Source: Marsupella aquatica | Lineage: Eukaryota > Plantae > Marchantiophyta | Direction: 5' to 3' | Assembly: GCA_973895155.1 (NCBI GenBank) | Contig: OZ316898.1 | Coordinates: forward strand, 21,091,292 to 21,155,291 | Length of the DNA: 64,000 nucleotides | The notes under the pieces: model-generated | What the model was told of the DNA's origin: nothing | Databases searched by the model: none | The model's input: only the letters and a program-made list of their open reading frames with translations | Position numbers and translations under genes: made by a program | Shown here: positions 1 through 64,000 of the stretch, one piece after another | Position numbering within the stretch: position 1 is the first letter of the stretch | Layout of the letters: each line of letters opens with the position of its first letter

Positions 1-2286
1 ACATTGGGACCTACGAAGACCAAGAATCAGAAAGAGCAGCTCGAGAATGGCAGGAGCTTGCTCGATTGTGAGAACTGCAGAAGTCTGCCTTCTTAGGAGG
101 AGAACTCATCAAGGCTGAATTTCTGTGGACACCTACTGGCAACGAGCTAGACGATCTTCTATTTTGCGAGAACAGAATCGTCGGCATCTGGGAAGCCATC
201 AACCGCTGCAATGACATCCATTGGGAGTTGAAGGGTAGCATGGAGGGGTGGACAAAGGCAACAGTGCTAGGAGAAACATCCACAACATCGCTATGAAGAG
301 GAAAGGGGCTAACAACAAAGAGACCACCCTTGCAAAAAGAACGAGGTCGGCGGCACCAAGGAAGCTAGTAGAGCAGGGAAGAAGGAGGCAGGCAGAAGCC
401 AAGGAGGAGGAGGTTGACCCCATCAATGTCGTTCCAACAAAAGATGACACCTGGAAGGGCTCGGCGACGATCCTCCTCGAGGAAGTGCAATTACACTTTG
501 CACGAGAAGAGGATGCATGCTTTACGACTATATATGCAGACTCAGAAGTACTAGGGCTTCATGGCCGGATCCATCTTGGAAGCCTTTGTGAAATTACCAT
601 GGCTAAAGCCGAAAGTGCCGGATTCAAACTTATTAGAATTCATGGGATCATGGGAGCCCGAGAACAATTCCACAAGGGTGTATGGGAAGGATTTCTATCT
701 CACTCCCCGAGTGATTGCCGAAGTGTTTGGCTTGCCGATGGGCAACAAGACCAAAGTGGATACCAGGAAGACCTTGCCTGACAAGGAGTTCCGATCGTTC
801 CCAGGGTCATCAACAAAGAATGGCTTCTTTCAGAACACCTGCACCAACCCACACATTGGAGAGATGATCAATTTCTTGTGGGTGACCATGCATTGTAACT
901 TGCCGAGGGCAGAGATCGGCAAGGCACAGGTCTACCTGGCGGAGAGGCCAAACCCAAGCCGAGACTACAACGGGTACCTCCTCACCCAACTAAAGAAGAT
1001 CTTGAAGGAGGAACAGCAGGTCATCGGCATGGGAAGCGTGTCCTGGCTTGGCTATCACATGCCGCTGTTATGCCGGTATGCCCAAAGTCAGATCTTTGCC
1101 CCAGTACTTCCCCAGTAGGCAAGGTCACTAGAGGAAGTTCCGGAACAGAGGCCGGTAGCAGAGAAACCCAACCAGCCCGCCAGTCCTACAATCAAGCAGG
1201 TGTTTCGGCCAAGGAAAGAAGACTTGCCAATGCAGCAACCCGACATGCAGATTCTACTGAAATTACTGGAGAAGGAGAAGAGGACGGCAACGGCACCAGT
1301 ATAGGACACTTCCCCAGAAGTCGGCCTAAGCCAACTTACCAGGGAAAACCCCTTTACCAGGGCCAAGGAGAGGAGGAGGCCGGAACACGAGCCGGGAGTT
1401 TGAATGTATGTGGGAGCCTCAAGCCCCAAATCCGAGGTAGAGCAGCCTAAGGCTCCTGCCCACGGTAAATAGAGGGAGAAGACAGCCTGGAGGTCGGAGG
1501 AGGAACCAGGGCCTGTGAGCTGTGAGGCCATTTTCATGGCAAGACCAGGAGAACAAAGGGGGAAGCCGGTAGTCCAAGCAGCGGAGGAGCCGGTAGAAGA
1601 CTACAACCATGACGACTCTGGCTACGGGTCGGACCATCATGTTCCAGGAATAAGGACCTGTGGCCGGTTTATCCCCACGCTTCCCAGAGTCGTTAGAGGG
1701 GACCCCACCCAACAGAGTAGCCCCGAGTCTCCCCCAACAGATGTCGCTCCCCCGAGCTTTGACGGCATAAAACAGACGGCACAAGAGTTTCAAGAGCGAC
1801 TCAAGGAGGAAGAGAAGGCAGCCTTGGCTAGAGAGAAAGATTTACCAGGAGGAGATTGGCCAGAGGACATCAGGCGGCTTGCCAAAAAAAGAAGCAACCC
1901 TCTAGCCATGATTGAAGAGATCCGCAAGGCGGCTTGGGAACAGAGGCCGCGGTGGTTAATGCCGATGACTTCTACTTACTCCACCTATGCTAAGGATAGA
2001 GCCATGGGGTACAGAGAGATGTGTGGGGAACTTGCGCTCAACATCTTTGGGGAGGAGTTGGAACAGAGACCCTTTTTCCAGAGGGAGATGTTAGAGAAGT
2101 GCCGATTAGAAGAAGCGGTGGCTTTGGAGAGAAGCAAGAAGGACAAGGTCATCCGTCGGCTTAGGGCAAGGGAAGCCAAGGTAGAAGACCTGAGGGCGGC
2201 CAAGAAAGCCCAAGATGAGCTGCGGATTAAGTGGCATGAGCTAAACATCATGCAAGGGCAATTGGATACCGCTCAGTCTGAGAATC
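1..2286 (+). mobile_element. Diverged, truncated family-A unit (copy 4); degenerate domain X / PMD-like / coiled-coil pseudogene
   Basis: ORFs 248-781, 561-1118 and 1515-2309 are frameshifted pieces colinear with ORF 38562-42194 (LPWLKP, GSWEPE, AEVFGLP, DLPGGDWPEDIRRLAKK). Homology stops at ...GAGAATC (2286) where telomeric repeats begin. The left end lies outside the window. Confidence 0.9.
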
Positions 2287-2352
2287 AAACCCTAAACTCT
2301 AAACCCTAAACCCTAAACCCTAAACTCTAAACTCTAAACCCTAAACCCTAAA
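2287..2352 (-). repeat. Interstitial plant telomeric tract (TTTAGGG)n, 9 units
   Basis: AAA followed by 6x CCCTAAA and 3x CTCTAAA on the + strand. Confidence 0.95.
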
Positions 2353-3209
2353 CACTAGTAGAAACCGGGGAAATTTAGACCATACCGTATAGGACTATGG
2401 CCACTAAGTCCTTTTTCCATACTTAAAATGACTCGCACCCATTGCACCGGTTTTGTTGAAGACTAGAAAAGACTATGAGTGTTTTGTGGTTTACTAAAAG
2501 ACTTTGAGAAGTAACCTTGCTACTTTGTGAAGGGTGAATAGTCTAGCACATCATGGGTTTTATTGTTGGCTTTTGATAATGGTCATGGGGGGGTACACAA
2601 CTGATGTTATGGTTGGTCGCAACCAACATCCCGCTATAATGGTACTCATTTTGGACAATATTCAGTTATGTTGAGGAGGGGTTTTTCTATAAAGAGGGTG
2701 ATAGCAAGGGGCATAGCTCATTAAATGGTCTTATTTGTGACCAAAAAGGTTTTGGGTTTAATGAAGTGGGGTTCATGGAGGTTGGACCATGGAGGAATGG
2801 TCAAGATATTCTTGGCCATTACTAAAATCCATCTATAAAAGGTCAAGATGCACAAAGGTAGATTTGTACCGGTCCTTTTTCATACATTAGAGCTAGGTCA
2901 CATTCTTGCACCGGGAATTATATTGCATTTTAGGACCGGATATAATGTTGGGCAACCTTAATCCTGATTACGGCGTGCAATAAAATGTCACTACTGACCA
3001 TGTATGTGCAAATATGACCATTCATTGCCTAAGTTGGCCATGCAGTAACACTTTGTAGCTTTGTCCCACTTTGGGTGACACTCAACGGCTCACTCAGACG
3101 GTAAGGCTGAGTGGCTTCCCCTAATTCGGTTTCAGGCACTAAACTTCACTTTGGGAGTCTCTTTGGAGTTTTCGCCATTGTCATTGAACTTAGAATGTGA
3201 GGGGTGGAG

Positions 3210-4850
3210 TGTTCGGGGTTTTACATAGGGTTTTCCTTTCAATGTTGCCCACTTTTTACGACCATTGCGGAGTGAACTTCCCCGCACGTTATGTGCTTGT
3301 TTTTGCTCTCAAGGAGCAATGTTCAGGCAGTTGCGGTGATCTAACCTGCATTCCTGCTTGATCTCCTTTAGGGACATTTAGGTTTCGGCTGGTAGGGCGA
3401 AGAAGGTTGTGGTTGTTGCAACCTTCATGAGGAGCTCGTCGGAGGTTGGGGTTTCTTCAAGGTTTTGGGTGACAATCTTGGTCACAGTCGTGTTATAGAC
3501 CCTTTTGCTGCACCCATAACGAGCATCGGGAGGCCGTGAGGCTCATTGGGAGGTCCTTCAGTTGTCAAGCTGCCATTGAGCTGGTGAAGCTGCATGCGGG
3601 TTACAAATGTGCGGAACCGAGCTCCTGCTATGCACTTGAACCGGCATTTTGCAATAGCTCATTCACTGAAGCTTTCAGTGGGGAAGTTCTGCAATACCAA
3701 AGTTGAGAGCGGAGGTCACTGTGGACTGACGTTCAGGCCTGGGTCAAGCAAGGAGGTTGGAGTTGAAGCTGCCTATGCTTGGCCTTCTCTATTTTCTCTG
3801 CCTGCCGCTGCCTCTATTGTTGCTTATTATTTCCGAAGCCATTTGCTACATGATTTTAGGTGTTCACGTGATCGAGAAACCTGAGAGTCAAAGCTCTGGA
3901 CTTACCTGGACTTACGCCATTGTATTGCATTGCAGAGCTTTGACTTTTAACACCATTTGTTGTTCTTAGCTACGATGACCACTGCATTGCCTCACTCTGT
4001 TCATTGCAGTGGGACATAGACTCAATTTCCTTGATAGAGATACTGAAATTGCCACTTGCTTTGTTTCAGTGTGTTTGACCGCTCGCTCTTGCAAGTTTGG
4101 AGTTGGGAGTTTGGAGCCGGGAGCTGACACCACACATTGAAGGGATCTGCAACTTGCAAGGTGGGACTTTCAGTTGCAGTTGGACCTCAAATCAAGGTGA
4201 GTGGCCTTGTTTTTCTTGTTGGCCTACATTGACCTTCTTGTGTAGTCCTTACCACCAAATCCCCCGAGTCTCTCATTCTAAATCGTCATTGGACACATAT
4301 GGAACATGAGGGGTCCAAGGTTCGGGGTTTTACGTTGGGTTTTCCGATTTTGTGTTGCCCACTTTTGCGACGATTGCAGACTTCCCTTCCCGCGCATAAT
4401 GTGCTTCTTTTTCTCTCGAGGAGCAGAGTCTGAGTATTTGCGGTGATTGCTCCTTGGATTTAGGTTTTGGCTGGTAGGGCGAAGAAGGTTGTGGTTGCTG
4501 CAACCTTCGATCAGAGCTAGTTGTGAGGGCTTCATTCTTCGGGGCTTTCTGAGAGAAGGGCCTCTTATTGTTGCACTTTTCTTGTGGAAGGCCATCAGAG
4601 GCTGGGTAGAGCAGCTACAAGAGCTGCGGTCAAGGAGGAGCTCAATGCGGGGAGAAGCTGTGGGTGGGGACGAGCTACGGGCGGGGTCGAGCTGCGATCA
4701 GGGAGGATACATTGGGTCATTGCTTACATTTTAGGTGTTGACGTGAGGGAGACCTTGAGGTCGGAGGTGGTCTGCAATTGACAATCATAGACATTCCCTC
4801 CCGCTACGTATTGGTACTTGCTTTCCTCAGCCTATTGCTGCCTCCCACCG
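3210..4850. repeat. Diverged direct duplication (~1.1-kb spacing)
   Basis: 3210-3430 resembles 4320-4520 (GTTCGGGGTTTTAC...GGCTGGTAGGGCGAAGAAGGTTGTGGTTG). ATTTTAGGTGTT(C/G)ACGTGA occurs at ~3853 and ~4728. Confidence 0.75.
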
Positions 4851-5628
4851 CCATTGTCGATTGCCGCTATCATCGTTGATTGCTTGCTTGCTTGCCACTG
4901 CCTTTGCTAGTTGCCACCACCTGTGCTTGTCACTGCCTTTTGTATTGTCTGTGGCTTTTGGTACCCTATGGAGAAATACTGGTCAGCTTAGTACAGCTCA
5001 TTCATATCCCTCATTGCTAGTGCTCTGTTTTGGACATGTCTTCCATGAAGGTTGAATGTGCCATTGCTGCTCATGTTTCCGCATTCATTGCATTGAACCT
5101 CCAGGCCGGGTCTACGCCTGTAATCCTTTGTCTATTGGTCGCTGTCATCTGCATTTGTTTAGGGACCGTCGACAGTTGCAGTGGGAGTGGATAGTGCTGC
5201 TCACCTGTTCGGGAGGTGCAAGGTGAGAGGGTGGAGAGGACCCGCGCTGCTCAGAATAGAAGTGGCGAGGTTGCGGGGAGCGCCCGGGGGAGCAGCTGCA
5301 AGAAAACCATCTTCAGAGTGGGGATTTTCTTGGGGTTTTCTGCTAAACTGCTCTGGCTTTCTTCTCGGAGGTAAGCTACTCCAGATTGTCACTTAGCGAG
5401 TTGGTCACGCTACTGGAAGTACTACCATTTTTACTATACCGCCAAACTCAGTGCTTTTTATAGAATGCTTTGTTGTTCTTCTACTTGGCATGGCATCATC
5501 CTGATTGCCCGTCGTGCTATGACCAGCAATGGAAAGCATAGACTATCTCGCTTTGGGTGTCAAAAGGCTGCAAGGTCTGAATTTATGTCTTGCTAGAGTT
5601 TTGTTCCTCTCTGTGCTTTGTTGTGTTA

Positions 5629-5823
5629 GCTTTGTTTGTTGTGATCTGTCTTACCTTACTGAGTACTAGTTTTACACTCTGTGATCCGACTTCATTCCCT
5701 ACAAATAAATGAACACGACACTGTCTTGCTGGAGTTTTGGTGGTCTCCGTGCTTTGTTTGTTGTGATCGGTCTTACCCTGCTGAGTACTAGTTTTGCACC
5801 CTGTGATCCGACTTCATTGCCCT
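5629..5823. repeat. Two ~72-bp direct repeats
   Basis: GCTTTGTTTGTTGTGATC...GAGTACTAGTTTT...TGTGATCCGACTTCATT at 5629 and 5751. Confidence 0.85.
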
Positions 5824-6695
5824 GATGATTTTCTCTGTCTCTATCCTTTGCATTCAGCTTGCGGGTGGGTTTTGTTATGATTTGATTGGGTGATTGTTTT
5901 GGAGTTATAGCCATGGTTGTAGCTCAGGTTGTTGCTGTATATAAAGCGCAGCAGGATCTAGAACTGCTTGCAGTCCCAGCAAATCATACATGCTACAATC
6001 ACAGGATAGGAGTTCAAGAAGTCTTCACAGTTTCTCATTTTTGTAGAATCTGAGATGTTGCTGGCCCAGGAGATGAGTTTCCCTTAAGAGTCATGGACGT
6101 CAACAGTGTGGGCCATGTATAATACAGTTGAGAATGATGGCAAGCATAATTTGTTAATGGGTCCAATGCCATTGTTTGTGAGCTATTGAGTTTGATAGGA
6201 GAAAAAAACCTATTGGGTTGTCGCAACTGCTTCCAAAACAATCATTTGTGGTTAGACTAAGCTCGGCTGAACACCCCTCCCTTGCATGGGGCAGACACAA
6301 TGCAGAATAGGCTGTCATGGAGTTGTCGAATGGATCTTCAGTTTTCATTAGAAATGTCCTGGGTGTCCGTCCTATGTGTAGATTTTATAGGGGATGATGG
6401 GCGAGGATCATCTTTCCCATCTTCCTGAAGCTTTGTCTGCTTTCTGCCACCTCAGTGGAGGTTCACTTGCACAACACGACAACCAGTGAGTTTTCTCTTT
6501 GCTGCAACCTGCAAGGTGAGACTTTCAATCTTTCTAGATGAAAAAATAGGATCCAAATATGATTTATGTACATGTCCATGGAGAACATGGTTTTATATAC
6601 ATGCTCTTTGTCTTAGGAACTCAACATCAAATATGTACTATGCACCTTTCATGCTATGTGTATACTGTGACCTGTAGTTGGAACCAATTTAGTGA

Positions 6696-7256
6696 GTGGG
6701 AGCTGATAAGTGCAAGTTGGTTGCTGTGGGCAAGGCAAGTCGACCTCCTGCTCGCCTTGCTCATCAAAGGACGTCAACAGAGGACATCACAACAAAAGCA
6801 ACACTTATGGTGAGGACCCGCAACGCTGAACATGTGTGGCTTGCACGCAAGGCAGAGATGTTGCACCTTGAGTATGTCAGACTGGGGATCCTTCCAGCCC
6901 AGTCTGCATGGTACTTTGAGTACCCTGTTCTTGCCAGGAACGACTACAACCGGCCTCTACCTGCTTCAGTACCCTTCCCAACATCCTTGGTATTTGTGTC
7001 TCTTGTACATGACCCACCACAAATTAGGTGCCAAGGGTGTGTGCACAGTTGCCAATATGACTGTCCTGCCTGTAGGGCTTCTGGCCCAAAGTTGGATGAC
7101 CGTTCTCTTGGATGTCGGTTTTTGCACAGAGCACAATGTATCATCTGGAACCACTCGCCATCCTGCAGTGTGCCTGGCAATGTCACTTGTCTTGCCCTCC
7201 CAGACCCCAACACCGGTGCCTTTGGTGTCTACACATGTTTGGATCACATGCTCTAG
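6696..7256 (+). CDS. Putative Cys-rich hypothetical protein/exon inside the CACTA element
   Basis: 186-codon open frame with CxxC clusters (CQGCVHSCQYDCPAC); no family recognised. Confidence 0.35.
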   Translation: MGADKCKLVAVGKASRPPARLAHQRTSTEDITTKATLMVRTRNAEHVWLARKAEMLHLEYVRLGILPAQSAWYFEYPVLARNDYNRPLPASVPFPTSLVFVSLVHDPPQIRCQGCVHSCQYDCPACRASGPKLDDRSLGCRFLHRAQCIIWNHSPSCSVPGNVTCLALPDPNTGAFGVYTCLDHML

Positions 7257-10101
7257 AGGACCACTTGTCTCACGGTGTCATGAGGTTTCCATCCTAAAGG
7301 AGGAATCCTCATGTTTTGTGAAGGAAGTTGAAACCTATTTTGCTTCTAACTTGGGCAAGTTGACTTGACTTGAGCTAACTTGACCAAGGTGAAGGAGGAG
7401 GTAGAGTTATGAGGGTCAAGGTAGGGATGAGGTCAAGCCTACCCACCCTTGTTACTATTGTGGAGTATGTTTTTCATTTGTGACCAGCGATTAAGTTATC
7501 ATTTGGTGGATTGGCGGAATGGAGGTTGCTTGCTCAACAAGCAAGGTATTTAGGGTTTTGGCAACATGGTGACCAGGTTCATTGAATACATGGAGGAGGT
7601 GACCAGGTTCAAGGCATGTAAGAGGGTTTGGTCCAAGTGCATCAGTTTTGTGAGATTTGGACCAGATTCAGATTTTTGTGTTAAATGGACCAGAGTCAAT
7701 GTATCTACTTCAACGATGGATCTTGGTTTTGGTTAATGGATGGTTTGGATTGAAGGTGGAGATGTGAGTTAGGGCTTGGTGGAGGTCGTGGCTTTTTCAA
7801 AAAGGTCGAAGCTCATTTGGTTTACAAGTTACTAAGGAGGGGTTTTTTGGCTCACTTTTGGCCGTTTGATCTAATTGGTGTGAGATTGAGGGCTGTGATT
7901 CAACGAGGATTAAAACCATAAGTGGAGGGGCTTGTGGGTGCCCTGGCCTTCCCACGTGGGTACTAAAGGAGGAAGTTCGAGTGGCCAAGGGTTCGGAGGT
8001 TAGATGCTGCTGAAGTGCTGCCGTTTTGCCGTTTTGGAGTGTTAAGTCCCATTTTTAGTTGTAGGAGCGAACCTCTTGAGGGGAGCTCAAGCATGAGGCA
8101 TGAGTGAAGGGGGAGCCCTCCTCCTTGGCCATGGCCTTAGGATTTTGAGGGTAGGAGATGTAGAGGCAATTTTGTGAAGAGATAGATGGAGTAGAAGCTT
8201 TGAATGTGAAGAGATTGAGTTTTGTGACGGTTTTTCTAGGGATTTGGAGAGAGGTTTCGAATGTAGGAGAGGCTGACTCGAAGCCTTAGGAAGGAGGTAG
8301 GATGTGAGTAGGAAGTATAAGGAGCTTGCATGAGAGATTGCCCACAAGAAGGCATACTCGAATGTAGGTTTGTTGCTTCAAGTTTTGAGGAGAATGGACT
8401 TGTAGGAGATTTTCGAAAGCTTAGAGGAGATGAGACCTAATCTTGTTGAAGCTCGGGAGTCTTGCATTAGAGATGGCTCACTAAGAAGGCCTACTCTCTT
8501 GTAAACTCCTTGACTTGAAGCTTCGAAAGTAGATTTGGTTGATAGAAGGAAGTATGAGAGAAGGAGACTAGGGTTTTGAAGCTTGGATAATCTATGGAGG
8601 GATTTTGAATGCTTGGTTGATGATTAGACTTGGTGATGATTCATTTTTGCTAGGAGGGTCTTGCTTGTGACCCATGTTTTTACTTGGAGGCCATGATGCT
8701 ACATGTGCCTTCTTGCTATGCATTTAGAGGAGAGGTATCCTCGTTTTTGAGATGTGTGTTGATGCCTTGCTTTGGCTATGAGTGATGGAATGGTTAGAAT
8801 GAATGTCTTCATGCCATTTTCGAATGTTGTTGTGAGCTTGAAGGTGTTTTTGAAAGTAGATGGGTTGGATGAAGGTACTTTCGAAAGTAGTTATTATGCA
8901 TGAGGGAAGTTGCAAGAGTAAAGAGTGAAGGCATTTTCGATTGATGGAATGGGTTGTTTGTGGATTGTACTTGGTGGTTCTACTAGAGGAAGGGACTAAG
9001 GTCAATTCCATGTTTGTTAAGGAGTTTGTTGACCAACCCTAGGTCACTTTTCGAAAGTAGTTTTCCATGTTTCAACAGTTGGATGTTTGAATGGTGCATA
9101 GAGATGCCTTGCATACCTTTGGATGTCCCACTTGTCTTAGCCACAACCAAGAGTGACCCTTAACTTGACCACATTGATGTAAGCTTGAACTTGTGTACCT
9201 TAGAGGGTTGCAAGGGATTGTGTGCAATCAAGTGTTGGAAAAGGAATGGTGACCAATTGAATGTTGGGCTTAGACTTGTGAGGATTACATTGGGAAGCTT
9301 GAACTAGTTATTTTGATTGTGATTGGATATGAGTATGTAAATGGCTTGAGTTTTGAAAGCATGCTTGCTTGCTTGTGATGATGTGGATGAAAGGTTAGGG
9401 TAGATACTTTGTCTTGTTTGCAACCATTTCTCAAGCAGCCATACACCCTGCGTGTCCCTTGAGGCCCTTTCCCACCTCTTTGCTTATCCTCAGGACAACG
9501 GCATGCACAGACCAGAGACCATTGACCTATAACTTAACACTCTGACTTGAACAGAGAGAGGATATTTACTTAAAATTTTGAATTATGAGCAATTTTCAGT
9601 CCAGGGTACAGTACATAACTTATCCTATTATGGCTGCACTAAGTACAATATCCTAATTTAAGAGGCTAGCAAGCTCACTTAAAAGTCTCATTTCAAAGAC
9701 TGGAATTAATGGGCCATGTGATAACCTGGAAAAAGGGATTTATGCCTAACTTATTTGTCTCATTCACTATCATAGCCTATTTAGGATGTATAAATTACAA
9801 CCCTGATCACACTGCTTGATACCAATCCTGTTCAAAAAATGTCTGTTTTACATGTCACGACTATTGTATGTGATTCAAATGCATTAAATCTTGTTGCAGA
9901 TCTCCTTTGGTGAATCATAGCCACAAAATTGAGGTGTAGGTGGAGCTATTGTACTAGGGGATCAGTTTTCAGAGTGGGCTCAACAAACCAAAAAGTATGT
10001 ATACATCTGTGTGTAATATGCTACATTGTACTTTTTATAAACTGCTAAATTGTATTGTCTATGCACTCTGCTAAATTGTACTATCTGTCTCATGGGTAGG
10101 C

Positions 10102-10782
10102 ATGGCACACCCTAAAATCCGAGCCAAGAAGCGGGGGACAGAGGTGAGCAACACAGGTGTAGTTGGGCCTGATGGTAGTAACTTCTCCGCACGTCAGATT
10201 TTCCAGAAGGCAGCTCATTGTTGTGCCATTTGTGACGATGGTGGGGGCTTAGCCATATGTGAGGGCCCTTGCATGAGGCATTTCCACCTCAACTCGGAGT
10301 CTGACCTTGCTACAGAAAACAACTGTCCAAGGGTGGGCCTCCCGTCAGCACACCAGGGAGGCTGGATGTGCACTGATTGTTTGGAGAAGCAGGCTAAGTG
10401 TGCACAGTGTGGGAAGTTGGGGTCTTATGAGGGCTCTGTTGATGCTCCACCACTTGTTAGGAAATGCCCTGATAGATATTGTGTGAGGTTCTTTTGTTTT
10501 TCATGTTTTCCCGATCTTGCCACAGCTTGCCCACTTCATAAGTGCAAGGCATGTGGTCAGCACGATGAAGATTTTTGGGTGGACATAGTCCACTGTGTTA
10601 GGTGTCCCACCATGTGGCACTTTCATTGTTTGAAGGATCGTCAAGCAGAAGGCTATGCTTGTGACAGACACATCTATCATCACTCTACACATGGTGTTGA
10701 TCGATGGATCTTCTATTGTCATCGCCATGCCATAGATCCTACTTTGCACACTCTTATGAGAGATCACATTTCTTGGCTTTGA
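10102..10782 (+). CDS. Tandem atypical PHD-finger protein (EDM2/NSD-type Cys/His-rich region)
   Basis: CAICDDGGGLAICEGPCMRHFH...WMCTDC...CAQCGKLGS...CPLHKCKAC...CVRCPTMWHFHCL resembles the PHD array of plant EDM2 and NSD methyltransferases. Preceded by a possible splice acceptor, so it may be an exon. Confidence 0.8.
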   Translation: MAHPKIRAKKRGTEVSNTGVVGPDGSNFSARQIFQKAAHCCAICDDGGGLAICEGPCMRHFHLNSESDLATENNCPRVGLPSAHQGGWMCTDCLEKQAKCAQCGKLGSYEGSVDAPPLVRKCPDRYCVRFFCFSCFPDLATACPLHKCKACGQHDEDFWVDIVHCVRCPTMWHFHCLKDRQAEGYACDRHIYHHSTHGVDRWIFYCHRHAIDPTLHTLMRDHISWL

Positions 10783-11402
10783 ACCTGAATAATGTACTTG
10801 CATAGTGCACCTGATGTGGATACCTTGGAGATTGCAGACATTCCAATTTTGAGAAGAAGGACCTCTGTAGGAGAGGATGCTTAGGCAACAAGTACCCTAA
10901 GTTCATTACTTGTTCCTGGGTACATGCCTTCAAAAACTCTCCTTAAGCCTTGTAGGAACTTTTTTAACTCTGCAATCATTTTGATCACGACTTACATGAC
11001 ACTGCTTAAATTAAATCAGGACTTCTGATTATGAGCACATAAGTTACAAGGCTATTTAAATTTCGAGAATTCCGTTTGTGTACCAACATTTTGTATTCTC
11101 ATTGAATGTCTGCCCATTTACAACATATGTATGTGGCATCACAAAACAATTGCACTTGTCACCTTCAATATTGTGAAGGCACATATTCAAACTATGAGGT
11201 GCATCCTTGCAGGTGTCTAGTATGTTTGTCCCAATATTTCCCCTGATTGGAATCGGAGCAGAGACTCACCAGACGACTGGACTGGACCAAGTTATAAACG
11301 CAACATTGTAGGGGCCCTCCGATTATCAGGTGAACGCATTATCTTCCGGTCTGCAGTGATTAGGTGGGGTGTGTGTACATGGCCTCTAGGAAACGTACAA
11401 AG

Positions 11403-12227
11403 GTTGACCACCCGCATCTGTTGGCAGGAATCAAAGCCATTTTGATTCCTGGCCACTATGGGTTCACCCAAGTGAGTTGGCCAATCGTACAAAAATGATT
11501 CTCAGAGTTCCATGGGACTGAAGTCAAGGACATCACTCCACAGACTACACATGTTGTTGCGGGGACATGGCTGGATGTGATGAACAAGTGGTCATGGTCC
11601 TTCATTGATTCTGCCATTACCAACCAAGGTCTAAAAGTGGTTGAAGTCTCTTGGCTGACTGATTTTGTTAAACATAGGTGTGTACAGAGTACTAAGCAAT
11701 ATGAGTTGTGGGAGAGTGAGGAGGCCACTGTAGAGGCTTTGGCTGAAAAGGAAGCCTATGAAGCAGCGGTAGAGAAACCCAACTTTGCTTCTGTCCAATA
11801 TGGACCTGTTGTCAACATAGGACACCATCCTATGCGTGCAGATGCTATATTGAATGAGCATGGCAAGGAGAGAAATACCATTATGAAGGGGTTCAGTGTG
11901 GTATTTGCAGAAGAGGGAATTGGGGAGACTAAGTGCAGACTGTACAAGTCCATAGTTGTTGAGCTAGGTGGGACAGTGGAGGAGAGTCTAACAGAAACCT
12001 CCACTCATGTTGTAGGTCTGTCATACATGAAAATATGCAGAAAATTCTTTAAGACAACAGTGCGTCATTTTGTCATGAACAACAATCTTTGGGTGCTTTC
12101 CCCTGATTGGCTTCTGGAATCAGCAGCGAGAGGGAAACGACAGAATGCTTGGGACTTTGATATTTTTGAGGCCTGGCCCTCCAAGCTTCAGCGAAGATGT
12201 ATGCTTACCAATGGTGGGAGAAAGTGA
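11403..12227 (+). pseudogene. Tandem BRCT-domain protein, one in-frame TGA in the first repeat
   Basis: Repeat 1: LLAGIKAILI...K*F...TTHVVAG...LKVVEVSWLTDFVK. Repeat 2: MKGFSVVF...ELGGTVEESLTETSTHVVG...VLSPDWLLESAARGK. Both show the BRCT G-G / THVV / W-x-x-D/E-S pattern. Confidence 0.75.
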
Positions 12228-12403
12228 GGAGTAGGAGTCCCTCATATTTTTGTATAAATCACAATTTTGTAATAAATGTGATCCTTGAACTAACTCATCT
12301 TGTCATGGTTGGTCGCAGTTGAAGTGATTGTTGTTTCCTGTTGCGTGGGGTGTGACTGTGAATCTACTTGCTGGGCTCTGTTTGGCTGAAGACTTTGGTG
12401 GGT

Positions 12404-12937
12404 ATGCTGCCTCTTCCAGACCGACAGGCCCTATGTAGGGTCCTCCTACGGGTTGCATCGTGCATGGCTACTGCTTGGGCTTACTTGTGTGGATTGGTAA
12501 CCAGACAGAGTGTAGCTCCATCCGAGATAATGCTTGCAGACCTTGGATGTGTTGTGAATGCTGTGGTGAATGAGGATGCACAGTCCGAAGAGGACATTTA
12601 CTTTTCAGCAGATGAGTTAGACAAGCACAATGTTGTAGGTGGTTCCTTGTTGCCTGATTTGGCAGATGATATACTTCTTACACATGTCTGGCCGAGGGTT
12701 CTTGTGGTGTCTGGCGCACAAGATATCTGCAAATATAGACTAATTAGTACCTAGTGGAGGGACTTGGTAGCAACATGTGCACCATGGAGGGCACTGCTGC
12801 CACTGCTTGTAGGCACGGATCGAAGACCACCATGGCATGAGCAAGGTTTAGACCTTGATGACTTAATGTACATGCCTGAGTACCTCAGGGCTGAGTGGCA
12901 TCGACAACAGGATTGGTATCCGTATTTGATGTGGTAG
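12404..12937 (+). pseudogene. F-box-like small protein with in-frame stop at 12752-12754
   Basis: SLLPDLADDILLTHVWPRV...KYRLIST*WRDLV fits the plant F-box pattern LP.LPDD...R....R.VS..WR.LV; the frame continues to TAG at 12935-12937. Confidence 0.6.
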
Positions 12938-13268
12938 TAAGATGAGGACATCTCACACCGGTCTCGCACCTGGCACCTGTGTCTATGACTATACATGATT
13001 GGACTCTGATATGGTCATGGATGTACGTGCAGAGGCAGTACATGTGAGGACAGCAGAGGAGTTGACACCCTCAAACATTTAGGAATTTTGTCTCATTCAC
13101 TTGAGAATAGGTACATGACTCAGGCACCTATATTTTTGGTTTTTTGGTTTTTTTGGAACGTCATGCTACGTATTTTGGCAAGTATAGTTGGGGGTGAAAT
13201 CCTTAACAGGAAGTGTGTTTTTCACTTGCATAATAAAATGACAGGGTGCTGAGTGCGTGTGTATAGTG

Positions 13269-14239
13269 ATGGCTCCAAGGTTGCCTCTTCACAACCCATT
13301 TACGATTAGGCATCATGATTCTAAATTGTGGATGCGTGAACAAGCTCGGGCCGCCCAAGGTAGGAGTAGGAGGATGAGATGCCCATGCACACAGTGCCAA
13401 GGATTCAAGTTGTTGAGTTTGAACACTGTGCACCTTCACCTGTTGCGGCATGAAAGGCACCCTCGGTGGAGGGTTTGGAATGTACCAGCAAAAGAAGACT
13501 CCTCTGATGAAGAGTGGAGAGCTGACTTTGTGGATTCTAATACAGCTAGGCGTAGAGACTACGTAGAGCAGGACATAGACTGTGTAGAGGATGGTCCTGG
13601 GGTCCAACATGAGAACGTGGATGACCAAGATGGAGATGCAGAGGCAGTCACTGAGGACGGTGGGATGGATGTCCCAAGAATGGTTCAAGAGATTTTTGAC
13701 GACCTTGATGCTTTTTACGACACAGTGGAATCAGAAGAGGACAATGAACCACAGCCACACATTGGAGACGGCCAAGCTGAACCTGACTTTGACATTGGGG
13801 AAGGTGTAGCAGAGAGGGAGTGGGTGTTTGGGGGCCCAAAACACATCAAAGAAGCTTGCATTCCTATCTACAAGGGGTCGAATTGCTCCAAGCTGGGTTT
13901 TGTCGTGTTGTTGTTGAACATCTGTGGCAATCACAATGTTCCCAATATATTTGTGACAGAGTTGTTGACCTTCATGCGCCGAAATGTGTTACCAGATGGT
14001 AATTCAATTCCAAAAAATATGTACAAGGCTAGGAAATTGATGTCTAACCTTGGGCTGAACTATGTGTCTATTGACGCATGCCCTGATGGGTGTGTTCTCT
14101 TTTGCAAAGAGCATGCAGATAAATTGACATGCCCTCATTGTGGTAAGCACAGGTACAAGAATGTAGGCAAATGTACACACCCTGCCAAGGTTCTTCGTCA
14201 TTTTCCTCTCATTCCTAGACTACAACGTCTGTTTAGATG
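13269..14239 (+). pseudogene. CACTA/EnSpm Tnp2-type transposase, N-terminal part, interrupted by family-A insertion
   Basis: CPCTQC...VHLHL (transposase-associated domain), PIYKGSNCSKL, LGLNYVSIDACPDGCVLF, CPHCGKHRY, PAKVLRHFPLIPRLQRLF are hallmark CACTA motifs. Sequence switches to the family-A terminus TGTGGTGCG at 14240. Confidence 0.95.
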
Positions 14240-17200
14240 TGTGGTGCGTCCCATGGCTCCCTAAACCCAAGAAACCCCCCAGCTCAAGCCGATTCCCGCA
14301 AGTTTCGCGCTTGGCGAGGCCGTTTCCGCGGCTTAGCGGCATGGGACGCTGCTAACCTTCTACTACTACTATTAACATTTTACACACATATACTGGACAG
14401 ATCCTTCATCGGGTCATGAGATACGTAGCCGGCCTAATCTAGGCCTTCCCCTGTCTTCCCCTCCGTCTTGTTAGGTATGTTTGGATTCCGCCGCCGGAAT
14501 GATCCCCAATAGGCTTGGTTAAGCCGCTAAGACCTCTCTCAGCTCGACACATCCAACTCTCACTCCCCTGCTTACTTTCCTTCCTTTTGGTTGATGTGGG
14601 CACTCTTCACACAAGTTAATGCGACACACAAATAGCAAAATGACTCATTCTGACTGAGTCATACCATGCACTTGCCATACAAACAGTACATCTCATACAC
14701 AAGTTCTGCGAACTAAGCCATGAGGCCAACTCTATTCAGCTCTTAGGCATGAGGAAACATGAATATACACAAGGGTCACTGTATGACTAACCGAGAGCTT
14801 CTCGTACTACTTGATCCCAGCCCGGCTGGTGCAAACTAAAAACTTGCTAAAGAAGAGGCCCTGAGCTCCCCGCTGCCCAGGTACTTATCCTGGTAGTGGA
14901 TCCGCCATTCTTTGCATCGTAAGCCTAATCTACCTAACAGTAATCTACTTGCCCGAATCTACCTATGTACAGCAAGGCAGGAGCACAAGTGTTGCTCCTA
15001 CCAGTGGGACCGCAATCCCACTAAGCTAAGTGTCAGGGCCGCCCTGCCCACTCACGCCTCCTCCCTCCACGTCCGCCCTCCCTAAAAGGAACGGCGCCCT
15101 TGCACCGTCACGACACCGGTGGTGGATCCTTAATGGACGCCCCCAACGCTTCCTCCTCAGCCACTGCCGTAGGCTCATTCCCTGACAGATTACCTGCCCT
15201 TGACTGAGTCAATTCTCCCTCGGCCTGACTGGGTCCACCATCGGCGTCGGCATCGGCTTGGAAATCGGTTACGGCCTCAGCCTCGGCTACGGTCTCCCCG
15301 GCCTGCTCAAGAGGCGGATCTGGAATACCGGCCTCATTACTGAGTAGTTCGGCTTGGGCCGCACCACCCCCACCTGTGATGATAGCGGGATCTATTGCCG
15401 TATTCATGCCGGAGGATGGTGCTGGTTCTACCTCTTTGGTCACCACGGCTTGTGGAGTCGGATTACTCCTTGACCCTGAAGGTTTCCGCTTTTTCTTCTT
15501 TTCTGGTTTGGCAGCTGGTCCCTTCCCCTTCCCACTTACTTCCGGCACTGGTGCAGTTGGCGCGGCTTTTTCTTCGGCCAGTACCACTCCTGGTAACTTG
15601 GTTGCCCCAATTGGAGTTGGGCCTGATGAAGACAAGCACTTAAATACTGCGGCTTGTTTCTTCAGCCGCTCCGTTTGGTTGTCGGCCCGCCGCTGGAGGT
15701 TCTCCATCTTCCTCATGATTTCCTGCAACTCCTCCTGGGTCTCATCCAGGTCCTTGCGTGCCTCCTCTAGTTCCTTCTGGGCTTCCTCCCGTTCTTGTTT
15801 CAAGGTAGTCCTCTCCTCCTGGGTTGCTCTTAGCTCCTTGTCGAGCTCTGCAATGATGACAGACTCCATCTGGTTCATCTTGGCGTAAGTCTGTTCGAGC
15901 ATCTCGTCCTTCTCCCTTAGGTCGGCCTTGAAGCTGGCCGTCAGGGACGCAAGCTCCTGCTGCAGCGCCATAATCCCTTGATAGGATTTCCCTAACTCGG
16001 CCTCCTTCTGCTCAAGGGCTCCGCGGATTTTCTCGAGCTCCCCCTTCAACGCCCATTCCTTTCTTTGGGTCTCCGCCATGGCCCGGCTGTTGGCTGTTAT
16101 GTGGGCCTCCTCTGTATTCTTCAGCTCTTGCTTCCACTTCTCCCTCTCTTTGATCGTGTCGGCCAACTCTCCCTGCGTCTGAGTTAGTTTATCCTTGATA
16201 TTCTGATTATCAGCCTGCGCGGTGTCCAACTGCCCCTGCATGATGTTCAGCTCATGTTGTTTAATCCGCAGTTCATCTTGGGCTTTCTTGGCCGCCCTTA
16301 GATCTTCAATCTCGGCTTCCATCCTCCTAAGCCGCCGAATGACCTCGTCCTTCTTGCTTCTCTCTAAAGCCACCGCTTCTTCTAATTGGTGCTTCTCCAA
16401 CTGCTCCCTATGGAAAAAGGGTCCTACCTCCAACTCCTCTCCAAAGATGCCGAGCGCAAGTTCCCCACACATCTCACCATACTCCATGGCTCTATTCTTA
16501 GCGTAGGTGGAGTAAGTAGAAGTGATCGGCATCACCCATCGTGGCCTCTGCTCCCAAGCCGTCTTGCGGATCTCTTCAATCGTGGCTAGAGGTTTGCTTC
16601 CTTTTTTGGCTAGCCGCCTGATGTCCTCCGGCCAATCTCCTCCTGGTAAATCCTTTTCCCTAGCCAGGGCTGCCTCCTCTTCCTGCTTGATTCGCTCCTG
16701 AAATTCCTGCACTGTCTGTTTTATGCCGTCGAAGCTCGGGGGAGCAACATCTGGTGGGGGAGACTCAGGGCTACTCTGCTGGTTGGGGTCCCCTCGCACT
16801 ACCCTTGGAAGTGTGGGGACAAACCGGCCACAGGTCCTTACTCCTGGGACGTGATGGTCCGACCCATAGCCGGAATTATCATGGCTGCAGTCCTCCACTG
16901 CCTCCTCTACTTCTTGGCCGTCCGGCTTCTCCCTCTCCTCTTCGTCGGTAGGAGCTTCAGGCAATTCTGCCTCAGATTCGGAGCTTGAGATTCCCACATA
17001 CATTCGAACACCTGGCTTGGATTCAGGCCTGATTCTCTCCTTGTCTCTAGCAAAGGGGTTTTCTCTTGTGAGCCGGTGTAGGCCTACCTCTGTAGTAGTG
17101 TCCTGCATTGTTGCCGTTGCCATTGTTGTTGCCGATGCCGATTTCTTTTCTTTCTCCAGTAGTTTCAGCAGACTCTGCATGCCTGGTTGCTGCATCGGCA

Positions 17201-17574
17201 AGTCCTCCTTCCTGGGCCTAAACACCTGCTCGATCGTAGGGCTAACAGGTGGTTGAGGCTTCTCAGCCAACGGCCTCGGCGTTGGAGCTTCCTCGGGTGC
17301 CCTTACCTACAGGGGAAGTACCGGGGCAAAAGTCTGACCTCTGGCATACCAGCACAACAGCGGCATGTGATAGCCAAGCCGCGACACGCTCCCCATGCCG
17401 ATTACCTGCTGCTCCTCCTTTAAGATCTTCTTCAATTGGTTGAGGAGGTACCCGTTGTAGTCCCGGCTTGGGTCTGGCCTTTCTGCCAGATAGACCTGTG
17501 CCTTGCCGATCTCTGCCCTCGGCAAGTTACAATGCATGGTCACCCGCAAGAAGTCGATCATCTCTCCTATGTGC
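14240..17574 (-). mobile_element. Family-A unit (copy 3), 5'-truncated
   Basis: Near-identical to 22534-25911 except a ~43-bp deletion near 15043. Homology ends at ...CCTATGTGC (17574). No second TSD, so a deletion removed the rest of the unit and the transposase core. Confidence 0.95.
15108..17574 (-). pseudogene. C-terminal part of family-A accessory protein (partial PMD-like, coiled coil)
   Basis: 720-aa ORF 15108-17270 plus upstream frame with CAG>TAG at 17307-17309; near-identical to ORF 23445-26699. Confidence 0.9.
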
Positions 17575-19358
17575 AGCGTACAATAGTAGAGACAGCTGAC
17601 CACACTTCAAAAAAAGTTTATTAAAATGCTTGGAGAGGTAAGGAGTAGGTACATGTCACCCCATGTTGCATTTGAGTTGCAACTTTGTTGGTTGCACATG
17701 TGTTGTGATTTTGGGAGGATGACCTGGCATAGCAGGTCACCTGGTAAGGGTGACCTCTTCACCCAGGTTACCATGCCTTGTGCCATGGGGGTATACCTTG
17801 GAGAATGAGGGATTAGCTCCTCATTCTTCCAAGTTGAGCCTCCCGGCACTAGTAGAGCTCATGTGAGTGTGGCTATGGTGAGAGAGAGAGAGTGTATGCC
17901 GGTTGGCACGTAGAGCGACATTGACAGGGTTCTGCTATGTGTATAGTAGACTTGGAGTCCCGCATGGCTAGCGGGTGAGTTTGGCTCGACTTAGTGATAC
18001 CTTGCAGCGGGGTCCCGTTTCGCAAGAGATTGTTATGGATTTTGGCGTACATGTGTTGTGTGTCGTGTGATTATTTGTTTTTTTGTTTACATGGTGTGCC
18101 GCGATGTGAGTTGTGTATGGATGTGTGTCCGCACTACATACATCTGTCGAAGTCGGGATTACCAGTAAATTCATCGTAATGGGTTAGATATTTTTTTCCC
18201 TCTTTCATAATCGATCCTTACTTGTTGAATAGCTAACGAGGGTCGTGTTCGGAGACATCCTGTTCGGACAGTTTATTCGGTGACGGTGACGGTGACACTA
18301 GCTAGGACAAGAATGCCAACGAGTATGCATGCATAGATTTGGGAAGCTGTTCGTCCCGAGATTCCGGTATTTTATATTTTCCACCGATATATTGCTGGTA
18401 ACCCTTTGTGTTTCCGGAGAGCCTAATGACTGGGTTGTCTGTGTGAGATTTGGGAGCTCACTGACTGTCTGCATTTTGTCATAAAAATGCTTATAGCGTA
18501 ACCTGGGCGCAGAAGGTGTGCCCTCAAAAAAGGCGAGTTAAAGTATCATAGAGTAGTAGAATCGCGTCCTCATAGGCAAACACGACATTCATGCATGAAG
18601 GGAGAAATCTTGTTCGGACAAAGTGTCCAGGCAACCTTGGGTTGGTTGCTCCCTGTGCTCCACCTTTAAGTTCCCCCCCCCTCCATCCCTAATAGAATTG
18701 AAGGATTAAAGGAGACTCTGAATGTCTTGGATGTACATTCATTGAAGATGAAGCTGAGGGAGTTGATTCATTCAGGCGCGAGAGGGACATCGACAAGTTT
18801 ACGGTTTAACATCCCCAAGAGGTAGTACGTAGAATCTTGGAGTACACATGGAACGCAGGTAACGTGTGCGTCATAATAAAACTCATACATTGGTCAATTC
18901 CCGTAGGTACTTGAACCATATATAGGGAGCCAATAATAGCAGCCAGACAAGCAGATTCCCCTCAATTGCTCGGTATCATATCACACCAATGATATGCAAT
19001 TATTAGACGTTGCCATTGCGACTGTAAGTTTCCGGTAAGTCGGGAGCAACTTCACAGGACCGATTAATATCATTTAGGGTTTTAGAGTACAGGACCCTAA
19101 ATCCTAATTGAACCCGAGATTGAACCCTAAAGCAAACCAATAATAAAATGTACCATTCACAGCGTAGGCCACCAAGTGCTCGGGCACCAGATTACCCGAA
19201 CATGACGGAAACTGGAAGCTCATGCAAGATGAAGAGCAATATGTGGTGTAATGACATGTGATGGCTCCAGACGGATTTGTCGTTGTTGGACAACCGTTTG
19301 TCAGTAATTAATAGTTTAGAGTGTGGACCGTCCTCGTGCAAAATTCAAATTAGCAACT

Positions 19359-19546
19359 TTGAATCGAGGAACATGTATGTGTAATATATGTAGTCCAGCC
19401 TGCCATAGTCCATGCCCTGATTGATTTCAATCCAGGAACATATACGTGTAATGTAGTTTAGCCATAGTCCATGGCTGCCCTGATTGAATTGAATCCAGGA
19501 ACATATATGTGCAATATATTCCGGCCATAGTCCATGCCCTGATTGA
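19359..19546. repeat. Tandem repeat, three ~60-bp units
   Basis: AATC(C/G)AGGAACAT...GCCATAGTCCATG...CCCTGATTGA three times. Confidence 0.85.
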
Positions 19547-21117
19547 TAACACAAATATAGCAATCGCTCCCCCACGTACACTGTTCTCTCCGCGATGATA
19601 AGGGGCAAGCCTGTTAATGAGTCGACCAACCCTTATCAGCAAGAGACTGTGGAAATTGGTCGCCGCCAAACTCCAACCTATTATGAAGGTCACGAGTTGG
19701 ATTTAAATCATTCCGGCGGTGTGCTGTGCATGGATAGCATTCCAACCTAATAAAAAAGCATCGCCCTTAAACGGTAAACAAGAAACCAAATCGGTGACGG
19801 CACAAATCATTGCCGGATGAAAACAATGGAATATATATATATATATGCGTCGATGAAGAAGATTGAGGTGAGCTGTAGGGTGTCGCGGACATAATAATAT
19901 AGAAATCTATATGTATTGAAAAGAAAAAACATGCTTAGGAGCGACATGGACAAATGTTGGCCAGTTCACCTCGACAAAAGATCCCTTGCATCGCCGGGTT
20001 TAGGTAGGGGTACGTGTTCATAAAACTGTTTAACGCACATCGTTATTTTCTCCGATGGAATGAAAATACCGGTCACATTTCCGAACACACATGGCAACAC
20101 TGCCAATTGAACTAATTAACCTGCTAGAACGCCTACAGTTTGACGATTGAATATTGGAGGCTGCAGTAACCAGTGCAAGCAAGTCGACAACACTGAAGAA
20201 GCTGTGGCTGTCATCCGTTCCTTTTAGGGTTTAGGGGCGATGCTCACCACGTAAAGAATGATACTGATAGCCACGTACGCTCAGACAAATACCATCAGCA
20301 GCCTCGATCTGAGGACGATTACCCTCCTCAGAACTACTACAACAATCTCTGCAATCCGAGTCCACAGACGTCATCTGTAAGTGGCCATTGGGAAATGGCA
20401 TGCGATCTCAAGAAGCTACCTAGGTACCCAGATCCTCCAAATAGACTATGCAAACTTTGTCAACCTCTGTCGGAGCAGCTGTCAAAATGGCACTCAGACA
20501 TGCCGTCTGGAGAAAGGCCAGGAAGATGTGATTGAATGTGTCGCGCGTGGAGTCGAGGGGTTCGTAATTGGGAATTGCTTTATGTCCCTGTTGTTTAGTC
20601 GCACGAGGATTTGAGCAAAAATAATGCATTCCGGAATGCATCGAGTACAATGAAACCTCACAACCTCGAATGATCAGCTAAGTGGAGCAATGTGTGAGAT
20701 CAATCTTCTTCTTCTACGGTCTCAGTCAGTTGTACCTTCAGTGGGCGGGTCTAACGGTATCCCAAAATGGGCTCCAAATGCTGAGCAAAAACCAGCCTCG
20801 TCGACTTCATTTTGTGCGACCTACGCCGTTGTGCTCGCCTCTGCCTTCGATCTCCAGGCATTGCGCCGACGGAGACGCATCTCGTTCATTTCCCCCGGTG
20901 TTTCTCCGGCCACTATATCTTCTTGGCGATACTCCTCCCCTGGATTCCTCTTCGTACTCCGTCTCCTCATCAACGTGGGTGGGAGCAAACACCAAGAGGT
21001 ACACCTTGGTTGGTGCCGAAGAACTAACCCACCTTATTATTGGGTTCTCATTCTTGAAGAACTCCGCTGAGATTAGTATCCTCTTCATCTTCTTCAGCTA
21101 TATCATCGGATCCGTCG

Positions 21118-21922
21118 TCATCTACGTTTGACATTTATGTCATTGTTGTGGTGGTTTGCTGCTTCGACGTCCCTTGGTCGCGCGAGCTGAAACGGGAGTT
21201 TCCTCGTCCGATTCGTTAATTTGTTGGCGTGTCGCCCACAGGTAGGATCTTTTAATCCTAAGCTATTGTGCAGGATTACACTTACTTTGTATGCCACTAA
21301 AGAAGGGAACCTCGGGCATCCCTTCGCATGGATGGTCTCGGATAGGCAAGCCTTCCATACCTGGACGTGGTGGTAGACTCCCTCCGGCACTGCCTTGGGC
21401 AATGCGAGTTGTGTGGGGCTAGTGTGATGAAAAATCAACACCCATTTGGTGAAGAACTCGACGTAGTTCCGGCGCTCCTTGCTGTTTACAGAGCCATATT
21501 GAATCTTGCTCCGATTTATCGGAACCTCCGCCCGTTGTATAAATGCGGCGGTTTCTCCTGTATCCAGTGCTTCTACCTTATACCCAAGTGGCAGCCTCCC
21601 TACAACTGGTAATCCAAACATATCACACAACCGTGCTTTGGAGATGTTGTAGGTCTTTCCTCCGTAATTTACGAATAACGACTCAGGTGATATTGTCACC
21701 TTAGAAACCTTGGAACACACGCCGCTAGCCATCCCGATTGATAGGCAACGATCCATTCGGATCAGGCCGTAGACGTACTTTGGTCATGTCGAGGAGTCGC
21801 CGACTCTCCTCAATCTGCTGAACCTCGGCATTGGAGTTGCGTAGGTTCTCCTCTGCGGTTAGGACCCCCTTCTTGTTCCTGGCCGGCGGGACCTCGGCTC
21901 GCAGCGGGCTTGATGATGCCAT
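21118..21922 (-). pseudogene. Remote PMD-like transposon accessory gene (member D), frameshifted
   Basis: Overlapping ORFs 21725-21922 and 21118-21756. YGGKTYNISKARLCDMFGLPVVG aligns with RGRNMSLTEERLKMIFGLPEG (B) and YGKDFYLTPKVIAEVFGLPIG (A). Confidence 0.45.
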
Positions 21923-22533
21923 GACTCCAAATGGATTGTTGCTTCCGGATGGTTCAGTTATCGTGAAGCGTTCTATCCGTTGCTGTGATTTCGAGAGCTG
22001 TTTGGAGTGAGGGAGTTTGGAAACTCTAAAGTGGCGCGATGAGCCCCCAGGCCCGAGAAACTTTCTCCCATTGCTTCCTTCGTCGTTCTACCAGTTTCAA
22101 AGTGGCGCGAGCTTCCATGTTTGGACGGCCTGCTCTCAGCGTGAAACTGCGTCGCATCCCCATGTCCTTTGGTCAGAATGATTCCCACGGCCAAACATAC
22201 ACTTGTTAACTCCTAAAGATCCGGTTAGGATCCGAACGGCGGCTGAGCCATCCCCATTCGTAGGCTTTTGGTCGCTCAATGATGCCTTTGCTGCTAACGA
22301 CAAAATTAAGGTGGGCGTCATGCCATGCTTACAATGAAATCGACTGGCTGAACTCGCAGCGTTGCTGCCGCTGATCCAAATCTATGTTTCTGTCTCTCCG
22401 ATGGACAGTGCTCTCACGGACTTTCTTATGCTGTGTGTCAACACCGATAGTGACCCTGCGAAGATCGGACATGTTCAATGCCAGGTGAAAAATCAAAACC
22501 GGTGAAAATCAAATCAGATCGATGAAGGTTTCA

Positions 22534-25500
22534 TGTGGTGCGTCCCATGGCTCCCTAAACCCAAGAAACCCCCCAGCTCAAGCCGATTCCCGCAGGTTTC
22601 GTGCTTGGCGAGGCCGTTTCCGCGGCTTAGCGGCATGGGACGCTGCTAACCTTCTACTACTACTATTAACATTTTACATACATATACTGGACAGATCCTT
22701 CATCGGGTCATGAGATACGTAGCCGGCCTAATATAGGCCTTCCCCTGTCTTCCCCTCCGTCTTGTTAGGTATGTTTGGATTCCGCCGCCGGAATGATCCC
22801 CAATAGGCTTGGTTAAGCCGCTAAGACCTCTCTCAGCTCGACACATCCAACTCTCACTCCCCTGCTTACTTTCCTTCCTTCTGTTGATGTGGGCACTCTT
22901 CACACAAGTTAATGCGACACACAAATAGCAAAATGACTCATTCTGACTGAGTCATACCATGCACTTGCCATACAAACAGTACATCTCATACACAAGTTCT
23001 GCGAACTAAGCCGTGAGGCCAACTCTATTCAGCTCTTAGGCATGAGGAAACATGAATATACACAAGGGTCACTGTATGACTAACCGAGAGCTTCTCGTAC
23101 TACTTGATCCCAGCCCGGCTGGTGCAAACTAAAAACTTGCTAAAGAAGAGGCCCTGAGCTCCCCGCTGCCCAGGTACTTATCCTGGTAGTGGATCCGCCA
23201 TTCTTTGCATCGTAAGCCTAATCTACTTAACAGTAATCTACTTGCCCGAATCTACCTATGTACAGCAAGGCAGGAGCACAAGTGTTGCTCCTACCAGTGG
23301 GACCGCAATCCCACTAAGCTAAGTGTCAGGGCCGCTCCTGGTTCTGATCCTAATCCTAAACATGGAGATCCGCGCCCGCCCTGCCCACTCACGCCTCCTC
23401 CCTCCACGTCCGCCCTCCCTAAAAGGAACGGCGCCCTTGCACCGTCACGACACCGGTGGTGGATCCTTAATGGACGCCCCCAACGCTTCCTCCTCAGCCA
23501 CTGCCGTAGGCTCATTCCCTGACAGATTACCTGCCCTTGACTGAGTCAATTCTCCCTTGGCCTGACTGGGTCCACCATCGGCGTCGGCATCGGCTTGGAA
23601 ATCGGTTACGGCCTCAGCCTCGGCTACGGTCTCCCCGGCCTGCTCAAGAGGCGGATCTGGAATACCGGCCTCATTACTGAGTAGTTCGGCTTGGGCCGCA
23701 CCACCCCCACCTGTGATGATAGCGGGATCTATTGCCGTATTCATGCCGGAGGATGGTGCTGGTTCTACCTCTTTGGTCACCACGGCTTGTGGAGTCGGAT
23801 TACTCCTTGACCCTGAAGGTTTCCGCTTTTTCTTCTTTTCTGGTTTGGCAGCTGGTCCCTTCCCCTTCCCACTTACTTCCGGCACTGGTGCAGTTGGCGC
23901 GGCTTTTTCTTCGGCCAGTACCACTCCTGGTAACTTGGTTGCCCCAATTGGAGTTGGGCCTGATGAAGACAAGCACTTAAATACTGCGGCTTGTTTCTTC
24001 AGCCGCTCCGTTTGGTTGTCGGCCCGCCGCTGGAGGTTCTCCATCTTCCTCATGATTTCCTGCAACTCCTCCTGGGTCTCATCCAGGTCCTTGCGTGCCT
24101 CCTCTAGTTCCTTCTGGGCTTCCTCCCGTTCTTGTTTCAAGGTAGTCCTCTCCTCCTGGGTTGCTCTTAGCTCCTTGTCGAGCTCTGCAATGATGACAGA
24201 CTCCATCTGGTTCATCTTGGCGTAAGTCTGTTCGAGCATCTCGTCCTTCTCCCTTAGGTCGGCCTTGAAGCTGGCCGTCAGGGACGCAAGCTCTTGCTGC
24301 AGCGCCATAATCCCTTGATAGGATTTCCCTAACTCGGCCTCCTTCTGCTCAAGGGCTCCGCGGATTTTCTCGAGCTCCCCCTTCAACGCCCATTCCTTTC
24401 TTTGGGTCTCCGCCATGGCCCGGCTGTTGGCTGTTATGTGGGCCTCCTCTGTATTCTTCAGCTCTTGCTTCCACTTCTCCCTCTCTTTGATCGTGTCGGC
24501 CAACTCTCCCTGCGTCTGAGTTAGTTTATCCTTGATATTCTGATTATCAGCCTGCGCGGTGTCCAACTGCCCCTGCATGATGTTCAGCTCATGTTGTTTA
24601 ATCCGCAGTTCATCTTGGGCTTTCTTGGCCGCCCTTAGATCTTCAATCTCGGCTTCCATCCTCCTAAGCCGCCGAATGACCTCGTCCTTCTTGCTTCTCT
24701 CTAAAGCCACCGCTTCTTCTAATTGGTGCTTCTCCAACTGCTCCCTATGGAAAAAGGGTCCTACCTCCAACTCCTCTCCAAAGATGCCGAGCGCAAGTTC
24801 CCCACACATCTCACCATACTCCATGGCTCTATTCTTAGCGTAGGTGGAGTAAGTAGAAGTGATCGGCATCGCCCATCGCGGCCTCTGCTCCCAAGCCGTC
24901 CTGCGGATCTCTTCAATCGTGGCTAGAGGTTTGCTTCCTTTTTTGGCTAGCCGCCTGATGTCCTTCGGCCAATCTCCTCCTGGTAAATCCTTTTCCTTAG
25001 CCAGGGCGGCCTCCTCCTCCTGCTTGATTCGCTCCTGAAATTCCTGCACCGTCTGTTTTATGCCGTCGAAGCTCGGGGGAGCAACATCTGGTGGGGGAGA
25101 CTCAGGGCTACTCTGCTGGTTGGGGTCCCCTCGCACTACCCTTGGAAGTGTGGGGACAAACCGGCCACAGGTCCTTACTCCTGGAACGTGATGGTCCGAC
25201 CCATAGCCGGAATTATCATGGCTGCAGTCCTCCACTGCCTCCTCTACCTCTTGGACGTCCGACTTCTCCCTCTCCTCTTCGTCGGTAGGAGCTTCAGGCA
25301 ATTCTGCCTCAGATTTGGAGCTTGAGGTTCCCACATACATTCGAACACCTGGCTTGGATTCCGGCCTGATTCTCTCCTTGTCTCCAGCAAAGGGGTTTTC
25401 TCTTGTGAGCCGGTGTAGGCCTACCTCTGTAGTAGTGTCCTGCATTGTTGCCGTTGCCGTTGTTGTTGCCGATGCCGATTTCTTTTCTTTCTCCAGTAGT

Positions 25501-26814
25501 TTCAGCAGACTCTGCATGCCTGGTTGCTGCATCGGCAAGTCCTCCTTCCTGGGCCTAAACACCTGCTCGATCGTAGGACTAACAGGTGGTTGAGGCTTCT
25601 CAGCCAATGGCCTCGGCGTTGGAGCTTCCTCGGGTGCCCTTACCTGCAGGGGAAGTACCGGGGCAAAAGTCTGACCTCTGGCATACCGGCACAACAGCGG
25701 CATGTGATAGCCAAGCCGCGACACGCTCCCCATGCCGATTACCTGCTGCTCCTCCTTTAAGATCTTCTTCAATTGGTTGAGGAGGTACCCGTTGTAGTCC
25801 CGGCTTGGGTCTGGCCTTTCTACCAGATAGACCTGTGCCTTGCCGATCTCTGCCCTCGGCAAGTTACAATGCATGGTCACCCGCAAGAAGTCGATCATCT
25901 CTCCTATGTGCGGGTTGGTGCAGGTGTTCCGGAAGAAGCCATTCTTCGTTGATGGCCCGGGGAACGACCGGAACTCCTTGTCAGGCAAGGTCTTCTTGGT
26001 ATCAACTTTGGTCTTATTGCCTATCGGCAAGCCAAACACTTCGGCAATTACCTTGGGAGTAAGATAGAAATCCTTCCCATATATCCTCGTGCAATTGGTC
26101 TCGGGTTCCCATGACCCCACGAATTCTAATAGGTCTGACTCCGGTACCTCCGGCTTCAGCCATGGTAATCTTACAAAGGCCTCTAAGCCGGATCCGGCCA
26201 TGAAGCCTTGGTACTTCTTGGTCTGCATGGCCGTAAAGCATGCATCCTCCTCCCGTGCAAAATGTAGTTGCACCTCCACCGGTAGGGTTGCCGCCCAGCC
26301 CTTCCAGGTGTCATCCCTGGTTGGAATGGCCTTGATGGGATCGACCTCCTCCTCTTCGGCTTCTCCCTGCCTCCTGCTCTGCTGCTCGGCTGGCTTCTTT
26401 GGTGCCGCCGACCTCGTTCTTTTTGCCTTGACGTTGCTCATACCCTCCTTAGGTCGATCGTCGGTATCTACTCTCTCCCCGAGTGCTTGCCTAAGCAGCT
26501 GACAGTAGTTGGCCTCCCGTAGTCGTCTGCCTAGTTCGTGCTCGCAAATGAGCCACCATCTCCTGCAAGCGCTCCTTACCCCTCTCCTCTGCCGGTCCTT
26601 CTTCCCGTTGATCCTTCCTAGCCGCCGACGCTTAACGCGCCCTAACCCTAATCGGGTTTTCACCCTCAGCCTTACCTCCGGCCTCGGCCCGGGTTCCATG
26701 GTTGCCCCTAATTGTTTATATTTTCCTTGTTTTGTCCCTATACTAAGGTGTTCCTAGGGTGCCTTCCTGCTTTACCCACTTAACCGGCCGAGTGATTCCT
26801 GTCTAGGCATCACA
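22534..26814 (-). mobile_element. Family-A solo-LTR-like unit (copy 2), 4281 bp
   Basis: TG...CA termini; TSD TTTCA at 22529-22533 and 26815-26819. Inverted near-identical copy of 38447-43105 lacking 378 bp. Confidence 0.95.
23445..26699 (-). CDS. Family-A accessory protein, 1084 codons (PMD-like + coiled coil; domain X deleted in frame)
   Basis: Uninterrupted ORF; matches ORF 38562-42194 minus 126 aa (SNV|KAKRTRS junction). Confidence 0.85.
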   Translation of the reverse strand: MEPGPRPEVRLRVKTRLGLGRVKRRRLGRINGKKDRQRRGVRSACRRWWLICEHELGRRLREANYCQLLRQALGERVDTDDRPKEGMSNVKAKRTRSAAPKKPAEQQSRRQGEAEEEEVDPIKAIPTRDDTWKGWAATLPVEVQLHFAREEDACFTAMQTKKYQGFMAGSGLEAFVRLPWLKPEVPESDLLEFVGSWEPETNCTRIYGKDFYLTPKVIAEVFGLPIGNKTKVDTKKTLPDKEFRSFPGPSTKNGFFRNTCTNPHIGEMIDFLRVTMHCNLPRAEIGKAQVYLVERPDPSRDYNGYLLNQLKKILKEEQQVIGMGSVSRLGYHMPLLCRYARGQTFAPVLPLQVRAPEEAPTPRPLAEKPQPPVSPTIEQVFRPRKEDLPMQQPGMQSLLKLLEKEKKSASATTTATATMQDTTTEVGLHRLTRENPFAGDKERIRPESKPGVRMYVGTSSSKSEAELPEAPTDEEEREKSDVQEVEEAVEDCSHDNSGYGSDHHVPGVRTCGRFVPTLPRVVRGDPNQQSSPESPPPDVAPPSFDGIKQTVQEFQERIKQEEEAALAKEKDLPGGDWPKDIRRLAKKGSKPLATIEEIRRTAWEQRPRWAMPITSTYSTYAKNRAMEYGEMCGELALGIFGEELEVGPFFHREQLEKHQLEEAVALERSKKDEVIRRLRRMEAEIEDLRAAKKAQDELRIKQHELNIMQGQLDTAQADNQNIKDKLTQTQGELADTIKEREKWKQELKNTEEAHITANSRAMAETQRKEWALKGELEKIRGALEQKEAELGKSYQGIMALQQELASLTASFKADLREKDEMLEQTYAKMNQMESVIIAELDKELRATQEERTTLKQEREEAQKELEEARKDLDETQEELQEIMRKMENLQRRADNQTERLKKQAAVFKCLSSSGPTPIGATKLPGVVLAEEKAAPTAPVPEVSGKGKGPAAKPEKKKKRKPSGSRSNPTPQAVVTKEVEPAPSSGMNTAIDPAIITGGGGAAQAELLSNEAGIPDPPLEQAGETVAEAEAVTDFQADADADGGPSQAKGELTQSRAGNLSGNEPTAVAEEEALGASIKDPPPVS

Positions 26815-28786
26815 TTTCATAGCGTGGAAGTATGTTGGTGTTCAAATCCTCCATCCGGACTTTCGCCGGCCTGATTCTGCAGCCAACGGACAACAAGCGA
26901 GACAGTTGTGCCGACACTTCAACACGCATCCACTTGCAACCAACACCAGCACATGACTAATCGTCATGGCAGCTCCCTGCGCGTTCTTTCACACGATCGT
27001 CGTGAGGTCTGTCAATGTTTTTGCCTTGACACATCAAATTTAATTCCATTGGAAGTGACACAGTACAACAGGGTGGCCCACGAAAGGGGGACAACACCCA
27101 AAGGGAACCGGAGGACAACGTGCTAAAAACTGGGGAAGCCGGCACCATGGTAGACGAAAGGCCCCTAGAGGGTGGCAGGTAAACGAGACGTTCAACCACT
27201 GTAGACGGAGCACCACACTCCGTAAGACCGGCCAGTGAAGAAGCCCCGGCGGGGAACCATCCAGTGGTCTGTCAAATTTGTTCACTTCCGTTCTCGCTTT
27301 TAGTCCGTAGGGGGTATTGGAACCTTTTGGGTCAAATGTACAGTAGTTTGGGGAAGTGTGACGCCGTTACATTGAGGCTCCTCCCTGTCTTTGCGTATTT
27401 GGCGACTATCATGTCAGCCGTTGATCATAGCTTGTGTTCCCCTTTTGATCCTCATCTCCTACGGTCCCACCATTTTCTACTCATACCATGCCCTTCGCTG
27501 AATCCTATATATGTAGCGAATAGTATATTAAATAGCATGTACATCCATAAGCTGAATAAAACGTTGCATATTGGTAGTGGACAAGACATCGTAAATAGAC
27601 ATTGCTCCCTGTTAAAGTGAAATTAAATGGATGTGTATGTGCTATATGATGCTCCGGTTTTGAAGTGACTTGTTAGCCCCGGGCTGGGTTTCTTGTGGCC
27701 ATACAGCCAAACTAAAAGTGTGTCAGATGCAGATACAGGTCCCTCCGCCTAATTTGAATAAGTAACCTGAAAGCAGATTTGCGGTCTAGCACACATTGGC
27801 CGTATGCATCATCGGTCGGAGTAAGCATGAAAACTAAGTGAATGGATGTGCATTTGTTTGGATGGAGGACCGTGAAATGAAAGGTCCAAAATACCCGCTC
27901 GAGCGCACTTCGATGTTCCGTGGAATATCTAAGGGGGAGGGGACCGGATTTCACCAAATCCATATTTAAGTGCTCCTAGCATTGCCTGGTACTACCGCTG
28001 CCGTGTGTACGTATCCACAGGAGGCATCCGTGGAAATTGTTCATATTCAGGGTTGAGGGTGCATCATGCTTTGGGCCATTGCATATTCAATTTGCTCTGT
28101 CTTGTCATAACAAATGAAGCAGTAGTACCATCCTCCTTAAACAAAGGCACGGTGTACACCAGATACTCATGTATCAATTCAGAATTCCAAAATTCGGAAA
28201 TTTTGTGGAGATGCGTGACCCTTACAAAATATGATCTTCAACAAAACAGGGGAAGTTCAGGGTTATCACAGGGGAAGTGCCGTCATCACAAAAACAAGGA
28301 GTATCGCCCTTCTGTACTTAACAGTCGTGGCCTTCAAAACGTAAGTTTTCGGAATCATCCAAAACCCTATGGACAATATAACTTATGGGCGCTTTGTAGA
28401 GCACACGTTCTCGGGCTGAAAAACATTCGATTCTACAATCGACCCTGAACTATCATAAAAAGGCAGGGCAAGCCTGTGAACCACACATTGTGGCACCAGC
28501 TTGGGGAAACGCATATCTATGATGAGGCATCATCTCGAGGCGAGTGGCTTGATGCCACTGACATGACGACGGGGTTTAGGGTTCCCCATGATGACTTTGT
28601 CCATGAACTGCTGAAAGGCAGCCTCAGGGCTAGCCAAAACATGGATGGAAGGCCACCAGCTCTTGAACATTGGAAACCCACCAGAGAGACGTTGCAAGCT
28701 TGTCTGGTAACCCCCCCGGGCTATGTTGGATTTAGGGTCTAAAGTTGAATGTAGAACGTCTGTAGCTGGCTTCTCCCCGTTTTCAC

Positions 28787-28846
28787 GATCCACACTCGCC
28801 TGATCCACACTCGCCTGATCCACGCTCGCCTGATCCACACTCGCCT
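28787..28846. repeat. 15-bp minisatellite x4
   Basis: GATCCAC(A/G)CTCGCCT repeated four times. Confidence 0.95.
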
Positions 28847-29317
28847 ACGTGCCCAACAGCCTCGGCAATTCCATCACTTTACACCTCCACGCATCCCTAA
28901 AATTATGCGATCCACAGTTTGAGTGGCTCACCCATGCCTGTCTACAAGACAACACATTGCAAAAGATGTGAATGGATAATAATCATGAAACTGACCCTTC
29001 ACGTTGTGCTGATCTGTGTGGCATTACTTGATGTTCAGTGTGTTGGAATGGAAGTGAATACCAACTCCTGAATGAACAACTTGCTTTATATACAGGTACC
29101 AGATCCTTAGGAGATATGCTTCCCTCCCTAACGTGATTTGGTGAAAACTTAACAATGTGCCCCTACAAAGTATAGAACAGGCCACATAAACCTCCCAGGC
29201 ATTCGGTTAAAAGGCAGGGCATGATCCATGACCCTAACAAGCAATCAGTTCTATGCCAGCTGTCGAAACTCCCCTCCTGGGAATTCTGGCGACCCTGGGC
29301 CCCGATTTATCTCCTAG

Positions 29318-31567
29318 TCAGGCTTCCATAAACCCTAAACCCATTAGCTGCTTCAGCTGGTTTAGCTGATTTTGTGCTTGCGTTTTCAAAAGCTGATTCC
29401 GGTCGAGGAGATCTTCGCATTCCAACCCTAAAGCCTGTCTCTCTGCAGTTCCTGACATCAACTCCTCATTAGCCTTTTGCAATTGATGTTGGAGTGCCTG
29501 GTTCTCCGATCGAAGACTTGCGACCTCTGTCTCTAACTTAGCTTGCATCTCCCCAAGTTTGGCTTCTGACTTGTTTTTGTCGGCCTCCAATTCTTTTGCG
29601 GCTAAGCCCAAGTTGTGGATCGAGTTGTCCCTTTCCTTGGCCAGGTCCTGAACTGCTCTGGCCAACTTGAGTTCCAAATCAGACACTTGCTGGTGCTTGG
29701 TATGTCGTAATTTCACCAAATTTGTGTTGGCCTCAGCGGTCTTTGCTTTCTCGGCTGCCAGTTCGGCTCTATACCGAGTTTCGAGTATGGCTGTCTCTTG
29801 CGACACCTTACTCAATTGTATACAAACCGACTCAAGCGATTTCTTAGCTTTGGACGCCTCCTCCTCCTTCCGCCAAATTTCCTGCACGAGCTTCCGCAAC
29901 TCCTCTTGTAAAAGGGGTGCAGCCTTCTCAATTGTTTGGGCTCCCTTTGGTGATTCAGCACCGGGTTGATATTCCACAGTCAGAACCGTCTCGTGTCCAA
30001 TCGAGATTCTTGCGGGTGGTCCTACGGCCGGGTTATTTTCAGACTCGTCTCCGCCGTTGTTGTCAGCACAGGATTCCGATATCGTACTTCTAGCCGGTAG
30101 AGCTAACCCCGAGGTGAATCATCGGGAAAACAATTGCTCAACCTCATCGTCCTCGGCGTTCTGCACAGGAACTCCCATGTCATCTCCTAGTTCTGTTTGG
30201 GACTTTGAGGTGTCGACCTCTGCTGTCTGCCTTAGCGCCAACGGCAGTGGTTTCTTACTCCACATGATAAGTGCTGGGTCCCGGCCTTCTGCATCTTCTT
30301 GTCCCTTCCCTAGTCCGATTTGAGTGGGAATCTCTGCTGGCTGATGTAGTTGAGATCGAGCATGTTTTATGATCAATGGCAAATGATAGGCCAGCCGGGA
30401 AACACCCCCAACCGACATCATTCTATGATTGGTATTCAACGCCTCCAACAATCTCTTGAAAAGAAAACCACAGTAGTCCACCCTTGTGCTGAGCTGATGT
30501 ACCAATGCCACCTCATTCTTCCCGAACTCAGGCCATCTCGGAGTAAACCACATCGTAACTCGAAGGAAATCCAGGATGTCGCGAGTCTGAATATTGATAC
30601 ATTCACAGCGCAAGAATCCGTTTATGTTGGGTGGTCCCTCAAAGTCCCTGCACTCGGTGTCCTTATCATGAACCATCCTGCCGATTTTAACCGGCTGTCC
30701 CAAGGCTAGCCCGAACACTTCGGATACCACCTTCTCTGAAAATTGGAATTCTTGACCAAATATATGCGTGAGCTTGCGCTCAGGATCCCAATTAGCTACG
30801 AACGTCATCATCTCTCTGTGGGTTATATCTTGGGCAGTCCAGGGTAACCAGACAAAATTCTCTAGCCCCGACCCGTGTAGGAATTTGGGATACCTGCCCG
30901 AAACTACGACTCGGAATACATCGTCGTCATCCCGAATAAATTTGAGTCGAAGTTCCTCTGCTACCGTGTCAACCCAACCCTTCCAATTCCAATCCTTTGG
31001 CGTCGATGTGGTGACCGCATCATCAATTCCTCCCGGTTCTTCCCCAGTCTCACTATTCTGACCTAGACTCGTTGGTGGCACTGTCGGTGTCCCGTTTCAT
31101 CGCGGTCGTGCTGACTCCCGACCTGCTCCACTCTTCTTTATTTTTGCCGGTGGCGCAGCGACTGCCTCTCCATGTTTCTTCCCGCGTGCATTTGCTGCCA
31201 GCAGAGCTTGTTTCCCCTTGCTTCCTCGCCGTGAGCCTTCACCTAGCACAGCCTCTGGCGTCCACTTCAACGTCCAGCCTGGTAGTACCCACCTGTCGTC
31301 TGGACACCTATCAATCGCTCGCCTTACCGACAACAACTGATCCTCCTCGAACCAAATGCGGTTGAGTTCATCAACCGATGGTGACCATAAAAGATCCACA
31401 GAAATGCATTCCCCGCCGACGAATGCAACCTCAAGGAGCTCCCACAACTTTTGTATGAGTTGTCTCTCTTCATCCGCTCGCTCTGGCTGCTGCTCTTCGT
31501 ATGTTGCTATGAGTAGACCCCCGTACTCGAGAACACAGCCCCAATAATGTCTTGCCTGATTCACCAT
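29318..31567 (-). pseudogene. Accessory gene member C (domain X + PMD-like + coiled coil), ~749 codons with two in-frame TGA
   Basis: ORFs 31097-31567, 30119-31081 and 29318-29977 share one frame, separated only by TGA at 31099-31097 and 30121-30119. MVNQARHYWGC matches NQAAHFWGC (A); GSGLENFVWLPW matches GSGLEAFVRLPW; SRLAYHLPL matches SRLGYHMPL. Confidence 0.85.
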
Positions 31568-31790
31568 CGTTATAGCGCGAATAAAGAATGACACCAAAGG
31601 ATGGTTGAACCCTAAAAACCACGCCTCGCCTCGCCCGCCGATAGCCTGAAAAGTGAAATGTGCGAATGAACAGTGTTTCATATGCGTCACCTGATGAAAG
31701 CATTGAACTACTTGAGTATGAGAGAGATGCCCCGAGCAGAATATGCGACTGAGTGTTTCTTGTTGAGTGACGCTTGTACTAAGAATTAAG

Positions 31791-31925
31791 TACCCTAGTA
31801 CTACACGGCGATGCGGCCACCACACCCTTCGAGCTCAGTGTTCGTCGTTAGAGCGGCACTGGCACTGGTACTAATAACTACCCTACTTCTACACGGGGAT
31901 GTGCCAACCCCACCCATTCGAGCTG
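31791..31925. repeat. Imperfect direct repeat pair
   Basis: TACCCTA..CTACACGG.GATG.G...CACCC.TTCGAGCT at ~31791 and ~31879. Confidence 0.6.
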
Positions 31926-34900
31926 TACGGTAGGTAGAAGCGTGAGCCTGAAGGTCGCCTGCTCTAATTGATCAATTTACTTCAAGCGGCGAAGTTTTTG
32001 CTTCATTGGCACGCCGGGCTTTGGTGAGTGTTTAGATCCAGGGTAGAACCAGTATATATAATAGGGATGGGCACCTTTCGTTTTCATTATCAACATAATA
32101 TATATTTCAAGTCCCTATTAATATCTCTTCTGTGGCAGGCGGGTTAGGGTCGGGGTACTGTTCAGAGTTTAGGGTTTAGAACAAAACAATGTGTGAAAAA
32201 AATTTCTAAGCAGGTCAGCTTTTGTATAAGATTTGAGTTAGGTGTGTTTTTAATTAGTAGTTACAAAATTAAGTGTGACTATAACTAAGGTAATTAAGGC
32301 CAAGATTATATAAGATTTGGGTCAGGTGTGCTTTTTATTGACTTATATCACCAATGGGAGTGGCTGGATTTAGGTTAAGACCAAGAATTCGAGGTGTCTC
32401 AATGTTGACTTGGAATTTTCTGATCCATGAGGGCATCCCCTTTGGCATACTTATTTGCTAATTGTTTACATGGTCATGATCGAAGAGAATTTTTCAGTGC
32501 TTCCTTAGTGGTCTCATAGTACTAAAGAGACAAAGTGCCTGGTGTGAAAAGTTTTGCTTTGTCCAGGGGTGAGGTCACCCCAACGTCACTCTCATATTAC
32601 CCAATTTGGCCCAAAAGCATAGTGGACCACGAATACGTTTGCTACAGAGTGACTCAATGCAAGTAAGCAGTCAGTCCTCCGAGACAAAGGTATTCTTCTT
32701 CCATGATGGCACCACTCTTGTCAACTCAATTCCAGGTAACTCTTGGTTTTTCATCAATAACTGGAAAATGACATTGGACATGTTGCAAAGATGGGTTTTC
32801 ATCCATAGAGTTTAGGGTTTTTTGGAAACAACTACAGAGTACACTCTAGTAGTCGTGTAATTTAGTTTAGCCTTTGTGACTGACCCGCTCGGTCACGGGC
32901 CTGGTATAATACTAGCCGGGACTACTGTACTTGTCCTTTGAACGTGAATAGCGGCGAGGAGAAAATAAATGTAGACTAGAAGCTATTGTTCACGCGTACG
33001 GTCTAGAGTGAAGGCTCTAGACCATAACTCTAGGGTCAAAAAATTGTGGGTGCTGACGGAAAGTGAGGGTGAGGAGTAACACGACGCAGGGGAGCGCGAA
33101 CTAGGTCAAAAGTAGCATAAATCTCAAAGCGGGCGGTGCGGCAGATCTGGCAGTGTCACACGGGAACGCGAGGGTAGGTGCACAAGGGAGCCGATGGATA
33201 TTGCGATGGCGGTGCATGGGAAAGCACAGGAGCTACGTCCTGTGAATGCAAGGGAAGTTCCAGCTCAGTAATGATCGCTCAAATGCCATTTCATTTTTGC
33301 TTTGCTGTTTGATCGTTGTTTTGCAGATCATTGTCCTCGACAATCATCCCAGCTTGCATCCTCAACAATCGTCCCAGCAGCAAACGCAAGCTTACAGAGG
33401 AGCGGCCTTTTGATTGGAGCCCACTTTGCTTTTCATTTCCTGGTGAGACATGTCAACAAACTGACGTATTATTTTCACTTGACTCAATCTACTTTACTGC
33501 TTGCATGTGGCAGGATGAGTGTAAGTCAAATCGAATTATTCTCGGCAAAGGTTTTGAATTCCTCCCCGCAGGTCGCTCTGGGTAGCCCTGGTCCAGGTTC
33601 GAGGTAGCAACCTCTGCTACAGATTTTCGCCTCTCCCTCTGACGACTCCCGGATCCACTCCTACTGAGGAGACCGTTGAGAGATGATTCATAAAGCTTAG
33701 CATTACTTTATGTGGAGTTCTGTGAGTGGACTGCTCATGAGATTGATCGATCGCGGAATCCTTTGCAGGTGTATGGTGCTGCGGTGAATCTTTGTCAGGG
33801 CGAAAGAACTACCTAAAGCCCTGAGTGCAAACAACACTGCGCGATTACTATTCATGGACGGTACTCTACTGCTTCGGCACAATTGATTAGTTGTATGCAA
33901 GAGGTTTTGCTTGGAGTCCAGTAGTGCTTAGCGATTGGCTCTCTCCGATTACAGTGACTCACATATTTCTTGTTGAACGTTTTTTTCTGTTTATAGTGAT
34001 GCGATAGTCGACGTATGATCATGCAACAACCAAAATCACGGCGTCGGCAGCTAGCTTCGATACGGGACGAGCATTTCATGCTTGATGTGAATAGTTGTAT
34101 GTTCTCTCGCCCATCGTGACACGATTTGCTATCTTACTCATAAAGCGCCAACTACAAGGACGAGTTGGGGCCTAGGCTTCTAAGACCCCAACTGTAGGTT
34201 GTAGTTGGCGCTTTTATAAATGAGACATTTCAAGAGTTGGAATATGGAATACATTTTGTTTACATTTTATTGTACTCTCCTCAGGTACTGACGTTTAAAG
34301 AACGGGTAGTCGGTGCTAGTCTTAAGTAATGATGAAGCGGGTTCACGACCTAGGGTGTAGAGTTAACCCTCGAGACCGTCATTATGGGGGCTTGTTGAAC
34401 TTGGGAGCGAGGGTGTGTTCCAAGGATTGGGGGCAGGGTGAGTGTTTTGAAAACACAACGGGCTTGAGCGTAAATGCATTCCAAAATGCGTGAGCTGGGA
34501 AAGAGTTTGAAAATCAATACTAACGACTTGAAACCGAGTCTGTGGCCATGGTGATGAGCTTTCCAATTCATACAACAATGTTTTCAATCGCGTCCACCAG
34601 AGACACACGTAGTACTACAAAGATCTCTTTTCGATAGATCTCAACTGCTCGAACTGAACTTAGCTATTTAAGTTTGGGGTTCATTCTTGATTCAGCCCTG
34701 CCAATCTACTCTCCACCTCTTGCTGATGCGGTTGTGCTGTCAAATTTAGTGGGACATTGCAATGAAGTGAGGCACTTATTTTCGTTATTTGTCAATGTGG
34801 ACAGGAGGAAATTCAATTGATTCACTAGGAGCTTCGATAGATTCAATTGGTTCTCTATAGTCTGAAATTTTAGCCTGTCCGGGAGCCCTATCATCTAAAA

Positions 34901-36616
34901 TCGGAGCCTCTCTTCGCTCCTTGCACTCCTCCTTCGACAAGCTTGAATGTGGATCTACTTGAATGCCCGTTCTCTCTTTTCAGCTCTTAGCTGCACGGAT
35001 GGAAACTGGCGGAGTGTGCCTATTGGAGCTCATGTTTAGTATACAGCAGTAGCAAGAAAATGATCCAAGCAACAAGAGCGGGGCGGGGCGGGGCAGGGCA
35101 GGGCCGGGCAGGGCAGGCGGCTGTAACCCATGTGGTGGTCTCCATCGGAGGCCAAATCCAGTGCTCTGTGAGAATTTTGACCGGTGCCATTTCCTCATTT
35201 TTTCCAGTTCAGCTGGGTTTTCTGGTGTTTGCATGTGCGACAAAAGGTCTGACCTTGAATCGGGTATTGGCATTGTTTTGTTGATCCTTTTACCTAGCGA
35301 GGGTTGAAAGTGGAGGGTGGATTGGATCATGGTGAGAGGCTTCGGGAGGACCCAGTGGCTGCCCAGATCCTGCTTGGATCATGGTACAACAACAGCAGGT
35401 GCAGAAGACATAGAAGAAGTAGTAGTTTTTGTTGACGAGTTCTGAATTGGATTAGGCTGAATTAATTGCAGTGGTGATGGGCGGAACTGTGGCTCAAGTT
35501 AGTAGTACTCTCATGATTCCCGACAGTACCCTGTGATTTTGTAATCCTGTGAAAGACAAAAATATGTCATTCACCAAGAGGCCATCTTCCAAGGAGACGA
35601 CCTGGACGTGAATTTGTGTTTGGTTCTGACGAATTTGTGATTAAGCGTTGTGGAGAGAGTTTAGGGTTGTAAAATTCTTTGGAATCCATTTTGCCATGTT
35701 TTAATTTAGGGGTTAAGCTGGGCCGAGGCTGATGCTGCAAGGTAGAGCAGCACAGCTGGACATGTTCCATCGCAATCGGTGTCCCATATGCGAGAAACAT
35801 CTGTTGCAGCCTGGCCAGTTGATGTTGATTCTGGCAAAAAGTGGCAGGGAATCGATTGGCAACTACCCCAGTCCAGCCCAACTATCAGTACTCAGCAGCT
35901 TATTGCAGATAGAGAAATGGCTTCAGTATAATAAGCTTAGAAGAACAGGTTGCAGTGTTGCACTCCTGTTCAGCATGGAAAGCATGACGTGAGTCTTTTG
36001 GAGATTCCAAGTAAATGATCAAAAAGGAGCTGGGGCTCTCTTCAGCCGGACTATATATGAAGCAACCTGAAAGAATTGTTGTCTTCAGTTTCGGTTTTTT
36101 TTTTCAATCAGGTTAAATTGAAGCCAAACGTTTTTCAATTCATTGTATTGTACAACACAGGAGCTATCAGATTTGGAACCTTTTAAATAACTTGGTATCA
36201 TTTGCGTGAAGAAGATCAATCCAATTTTGTACAATAATCCAAACAAATTTCTGCGCGCTGTGACGCCGCCGGTATGGCGGTTAATGAGTGATTCAGTCTA
36301 ACTGCGCTCGGCACGCGTGTTAGGAGGGTCTTAGGCCGCTATTATTAGCATAACGACAGTATTTAGGTAATCATTAGGGGTAGGACATCATTAGACAATA
36401 AGGGGGACTTCAGGTTCGGGCTGGCGGCGGGTCGCTATTCGCACACCCGGGTTACGAGCGTGGAAGGGCCCCTCCCTCGGATCCGTATAACGAACTTAAG
36501 GAAGCGGCCACTGACGCATGCTGACTCAGACCGGCGGAGTGGCCGGTACACCACAAGCGTGAGCGGTTCAGCCTATGGGCGTCGAGGAGACGTCGGGGAT
36601 CGACAAGCCCTCAAAG

Positions 36617-36623
36617 TATAAAA
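36617..36623 (+). promoter_or_regulatory. Candidate LTR TATA box
   Basis: TATAAAAGGGG ~360 bp into the LTR, followed by a CT-rich leader and ATG at 36725; repeated at 51381 in the 3' LTR. Confidence 0.65.
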
Positions 36624-38446
36624 GGGGAGCCAACCCTTTGTAGTGCACCAGTCCATCAGTCCGCGCGCTAGCTTTGACCCCAGCTCTCTCGTTCTCTCTA
36701 GGTCGCCACTACTATCTCCTCTGAATGTCGCACACGATCCTCTCCAGCTCGGCCATTCGATTCTGGACGCAGTTCCTATCTACCGGAAGGCACTTGGCCG
36801 ATTCATTGAAACACGCCAACCCGCGCCGATACAAAATCGAACGTGAATACGAGAGAGCCATCCGCCTAGCAGGACGACACCACTACGTCCTTAACTTTGA
36901 CTACCCGTCTCAGAGCGAGCTTTTCCGACCAGCAGAGGTATCTGGGTACTTCTTCAACGGAGACAAATATATCGGGTTCTGGGAAGCATTGCTTTGGCTT
37001 CCGGACGAGGTCTTCAACATCCTGGGTACAATCGACCTGTAGCGACATCACTTCGACCACATCCCTGCCCGGGTTTGGGCTGTCATTAACGGCGAGTCCA
37101 GTACCAACCGTTCGACAAGGGCGTCCGCACTTGCTTCGGAGAACTTCTACCAGCACCTATAGAGCTTCATGGGAACTCGGCCATCAACCAACATGACCAA
37201 CTCAGCCGTGCCCGTACCCGTACCCGTGCCCATGCAACCCCAGCCTCAACCTCAGGCTCAGCTTCAGCTTCAGCCTCAGCCGCAGCCTAGCCAAACCCCA
37301 CCACCTATCACCCAGCCAGCACAGGTACGCTCCGTCATCAACGCTGTGGATCTTAGCGATGACGACGAGGCTACCCCACCCTTGACCAGGCGGCCCAGAG
37401 GAACAAGCGCTCGGGGGGCCGACACTATATCGTCCCCACCCCCTGCTCTGACCCCAGGAGCGGCCCCAGCAGACAACATGGTGACCGTGGCCGCCCCGGG
37501 CCCGTTACCAACGGCAGTGGCACTCCCCAGGCCCGATCGGGAGGATGGGGAAGTATCACCTTCCCCGAGTCAGTCACGGGGAAAGAAGAGGAAGGAATCC
37601 GCCACTGCATCCGGGTTACCGTTGGCCACGGTAGCCGTAGCCAAGGTGACGATGCACCGCATGGGGGAAAACGTTCACAGCAACATCCTCCATCCCAAGC
37701 ATGCGGTGTACCTGAAGACTCAGGGATTTGAGCACCTCACCTCTCTCCCCTGGAACACTTGCAGGTACTACTGGGAGGACATGACAGAATTCATCAAGAA
37801 TTATGACGACGTACGTCAACAGACTCGGCTGCGGGGAAGGAATATGTCCCTCACAGAAGAACGGCTCAAGATGATCTTCGGGTTACCCGAAGGTGACCAT
37901 CGAGTCGAATCACGGGCTCCCGGGGGCAAGGGGGCCAAGTACCAATCTTCAAGTTTTCCCTCAGAGGGAGCAGTAGACAACGGGTTCGTGATGAGGACCT
38001 GCCTCATGCCCGAGATAGCTGAGCGGCTGGAGTTCCAAAGGTACGCTCTCCACATGATGGAACCCCGGGGGGAGATCTCCGTCGCCCAGGTTATCCAGGT
38101 CGAGAACTATCGACCTAGGAAATGGGCGTCGTACTTTGCTAAGAAATTCCATGAAGAGATGGAGCGGCAAAGGAAGACGCTGTACATTGGTGGGAAGGCG
38201 TATTTCGCTAGCCACATCGAAATTATTCTTGAGTGGTACGCCCGGTTTGATCGACGAACCCTTCCCCGCATCAACGTTACAAAGTTGGTCCCAGCTAGGT
38301 GGGTTTTTCCGGCATTGGAGAGACGGCCCCAACCCGAGGCCCGAAGTCCAGTGGACACGCCAGCTTCACCCACCCCACCTCCACAAATAGCTGTAATCGT
38401 AACCGAGGAGGCGCCGGAGGGGTCGGTCGGCGCAACCGTTGATGCG

Positions 38447-41400
38447 TGTGATGCCTAGACAGGAATCACTCGGCCGGTTAAGTGGGTAAAGCAGGAAGGC
38501 ACCCTAGGAACACCTTAGTATAGGGACAAAACAAGGAAAATATAAACAATTAGGGGCAACCATGGAACCCGGGCCGAGGCCGGAGGTAAGGCTGAGGGTG
38601 AAAACCCGATTAGGGTTAGGGCGCGTTAAGCGTCGGCGGCTAGGAAGGATCAACGGGAAGAAGGACCGGCAGAGGAGAGGGGTAAGGAGCGCTTGCAGGA
38701 GATGGTGGCTCATTTGCGAGCACGAACTAGGCAGACGACTACGGGAGGCCAACTACTGTCAGCTGCTTAGGCAAGCACTCGGGGAGAGAGTAGATACCGA
38801 CGATCGACCTAAGGAGGGTACGAGCAACGTCAATCAAGCGGCACATTTCTGGGGATGCCTGTTCGAACGGGCAACTGAGTACATCAAGACTTACGAGGAC
38901 GAGGAATCAGAAAGGGCAGCTCGAGAACGGCAGGAGCTCGCTCGATTGTGGGAGCTGCAGAAGACGGCTTTCTTAGGAGGCGAACTCATCAAGGACGAGT
39001 TCCTGTGGACGCCTACTTCCAATCAACTCGACGATCTTCTGTTTTGCAAAGACAGTGTCGTCGGCATCCGAGAGGCCATCAAGAACTGCAACGACATACA
39101 CTGGGAATTAAAGGGTAGCACGGAAAGGTGGACCCAGGCAACGGTGCTAGGAGAAACCTCCACGGCAGCAGAGATGAAGAGGAAGGGAGCCGTCAACGAT
39201 GAAGCCACCCCGGCAAAAAGAACGAGGTCGGCGGCACCAAAGAAGCCAGCCGAGCAGCAGAGCAGGAGGCAGGGAGAAGCCGAAGAGGAGGAGGTCGATC
39301 CCATCAAGGCCATTCCAACCAGGGATGACACCTGGAAGGGCTGGGCGGCAACCCTACCGGTGGAGGTGCAACTACATTTTGCACGGGAGGAGGATGCATG
39401 CTTTACGGCCATGCAGACCAAGAAGTACCAAGGCTTCATGGCCGGATCCGGCTTAGAGGCCTTTGTAAGATTACCATGGCTGAAGCCGGAGGTACCGGAG
39501 TCAGACCTATTAGAATTCGTGGGGTCATGGGAACCCGAGACCAATTGCACGAGGATATATGGGAAGGATTTCTATCTTACTCCCAAGGTAATTGCCGAAG
39601 TGTTTGGCTTGCCGATAGGCAATAAGACCAAAGTTGATACCAAGAAGACCTTGCCTGACAAGGAGTTCCGGTCGTTCCCCGGGCCATCAACGAAGAATGG
39701 CTTCTTCCGGAACACCTGCACCAACCCGCACATAGGAGAGATGATCGACTTCTTGCGGGTGACCATGCATTGTAACTTGCCGAGGGCAGAGATCGGCAAG
39801 GCACAGGTCTATCTGGTAGAAAGGCCAGACCCAAGCCGGGACTACAACGGGTACCTCCTCAACCAATTGAAGAAGATCTTAAAGGAGGAGCAGCAGGTAA
39901 TCGGCATGGGGAGCGTGTCGCGGCTTGGCTATCACATGCCGCTGTTGTGCCGGTATGCCAGAGGTCAGACTTTTGCCCCGGTACTTCCCCTGCAGGTAAG
40001 GGCACCCGAGGAAGCTCCAACGCCGAGGCCGTTGGCTGAGAAGCCTCAACCACCTGTTAGTCCTACGATCGAGCAGGTGTTTAGGCCCAGGAAGGAGGAC
40101 TTGCCGATGCAGCAACCAGGCATGCAGAGTCTGCTGAAACTACTGGAGAAAGAAAAGAAATCGGCATCGGCAACAACAACGGCAACGGCAACAATGCAGG
40201 ACACTACTACAGAGGTAGGCCTACACCGGCTCACAAGAGAAAACCCCTTTGCTGGAGACAAGGAGAGAATCAGGCCGGAATCCAAGCCAGGTGTTCGAAT
40301 GTACGTGGGAACCTCAAGCTCCGAATCTGAGGCAGAATTGCCTGAAGCTCCTACCGACGAAGAGGAGAGGGAGAAGCCGGACGTCCAAGAGGTAGAGGAG
40401 GCAGTGGAGGACTGCAGCCATGATAATTCCGGCTATGGGTCGGACCATCACGTTCCAGGAGTAAGGACCTGTGGCCGGTTTGTCCCCACACTTCCAAGGG
40501 TAGTGCGAGGGGACCCCAACCAGCAGAGTAGCCCTGAGTCTCCCCCACCAGATGTTGCTCCCCCGAGCTTCGACGGCATAAAACAGACGGTGCAGGAATT
40601 TCAGGAGCGAATCAAGCAGGAGGAGGAGGCCGCCCAGGCTAAGGAAAAGGATTTACCAGGAGGAGATTGGCCGGAGGACATCAGGCGGCTAGCCAAAAAA
40701 GGAAGCAAACCTCTAGCCACGATTGAAGAGATCCGCAGGACGGCTTGGGAGCAGAGGCCGCGATGGGCGATGCCGATCACTTCTACTTACTCCACCTACG
40801 CTAAGAATAGAGCCATGGAGTATGGTGAGATGTGTGGGGAACTTGCGCTCGGCATCTTTGGAGAGGAGTTGGAGGTAGGACCCTTTTTCCATAGGGAGCA
40901 GTTGGAGAAGCACCAATTAGAAGAAGCGATGGCTTTAGAGAGAAGCAAGAAGGACGAGGTCATTCGGCGGCTTAGGAGGATGGAAGCCGAGATTGAAGAT
41001 CTAAGGGCGGCCAAGAAAGCCCAAGATGAACTGCGGATTAAACGACATGAGCTGAACATCATGCAGGGGCAGTTGGACACCGCGCAGGCTGATAATCAGA
41101 ATATCAAGGATAAACTGACTCAGACGCAGGGAGAGTTGGCCGACACGATCAAAGAGAGGGAGAAGTGGAAGCAAGAGCTGAAGAATACAGAGGAGGCCCA
41201 CATAACAGCCAACAACCGGGCCATGGCGGAGACCCAAAGAAAGGAATGGGCGTTGAAAGGGGAGCTCGAGAAAATCCGCGGAGCCCTTGAGCAGAAGGAG
41301 GCCGAGTTAGGGAAATCCTATCAAGGGATTATGGCGCTGCAGCAAGAGCTTGCGTCCCTGACGGCCAGCTTCAAGGCCGACCTAAGGGAGAGGGACGAGA

Positions 41401-43105
41401 TGCTCGAACAGACTTACGCCAAGATGAACCAGATGGAGTCTGTCATCATTGCAGAGCTCGACAAGGAGCTAAAAGCAACCCAGGAGGAGAGGACTACCTT
41501 GAAACAAGAACACGAGGAAGCCCAGAAGGAACTAGAGGAGGCACGCAAGGACCTGGATGAGACCCAGGAGGAGTTGGAGGAAATCACGAGGAAGATGGAG
41601 AACCTCCAGCGGCAGGCCGACAACCAAACGGAGCGGCTGAAGAAACAAGCCGCAGTATTTAGGTGCTTGTCTTCATCAGGCCCAACTCCAATTGGGGCAA
41701 CCAAGTTACCAGGAGTGGTACTGGCCGAAGAAAAAGCTGCGCCAACTGCACCAGTGCCGGAGGTAAGTGGGAAGGGGAAGGGACCAGCCGCCGAACCAGA
41801 AAAGAAGAAAAAGCGGAAACCTTCAGGGTCAAGGAGTAATCCGACTCCACAAGCCGTGGTGACCAAAGAGGTAGAACCAGCACCATCCTCCGACATGAAT
41901 ACGGCAATAGATCCCGCTATGATCACAGGTGGGGGTGGTGCGGCCCAAGCCGAACTACTCAGTAAGGAGGCCGGTATTCCAGATCCGCCTCTTGAGCAGG
42001 CCGGGGAGACCGTAGCCGAGGCTGAGGCCGTAACCGATTCTCGAGCCGATGCCGACGCCGATGGTGGACCCAGTCAGGCCGATGGAGAGTTGACTCAGTC
42101 AAGGGCAGGTAATCTGTCAGGGAATGAGCCTACGGCAGTGGCTGAGGAGGAAGCGTTGGGGGCGTCCATTAAGGATCCACCACCGGTGTCGTGACGGTGC
42201 AAGGGCGCCGTTCCTTTTAGGGAGGGCGGACGTGGAGGGAGGAGGCGTGAGTGGGCAGGGCTGGCGCGGATCTCCACGTTTAGGATTAGGATCAGAACCA
42301 GGAGCGGCCCTGACACTTAGCTTAGTGGGATTGCGGTCCCACTGGTAGGAGCAACACTTGTGCTCCTGCCTTGCTGTACATAGGTAGATTCGGGCAAGTA
42401 GATTACTGTTAAGTAGATTAGGCTTACGATGCAAAGAATGGCGGATCCACTACCAGGATAAGTACCTGGGCAGCGGGGAGCTCAGGGCCTCTTCTTTAGC
42501 AAGTTTTTAGTTTGCACCAGCCGGGCTGGGATCAAGTAGTACGAGAAGCTCTTGGTTAGTCATACAGTGACCCTTGTGTATATTCATGTTTCCTCATGCC
42601 TAAGAGCTGAATAGAGTTGGCCTCACGGCTTAGTTCGCAGAACTTGTGTATGAGATGTACTGTTTGTATGGCAAGTGCATGGTATGACTCAGTCAGAATG
42701 AGTCATTTTGCTATTTGTGTGTCGCATTAACTTGTGTGAAGAGTGCCCACATCAACAGAAGGAAGGAAAGTAAGCAGGGGAGTGAGAGTTGGATGTGTCG
42801 AGCTGAGAGAGGTCTTAGCGGCTTAACCAAGCCTATTGGGGATCATTCCGGCGGCGGAATCCAAACATACCTAACAAGACGGAGGGGAAGACAGGGGAAG
42901 GCCTATATTAGGCCGGCTACGTATCTCATGACCCGATGAAGGATCTGTCCAGTATATGTGTGTAAAAGGTTAATAGTAGTAGTAGAAGGTTAGCAGCGTC
43001 CCATGCCGCTAAGCCGCGGAAACGGCCTCGCCAAGCACGAAACCTGCGGGAATCGGCTTGAGCTGGGGGGTTTCTTGGGTTTAGGGAGCCATGGGACGCA
43101 CCACA
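38447..43105 (+). mobile_element. Family-A solo-LTR-like unit (copy 1), 4659 bp, nested in the family-B 5' LTR gene
   Basis: TGTGATGCC...GCACCACA termini (imperfect 8-bp inverted ends); TSD ATGCG at 38442-38446 and 43106-43110; no gag/pol inside. Confidence 0.96.
38562..42194 (+). CDS. Family-A accessory protein, 1210 codons: domain X, PMD-like domain, acidic/Pro linker, ~250-aa coiled coil, Lys-rich NLS-like patch
   Basis: Uninterrupted ORF filling ~78% of the unit. LLEFVGSWEPET...LTPKVIAEVFGLPIG resembles the plant mobile domain motif (ERWRPET...LLGLPIDG); KKKKRK near the C-terminus. True start may be near 38820 (ATG in copy 2, ACG here). Confidence 0.88.
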   Translation: MEPGPRPEVRLRVKTRLGLGRVKRRRLGRINGKKDRQRRGVRSACRRWWLICEHELGRRLREANYCQLLRQALGERVDTDDRPKEGTSNVNQAAHFWGCLFERATEYIKTYEDEESERAARERQELARLWELQKTAFLGGELIKDEFLWTPTSNQLDDLLFCKDSVVGIREAIKNCNDIHWELKGSTERWTQATVLGETSTAAEMKRKGAVNDEATPAKRTRSAAPKKPAEQQSRRQGEAEEEEVDPIKAIPTRDDTWKGWAATLPVEVQLHFAREEDACFTAMQTKKYQGFMAGSGLEAFVRLPWLKPEVPESDLLEFVGSWEPETNCTRIYGKDFYLTPKVIAEVFGLPIGNKTKVDTKKTLPDKEFRSFPGPSTKNGFFRNTCTNPHIGEMIDFLRVTMHCNLPRAEIGKAQVYLVERPDPSRDYNGYLLNQLKKILKEEQQVIGMGSVSRLGYHMPLLCRYARGQTFAPVLPLQVRAPEEAPTPRPLAEKPQPPVSPTIEQVFRPRKEDLPMQQPGMQSLLKLLEKEKKSASATTTATATMQDTTTEVGLHRLTRENPFAGDKERIRPESKPGVRMYVGTSSSESEAELPEAPTDEEEREKPDVQEVEEAVEDCSHDNSGYGSDHHVPGVRTCGRFVPTLPRVVRGDPNQQSSPESPPPDVAPPSFDGIKQTVQEFQERIKQEEEAAQAKEKDLPGGDWPEDIRRLAKKGSKPLATIEEIRRTAWEQRPRWAMPITSTYSTYAKNRAMEYGEMCGELALGIFGEELEVGPFFHREQLEKHQLEEAMALERSKKDEVIRRLRRMEAEIEDLRAAKKAQDELRIKRHELNIMQGQLDTAQADNQNIKDKLTQTQGELADTIKEREKWKQELKNTEEAHITANNRAMAETQRKEWALKGELEKIRGALEQKEAELGKSYQGIMALQQELASLTASFKADLRERDEMLEQTYAKMNQMESVIIAELDKELKATQEERTTLKQEHEEAQKELEEARKDLDETQEELEEITRKMENLQRQADNQTERLKKQAAVFRCLSSSGPTPIGATKLPGVVLAEEKAAPTAPVPEVSGKGKGPAAEPEKKKKRKPSGSRSNPTPQAVVTKEVEPAPSSDMNTAIDPAMITGGGGAAQAELLSKEAGIPDPPLEQAGETVAEAEAVTDSRADADADGGPSQADGELTQSRAGNLSGNEPTAVAEEEALGASIKDPPPVS

Positions 43106-44950
43106 ATGCGACCCAACTAGCCGGGCTAAGTACAGAAGTTGGTACGGCAGAGGTCTTACCCGAACCCGGGTCTCCCAAGGACCCACTGGTGGCAATTGCA
43201 GAGAACCGGACATTGCTGCAGGAGGACACTCCAGCCCCTTCCAATGTTATGTCCCCAGGGCTAGACGTCACTGCCCCGGCCCCTGCGCGTGTTGACGTCT
43301 GCCCGTGCCCAAATCCGGACAGGCACAACTTGGACCTCCCGAAACTCTTCGTACAGGGTACGTTTCTGAACGGGCTTCTGGGAGATTTCTCTCATCAAAT
43401 TTCCCGGGATACCAGGGAGTTCATGGCCCGGAAGGTAGCCTGTTTCTTCAATCAGGAGTTGGTTGCCCCAGTAAAGGCAGGTCGGGCCCAGTCGGAGGCC
43501 CTTCAGAGGATAGAGCGGTACCGGGTGGAGTCCGTGTACCTAAAGAATGAAGTGGCGGCTCAAGAGGCTGAGCTTCTGCAACTACAACCCAAGGTTGCAG
43601 CCGCCGATGAGTTGTTAGCAAAGGCGCACGCTCTTACCGCCCTAGCCGAACAGGCCAAAGCTGGGAACGAGGCCGAGATTACACGACTCCGGAACCAGAT
43701 TGACAGTTTGAAGAAACAAGCTATCACCTGGCAGAAAGACCTGGAGGAGGCCGAGGAGCGAGCCCAGCGGGACACGGCGGAGATAGCCACGCTGCAGGCC
43801 GAGATAGCGCGGCTCCAAACCAAGGCCGAGAAGCAGGATCAGCTGGCGGCTAAACTGACGAGCGACGCCCAACAGCTGGAGGAGGCATGTCAGGAGGCAG
43901 CAGAGGAGACAGACGCGGCGAGGCGAGAGAACGAATCTCTGCTGGACCAGGTCCAGCTCCTCAAAGCGGACAATGACAGGCTTCGAAGGCAGTGGGATGG
44001 CCGTTCCCATTCGAGCGGCTCTGGCAAGCGTGCCAGGCATTAGCGGTGGAGTAGGAATAGATTAGGATTAGGATTGGCTTAGTCAGGCTCTTGGGATAGG
44101 CACCTGCCTTAGGTACAGCAGCGCTGCCCTACTGTCCAGCCTGCGTAGATTAGGATCTTCTAATAAGACAGCCATTTTCCGGCCAGACTGTCAGCTTAGT
44201 TAGAACCTTAGTCAGCGAATCTTCGGCGAGCGGACACCCCGTCCCTCGGCCCTTAGTATTTAGTGCACCCCTCGGTAGAGGCAGAGGGGGTTTTTAGTTT
44301 CAGAGTCGGACATCCGCGGGATATGCGGGGAGTCCCGACCTCTGGGAATGAAAGAGTACCAAGGGGAGGGGGTAGGACTAAGCTCGTCGGGCGAGTGCGG
44401 AGCCGGGCTCCATTGTAGTGTGCACCCTTGGCCTTGAACCTGTTCATTCCAGGGCTGTCGGGTCAACTAAGTGTACGCATATGTTCCCTTTGTAGTAAAA
44501 TCCTTTCCCATCATTTTCCTTCGTGTAAATCGAGATTGTATGCATGTGTGCGCATATGTGTGTGGGTTTCTCGTATATGGGTGGCAGCGCCAGGCCGAAC
44601 GCACTACCCGAGACGTGCACAGGGTGCAGCCTGCGGGTAAGTGGTTGCGAGCACGGGTTGGGGACCTGTATCATCGAATCCGAATCAAAGGCGGACAGCA
44701 CGAAGGCTTAGAAGCCCTTAAGCCGGGGTCGATCCTGCTATCGACTAAGGTACGTTCCGGCGGCGGAACACAAACCATACCTAGGAGGTGTCCGTATTTA
44801 GCAGTAGGCGCACTTAGCGCTAGTTTACGAGAATAAGGTGCATTACGTGCTTCCCTTCCTGCCCGAACCCTCAGATTTACGAGGGATGTGCCCGTCTACG
44901 CTGAAGTCTGAGTTAAGGCCGAAGCCTGTGACGTGACATAGCCTTTGTTT

Positions 44951-44968
44951 TGGCGCTAGATGGAGGGG
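44951..44968 (+). promoter_or_regulatory. Primer-binding site, tRNA-Asn
   Basis: TGGCGCTAGATGGAGGGG is complementary (one mismatch) to the 3' end of plant tRNA-Asn(GUU) as I recall it (...CCCCUCCUUCUAGCGCCA); 12 nt after the LTR end. Confidence 0.8.
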
Positions 44969-45061
44969 GCACTCTACATATCGTAGAGGGGAGACATGTG
45001 CGTATTCACCTAGGCAGGATACATCAGGACGTAGTACTAACCATTGCATTTATATGAGTAA

Positions 45062-48019
45062 ATGCCCGTCACTCGTTCTCAAGCAGCTTACTTGAGGAGA
45101 TTGACCAGCGAACGAGAAAGTGCAACCACAACAAGCTCCGACTCGTCGGGCTCGGAGGACTCGCAATCGTCCCGACGTATGAACATACCCCCGGGACCTT
45201 CGGGGTCCGGTTCGACCGGCCCTGCTGCGGTTCCACCACCACCACCACCACCACCTATGGCAGTCGCTCCACCGGTGGCCCGCGCTGCTCAAGCGCCTCC
45301 ACAAATATCGCAACGATCGCGATTTCATTATCGACCTTTCAAAGGGCGTCATGGGGATGATCCGGATGAATGGTTGGATGAGTTTGAAGCCACTGCTAAA
45401 GCTAATGGGGAAGACGCCATTAAGCTAACCGTCCTCCCGGGAGTGATGCGGGGAGAAGCTCGTCCATGGTACAACTCGTTACCACCCGGGACTACCTGGG
45501 CACAATTCCAAGCTGCATTGCTGCAGGAGTTTCGTGCCATTAGATCAGAACAACGTTCTCTATTAAAGATTGGCCAGCTTCGCATGGGAAAAAAAGAGTC
45601 CCTACGGAAGTTCATTCAGAAGTTTCAGAAACTTGCGGCCAAGATCCGGCCCAGACCAGGAGACGCGCTCCAGCTTACATGGTTCCTTCATGGTTTGCCC
45701 ACTAATATGCAATTCTGGGTATGCCAGAATAATCCAATTTCAATGCAGGCGGCCATAGCGTGCGCCGAAACTTACCGGGAGTCCACCTATAACTCCCGGC
45801 GGAACCAGCGAGCATGCCGCAGGAAGGGTAAGTATGAAACCTTCAGTGACAGTGACTCCGAATCGGACGACGAGAGGAAGAAGAAACGCAAGAAGAAGAA
45901 GAAACATCGTTCGACCTTGTCCAGCTCCGAGACGGAATCCAGTTCGGATTCAACTTCAAGCATCGGATCCTCCACCTCCAGTTCATCAGGAAGTGACTCG
46001 GAGAGCGAAAGCCGGAGCAAAAAGAAGAAGAAACGAGTGAAGAAGGAGGGGAAGATTAAACCCCGGGCGCGAAGAACGATACCAGATCCAAAGGCTGCCG
46101 AAGCAGACAAGCTGAACAAAATCACGGATCGACTCAAAGCACTGTCAGTACATCTTGCGGAAAAGCCGGTGGAGAAGAAGAAGCCATCTGAGATTCGAGC
46201 CCATGCGTGGTGTTCAAAGTGCTTCCAATCCGGCCATGTGGTGCAGGAATGCCCAAGGTGGAAGAACCGAGTTCACCAAGTAGAGCTGGATGATGTTGAC
46301 AACCCGGGCCCCGAATCAGAGTCCATAGAGTATTTCTTTGAGGACCCTCCTGTTTCCGTGTACCAGATTTCAACGGTAGGTCTGCGTAATTTAGCGGGTA
46401 GAACTGCGTACCCCTACCCAAGTAATGGCCGGAGTTTCCAGGTTATCAGTAACCCGAGCATCCCTCCTAAGCCAGGGATTTGGCGGTCCCCGGTTTGTTA
46501 CAACTGTGAAAAGCCAGGACACTTTGCGAGGGAATGCACCGAACCAAGACGTCAGGGAGATGGCCGAGGCACCCCACTATGTCAAGTTTGCAAAATGGAG
46601 GCTCATTCCACGGCCAACTGTCCGTTGGTAATCGCTGCTCGAATGAGCACGGCTAGACCGGCCCAGGCTGGACCAGTCACGAGCGATGCAGTCGTCCAAA
46701 TGATTGTTGTAGAATGGCAAGATGACAACACCGAGTGGGTGAATCTGGTGGACGTGGCGGAACATCCTAATCCATTGGATGAGGCCGAGTGCTACCGAGT
46801 GTCGACAAGGGCCGAACGGAAGGAAGAAAAGACGGAGGAGAAACGAAGGAAAAAGCAAGATACTACTCCGGTGCAGCCAGCGATAAATATACCCCCGGAA
46901 AAGGACGATGACTACCGACGGGACGACCCGAAGCTGTTCTTCCCCCGCATCGAAGAATTGGTAAAGAAACAGCTGGAGGCTTACGAAGCTCGGGAATACC
47001 AGAAGGCAATCGATAAGGACATCAAAGCAGCCGAGACAGCCCGGCGACAGGAGCACGAAAAGCAAGATAAACAAGAGGAAGCCAAGCAGCAGCCAACGAA
47101 AGAAACAAAGGAGGACTATGATATTAAGGAGGACATGAAGAGTTGCTCGGTTACAGCGACGGTGGGGCAACTACTGCAGAACAACCCACAGTACAGACGA
47201 CAACTGAGGGAGTTGCTCATGGGTCGCCGAAGGAGGAGACTACCCCGAGTTGGGAGTGCGGACTGCAACATGATATGCGAGGACCTTGGAGCACCGGACA
47301 TCTCGATCGAAATTAATAACTGTACCATCAAGATGGTTCTTGTAGACGGAGGAGCGGGAGTCAACATCATGACTGAAGAAACGTCAGTCAAGTTAGGATA
47401 CCTCACGTATCAACCCACGGCCCGAGCTATCAGATTAGCAAACGGGGCAAGGGTCCTCCCATTAGGCACGCTCACACGAGTGCTCACTCTGGTGGGAGGG
47501 GTAGAGTTCTATCTCAACTTCTTAGTCATGAGGCCGGTTCGTCCCTCCTCTTACCCGGTTCTTCTGGGCAGGCCGTGGTTGTACGGTGGCCGCGTAGTCA
47601 CGGATTGGGGAAAGAAGGAGCTACGGTTCGGGGAACCCACCGTACGGGTATCCTGGGCAATGGACGATTATCAGGGAGAAACCCCACAAGGACCCGAGGA
47701 ATATGATTCGGAGACCTCAGAGGAAGAGGAACTCAATATGATCGAACTCATCTCGTTCCTATCCGAGGAAGATGTCTTCGGAGTTGAAGCAACCCGAGAA
47801 ACACATCTCCTAAATTACCCGAGGGCTGCCATTGTGTCCACCCCAAGCACATCTACTGTCAGGGATGAGGAAACGCACGAACAACTCGTCAAGACGGAGG
47901 ACACGGCTCCAGCTAAGCAGGGAGCCGAGGCTACTCCTTCCATTTCAGAGCCTCGTAACCATGAACCAGCCCAACAACCGCCTGAGGCCGAAAACTCGAG
48001 ACCGAGACATAAAAAGTGA
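45062..48019 (+). CDS. gag: Gag (capsid, three CCHC knuckles) + aspartic protease
   Basis: FKGRHGDDPDEWL...GEARPWY capsid motifs; CSKCFQSGHVVQEC, CYNCEKPGHFAREC, CQVCKMEAHSTANC; protease VLVDGGAGVNIM and VLLGRPWL. Confidence 0.95.
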   Translation: MPVTRSQAAYLRRLTSERESATTTSSDSSGSEDSQSSRRMNIPPGPSGSGSTGPAAVPPPPPPPPMAVAPPVARAAQAPPQISQRSRFHYRPFKGRHGDDPDEWLDEFEATAKANGEDAIKLTVLPGVMRGEARPWYNSLPPGTTWAQFQAALLQEFRAIRSEQRSLLKIGQLRMGKKESLRKFIQKFQKLAAKIRPRPGDALQLTWFLHGLPTNMQFWVCQNNPISMQAAIACAETYRESTYNSRRNQRACRRKGKYETFSDSDSESDDERKKKRKKKKKHRSTLSSSETESSSDSTSSIGSSTSSSSGSDSESESRSKKKKKRVKKEGKIKPRARRTIPDPKAAEADKLNKITDRLKALSVHLAEKPVEKKKPSEIRAHAWCSKCFQSGHVVQECPRWKNRVHQVELDDVDNPGPESESIEYFFEDPPVSVYQISTVGLRNLAGRTAYPYPSNGRSFQVISNPSIPPKPGIWRSPVCYNCEKPGHFARECTEPRRQGDGRGTPLCQVCKMEAHSTANCPLVIAARMSTARPAQAGPVTSDAVVQMIVVEWQDDNTEWVNLVDVAEHPNPLDEAECYRVSTRAERKEEKTEEKRRKKQDTTPVQPAINIPPEKDDDYRRDDPKLFFPRIEELVKKQLEAYEAREYQKAIDKDIKAAETARRQEHEKQDKQEEAKQQPTKETKEDYDIKEDMKSCSVTATVGQLLQNNPQYRRQLRELLMGRRRRRLPRVGSADCNMICEDLGAPDISIEINNCTIKMVLVDGGAGVNIMTEETSVKLGYLTYQPTARAIRLANGARVLPLGTLTRVLTLVGGVEFYLNFLVMRPVRPSSYPVLLGRPWLYGGRVVTDWGKKELRFGEPTVRVSWAMDDYQGETPQGPEEYDSETSEEEELNMIELISFLSEEDVFGVEATRETHLLNYPRAAIVSTPSTSTVRDEETHEQLVKTEDTAPAKQGAEATPSISEPRNHEPAQQPPEAENSRPRHKK

Positions 48020-51000
48020 GTCTCATGGGATCCGTCCATTCCGCAATTGGAGGAAGTAAACCCCATCCCGAGACCAATCCCGGTCCCACCCATGTACGGA
48101 GGAGTTCGGTTAGCTCAGCTTGACGCGAGCCTGGACCCGAGTATGCAAAACCAGGTTGAAGTCATCAGGAAGGAGCACTACCGGAAGTACACTATTGGGA
48201 TGGACAAATCTTTTAACCTGGGCCACCCTCTGACGGGGAAAGCTGAAAAATCCATCCAAGCTTTGCTCAAGGAATATGAAGATGTGTTTGCATGGAGTCA
48301 TCATGATTTAACAGGCGTCTCCCCCGAGTTGGGAGAACACATGATCAATCTGAACCTAGGAGCCCATGCGGTACGACAGCGACAACGTCGCATGAATCCG
48401 AGGTACTCCATTTTAGTGAAGGAGGAAATTGATCGTCTCCTCGCCGCCGATATCATTTACCCGGTAATGGCCAGCGACTGGGTCTCTCCCATTGTCATTG
48501 TACCAAAGAAGGGGGGTACGGATGGAAAACCTAAGATTCGTATCTGTCAGGACTACCGTAAGCTGAATGACGCAACCCGAAAAGACCATTACCCATTACC
48601 ATTCACGGATATGGCTCTAGATATGGTGGCCCGAAATGAAATCTATACATTTCTTGATGGGTATTCAGGTTATAACCAAATCTGGATTCGTCTCGCGGAT
48701 CAGCTCAAAACAACTTTCACTACGGAGTGGGGGACGTTCGCATTTCGGAGGATGCCTTTTGGTCTGTGTAACGCCCCGGCCATGTTTCAGCGCCTTATGA
48801 TGAATATCTTCCACGATTTCCTACGGGAATTTTTGGAGATATTTATCGATGACTTTGCCATCTTCGGAACCGTTGCCATGCACCCCGAACACCTACGACG
48901 AACGTTGCAACGATGCCGAGATGTTAACCTCAAACTACATCCTGCCAAATGCTTCTTCGGGGTAGAGGAGGGGGTGTTACTCGGGCATCGTGTGTCCAAA
49001 CGGGGCATTGAGGTGGACCAAGAGAAAGTTGCGGCCTGGATGGCGGTGGTGTTCCCCTTGGATCAAAAAGCAGTACGATCCTTCTTGGGCTGCGTAGGGT
49101 ATTACCGCCGGTTCATTAAAGACTTTGCTAAAATTGCATTGCCCTTAACTGAGATGATGAAGAAGGACGCAGTGGTCGAGGAGACACCCCGAAGACGAAT
49201 TGCTTTTGAGGAACTCCGTAAACGACTCACCACCGCGCCTATCATGGTCACCCCAGACTGGAATAAGGAGTTCCACGTGTATGTCGATGTGTCAGGGTTC
49301 TGTATCGGATCCGTACTTAGTCAGCTAGATGAGGATGGACGTGATCATCCCATCTATTTCGCTAGCCGTCAACTATTTGCAGCCGAAAAGAATTATTCCC
49401 CCACTGATCGAGAAGCTTTGGGAATAATCTACTCGTGTAAAAAGTTCCGACACTATCTGCTAGGCTACAAGGTCATTTTCCACACGGATCATGATAGCCT
49501 AAAGTACATGGTCAACAAAGCGGATGTGACAGGACGGATAGCCCGGTGGGTGCTACTTCTCCAGAAATTTAATTACGAAGTTCGGGTTCGGCCAGGAAGG
49601 GTACACCTCAATGCCGATTTCTTTTCACGACTGGACGGCGTACCAGTCGATCAGCCAATTGATGATATTTTTCCGGATGAGGAGTTGTTCCACGTGGGGG
49701 AAGGGACACCAACGTGGTACGGCTCAATAATCACCTTCCTTTTAACGGGCCGCATCCCTGACGGCATCAATCAGGAGGCCGCCGCTGTGTTTTTACGGAA
49801 AGTCAGGCCTTACGTCATGATACAGGGTCACCTACATAAGGAAGGTATTAATGGAAAGTTACGACGCTGCTTAGAGTATAAGGAGACACTTATCGTGATA
49901 CGGGCCCTGCATGAAGAAGAAGCTGGAGGCCATTTTGCAGCAGTTACGACAGCCCGAAAGATTTTGGACTCGGGGTATTGGTGGCCTACGTTGCATCGGG
50001 ATGTACAGCGCTTCATTAAGGGCTGTGACTTGTGTCAGCGAGCGGGGGCCCCGAGGCGGGCTCATCATCACCCGCTCACATCTGTGCTTCCATTGGCACC
50101 ATTCGAAAAATGGGGAATTGATTATATCGGGCCGTTCACTCCCGTTACCCGAAGGCAAAGGTGCAGATACATCCTATTAGCTATTGATTACTCCACCAAA
50201 TGGGTCGAAGCGCGGGCTACGGTAAAGGACGATGCCGCAACCAGTGCCAGATTCTTATACGAACAGATTTTCACCCGATTCGGACCACCCTTGGAATTGG
50301 TAAGCGACGGTGGAACCCACTTCCTCAATGACACCATAGCCCAGCTTACGGAGCGTTACCTAGTCAAGCACCGCAAAACTACCCCGTATCATCCTAAAGC
50401 CAACGGGATGGCGGAGAGAGCAAATGGTATCATTGGGAAGATCCTCAACAAAACTGTAGCTGCGCACAAAACGGATTGGGATGATAAGTTGTACGCAGCG
50501 GTGTACTCATATAATCTAGCTTACAAAACTACTACGAGTCATAGCCCGTACTTTCTTGTGTTCGGCCAACATTCGTTGGTGCCCGTCGAATTTGAGGTGC
50601 ACACTCCACGGGTCAGCATTCGGGATCGCTTACCTGAATCTGAAAGTCTGTCAGACCGAGCTTATCAGATTGAAGCCTTGGAAGAAGCACGGCTACTGGC
50701 AGCTCAACACACCGTGAAGAAACAGGCAACTTCGAAGAAGCAGCACGACAAAGGACTACGGAGGGTCGACGTCGTGGCAGGCGATCTAGTCCTTCTGTAC
50801 GATAGTAGGTACATGCAGTTTCCAGGGAAGCTGCATACCCGGTGGTTGGGGCCCTTCCTTGTCAATCAGATCTACCGAAACGGATCTTTGGAGCTTGCGA
50901 CGTATGCTGGCGATTTACTCCCCACGCGAATCAGCTACGATCGTGTAAAAAAGTACCATCATCAAGATGACGACGCCAATAGCGATGTTCGCGAGGGCGC

Positions 51001-51055
51001 TTCACAATTAAGCAAGGAGCTATGTGACGCCGCCGGTACGGCGGTTAATGAGTGA
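48020..51055 (+). CDS. pol: Pol: reverse transcriptase, RNase H, integrase (in frame with gag-PR across one TGA)
   Basis: RICQDYRKLN, MPFGLCNAP, IFIDDF (RT); VYVDVS, NYSPTDREALGI (RH); H-x6-H...CDLC, WGIDYIGP, VSDGGTHF, NGMAERAN (INT); LLYDSR...FPGKLHTRWLGPF (Athila-like GPY/F). Confidence 0.97.
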   Translation, partial: VSWDPSIPQLEEVNPIPRPIPVPPMYGGVRLAQLDASLDPSMQNQVEVIRKEHYRKYTIGMDKSFNLGHPLTGKAEKSIQALLKEYEDVFAWSHHDLTGVSPELGEHMINLNLGAHAVRQRQRRMNPRYSILVKEEIDRLLAADIIYPVMASDWVSPIVIVPKKGGTDGKPKIRICQDYRKLNDATRKDHYPLPFTDMALDMVARNEIYTFLDGYSGYNQIWIRLADQLKTTFTTEWGTFAFRRMPFGLCNAPAMFQRLMMNIFHDFLREFLEIFIDDFAIFGTVAMHPEHLRRTLQRCRDVNLKLHPAKCFFGVEEGVLLGHRVSKRGIEVDQEKVAAWMAVVFPLDQKAVRSFLGCVGYYRRFIKDFAKIALPLTEMMKKDAVVEETPRRRIAFEELRKRLTTAPIMVTPDWNKEFHVYVDVSGFCIGSVLSQLDEDGRDHPIYFASRQLFAAEKNYSPTDREALGIIYSCKKFRHYLLGYKVIFHTDHDSLKYMVNKADVTGRIARWVLLLQKFNYEVRVRPGRVHLNADFFSRLDGVPVDQPIDDIFPDEELFHVGEGTPTWYGSIITFLLTGRIPDGINQEAAAVFLRKVRPYVMIQGHLHKEGINGKLRRCLEYKETLIVIRALHEEEAGGHFAAVTTARKILDSGYWWPTLHRDVQRFIKGCDLCQRAGAPRRAHHHPLTSVLPLAPFEKWGIDYIGPFTPVTRRQRCRYILLAIDYSTKWVEARATVKDDAATSARFLYEQIFTRFGPPLELVSDGGTHFLNDTIAQLTERYLVKHRKTTPYHPKANGMAERANGIIGKILNKTVAAHKTDWDDKLYAAVYSYNLAYKTTTSHSPYFLVFGQHSLVPVEFEVHTPRVSIRDRLPESESLSDRAYQIEALEEARLLAAQHTVKKQATSKKQHDKGLRRVDVVAGDLVLLYDSRYMQFPGKLHTRWLGPFLVNQIYRNGSLELATYAGDLLPTRISYDRVKKYHHQDDDANSDVREGASQLSKELCDAAGTAVNE

Positions 51056-53185
51056 TTCAGTCTAACTGCGCTCGGCACGCGCGTTAAGTGGGTCTTAGGC
51101 CGCTATTATTAGCATAACGACAGTATTTAGGTAATCATTAGGGGTAGGACATCATTAGGCAATAAGGGGGACTTCAGGTTTGGGCTGGCGGCGGGTCGCT
51201 ATTCGCACACCCGGGTTACGAGCATGGAAGGGCCCCTCCCTCGGGTCCGTATAACGAACTTAAGGAAGCGGCCACTGACGCACGCTGACTCAGACTGGCG
51301 GAGTGGCCGGTACACCACAAGCGTGAGCGGTTCAGCCTATGGGCGTCGAGGAGACGTCGGGGATCGACAAGCCCTCAAAGTATAAAAGGGGAGCCAACCC
51401 TTTGTAGTGCACCAGTCCATCAGTCCGCGCGCCAGCTTTGACCCCAGCTCTCTCGTTCTCTCTAGGTCGCCACTACTATCTCCTCTGAATGTCGCACACG
51501 ATCCTCTCCAGCTCGGCCATTCGATTCTGGACGCAGTTCCTATCTACCGGAAGGCACTTGGCCGATTCATTGAAACACGCCAACCCGCGCCGATACAAAA
51601 TCGAATGCGAATACGAGAGAGCCATCCGCCTAGCAGGACGACACCACTACGTCCTTAACTTTGAGTTCATGGCCCGGAAGGTAGCCTGTTTCTTCAATCA
51701 GGAGTTGGTTGCCGCAGTAAAGGCAGGTCGGGCCCAGTCGGAGGCCCTTCAGAGGATAGAGCGGTACCGGGTGGAGTCCGTGTACCTAAAGAACGAAGTG
51801 GCGGCTCAAGAGGCTGAGCTTCTGCAACTATGACCCAAGGTTGCAGCCGCCGATGAGTTGTTAGCAAAGGCGCACGCTCTTACCGCCCTAGCCGAACAGG
51901 CCAAAGCTGGGAACGAGGCCGAGATTACACGACTCCGGAACCAGATTGACAGTTTGAAGAAACAAGCTGTCACCTGGCAGAAAGACCTGGAGGAGGCCGA
52001 GGAGCGAGTCCAGCGGGACACGGCGGAGATAGCCACGCTGCAGGCCGAGATAGCGCGACTCCAAACCGAGGCCGAGAAGCAGGATCAGCTGGCGGCTAAA
52101 CTGACGAGCGACGCCCAGCAGCTGGAGGAGGCATGTCAGGAGGCAGTAGAGGAGACGGACGCGGCGAGGCGAGAGAACGAATCTCTGTTGGACCAGGTCC
52201 AGCTCCTCAAAGCGGACAATGACAGGCTTCGAAGGCAGCGGGATGGCCGTTCCCATTCGGGCGGCTCTGGCAAGCGTGCCAGGCATTAGCGGCGGAGTAG
52301 GAATAGATTAGGATTAGGATTGGCTTAGTCAGGCTCTTGGGACAGGCACCTGCCTTAGGTACAGCAGCGCTGCCCTACTATCCAGCCTGCGTAGATTAAG
52401 ATCTTCTAATAAGACACAGCCATTTTCCGGCCTGACTGTCAGCTTAGTTAGAACCTTAGTCAACAAATCTTTGGCGAGAGGACACCCCGTCCCTCGGCTC
52501 TTAGTATTTAGTGCACCCCTCGGTAGAGGCAGGGGGGTTTTTAGTTTCAGAGTCGGACATCCGTGGGATATGCGGGGAGTCCCGACCTCTGGGAATGAAA
52601 GAGTACCAAGGGGAGGGGGTAGGACTAAGCTCGTCGGGCGAGTGCGGAGCCGGGCTCCATTGTAGTGTGCACCCTCGGCCTTGAACCTGTTCATTCCAGG
52701 GCTGTCGGGTCAACTAAGTGTACGCATATGTTCCCTTTGTAGTAAAATCCTTTCCCATCATTTTCCTTCGTGTAAATCAAGATTGTATGCATGTGTGCGC
52801 ATATGTGTGTGGGTTTCTCGTATATGGGTGGCAGCGCCAGGCCGAACGCACTACCCGAGACGTGCACAGGGTGCAGCCTGCGGGTAAGTGGTTGCGAGCA
52901 CGGGTTGGGGACCTGTATCATCGAATCCGAATCGAAGGCGGACAGCACGAAGGCTTAGAAGCCCTTAAGCCGGGGTCGATCCTCCTATCGACTAAGGTAC
53001 GTTCCGGCGGCGGAACACAAACCATACCTAGGAGGTGTCCGTATTTAGCAGTAGGCGCACTTAGCGCTAGTTTACGAGAATAAGGTGCATTACGTGCTTC
53101 CCTTCCTGCCCGAACCCTCAGATTTACGAGGGATGTGCCCGTCTACGCTGAAGTCTGAGTTAAGGCCGAAGCCTACGACGTGACA
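51023..53185 (+). repeat. 3' LTR of family B, 2163 bp, with ~1854-bp internal deletion
   Basis: Junction AACTTTGA|GTTCATGG near 51664 joins 5'-LTR positions 36900 and 43419 across a GA microhomology. Confidence 0.95.
51489..52289 (+). pseudogene. Deleted copy of the LTR accessory gene (half of domain X fused in frame to the coiled coil, internal TGA)
   Basis: MSHTILSS...YVLNF|EFMARKVAC...; TGA at 51831-51833 where the 5' LTR has CAA. Confidence 0.9.
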
Positions 53186-54419
53186 CGCGCATTATCATTA
53201 TCGTCATGATTCGCAGCCCATTTCCATTGGAACCTACATTGAGATTCGAGGGAAAATTCGTGTGCATTGCTTGTGGCTTATGGGTGTTGCTCAGGGATCC
53301 AAGGAGTGATACCAGGTCAAGTAGACACCCCAGGGTTGAGTATGGAGAGATCGGAGTGCTGTTGGAATCCAAGAGAGAGAGATTTGAGGATTGAGATGAG
53401 TGCCCAGGATTTAGGGTCAAGAATTAGAGAGTTACTAGAGACCGGGAAGGAGCTACTGGGGGTAACAATTGAAGGTAGGAGGAGGTACCTATGGAGGCCA
53501 CAAGCGAATTCAGTTTGAGGAGTGGTACTTGGAGGTTTGTGGGAACTTACCTAGATAGTAAATAGGAGAATTAGAGTAGATGAGCACAAGTCTTCTTCTA
53601 TAGGTATTTCTTCATTGGGCATTACACTAGTAAGATTCTTCTAGAGGTATGTCTCAGTGTAGGGCATTTCTCAGTCGCCTCAACTACACAATGTTTGATC
53701 CAGCTTTGAAACTCATAGTAATATCTACAGGATCGACTGTTTCCAGCAAAGGAATAGAAGACCGGATTGGGGTTGGACTCAACCTCTTAATGTACCGGTT
53801 CGTTGAGGGTTGAGGGTTTAGGGTTTATGAGCACAGTGCACTTATGTTCCATCCGCACCTCAGTGCCGTGTGGTTACGGAGGTTTAGGATTTAGGGTGAG
53901 CTCGGACATGGACGACTCGAGCCCCCGGGGGACCCGACGACTTCATATGGGACCAATTTCCCATCCCGCCCAGTGATGGCTACACCCACCACTACCGTCC
54001 TCGACCTACAAGAGATGGCCGTACCCACATTGATGGGACCATCAATGGCCCAGCCTGCTGAGGTGGAGTTTGTAACCTCCGAGCCTGTGACGGCATCATG
54101 GGGGAAGAGCCGGAAGCAGAAGGCAGTAGCATTTCCTAGCCATCGTCCGATGGCGTCGAGTTTGGCGGCTGTCCGTCTATCATCCCGGTTTATTGCCAGG
54201 CTGAAGGAAATTATGGGATCCGGACCGCTGAGAGGAATCTGTTCGAGTCCGACAGCAAGTCATCCGACGATCGAACGCAAGATTATGGGTTTAAAGTTTA
54301 GGGTTTATTTAGGGTAGGTTTAGGATAGGCAAACTTTAGACGTTGGAGTAGGTGTCTCCAAGACGCCAGTCATGAGGCTTAGCACTGTACTTGGTTCAAT
54401 CGTCTCATAAGAAGCACAT

Positions 54420-55106
54420 GTTGTCGTTTTCATGTTCTGTCCGGTTCGCTCTACACGACTGTCGTGTGAGTGGCTGGCTTTGGACGTGTATCCACCGGGG
54501 TTCTTCCTGGCACATTTTTTACTTTCCGGACGGACCCGATGTGATTCACACAGCGTACACTGAATGAAAGCAGTGAGCGATCATTTCATTCCATCTCTTT
54601 GTAACGGCACACAATCACAGGTTATGGGCCGGTTGAATGCTTATCCTTGGGTTTATGGCATGCACAATGGGCTCGGGAGTTTCGTCTTGGGAGTTTAGGT
54701 GTTTAGGGTTTAGTATTTGACGAAACAATTAGCCCAAATGATGACATAAATCATGAACAGCCTTCATCACATCACCACCAATGCAATGTACCCCAAAGAA
54801 ACTAAGCTTTGTCATCCGGACTATCACATTGGTATCCGATTTTTAGAACACATGGATCCAAATGTATATCTTCCCGTAATGTTAGAAGGCACCATGTTGG
54901 AAAGTGTGACGCACAACTGTGGCTTTATTGTGACAGGAAATTCAACTAGTAGGTTGTTGTTTTGTCCTGTTATTGATGTTCTGTCCTTCAGTCAGGGACA
55001 TCCGGTTTGCTCTACAATACTGTTGTGTGAGTGGCTGCACTTCGGGATGGTGGTTTTTACTTTCCGGAACGGAACAGAACAGAACAGAACTGATGTGATT
55101 CATACA
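54420..55106. repeat. Diverged ~140-bp direct repeat pair
   Basis: ATGTTCTGTCC...GCTCTACA...TGTGAGTGGCTG...TTTTTACTTTCCGGA...GATGTGATTCA at ~54430-54550 and ~54975-55105. Confidence 0.7.
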
Positions 55107-56332
55107 CCCCGAAACCGGAATGCCCGATCTTTGTGGTGGTTTTGCCACCAGTGACCGAAAAAGACTGTCCCACCATGAAAATACAAACGAACCACATTAA
55201 AAAGTAAATCGATCTCCGCCATTCCTGAAATGTGACGGCATCACGAGCCTGGATAGCACTGGGGCCTTCTTCCTTAACCCCCCTCACATCAACTCCGCCC
55301 ACTCTGCCTTCAACCTCGCCGTTGCACGACTATCACGTAGAGCTGCAGCAGCATCTGTTAAGCAAGGATATGTGTTGTTGGGGAGGTATTTTGATCAGCT
55401 AGGGGCTCTACCCGACAGTCGTGCAGAATTTTTGTTGTGTAGGCAGCATGATTATGTAGTACAATATCATCATCGGAATTGAGCTACTGGCCTGTGGTAG
55501 GTCAATGAATCGGGACATCAAACGAAATTGGCCAGGCTTTGGTTAGGGCGGATGAGAGCATGTATTCAGGGTTTTGGGGTGAGCGAATGAAGCACGGGTG
55601 CGTTTGGCCTTGTACCTTCTGTCGTCATCCGCAAGTACCTCTCTGGATGCAGATTATGACCATGGGTTGACGTTCGAGGAAAAGAGTTGAAGGATGTCGG
55701 ATTTTGCAGTTCAGATGCGACGTCGATAGGATGGGGGGTGGTGTCAAGCTTTTTAGGCCGATAAACTGGCTCATCCCATACAGGCCCAGCATTATTGTTC
55801 AAAATGGATGAATTAACTTGACATTGTCAAACTGAATATTGTGAAACCAAATACCGAATGGGTTTAGGGTTTGGGGTCTGGAAGGAGACAAGAAGGCTTG
55901 CTTGAATTAAACAAAAAACAAAAAGAAATGTATATATAGGTAGATTGCAATTCAATCTTTATATTGCATAACTAAGCCGATAGATAGGCGAACTCCTGGT
56001 AAGGGAAGATAGTGCCATGCCACCTACCTAGAAACCCACACTTGCCTGCTCGAGTGATCTCTCCTGACCAGACTGAGTTGGTGCACACGACCGGCCAAAG
56101 CCCAATCCAATCCTAACAAACATCCTATATTGTGATGCTGCAAAGGTTGTTTTATGGAGCATTCCAGACACGAAGCTGTGTGCTCTACCTCACCGCCTCG
56201 GAGATATATAGAGGCAAACGACGCATCACTCGTGCAATCGGAGCTCACTTCTTGTGTGTAATTGACGGCAACAAAGCAGCTCTGAAATCATGTACAAGCC
56301 ATATATCCCCTGTCCAGTATGGCCATAGCCAG

Positions 56333-58544
56333 TCAATCGTCGCGAGATGACTTCTCCAAATTCCGCCACTTGTCTTTGAGATCGACCTGTGCCACAAGCC
56401 ACAAGAGTAAATCGATGGGTCGTATTTGCATTCCGTGGATTGAAACGTGGTATTGCGAATTAATATGACCAAAGCTTACCTCTGTTCGACCTTTCAAAAT
56501 ATCCAAGCTTGCTTTACGGATGATATTCCACTTGCCTTTCCCAAACCTGTTGTTAGAAATTCAATGAGAATGAATGTTCCTTGACAAACACATGATTAGC
56601 CCATAGTAGGTAATACATCTTGGCCGCAAGAATACACGAATAGTCTGTAACTCACTGTGTGATGAAAAGCACAAACAGGATAATCAATATGAGTGGAATG
56701 CGGAGCATCGGTGCAGGATGTCTCCATACTCACCTGTTTACTCCACTTCTGAGGCACTATTCCTCTTCCTCGGTCCACCTTCTATTTTGTCTGCGTTCAT
56801 GTTTCGTCGTGTTGCAGTTCGATTTGCCGGCTGGGTCAACGAATTGGGCTGGCTGCATTGTGGCTGTTTCAGGGTCGGCGAGTCGGACGGACTTGTGTTT
56901 TCGGGTGTCCTGTGTGGAAGCTGGAGGTGGACTGCTCGGGGCGGATGCATTGAAAATCCGTTTTCTCTGCAAATTTAGGGCGGACATGATGCGCATATCA
57001 GGTTTCATGTCTTCTTTGCCTGCGCTGTTGTGCGAGGTGGTGGGAGGAGTTCTGGCCTGCACGTCACAATTGAAACAATTCGGTTCTAGTACAGAATGGA
57101 ACACTTGTCTCCCGTCACCACACACCTATGCCGACCAGCATATTTCATCATTCTGGCTAGGGCGATTGTGAATTGAAGAATGAAAAATAGAGTGTACGAC
57201 AAGGGAAACATTTAGGGTCCTTTCACTGGTGATTTTGTAGTAGTTTAAGTACGTAGGAGTGAATTGACCGTTTTGTATAGTACGTACTAACGCGTACTCG
57301 ATGGTCCGGACAGATGAACAGGAAATAATGATATGGCTAGTAAGATCCTATTGTTACTTTACCTCTAGAAGAAGTTTGACTTCATGGAGTTGGCTCTCAA
57401 GGAGATCAAACTTGTGGTTGAAACTCGTTGCCATCCTGTTATTCTCGTCCGCCCGTAGCAGGTTCTCTTTTTCCAAGGCTCCTACGAGGAGTGAGCATGG
57501 ACAACATGTGTCCGCTCCGGGTAAAGCAACAGCAGGTGTGGCAATCCGGGGGAGGATCGCATTGTTCACATCATCTTCCACTCCACCACCGTCGCTGCCA
57601 GTGTCTGGCGGTGTTTGACTCCGGATTCCGTGCGGGGTCACCACCAAAAAACCAATCGAGTACTGTGGAGACTGGCACCGTTCACCTGCATCCCCACCTT
57701 GCACAGCACCCAGCTCCCCGTCCAGACCCGCATCATTCACAGTGGCCGCCTCTTCCGCTATGTCTTGCTCCAACTCCTTCACAGCCGGATCTATCGGGGG
57801 GTTTAGGGTGATCTGTACCCTTTCATCGTCGCATGAAGCATCTCGAGCCGGGGATGACGAAGACATGACGCAAGGGGTGTGCCCACTTAGCATGACTTGA
57901 AGATGCGGCGAGAAATGGCAAGTGTAGGATGACATCTTACCGTCCACGAATTGCTTATGAGCTAAGCCGAGTGATTCACGGAGCTTGCCGCCAAAAGTTT
58001 CGCCCCAATCATGTCTGGCCGACTGTTCCACCTGCTTTATGTGGCAAGAATACGCCTCGCCCTTTGCTGGCCGAATATGAATAGCTGCGAATTGGAATGC
58101 CAACCTTTCTCGGACGACAGCGTGCTTGCAATCTGTCAACTTGTAAGAACCATTTGTGGCCCTTCTAGCCTTGAACGTCGTGGGAGTGTAATTAGTCACT
58201 TTAGCGTCTAACGGCGGCCCCCCCCCCTCCAGTCGGAAAGTCTTCCGAATATTTTCCATGCTCAAATCGATTGGGTGACCTCTGACAGAGGTCTTTGATT
58301 TTTCGTGGTCATAGTTCTGTATGAACTGTATCATATCCGAGTCCGGATAACTTTTCGTATCCCAGCAAACCTCCACCACAAAGTTGGCAAGTCCGGTCTG
58401 CTGGAGATATTCCGCGTGTTGCGGCTCGCGGATCTTGTGCACCCGATCCTGTAAGGCCCAATTGAAGGATGGCCCCCTCCCCCCCACCTTCGATTTTCGA
58501 GACATCTCATGCTGTTTTCCGAAGGTCACCTTCTCGAGAACCAT
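56333..58544 (-). pseudogene. Spliced gene: PMD-like domain + short coiled coil + C-terminal telobox Myb domain (member E); one premature TAG
   Basis: Exons 58544-57363, ~57125-56734, 56546-56480, 56386-56333 with GT-AG introns. The last three give RRWTEEEE*CLRSGVNR|FGKGKWNIIRKASLDILKGRTE|VDLKDKWRNLEKSSRDD*; VDLKDKWRN is the telobox signature. Acceptor of exon 2 is uncertain. Confidence 0.8.
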
Positions 58545-58576
58545 ATCCTGCCTATATATCAAGTGACCAGAGTGTC

Positions 58577-58627
58577 AAGGAACACTAAGAGTACTAAGGA
58601 ACACTATGAGTACTAAGGAACACTAAG
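58577..58627. repeat. 19-bp tandem repeat (~2.7 units) upstream of gene E
   Basis: AAGGAACACTA(A/T)GAGTACT repeated. Confidence 0.85.
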
Positions 58628-59174
58628 ACGATCAGCTAGCAAGGCAGGGATCACGGAAAGACTTGCTGACAATCCTCGCTTCGGTTGTGATTGGGTTCGG
58701 TCCTCCCTGCCTGAGAAAATGGAGGGATTGCAAAAGTCACGCACGGGGGCTCGATCGGTTTGTTTGAAGGATGAGAATCCTCAGTCTTTTGATTTTGCAG
58801 GACAGGCAGACTCGGACTGGCGCATGGAGTCGGGATAATTTTTGGGCGGCTTGGATGCGAGTTTATGGTTTAGGGCGGGAAACGGCAGTTCATAATTCAC
58901 AAAATTGTACTCTCGAAATATATTCCCCGTAGTTCTGTCGAACTTGGGGAGTATTATTGTGTAGGAGTGGGGCTGGAGGAGTGCGGTCATTTGACGACTC
59001 GCGCTACAAGTGACTAGAAAGTGAATACATCCTCAGTGGTGGCGGCGGCCGCCGAGAAGGTTTTTCTATTTACCACGATTGACAATATCAATGCATCATC
59101 ATGAATCCTCCCTGGGTAAGATTCTCGTCATTCAAAATTTAGTGGATCTGTGACAAACCTAACAGCAATAATTC

Positions 59175-60664
59175 GAGGTATATGCTTAATCGACCCCCTC
59201 TGGACTGTTTCTTATTTAATCAACCCCCTATGTTCAGATCTGCCCCAATCGACCCCCTCTGGACTGTTTCTTATTTAATCAACCCCCTATGTTCAGATCT
59301 GCCCCAATCGACCCCCTCTGATAATTTCTTACATATAATTCTTGGGAAGAGTAGTATAGGGAGAGTTTATCACGGTAAACTCTAATTTTCTATTATATGA
59401 GCCCGTGGTCTCGTCCGTGGTATGCTGCAATTATGTCGAGATAAGAGTGGGCCCACAATCCACGCATGATAAGATCGAATGATACCGGACGCAGTCGTGG
59501 ATACTTGTGTTTGAAGACAAAACTAGTATGGTCTTCAAACATTTAGGGGTCTCCATTTGTCTGAGGTTTAGAGGTAATAAAACTGGGCTGCTATCTCCAT
59601 AATGTTCCTATATAGTTGATTTGTTGAGAATCTTTATGAGTGCATTCCACTAGAGACAAATCTATGTTTGGATCTCACTCACAGAAAATGCCCTGCTGGA
59701 TCTGTTTGACACCGATTAATTTGCTAAATCGGCACACTTGCATTCAGAAATTATTTCAAAATGTTTCCAATCTTTATGCCGCAAGACCATTATGACAGCC
59801 AAGAATCCAAAACACCTGTAAAATTCTCCAAAATCCTCGAAGTGTTTAGGGTTTAGTGTTTGAATTTGAGTTGCCTGTTGCTTCCATTACGAGCAATTGA
59901 ACTAAGACACTCTGCATTATGTACTCTCAACAAAGTGTATTGTATTCACTAGAATAAACATATCAACAACAATTGATGACAACATCAAATTCTTACAAAC
60001 TTTCTTATAGGCTTTCCCATCAGTTAATATCCTAAACCCACGTGCAATTGAGTCTTGCTTTTGGGCACGCTCTATCTTGTAGTGATAAAATGTCACATTA
60101 AAAAATGTCCACTTCAAATAGATCCCCTCTATGCCAGAGATGCACAATGACATCAAAATCTCCAACATTGATAGTTCTAAGTGTACCTCACACGACTACA
60201 ATGTCATCTAGATTGCATGCAAACTCTAACAAAAAAGAGACTGAGCTTCCCAATAACCCTCAATGCAATAGATTCCCCCAAACCTCATGACCAACAGAAG
60301 TCATCATGACAGAATTTGAAACAATGAACATTTGGACCAAGTTATATGAGGCTAATTCAATAATGCAACACCTGAAGACATAACATGTATTGTCTTCACA
60401 TCATTTCTGAAATCCTTGATCGTCACCGTCAAGGCACGACCGACCCTAAATGAAGCATTTGATGGTTTGGCCAAGTCGCTTGCACCCACGGACAGGTTCA
60501 GGTAGACTGCAATTGCAATACACGGCATGTCATGAACCATAAACATATCAAAGGGGGTCGATTGGGGCAGGTTCGAACATAGGGGGTCGATTGGGGCAGA
60601 TTTGAACATAGGGGGTTGATTAAGCAGGAAACAGTCCAAAGGGGTTTGATTGAGCATATACCTC
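59175..60664. mobile_element. Non-autonomous Mutator-like (MULE) element, 1490 bp
   Basis: Long TIRs GAGGTATATGCT...AGCATATACCTC with internal subrepeats (CTGCCCCAATCGACCCCCT); 9-bp TSD CAATAATTC at 59166-59174 and 60665-60673. Confidence 0.92.
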
Positions 60665-62330
60665 CAATAATTCTAGTCCTGTAGAGAGAAAATTACGGGA
60701 TTATTGTGTTGTACATTCATCTATTCATATATTTCAGAGTGGGTCTTGAAAGGTTCACAGTAAGTTGTTGTTCTCCCCGACGGTAGGTGTACAATCACCG
60801 AATCACGCATCTACTATTCCACTGGTTATGGTGGGTCCGTGGGTGCCGACTAGCGCAGTACGTCGTTAATGAACCCTATGCAGTACAGGCGCCAGCCCAT
60901 TGAATCGCGAGGGATCCCAGAGTTGGGGCCGGAGGAGAATATTTGTAAGTGGAGTGATTATTGACCGTTGGCTGAACTCCTGTAGAACTTTAAGTTCAGT
61001 TTTGTGGTGGGGGCCGAAAAAGGACTCTAAACTTCTTCTTTTTGCCTGCGTATACTACTTGAAAAATACAAGGTACCGTCTACAAACACTCGTTAGTTCT
61101 TGTTAGGCATAGAACTACACAGTATACTATCATCAATGGCTCCCTCTATCTTTATTCTCTCCAACTTACTTTCAATGTGTTTGTTTTTTCCTTCTTTCTT
61201 CTTTCTCTTTTGTTCTTTTCTTTTTTTCCCATGGGTGAAATGGGTCACCTGTGACACTGTTTCCAAGGGGCTTGACTCTTTTTAAGGGACCTTTTTTGTG
61301 TGGGAGCGTTCCATGTCTTTGATTTATCGGTTTTTTTAATTTAATTCTTTTTTTATTTCTTTTTCCTTTGGGTGAAATGGGTCACCTGGAAGAGGGACGA
61401 CTCTTTTGAAGGGGCTAAAAAAGAGGGAGGAATACAAAAGTAGTGGAAGAATAATTGTTAATAAATTAAACCAGTATGTAGGTCTAGTTTAGGGTAACAT
61501 TATTGAGGGTAACATTATTGAGCTTTAAATTGCCAATCACTTTTTTGTCAATTTGGACTCTTCCAAAAAGGAAAGTTGGAACGGACCCCATTAGAGGTCC
61601 CTTCCAAAATTCCTGGCACCAGAGTGTGCCACGTCAACAACAATTACAACAAACAAGACTTGTCCGTTTTGTGAATCAAATTTGCAGTTTTCATTCATGT
61701 TTGCATCAACTTGGCTGTGAATTTTGGGGTTTGGGGTTTAGGGTTTAGAAATTTTAGAGTAAAAAAGGGATGTAAAAATTATAAATGCAAAGAGCAAGAC
61801 GGGTAAAACTGTCACTATGTAACCATTTTAGTTACATATCCAATTTTAAAAATTAAATCATGTAATAAACAATGAGTAATAACTAACTTGATAACTTCCT
61901 TGTTAAAGGGTAATTAGCACATGGAGTAAGATTTTCAACCTTTTGCAATTTAGGCAAACTATGGTCGGAACTTGAACTCGGTGAATTGATACAATTCATT
62001 TGATCAGACAAAGAAACTGGTTTCAAATGTATTTGCCGAGGATTGACTATTAACTCTCTTAGCTTGAGAATTTGGTTGGTTGCATGTAGCAAAAAAGACT
62101 GATTTTGACATCTGCTTGTGATAACCATGTTGTCGACTTTGGCCTGGAAAGCAAAGCATTCCTGTGACAGTTGAAAAAATGTCAAACTGCTCAGGGCATG
62201 GCTGAATGGGTCCACAATGATTTCTTGAGAAAATCTAATCTAAACAATGCAAGCTGTGAAAATCTATCAATCATATTTGTCGAACACAACATGACTACCA
62301 GCATCCCTTCCTAATCTTCCTAATCAGACT

Positions 62331-62334
<4 letters not shown>

Positions 62335-62398
<64 letters not shown>
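62335..62398. repeat. (CT)n microsatellite
   Basis: About 32 uninterrupted TC units. Confidence 0.98.
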
Positions 62399-62402
<4 letters not shown>

Positions 62403-64000
62403 GAAAGCTTAAGCGCTGCCCTTCTCCATTTGGTGAATAGTTGCGTCAAGGTCATGAGGCTATTAACCTCTAATTCAAAACTTGCCAAAGTCAGACTTCA
62501 GTGACATCTCTAGAATTTCCAGTTATTTGAAAGTACATTGACAAATCTACAAAGAGGACTCAGCTACTAGAAAGCTTAGGGTTCCTTGTTGAGAAAAGCA
62601 GATTTCTCAATTGTGTCTTCTCAACTCAAATTGAGTGCCCAGGGCAATTTATTGGTTGAATATAGTGCCATCCAATGCCAAAATCAACTAACATAAACAA
62701 AACTGTGCCTTGGGTTCATGAATTAATGTTCTAAACTTAGTTAAAATATCTCTTAAGTGTTTTAATGTAATAATAGTTAAAATATCTCATAGAGCTGAAG
62801 TGTTTTAATGTCTTCTAGCTAGCAGAACATTATGGACCATATTAGCCTCTCAAAACCCAAGCTAAAGGCCCTTATTTTCCTGGTCATTATGAAGAACATT
62901 ATAAAATCAGATTTGTATGCATGAGGTAATTTCTCCTATACTTTCATTAAGATTTGTAAAACTATCTCATCGTAATAATCTTTGATACCATAACATTTTG
63001 GACCATAATAGGCTCTCGCAACTTGAGTTAAAGCTAGCATTACATAGATTATTTTTACTCAAACAAGCCCTAAAAAATGTAGCCAGGGAGTCCACAAACT
63101 AATTTCATGTGGTAAGGGATGATGGGGGAGGGAGAATGAGGATGTAGGTTTCCCTTACAAGTGCCCCATCCATAACAACATTGTTGAGAGTAGCAAGGGT
63201 TAACAACTTGTTGATACTTAACTGAAGACAAGCAAGTGGTTAAATAGGTTAAGCCCTCCAAACACAACGTACTTTACCATGAATTAGTGCTGCTGAGGTT
63301 AGAATAGTGGAGAGGGCCTATATACCTTGGAGGAACACTTCATTGTGCTGACACTAGATATCAATGTCAAGCGTTGGAGAGTGGAGTGAGAGAAGAGTAT
63401 AGTGTCATCGACCCAGCATGTGATTTGCCAAGCTATGGCCAATGTATGGTGTTCATAATTATGTATAGTCAATTTTCCCTAGCATTTTGGTCAAGGACGC
63501 ACCCTGAACTGGGTGAACCAAACATCTTTCAAGTCAAGATAGATTGTGCGTTGTACCCTGGTTCCTCAACACATGTATCTCAACACAACTAGCAATAAGA
63601 AAGTCCATTCGTATGCAAAACGACATTCATTTCACAACCCTTCACATATCATGGAAAGAGTTATTAGGGTTAGGTTTTTTTTCTAGTTCTTCCATGCCAC
63701 ATTGATTTGAATCAGGCAAATGTTGGCTATCTTTGCCTATTTTTTTAATCTTGACCCCATGCTCCATTGGTACTAAGATTTTGCCACAGTATATGGTCAC
63801 CATGTTTATTCTATGAGCTCTAAGACTTTCAAATTTCAACTTTTGAATAAAGTACGAATGAAAGTAAAAAATGGTTGACCGTGCTCTAAGTTTTGAATTC
63901 AAAAGTTATCATCCCCTTTTCTCATCCATAGAGCTTCGAAGGCCGTGTCTTCCCATCCATGTGCCTCCCACTTTCTCCTTGATCATCGCCCCTTTTTTTT

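Follow-up and report, generated by a model that had tools for sequence, protein, structure and literature searches.

VANC and plant-mobile-domain (PMD) proteins locate DNA and reverse silencing. In Arabidopsis, the promoters at which they act also carry teloboxes to which TRB-Polycomb recruiters bind. A minus-strand locus of the liverwort Marsupella aquatica raises a question within a single reading frame: does one gene encode both a transposon-type domain and a telobox-type Myb domain, and does it belong to the host or to a mobile element? We analyzed the locus within the window, a contiguous stretch of 64,000 nucleotides.

A four-exon gene model on the minus strand

A preliminary description had proposed that a Myb domain interrupted by a TAG is completed here by small exons flanking 187- and 93-nt GT-AG introns. 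Direct reading of the strand, with the junctions checked by script, confirms the coordinates and the anatomy, so the exon-intron arrangement is real as an observation in the sequence; the TAG was found at 56759-56757. The spliced model has four exons, all introns are GT-AG, and the summed exon length of 1626 nt corresponds to 542 codons in a single frame. The features of the gene, and the second copy of its N-terminal domain in the window, are as follows.

57363-58544, minus strand: exon 1, 394 codons, ATG at 58544, phase 0, with a GTAAAG donor at its end
57870-58487, minus strand: predicted VANC21-like DNA-binding fold, residues about 20-225, common to transposon accessory ORFs
57363-57512, minus strand: closing part of exon 1, with a Cys-rich motif and then a putative helical, zipper-like stretch rich in leucine, read from the alignment
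57057-57362, minus strand: intron 1, 306 nt, GT..AG, phase 0
56734-57056, minus strand: exon 2, 323 nt, continuing the frame of exon 1; basic Ser/Pro-rich linker and Myb helix 1
56757-56759, minus strand: in-frame TAG, codon 494, in Myb helix 1
56547-56733, minus strand: intron 2, 187 nt, GT..AG, phase 2
56480-56546, minus strand: exon 3, Myb helix 2 (FGKGKW...)
56387-56479, minus strand: intron 3, 93 nt, GT..AG, phase 0
56333-56386, minus strand: exon 4, Myb helix 3 with VDLKDKWRN, seven more residues and TGA
37169-38458, plus strand: transposon-associated paralogue ORF of the N-terminal domain, 429 codons

For the Myb exons, neither a separate start codon nor a separate upstream exon is present apart from the linker exon that continues the frame of exon 1. 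The donor of intron 1 lies at the same place in relatives, right behind the helical stretch, and the Cys-rich and zipper-like layout at the end of exon 1 recurs in P0001, P0002, P0003, P0007, and P0009. In most family members, the motif has two to four cysteines in a span of about ten residues and abuts the helical stretch; it might serve in metal binding or as a redox site.

Two candidate DNA-reading modules

Pfam matched no domain, H1/H5 included, in exon 1 or in the exon-2 ORF, and returned coiled-coil noise only for 19 aligned family members. The families PF10536 (PMD) and PF09331 (DUF1985) match 0 of these 19 members at E values of up to 1. A word-indexed protein search with exon 1 gave no match; when the family alignment served as the query, P0012 alone was returned. 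Likewise, a profile search against PDB sequences yielded coiled-coil chains only, which were taken as noise. Language-model features provide a weak pointer to DUF1985 and PMD clusters (0.90), with PMD present in 20% of one cluster. A phmmer scan of 1.84 billion protein representatives detected 18 relatives, the best at 46% identity (E 7e-41), all of which cover exon 1 residues about 22-250. Within the window, a tblastn comparison aligned exon 1 residues 31-222 with the plus-strand ORF at 37169-38458 (27% identity over 201 columns, E 6e-21), and both sequences can be aligned together with 17 other members.

An AlphaFold2 model of residues 20-235 (216 residues), built with an 18-row alignment, reached a pLDDT of 91.9 and a pTM of 0.86. 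Foldseek returned one credible match to the PDB, 9lnj_A (probability 0.98, TM 0.56), a crystal structure of VANC21 in complex with its target DNA; all other rows had probabilities of 0.02 or less. VIA-align, which is independent of Foldseek, placed 9lnk_A first (Z 8.1, rmsd 4.0, 201 of 216 residues aligned), with the next chain at Z 3.8. On these model comparisons, the N-terminal domain is predicted to have the fold of the VANC21 DNA-binding domain. The combined searches support grouping it with transposon accessory proteins rather than with host TRFL proteins. The domain had been called PMD-like in the preliminary description. Its placement among transposon accessory domains stands; the PMD label fails at the sequence level, and the likeness at the level of fold goes to VANC21.

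VANC21 is the anti-silencing DUF1985 protein of the Arabidopsis VANDAL21 transposons; it recognizes a motif of nine bases, and DNA methylation is lost in a sequence-specific manner through its action (PMC5735166). As the sole clear structural match, to a DNA-bound structure and over 201 residues, VANC21/VANC6 is the closest comparison for the N-terminal domain, and relatives of the domain in this genome are transposon accessory ORFs, as is VANC. There are also differences: the domain lacks a PF09331 match, identity in the structural alignment is about 10%, and DUF287 is absent. The carriers here are LTR-type units, whereas those of VANC are Mutator-like VANDAL elements; in addition, a C-terminal Myb has been added and the lineage is bryophyte.

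A second comparison is with MAIN, MAIL1, and MAIL2 (PMD-C, PF10536), transposon-derived domains that have become chromatin regulators through domestication. According to a preprint (10.1101/2024.09.27.615353), MAIL1 has a PMD-C domain similar to the DUF1985 domain of VANC, and PMD-C proteins counteract Polycomb silencing at promoters in which teloboxes are also present. The window domain shares with the MAIN/MAIL proteins this reported nearness of the PMD-C fold to VANC DUF1985 and a weak language-model likeness, but not a Pfam PMD match. While these proteins contain no Myb domain and use motifs of their own (M1M, M2M) to reach DNA, a telobox-type reader would be present here in the same chain.

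The C-terminal module is read directly across exons 2-4 as RRWTEEEE-stop-CLRSGVNR, FGKGKWNIIRKASLDILKGRTE, and VDLKDKWRNLEKSSRDD. It contains three spaced tryptophans (in RRWTEEEE, GKGKWNII, and KDKWRN). Pfam did not match the pieces when they were searched exon by exon, as they are too short; in relative L007, the Myb product, which was called independently, has a PF00249 (Myb_DNA-binding) match. The motif VDLKDKWRT in helix 3 is a published mark of telomere-repeat-binding Myb domains and makes telomere-specific contacts (PMC3767043). The window sequence VDLKDKWRN matches this consensus in 8 of 9 residues, in agreement with its earlier assignment to the telomere-repeat-binding type. By analogy, we infer that the window Myb would bind TTTAGGG-type repeats. 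This specificity may not extend across the family, since the recognition helices of relatives differ; that of L002, for example, reads DCKDRWRNL.

The window Myb resembles those of the TRB/SMH and TRFL proteins in being a single Myb/SANT domain, in the spacing of its tryptophans, and in helix 3. The TRB/SMH proteins, however, have an N-terminal Myb together with an H1/H5 domain, whereas the window Myb is C-terminal and H1/H5 is absent. The C-terminal Myb of TRFL proteins has an extension, in place of which only seven residues follow WRNL here. This extension is needed for binding in vitro and defines TRFL family I. The remainder of the window protein is unrelated to either group.

Relatives and genomic setting

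Regions downstream of the relatives were read for Myb exons, leaving out P0001, P0007, and P0008, the contigs of which are short downstream, and P0004. Four diverged loci, drawn from other assemblies and a Sphagnum-associated metagenome, keep the domain and the Myb together.

L002 (relative P0002), 35% identity: co-oriented Myb exons; both Myb introns at the window positions
L003/L004 (P0003), 36% identity: co-oriented Myb exons; first Myb intron and second donor match the window, and the contig ends there
L005 (P0006), 31% identity: co-oriented Myb exons; first Myb intron matches the window
L007 (P0013), 43% identity over a partial match: co-oriented Myb exons; first Myb intron matches the window; 46.8-Mb NCBI contig

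At these 31-43% identities, every Myb intron reached by a contig lies at the window position. The first conserved site is behind helix 1 and the second is behind 'RT.', ahead of helix 3. The position of intron 2 is conserved in L002, L003, L005, and L007. For intron 3, the GT donor is at the same position in L002 and L003, and the acceptor and last Myb exon are visible in L002. Direct reading of L003, the contig of which ends at the middle Myb exon, gives an unbroken frame with GT-AG junctions from the domain exon up to that point. In L003, the neighbouring gene, about 1 kb away, encodes a DEAD-box helicase. The family probably reaches mosses, because L003/L004 derive from Sphagnum-microbiome metagenomes (PMC9584203). 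In L007, two copies of the 3' segment with the Myb stand in tandem at a spacing of about 2.5 kb (8155 and 10651), and the middle exon of the second copy looks decayed.

The long, intron-less, coiled-coil relatives P0005 and P0009 have no Myb within about 1 kb downstream, on contigs that are too short to show a transposon setting. In the domain tree, a split sets the transposon-type rows apart from the Myb-linked ones, which all lie together on its other side; with weak support at this key split (63/73), the tree does not establish a single origin of the fusion. A search of full-text literature found no description of the pairing, in line with the earlier remark that no described protein is known to have it.

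The setting of the gene bears on whether it is still transposon cargo, namely the accessory gene of a large unrecognized element in which the Myb would aid escape from silencing or the choice of telomere-like insertion sites. The preliminary description had assigned the N-terminal part to the family of an LTR protein. The homology is borne out by the alignment described above (27%, E 6e-21); the LTR location is not. A Gypsy element has a 5' LTR (36259-44938) that carries a 6.5-kb insert at 36901-43416, and a 3' LTR (51023-53185) without the insert. Because the insert is confined to the 5' LTR copy, its 429- and 1210-codon ORFs are nested insertions and not native LTR content. The insert contains the 429-codon ORF and a 4.66-kb unit with the 1210-codon ORF.

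Relatives of the N-terminal domain in the window therefore occupy LTR-associated units; the surroundings of the gene are repeat-rich, with a MITE-like element adjoining, and the window copy has a nonsense change, all of which would suit cargo. Against this, the gene itself has no flanking terminal repeats: the only match found around it is of 32 nt at 72%, which was taken as chance. The depth of DNA contigs over 56170-59117 is at the lower level of each run, and it rises several-fold from 59118, at the start of the MITE-like repeat. The MITE-like unit (59167-60672) is several-fold deeper than the adjoining gene in all four DNA runs. Since depth over the gene is at each run's lower level, the locus looks like a low-copy gene and not like mobile cargo. 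The intron positions kept among diverged relatives, the helicase gene beside L003, and the lack of a nearby downstream Myb in the long, transposon-type P0005 and P0009 also speak against cargo. We consider this explanation possible but unlikely.

Two local features were also recorded. The MITE-like unit has 95-nt terminal inverted repeats that are 88% complementary, and a perfect 59-nt tandem duplication at 59188-59305. The segment at 55902-56169, just 3' of the gene, is free of contigs in runs X1 and X4 and covered in X2 and X3, which may be a presence/absence difference between samples.

The repeats to which the Myb would bind are common in the window. TTTAGGG occurs 48 times, compared to 9.7 +/- 3.3 in shuffles, a five-fold enrichment that agrees with their reported abundance. 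Thirteen consecutive heptamers in the region 53410-59851 are all on the plus strand, and hence read CCCTAAA on the sense strand of the gene; four heptamers (56974, 57211, 57802, 58869) are in or just upstream of the gene. There is also a short interstitial telomere-repeat array at 2290-2352, with six minus-strand TTTAGGG units in 63 nt.

The premature stop and the reading of the locus

The four runs that cover the locus are DNA; their contigs traverse the introns with no joint inside the gene. At 56759 on the plus strand, the window and X1 have A, and the sole covering contig of X3 has G. The gene strand accordingly reads TAG in the window and X1 versus CAG in X3 and in part of X2. The X3 contig, from organism B, is 98.8% identical over 56380-56866, introns included, and could derive from a very recent paralogue instead of an orthologue. 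In X2, which is likely to be from the same organism as the window, G-bearing contigs account for 353 of 1148 depth units at 56759. The TAG is strain-specific or polymorphic, and corresponds to a C-to-T change at a CHG site.

As judged from the sequence, the TAG-bearing copy is a predicted null allele. At most, it would yield a protein that lacks the Myb. With the TAG 90 nt of mRNA ahead of the last exon junction, the transcript is probably subject to NMD. No indels in coding exons are among the listed DNA-contig differences. Apart from TAG>CAG, the coding differences comprise at least 9 synonymous and at least 13 non-synonymous changes, in a list that may mix paralogues. Constraint on the coding exons is only mild at best.

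These results also bear on whether a fusion protein is made at all, or whether the locus is two separate genes or a decayed remnant, with a transposon-derived ORF positioned by chance upstream of what is left of a Myb. No RNA run covers the locus, the automatic gene call for L007 splits the region into three products, and the window copy has its stop, each of which would fit such a locus. The exons themselves argue otherwise. The frame is preserved over all three window introns with canonical sites, and the Myb exons have only the linker exon to supply an upstream part, with no separate start. At the four diverged loci, the same arrangement and orientation are found again, as are the positions of the Myb introns. 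This conservation supports the view that the two parts behave as one gene. In this respect the preliminary description, which had treated the domain ORF and the Myb exons as a unit, was upheld: they are in frame in the window, and adjacent and co-oriented in four diverged relatives. We regard two separate genes or a decayed locus as improbable.

An ordinary host TRF-like/TRB telomere protein with a misread N-terminus, an identity to which the TRFL-like C-terminal single Myb with its telobox signature might point, is largely refuted and highly improbable given the absence of H1/H5 or any other Pfam match, the mere seven residues after WRNL in place of a Myb extension, and an N-terminal domain that matches transposon ORFs and VANC21 rather than a host TRFL protein.

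We therefore favor, with a probability of roughly 0.6, the reading that the window contains an allele of a nuclear gene that is present in low copy number and belongs to an old bryophyte family. In this gene, an N-terminal module of predicted VANC21 fold would be joined by a putative dimerizing helix to a C-terminal telobox Myb. The Myb would anchor the protein at TTTAGGG-type repeats, such as teloboxes and interstitial telomere repeats. The VANC-like module would read a second motif, alter local silencing, or both, by analogy with VANC and PMD-C proteins. The TAG in Myb helix 1, which would make the allele null, would have arisen in the sequenced strain from a CAG by a C-to-T change at this CHG site.

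A bolder version is that the family as a whole is ancient in bryophytes and combines a VANC-type anti-silencing binder with a telobox reader, counteracting DNA methylation or Polycomb marks at telomere-like repeats and telobox promoters. We put this forward as speculative and rather doubtful. If true, the protein would be a one-chain version of the antagonism between TRB and PMD proteins in Arabidopsis, and the segregating null allele would signal either ongoing host-transposon conflict or dispensability.

This analysis newly assigns a predicted VANC21 fold to this copy, finds its intron positions to be conserved, and identifies the stop as polymorphic or strain-specific. If the family is unexpressed, it is merely a decaying by-product of transposons. 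The TAG/CAG difference among samples provides natural loss-of-function material. Through a naturally occurring protein that couples a VANC-like fold with a telobox Myb, the link between silencing and teloboxes could be approached directly. Such a protein would also show that, well ahead of the rise of flowering plants, this transposon-derived fold had been taken up by hosts or retained by transposons.
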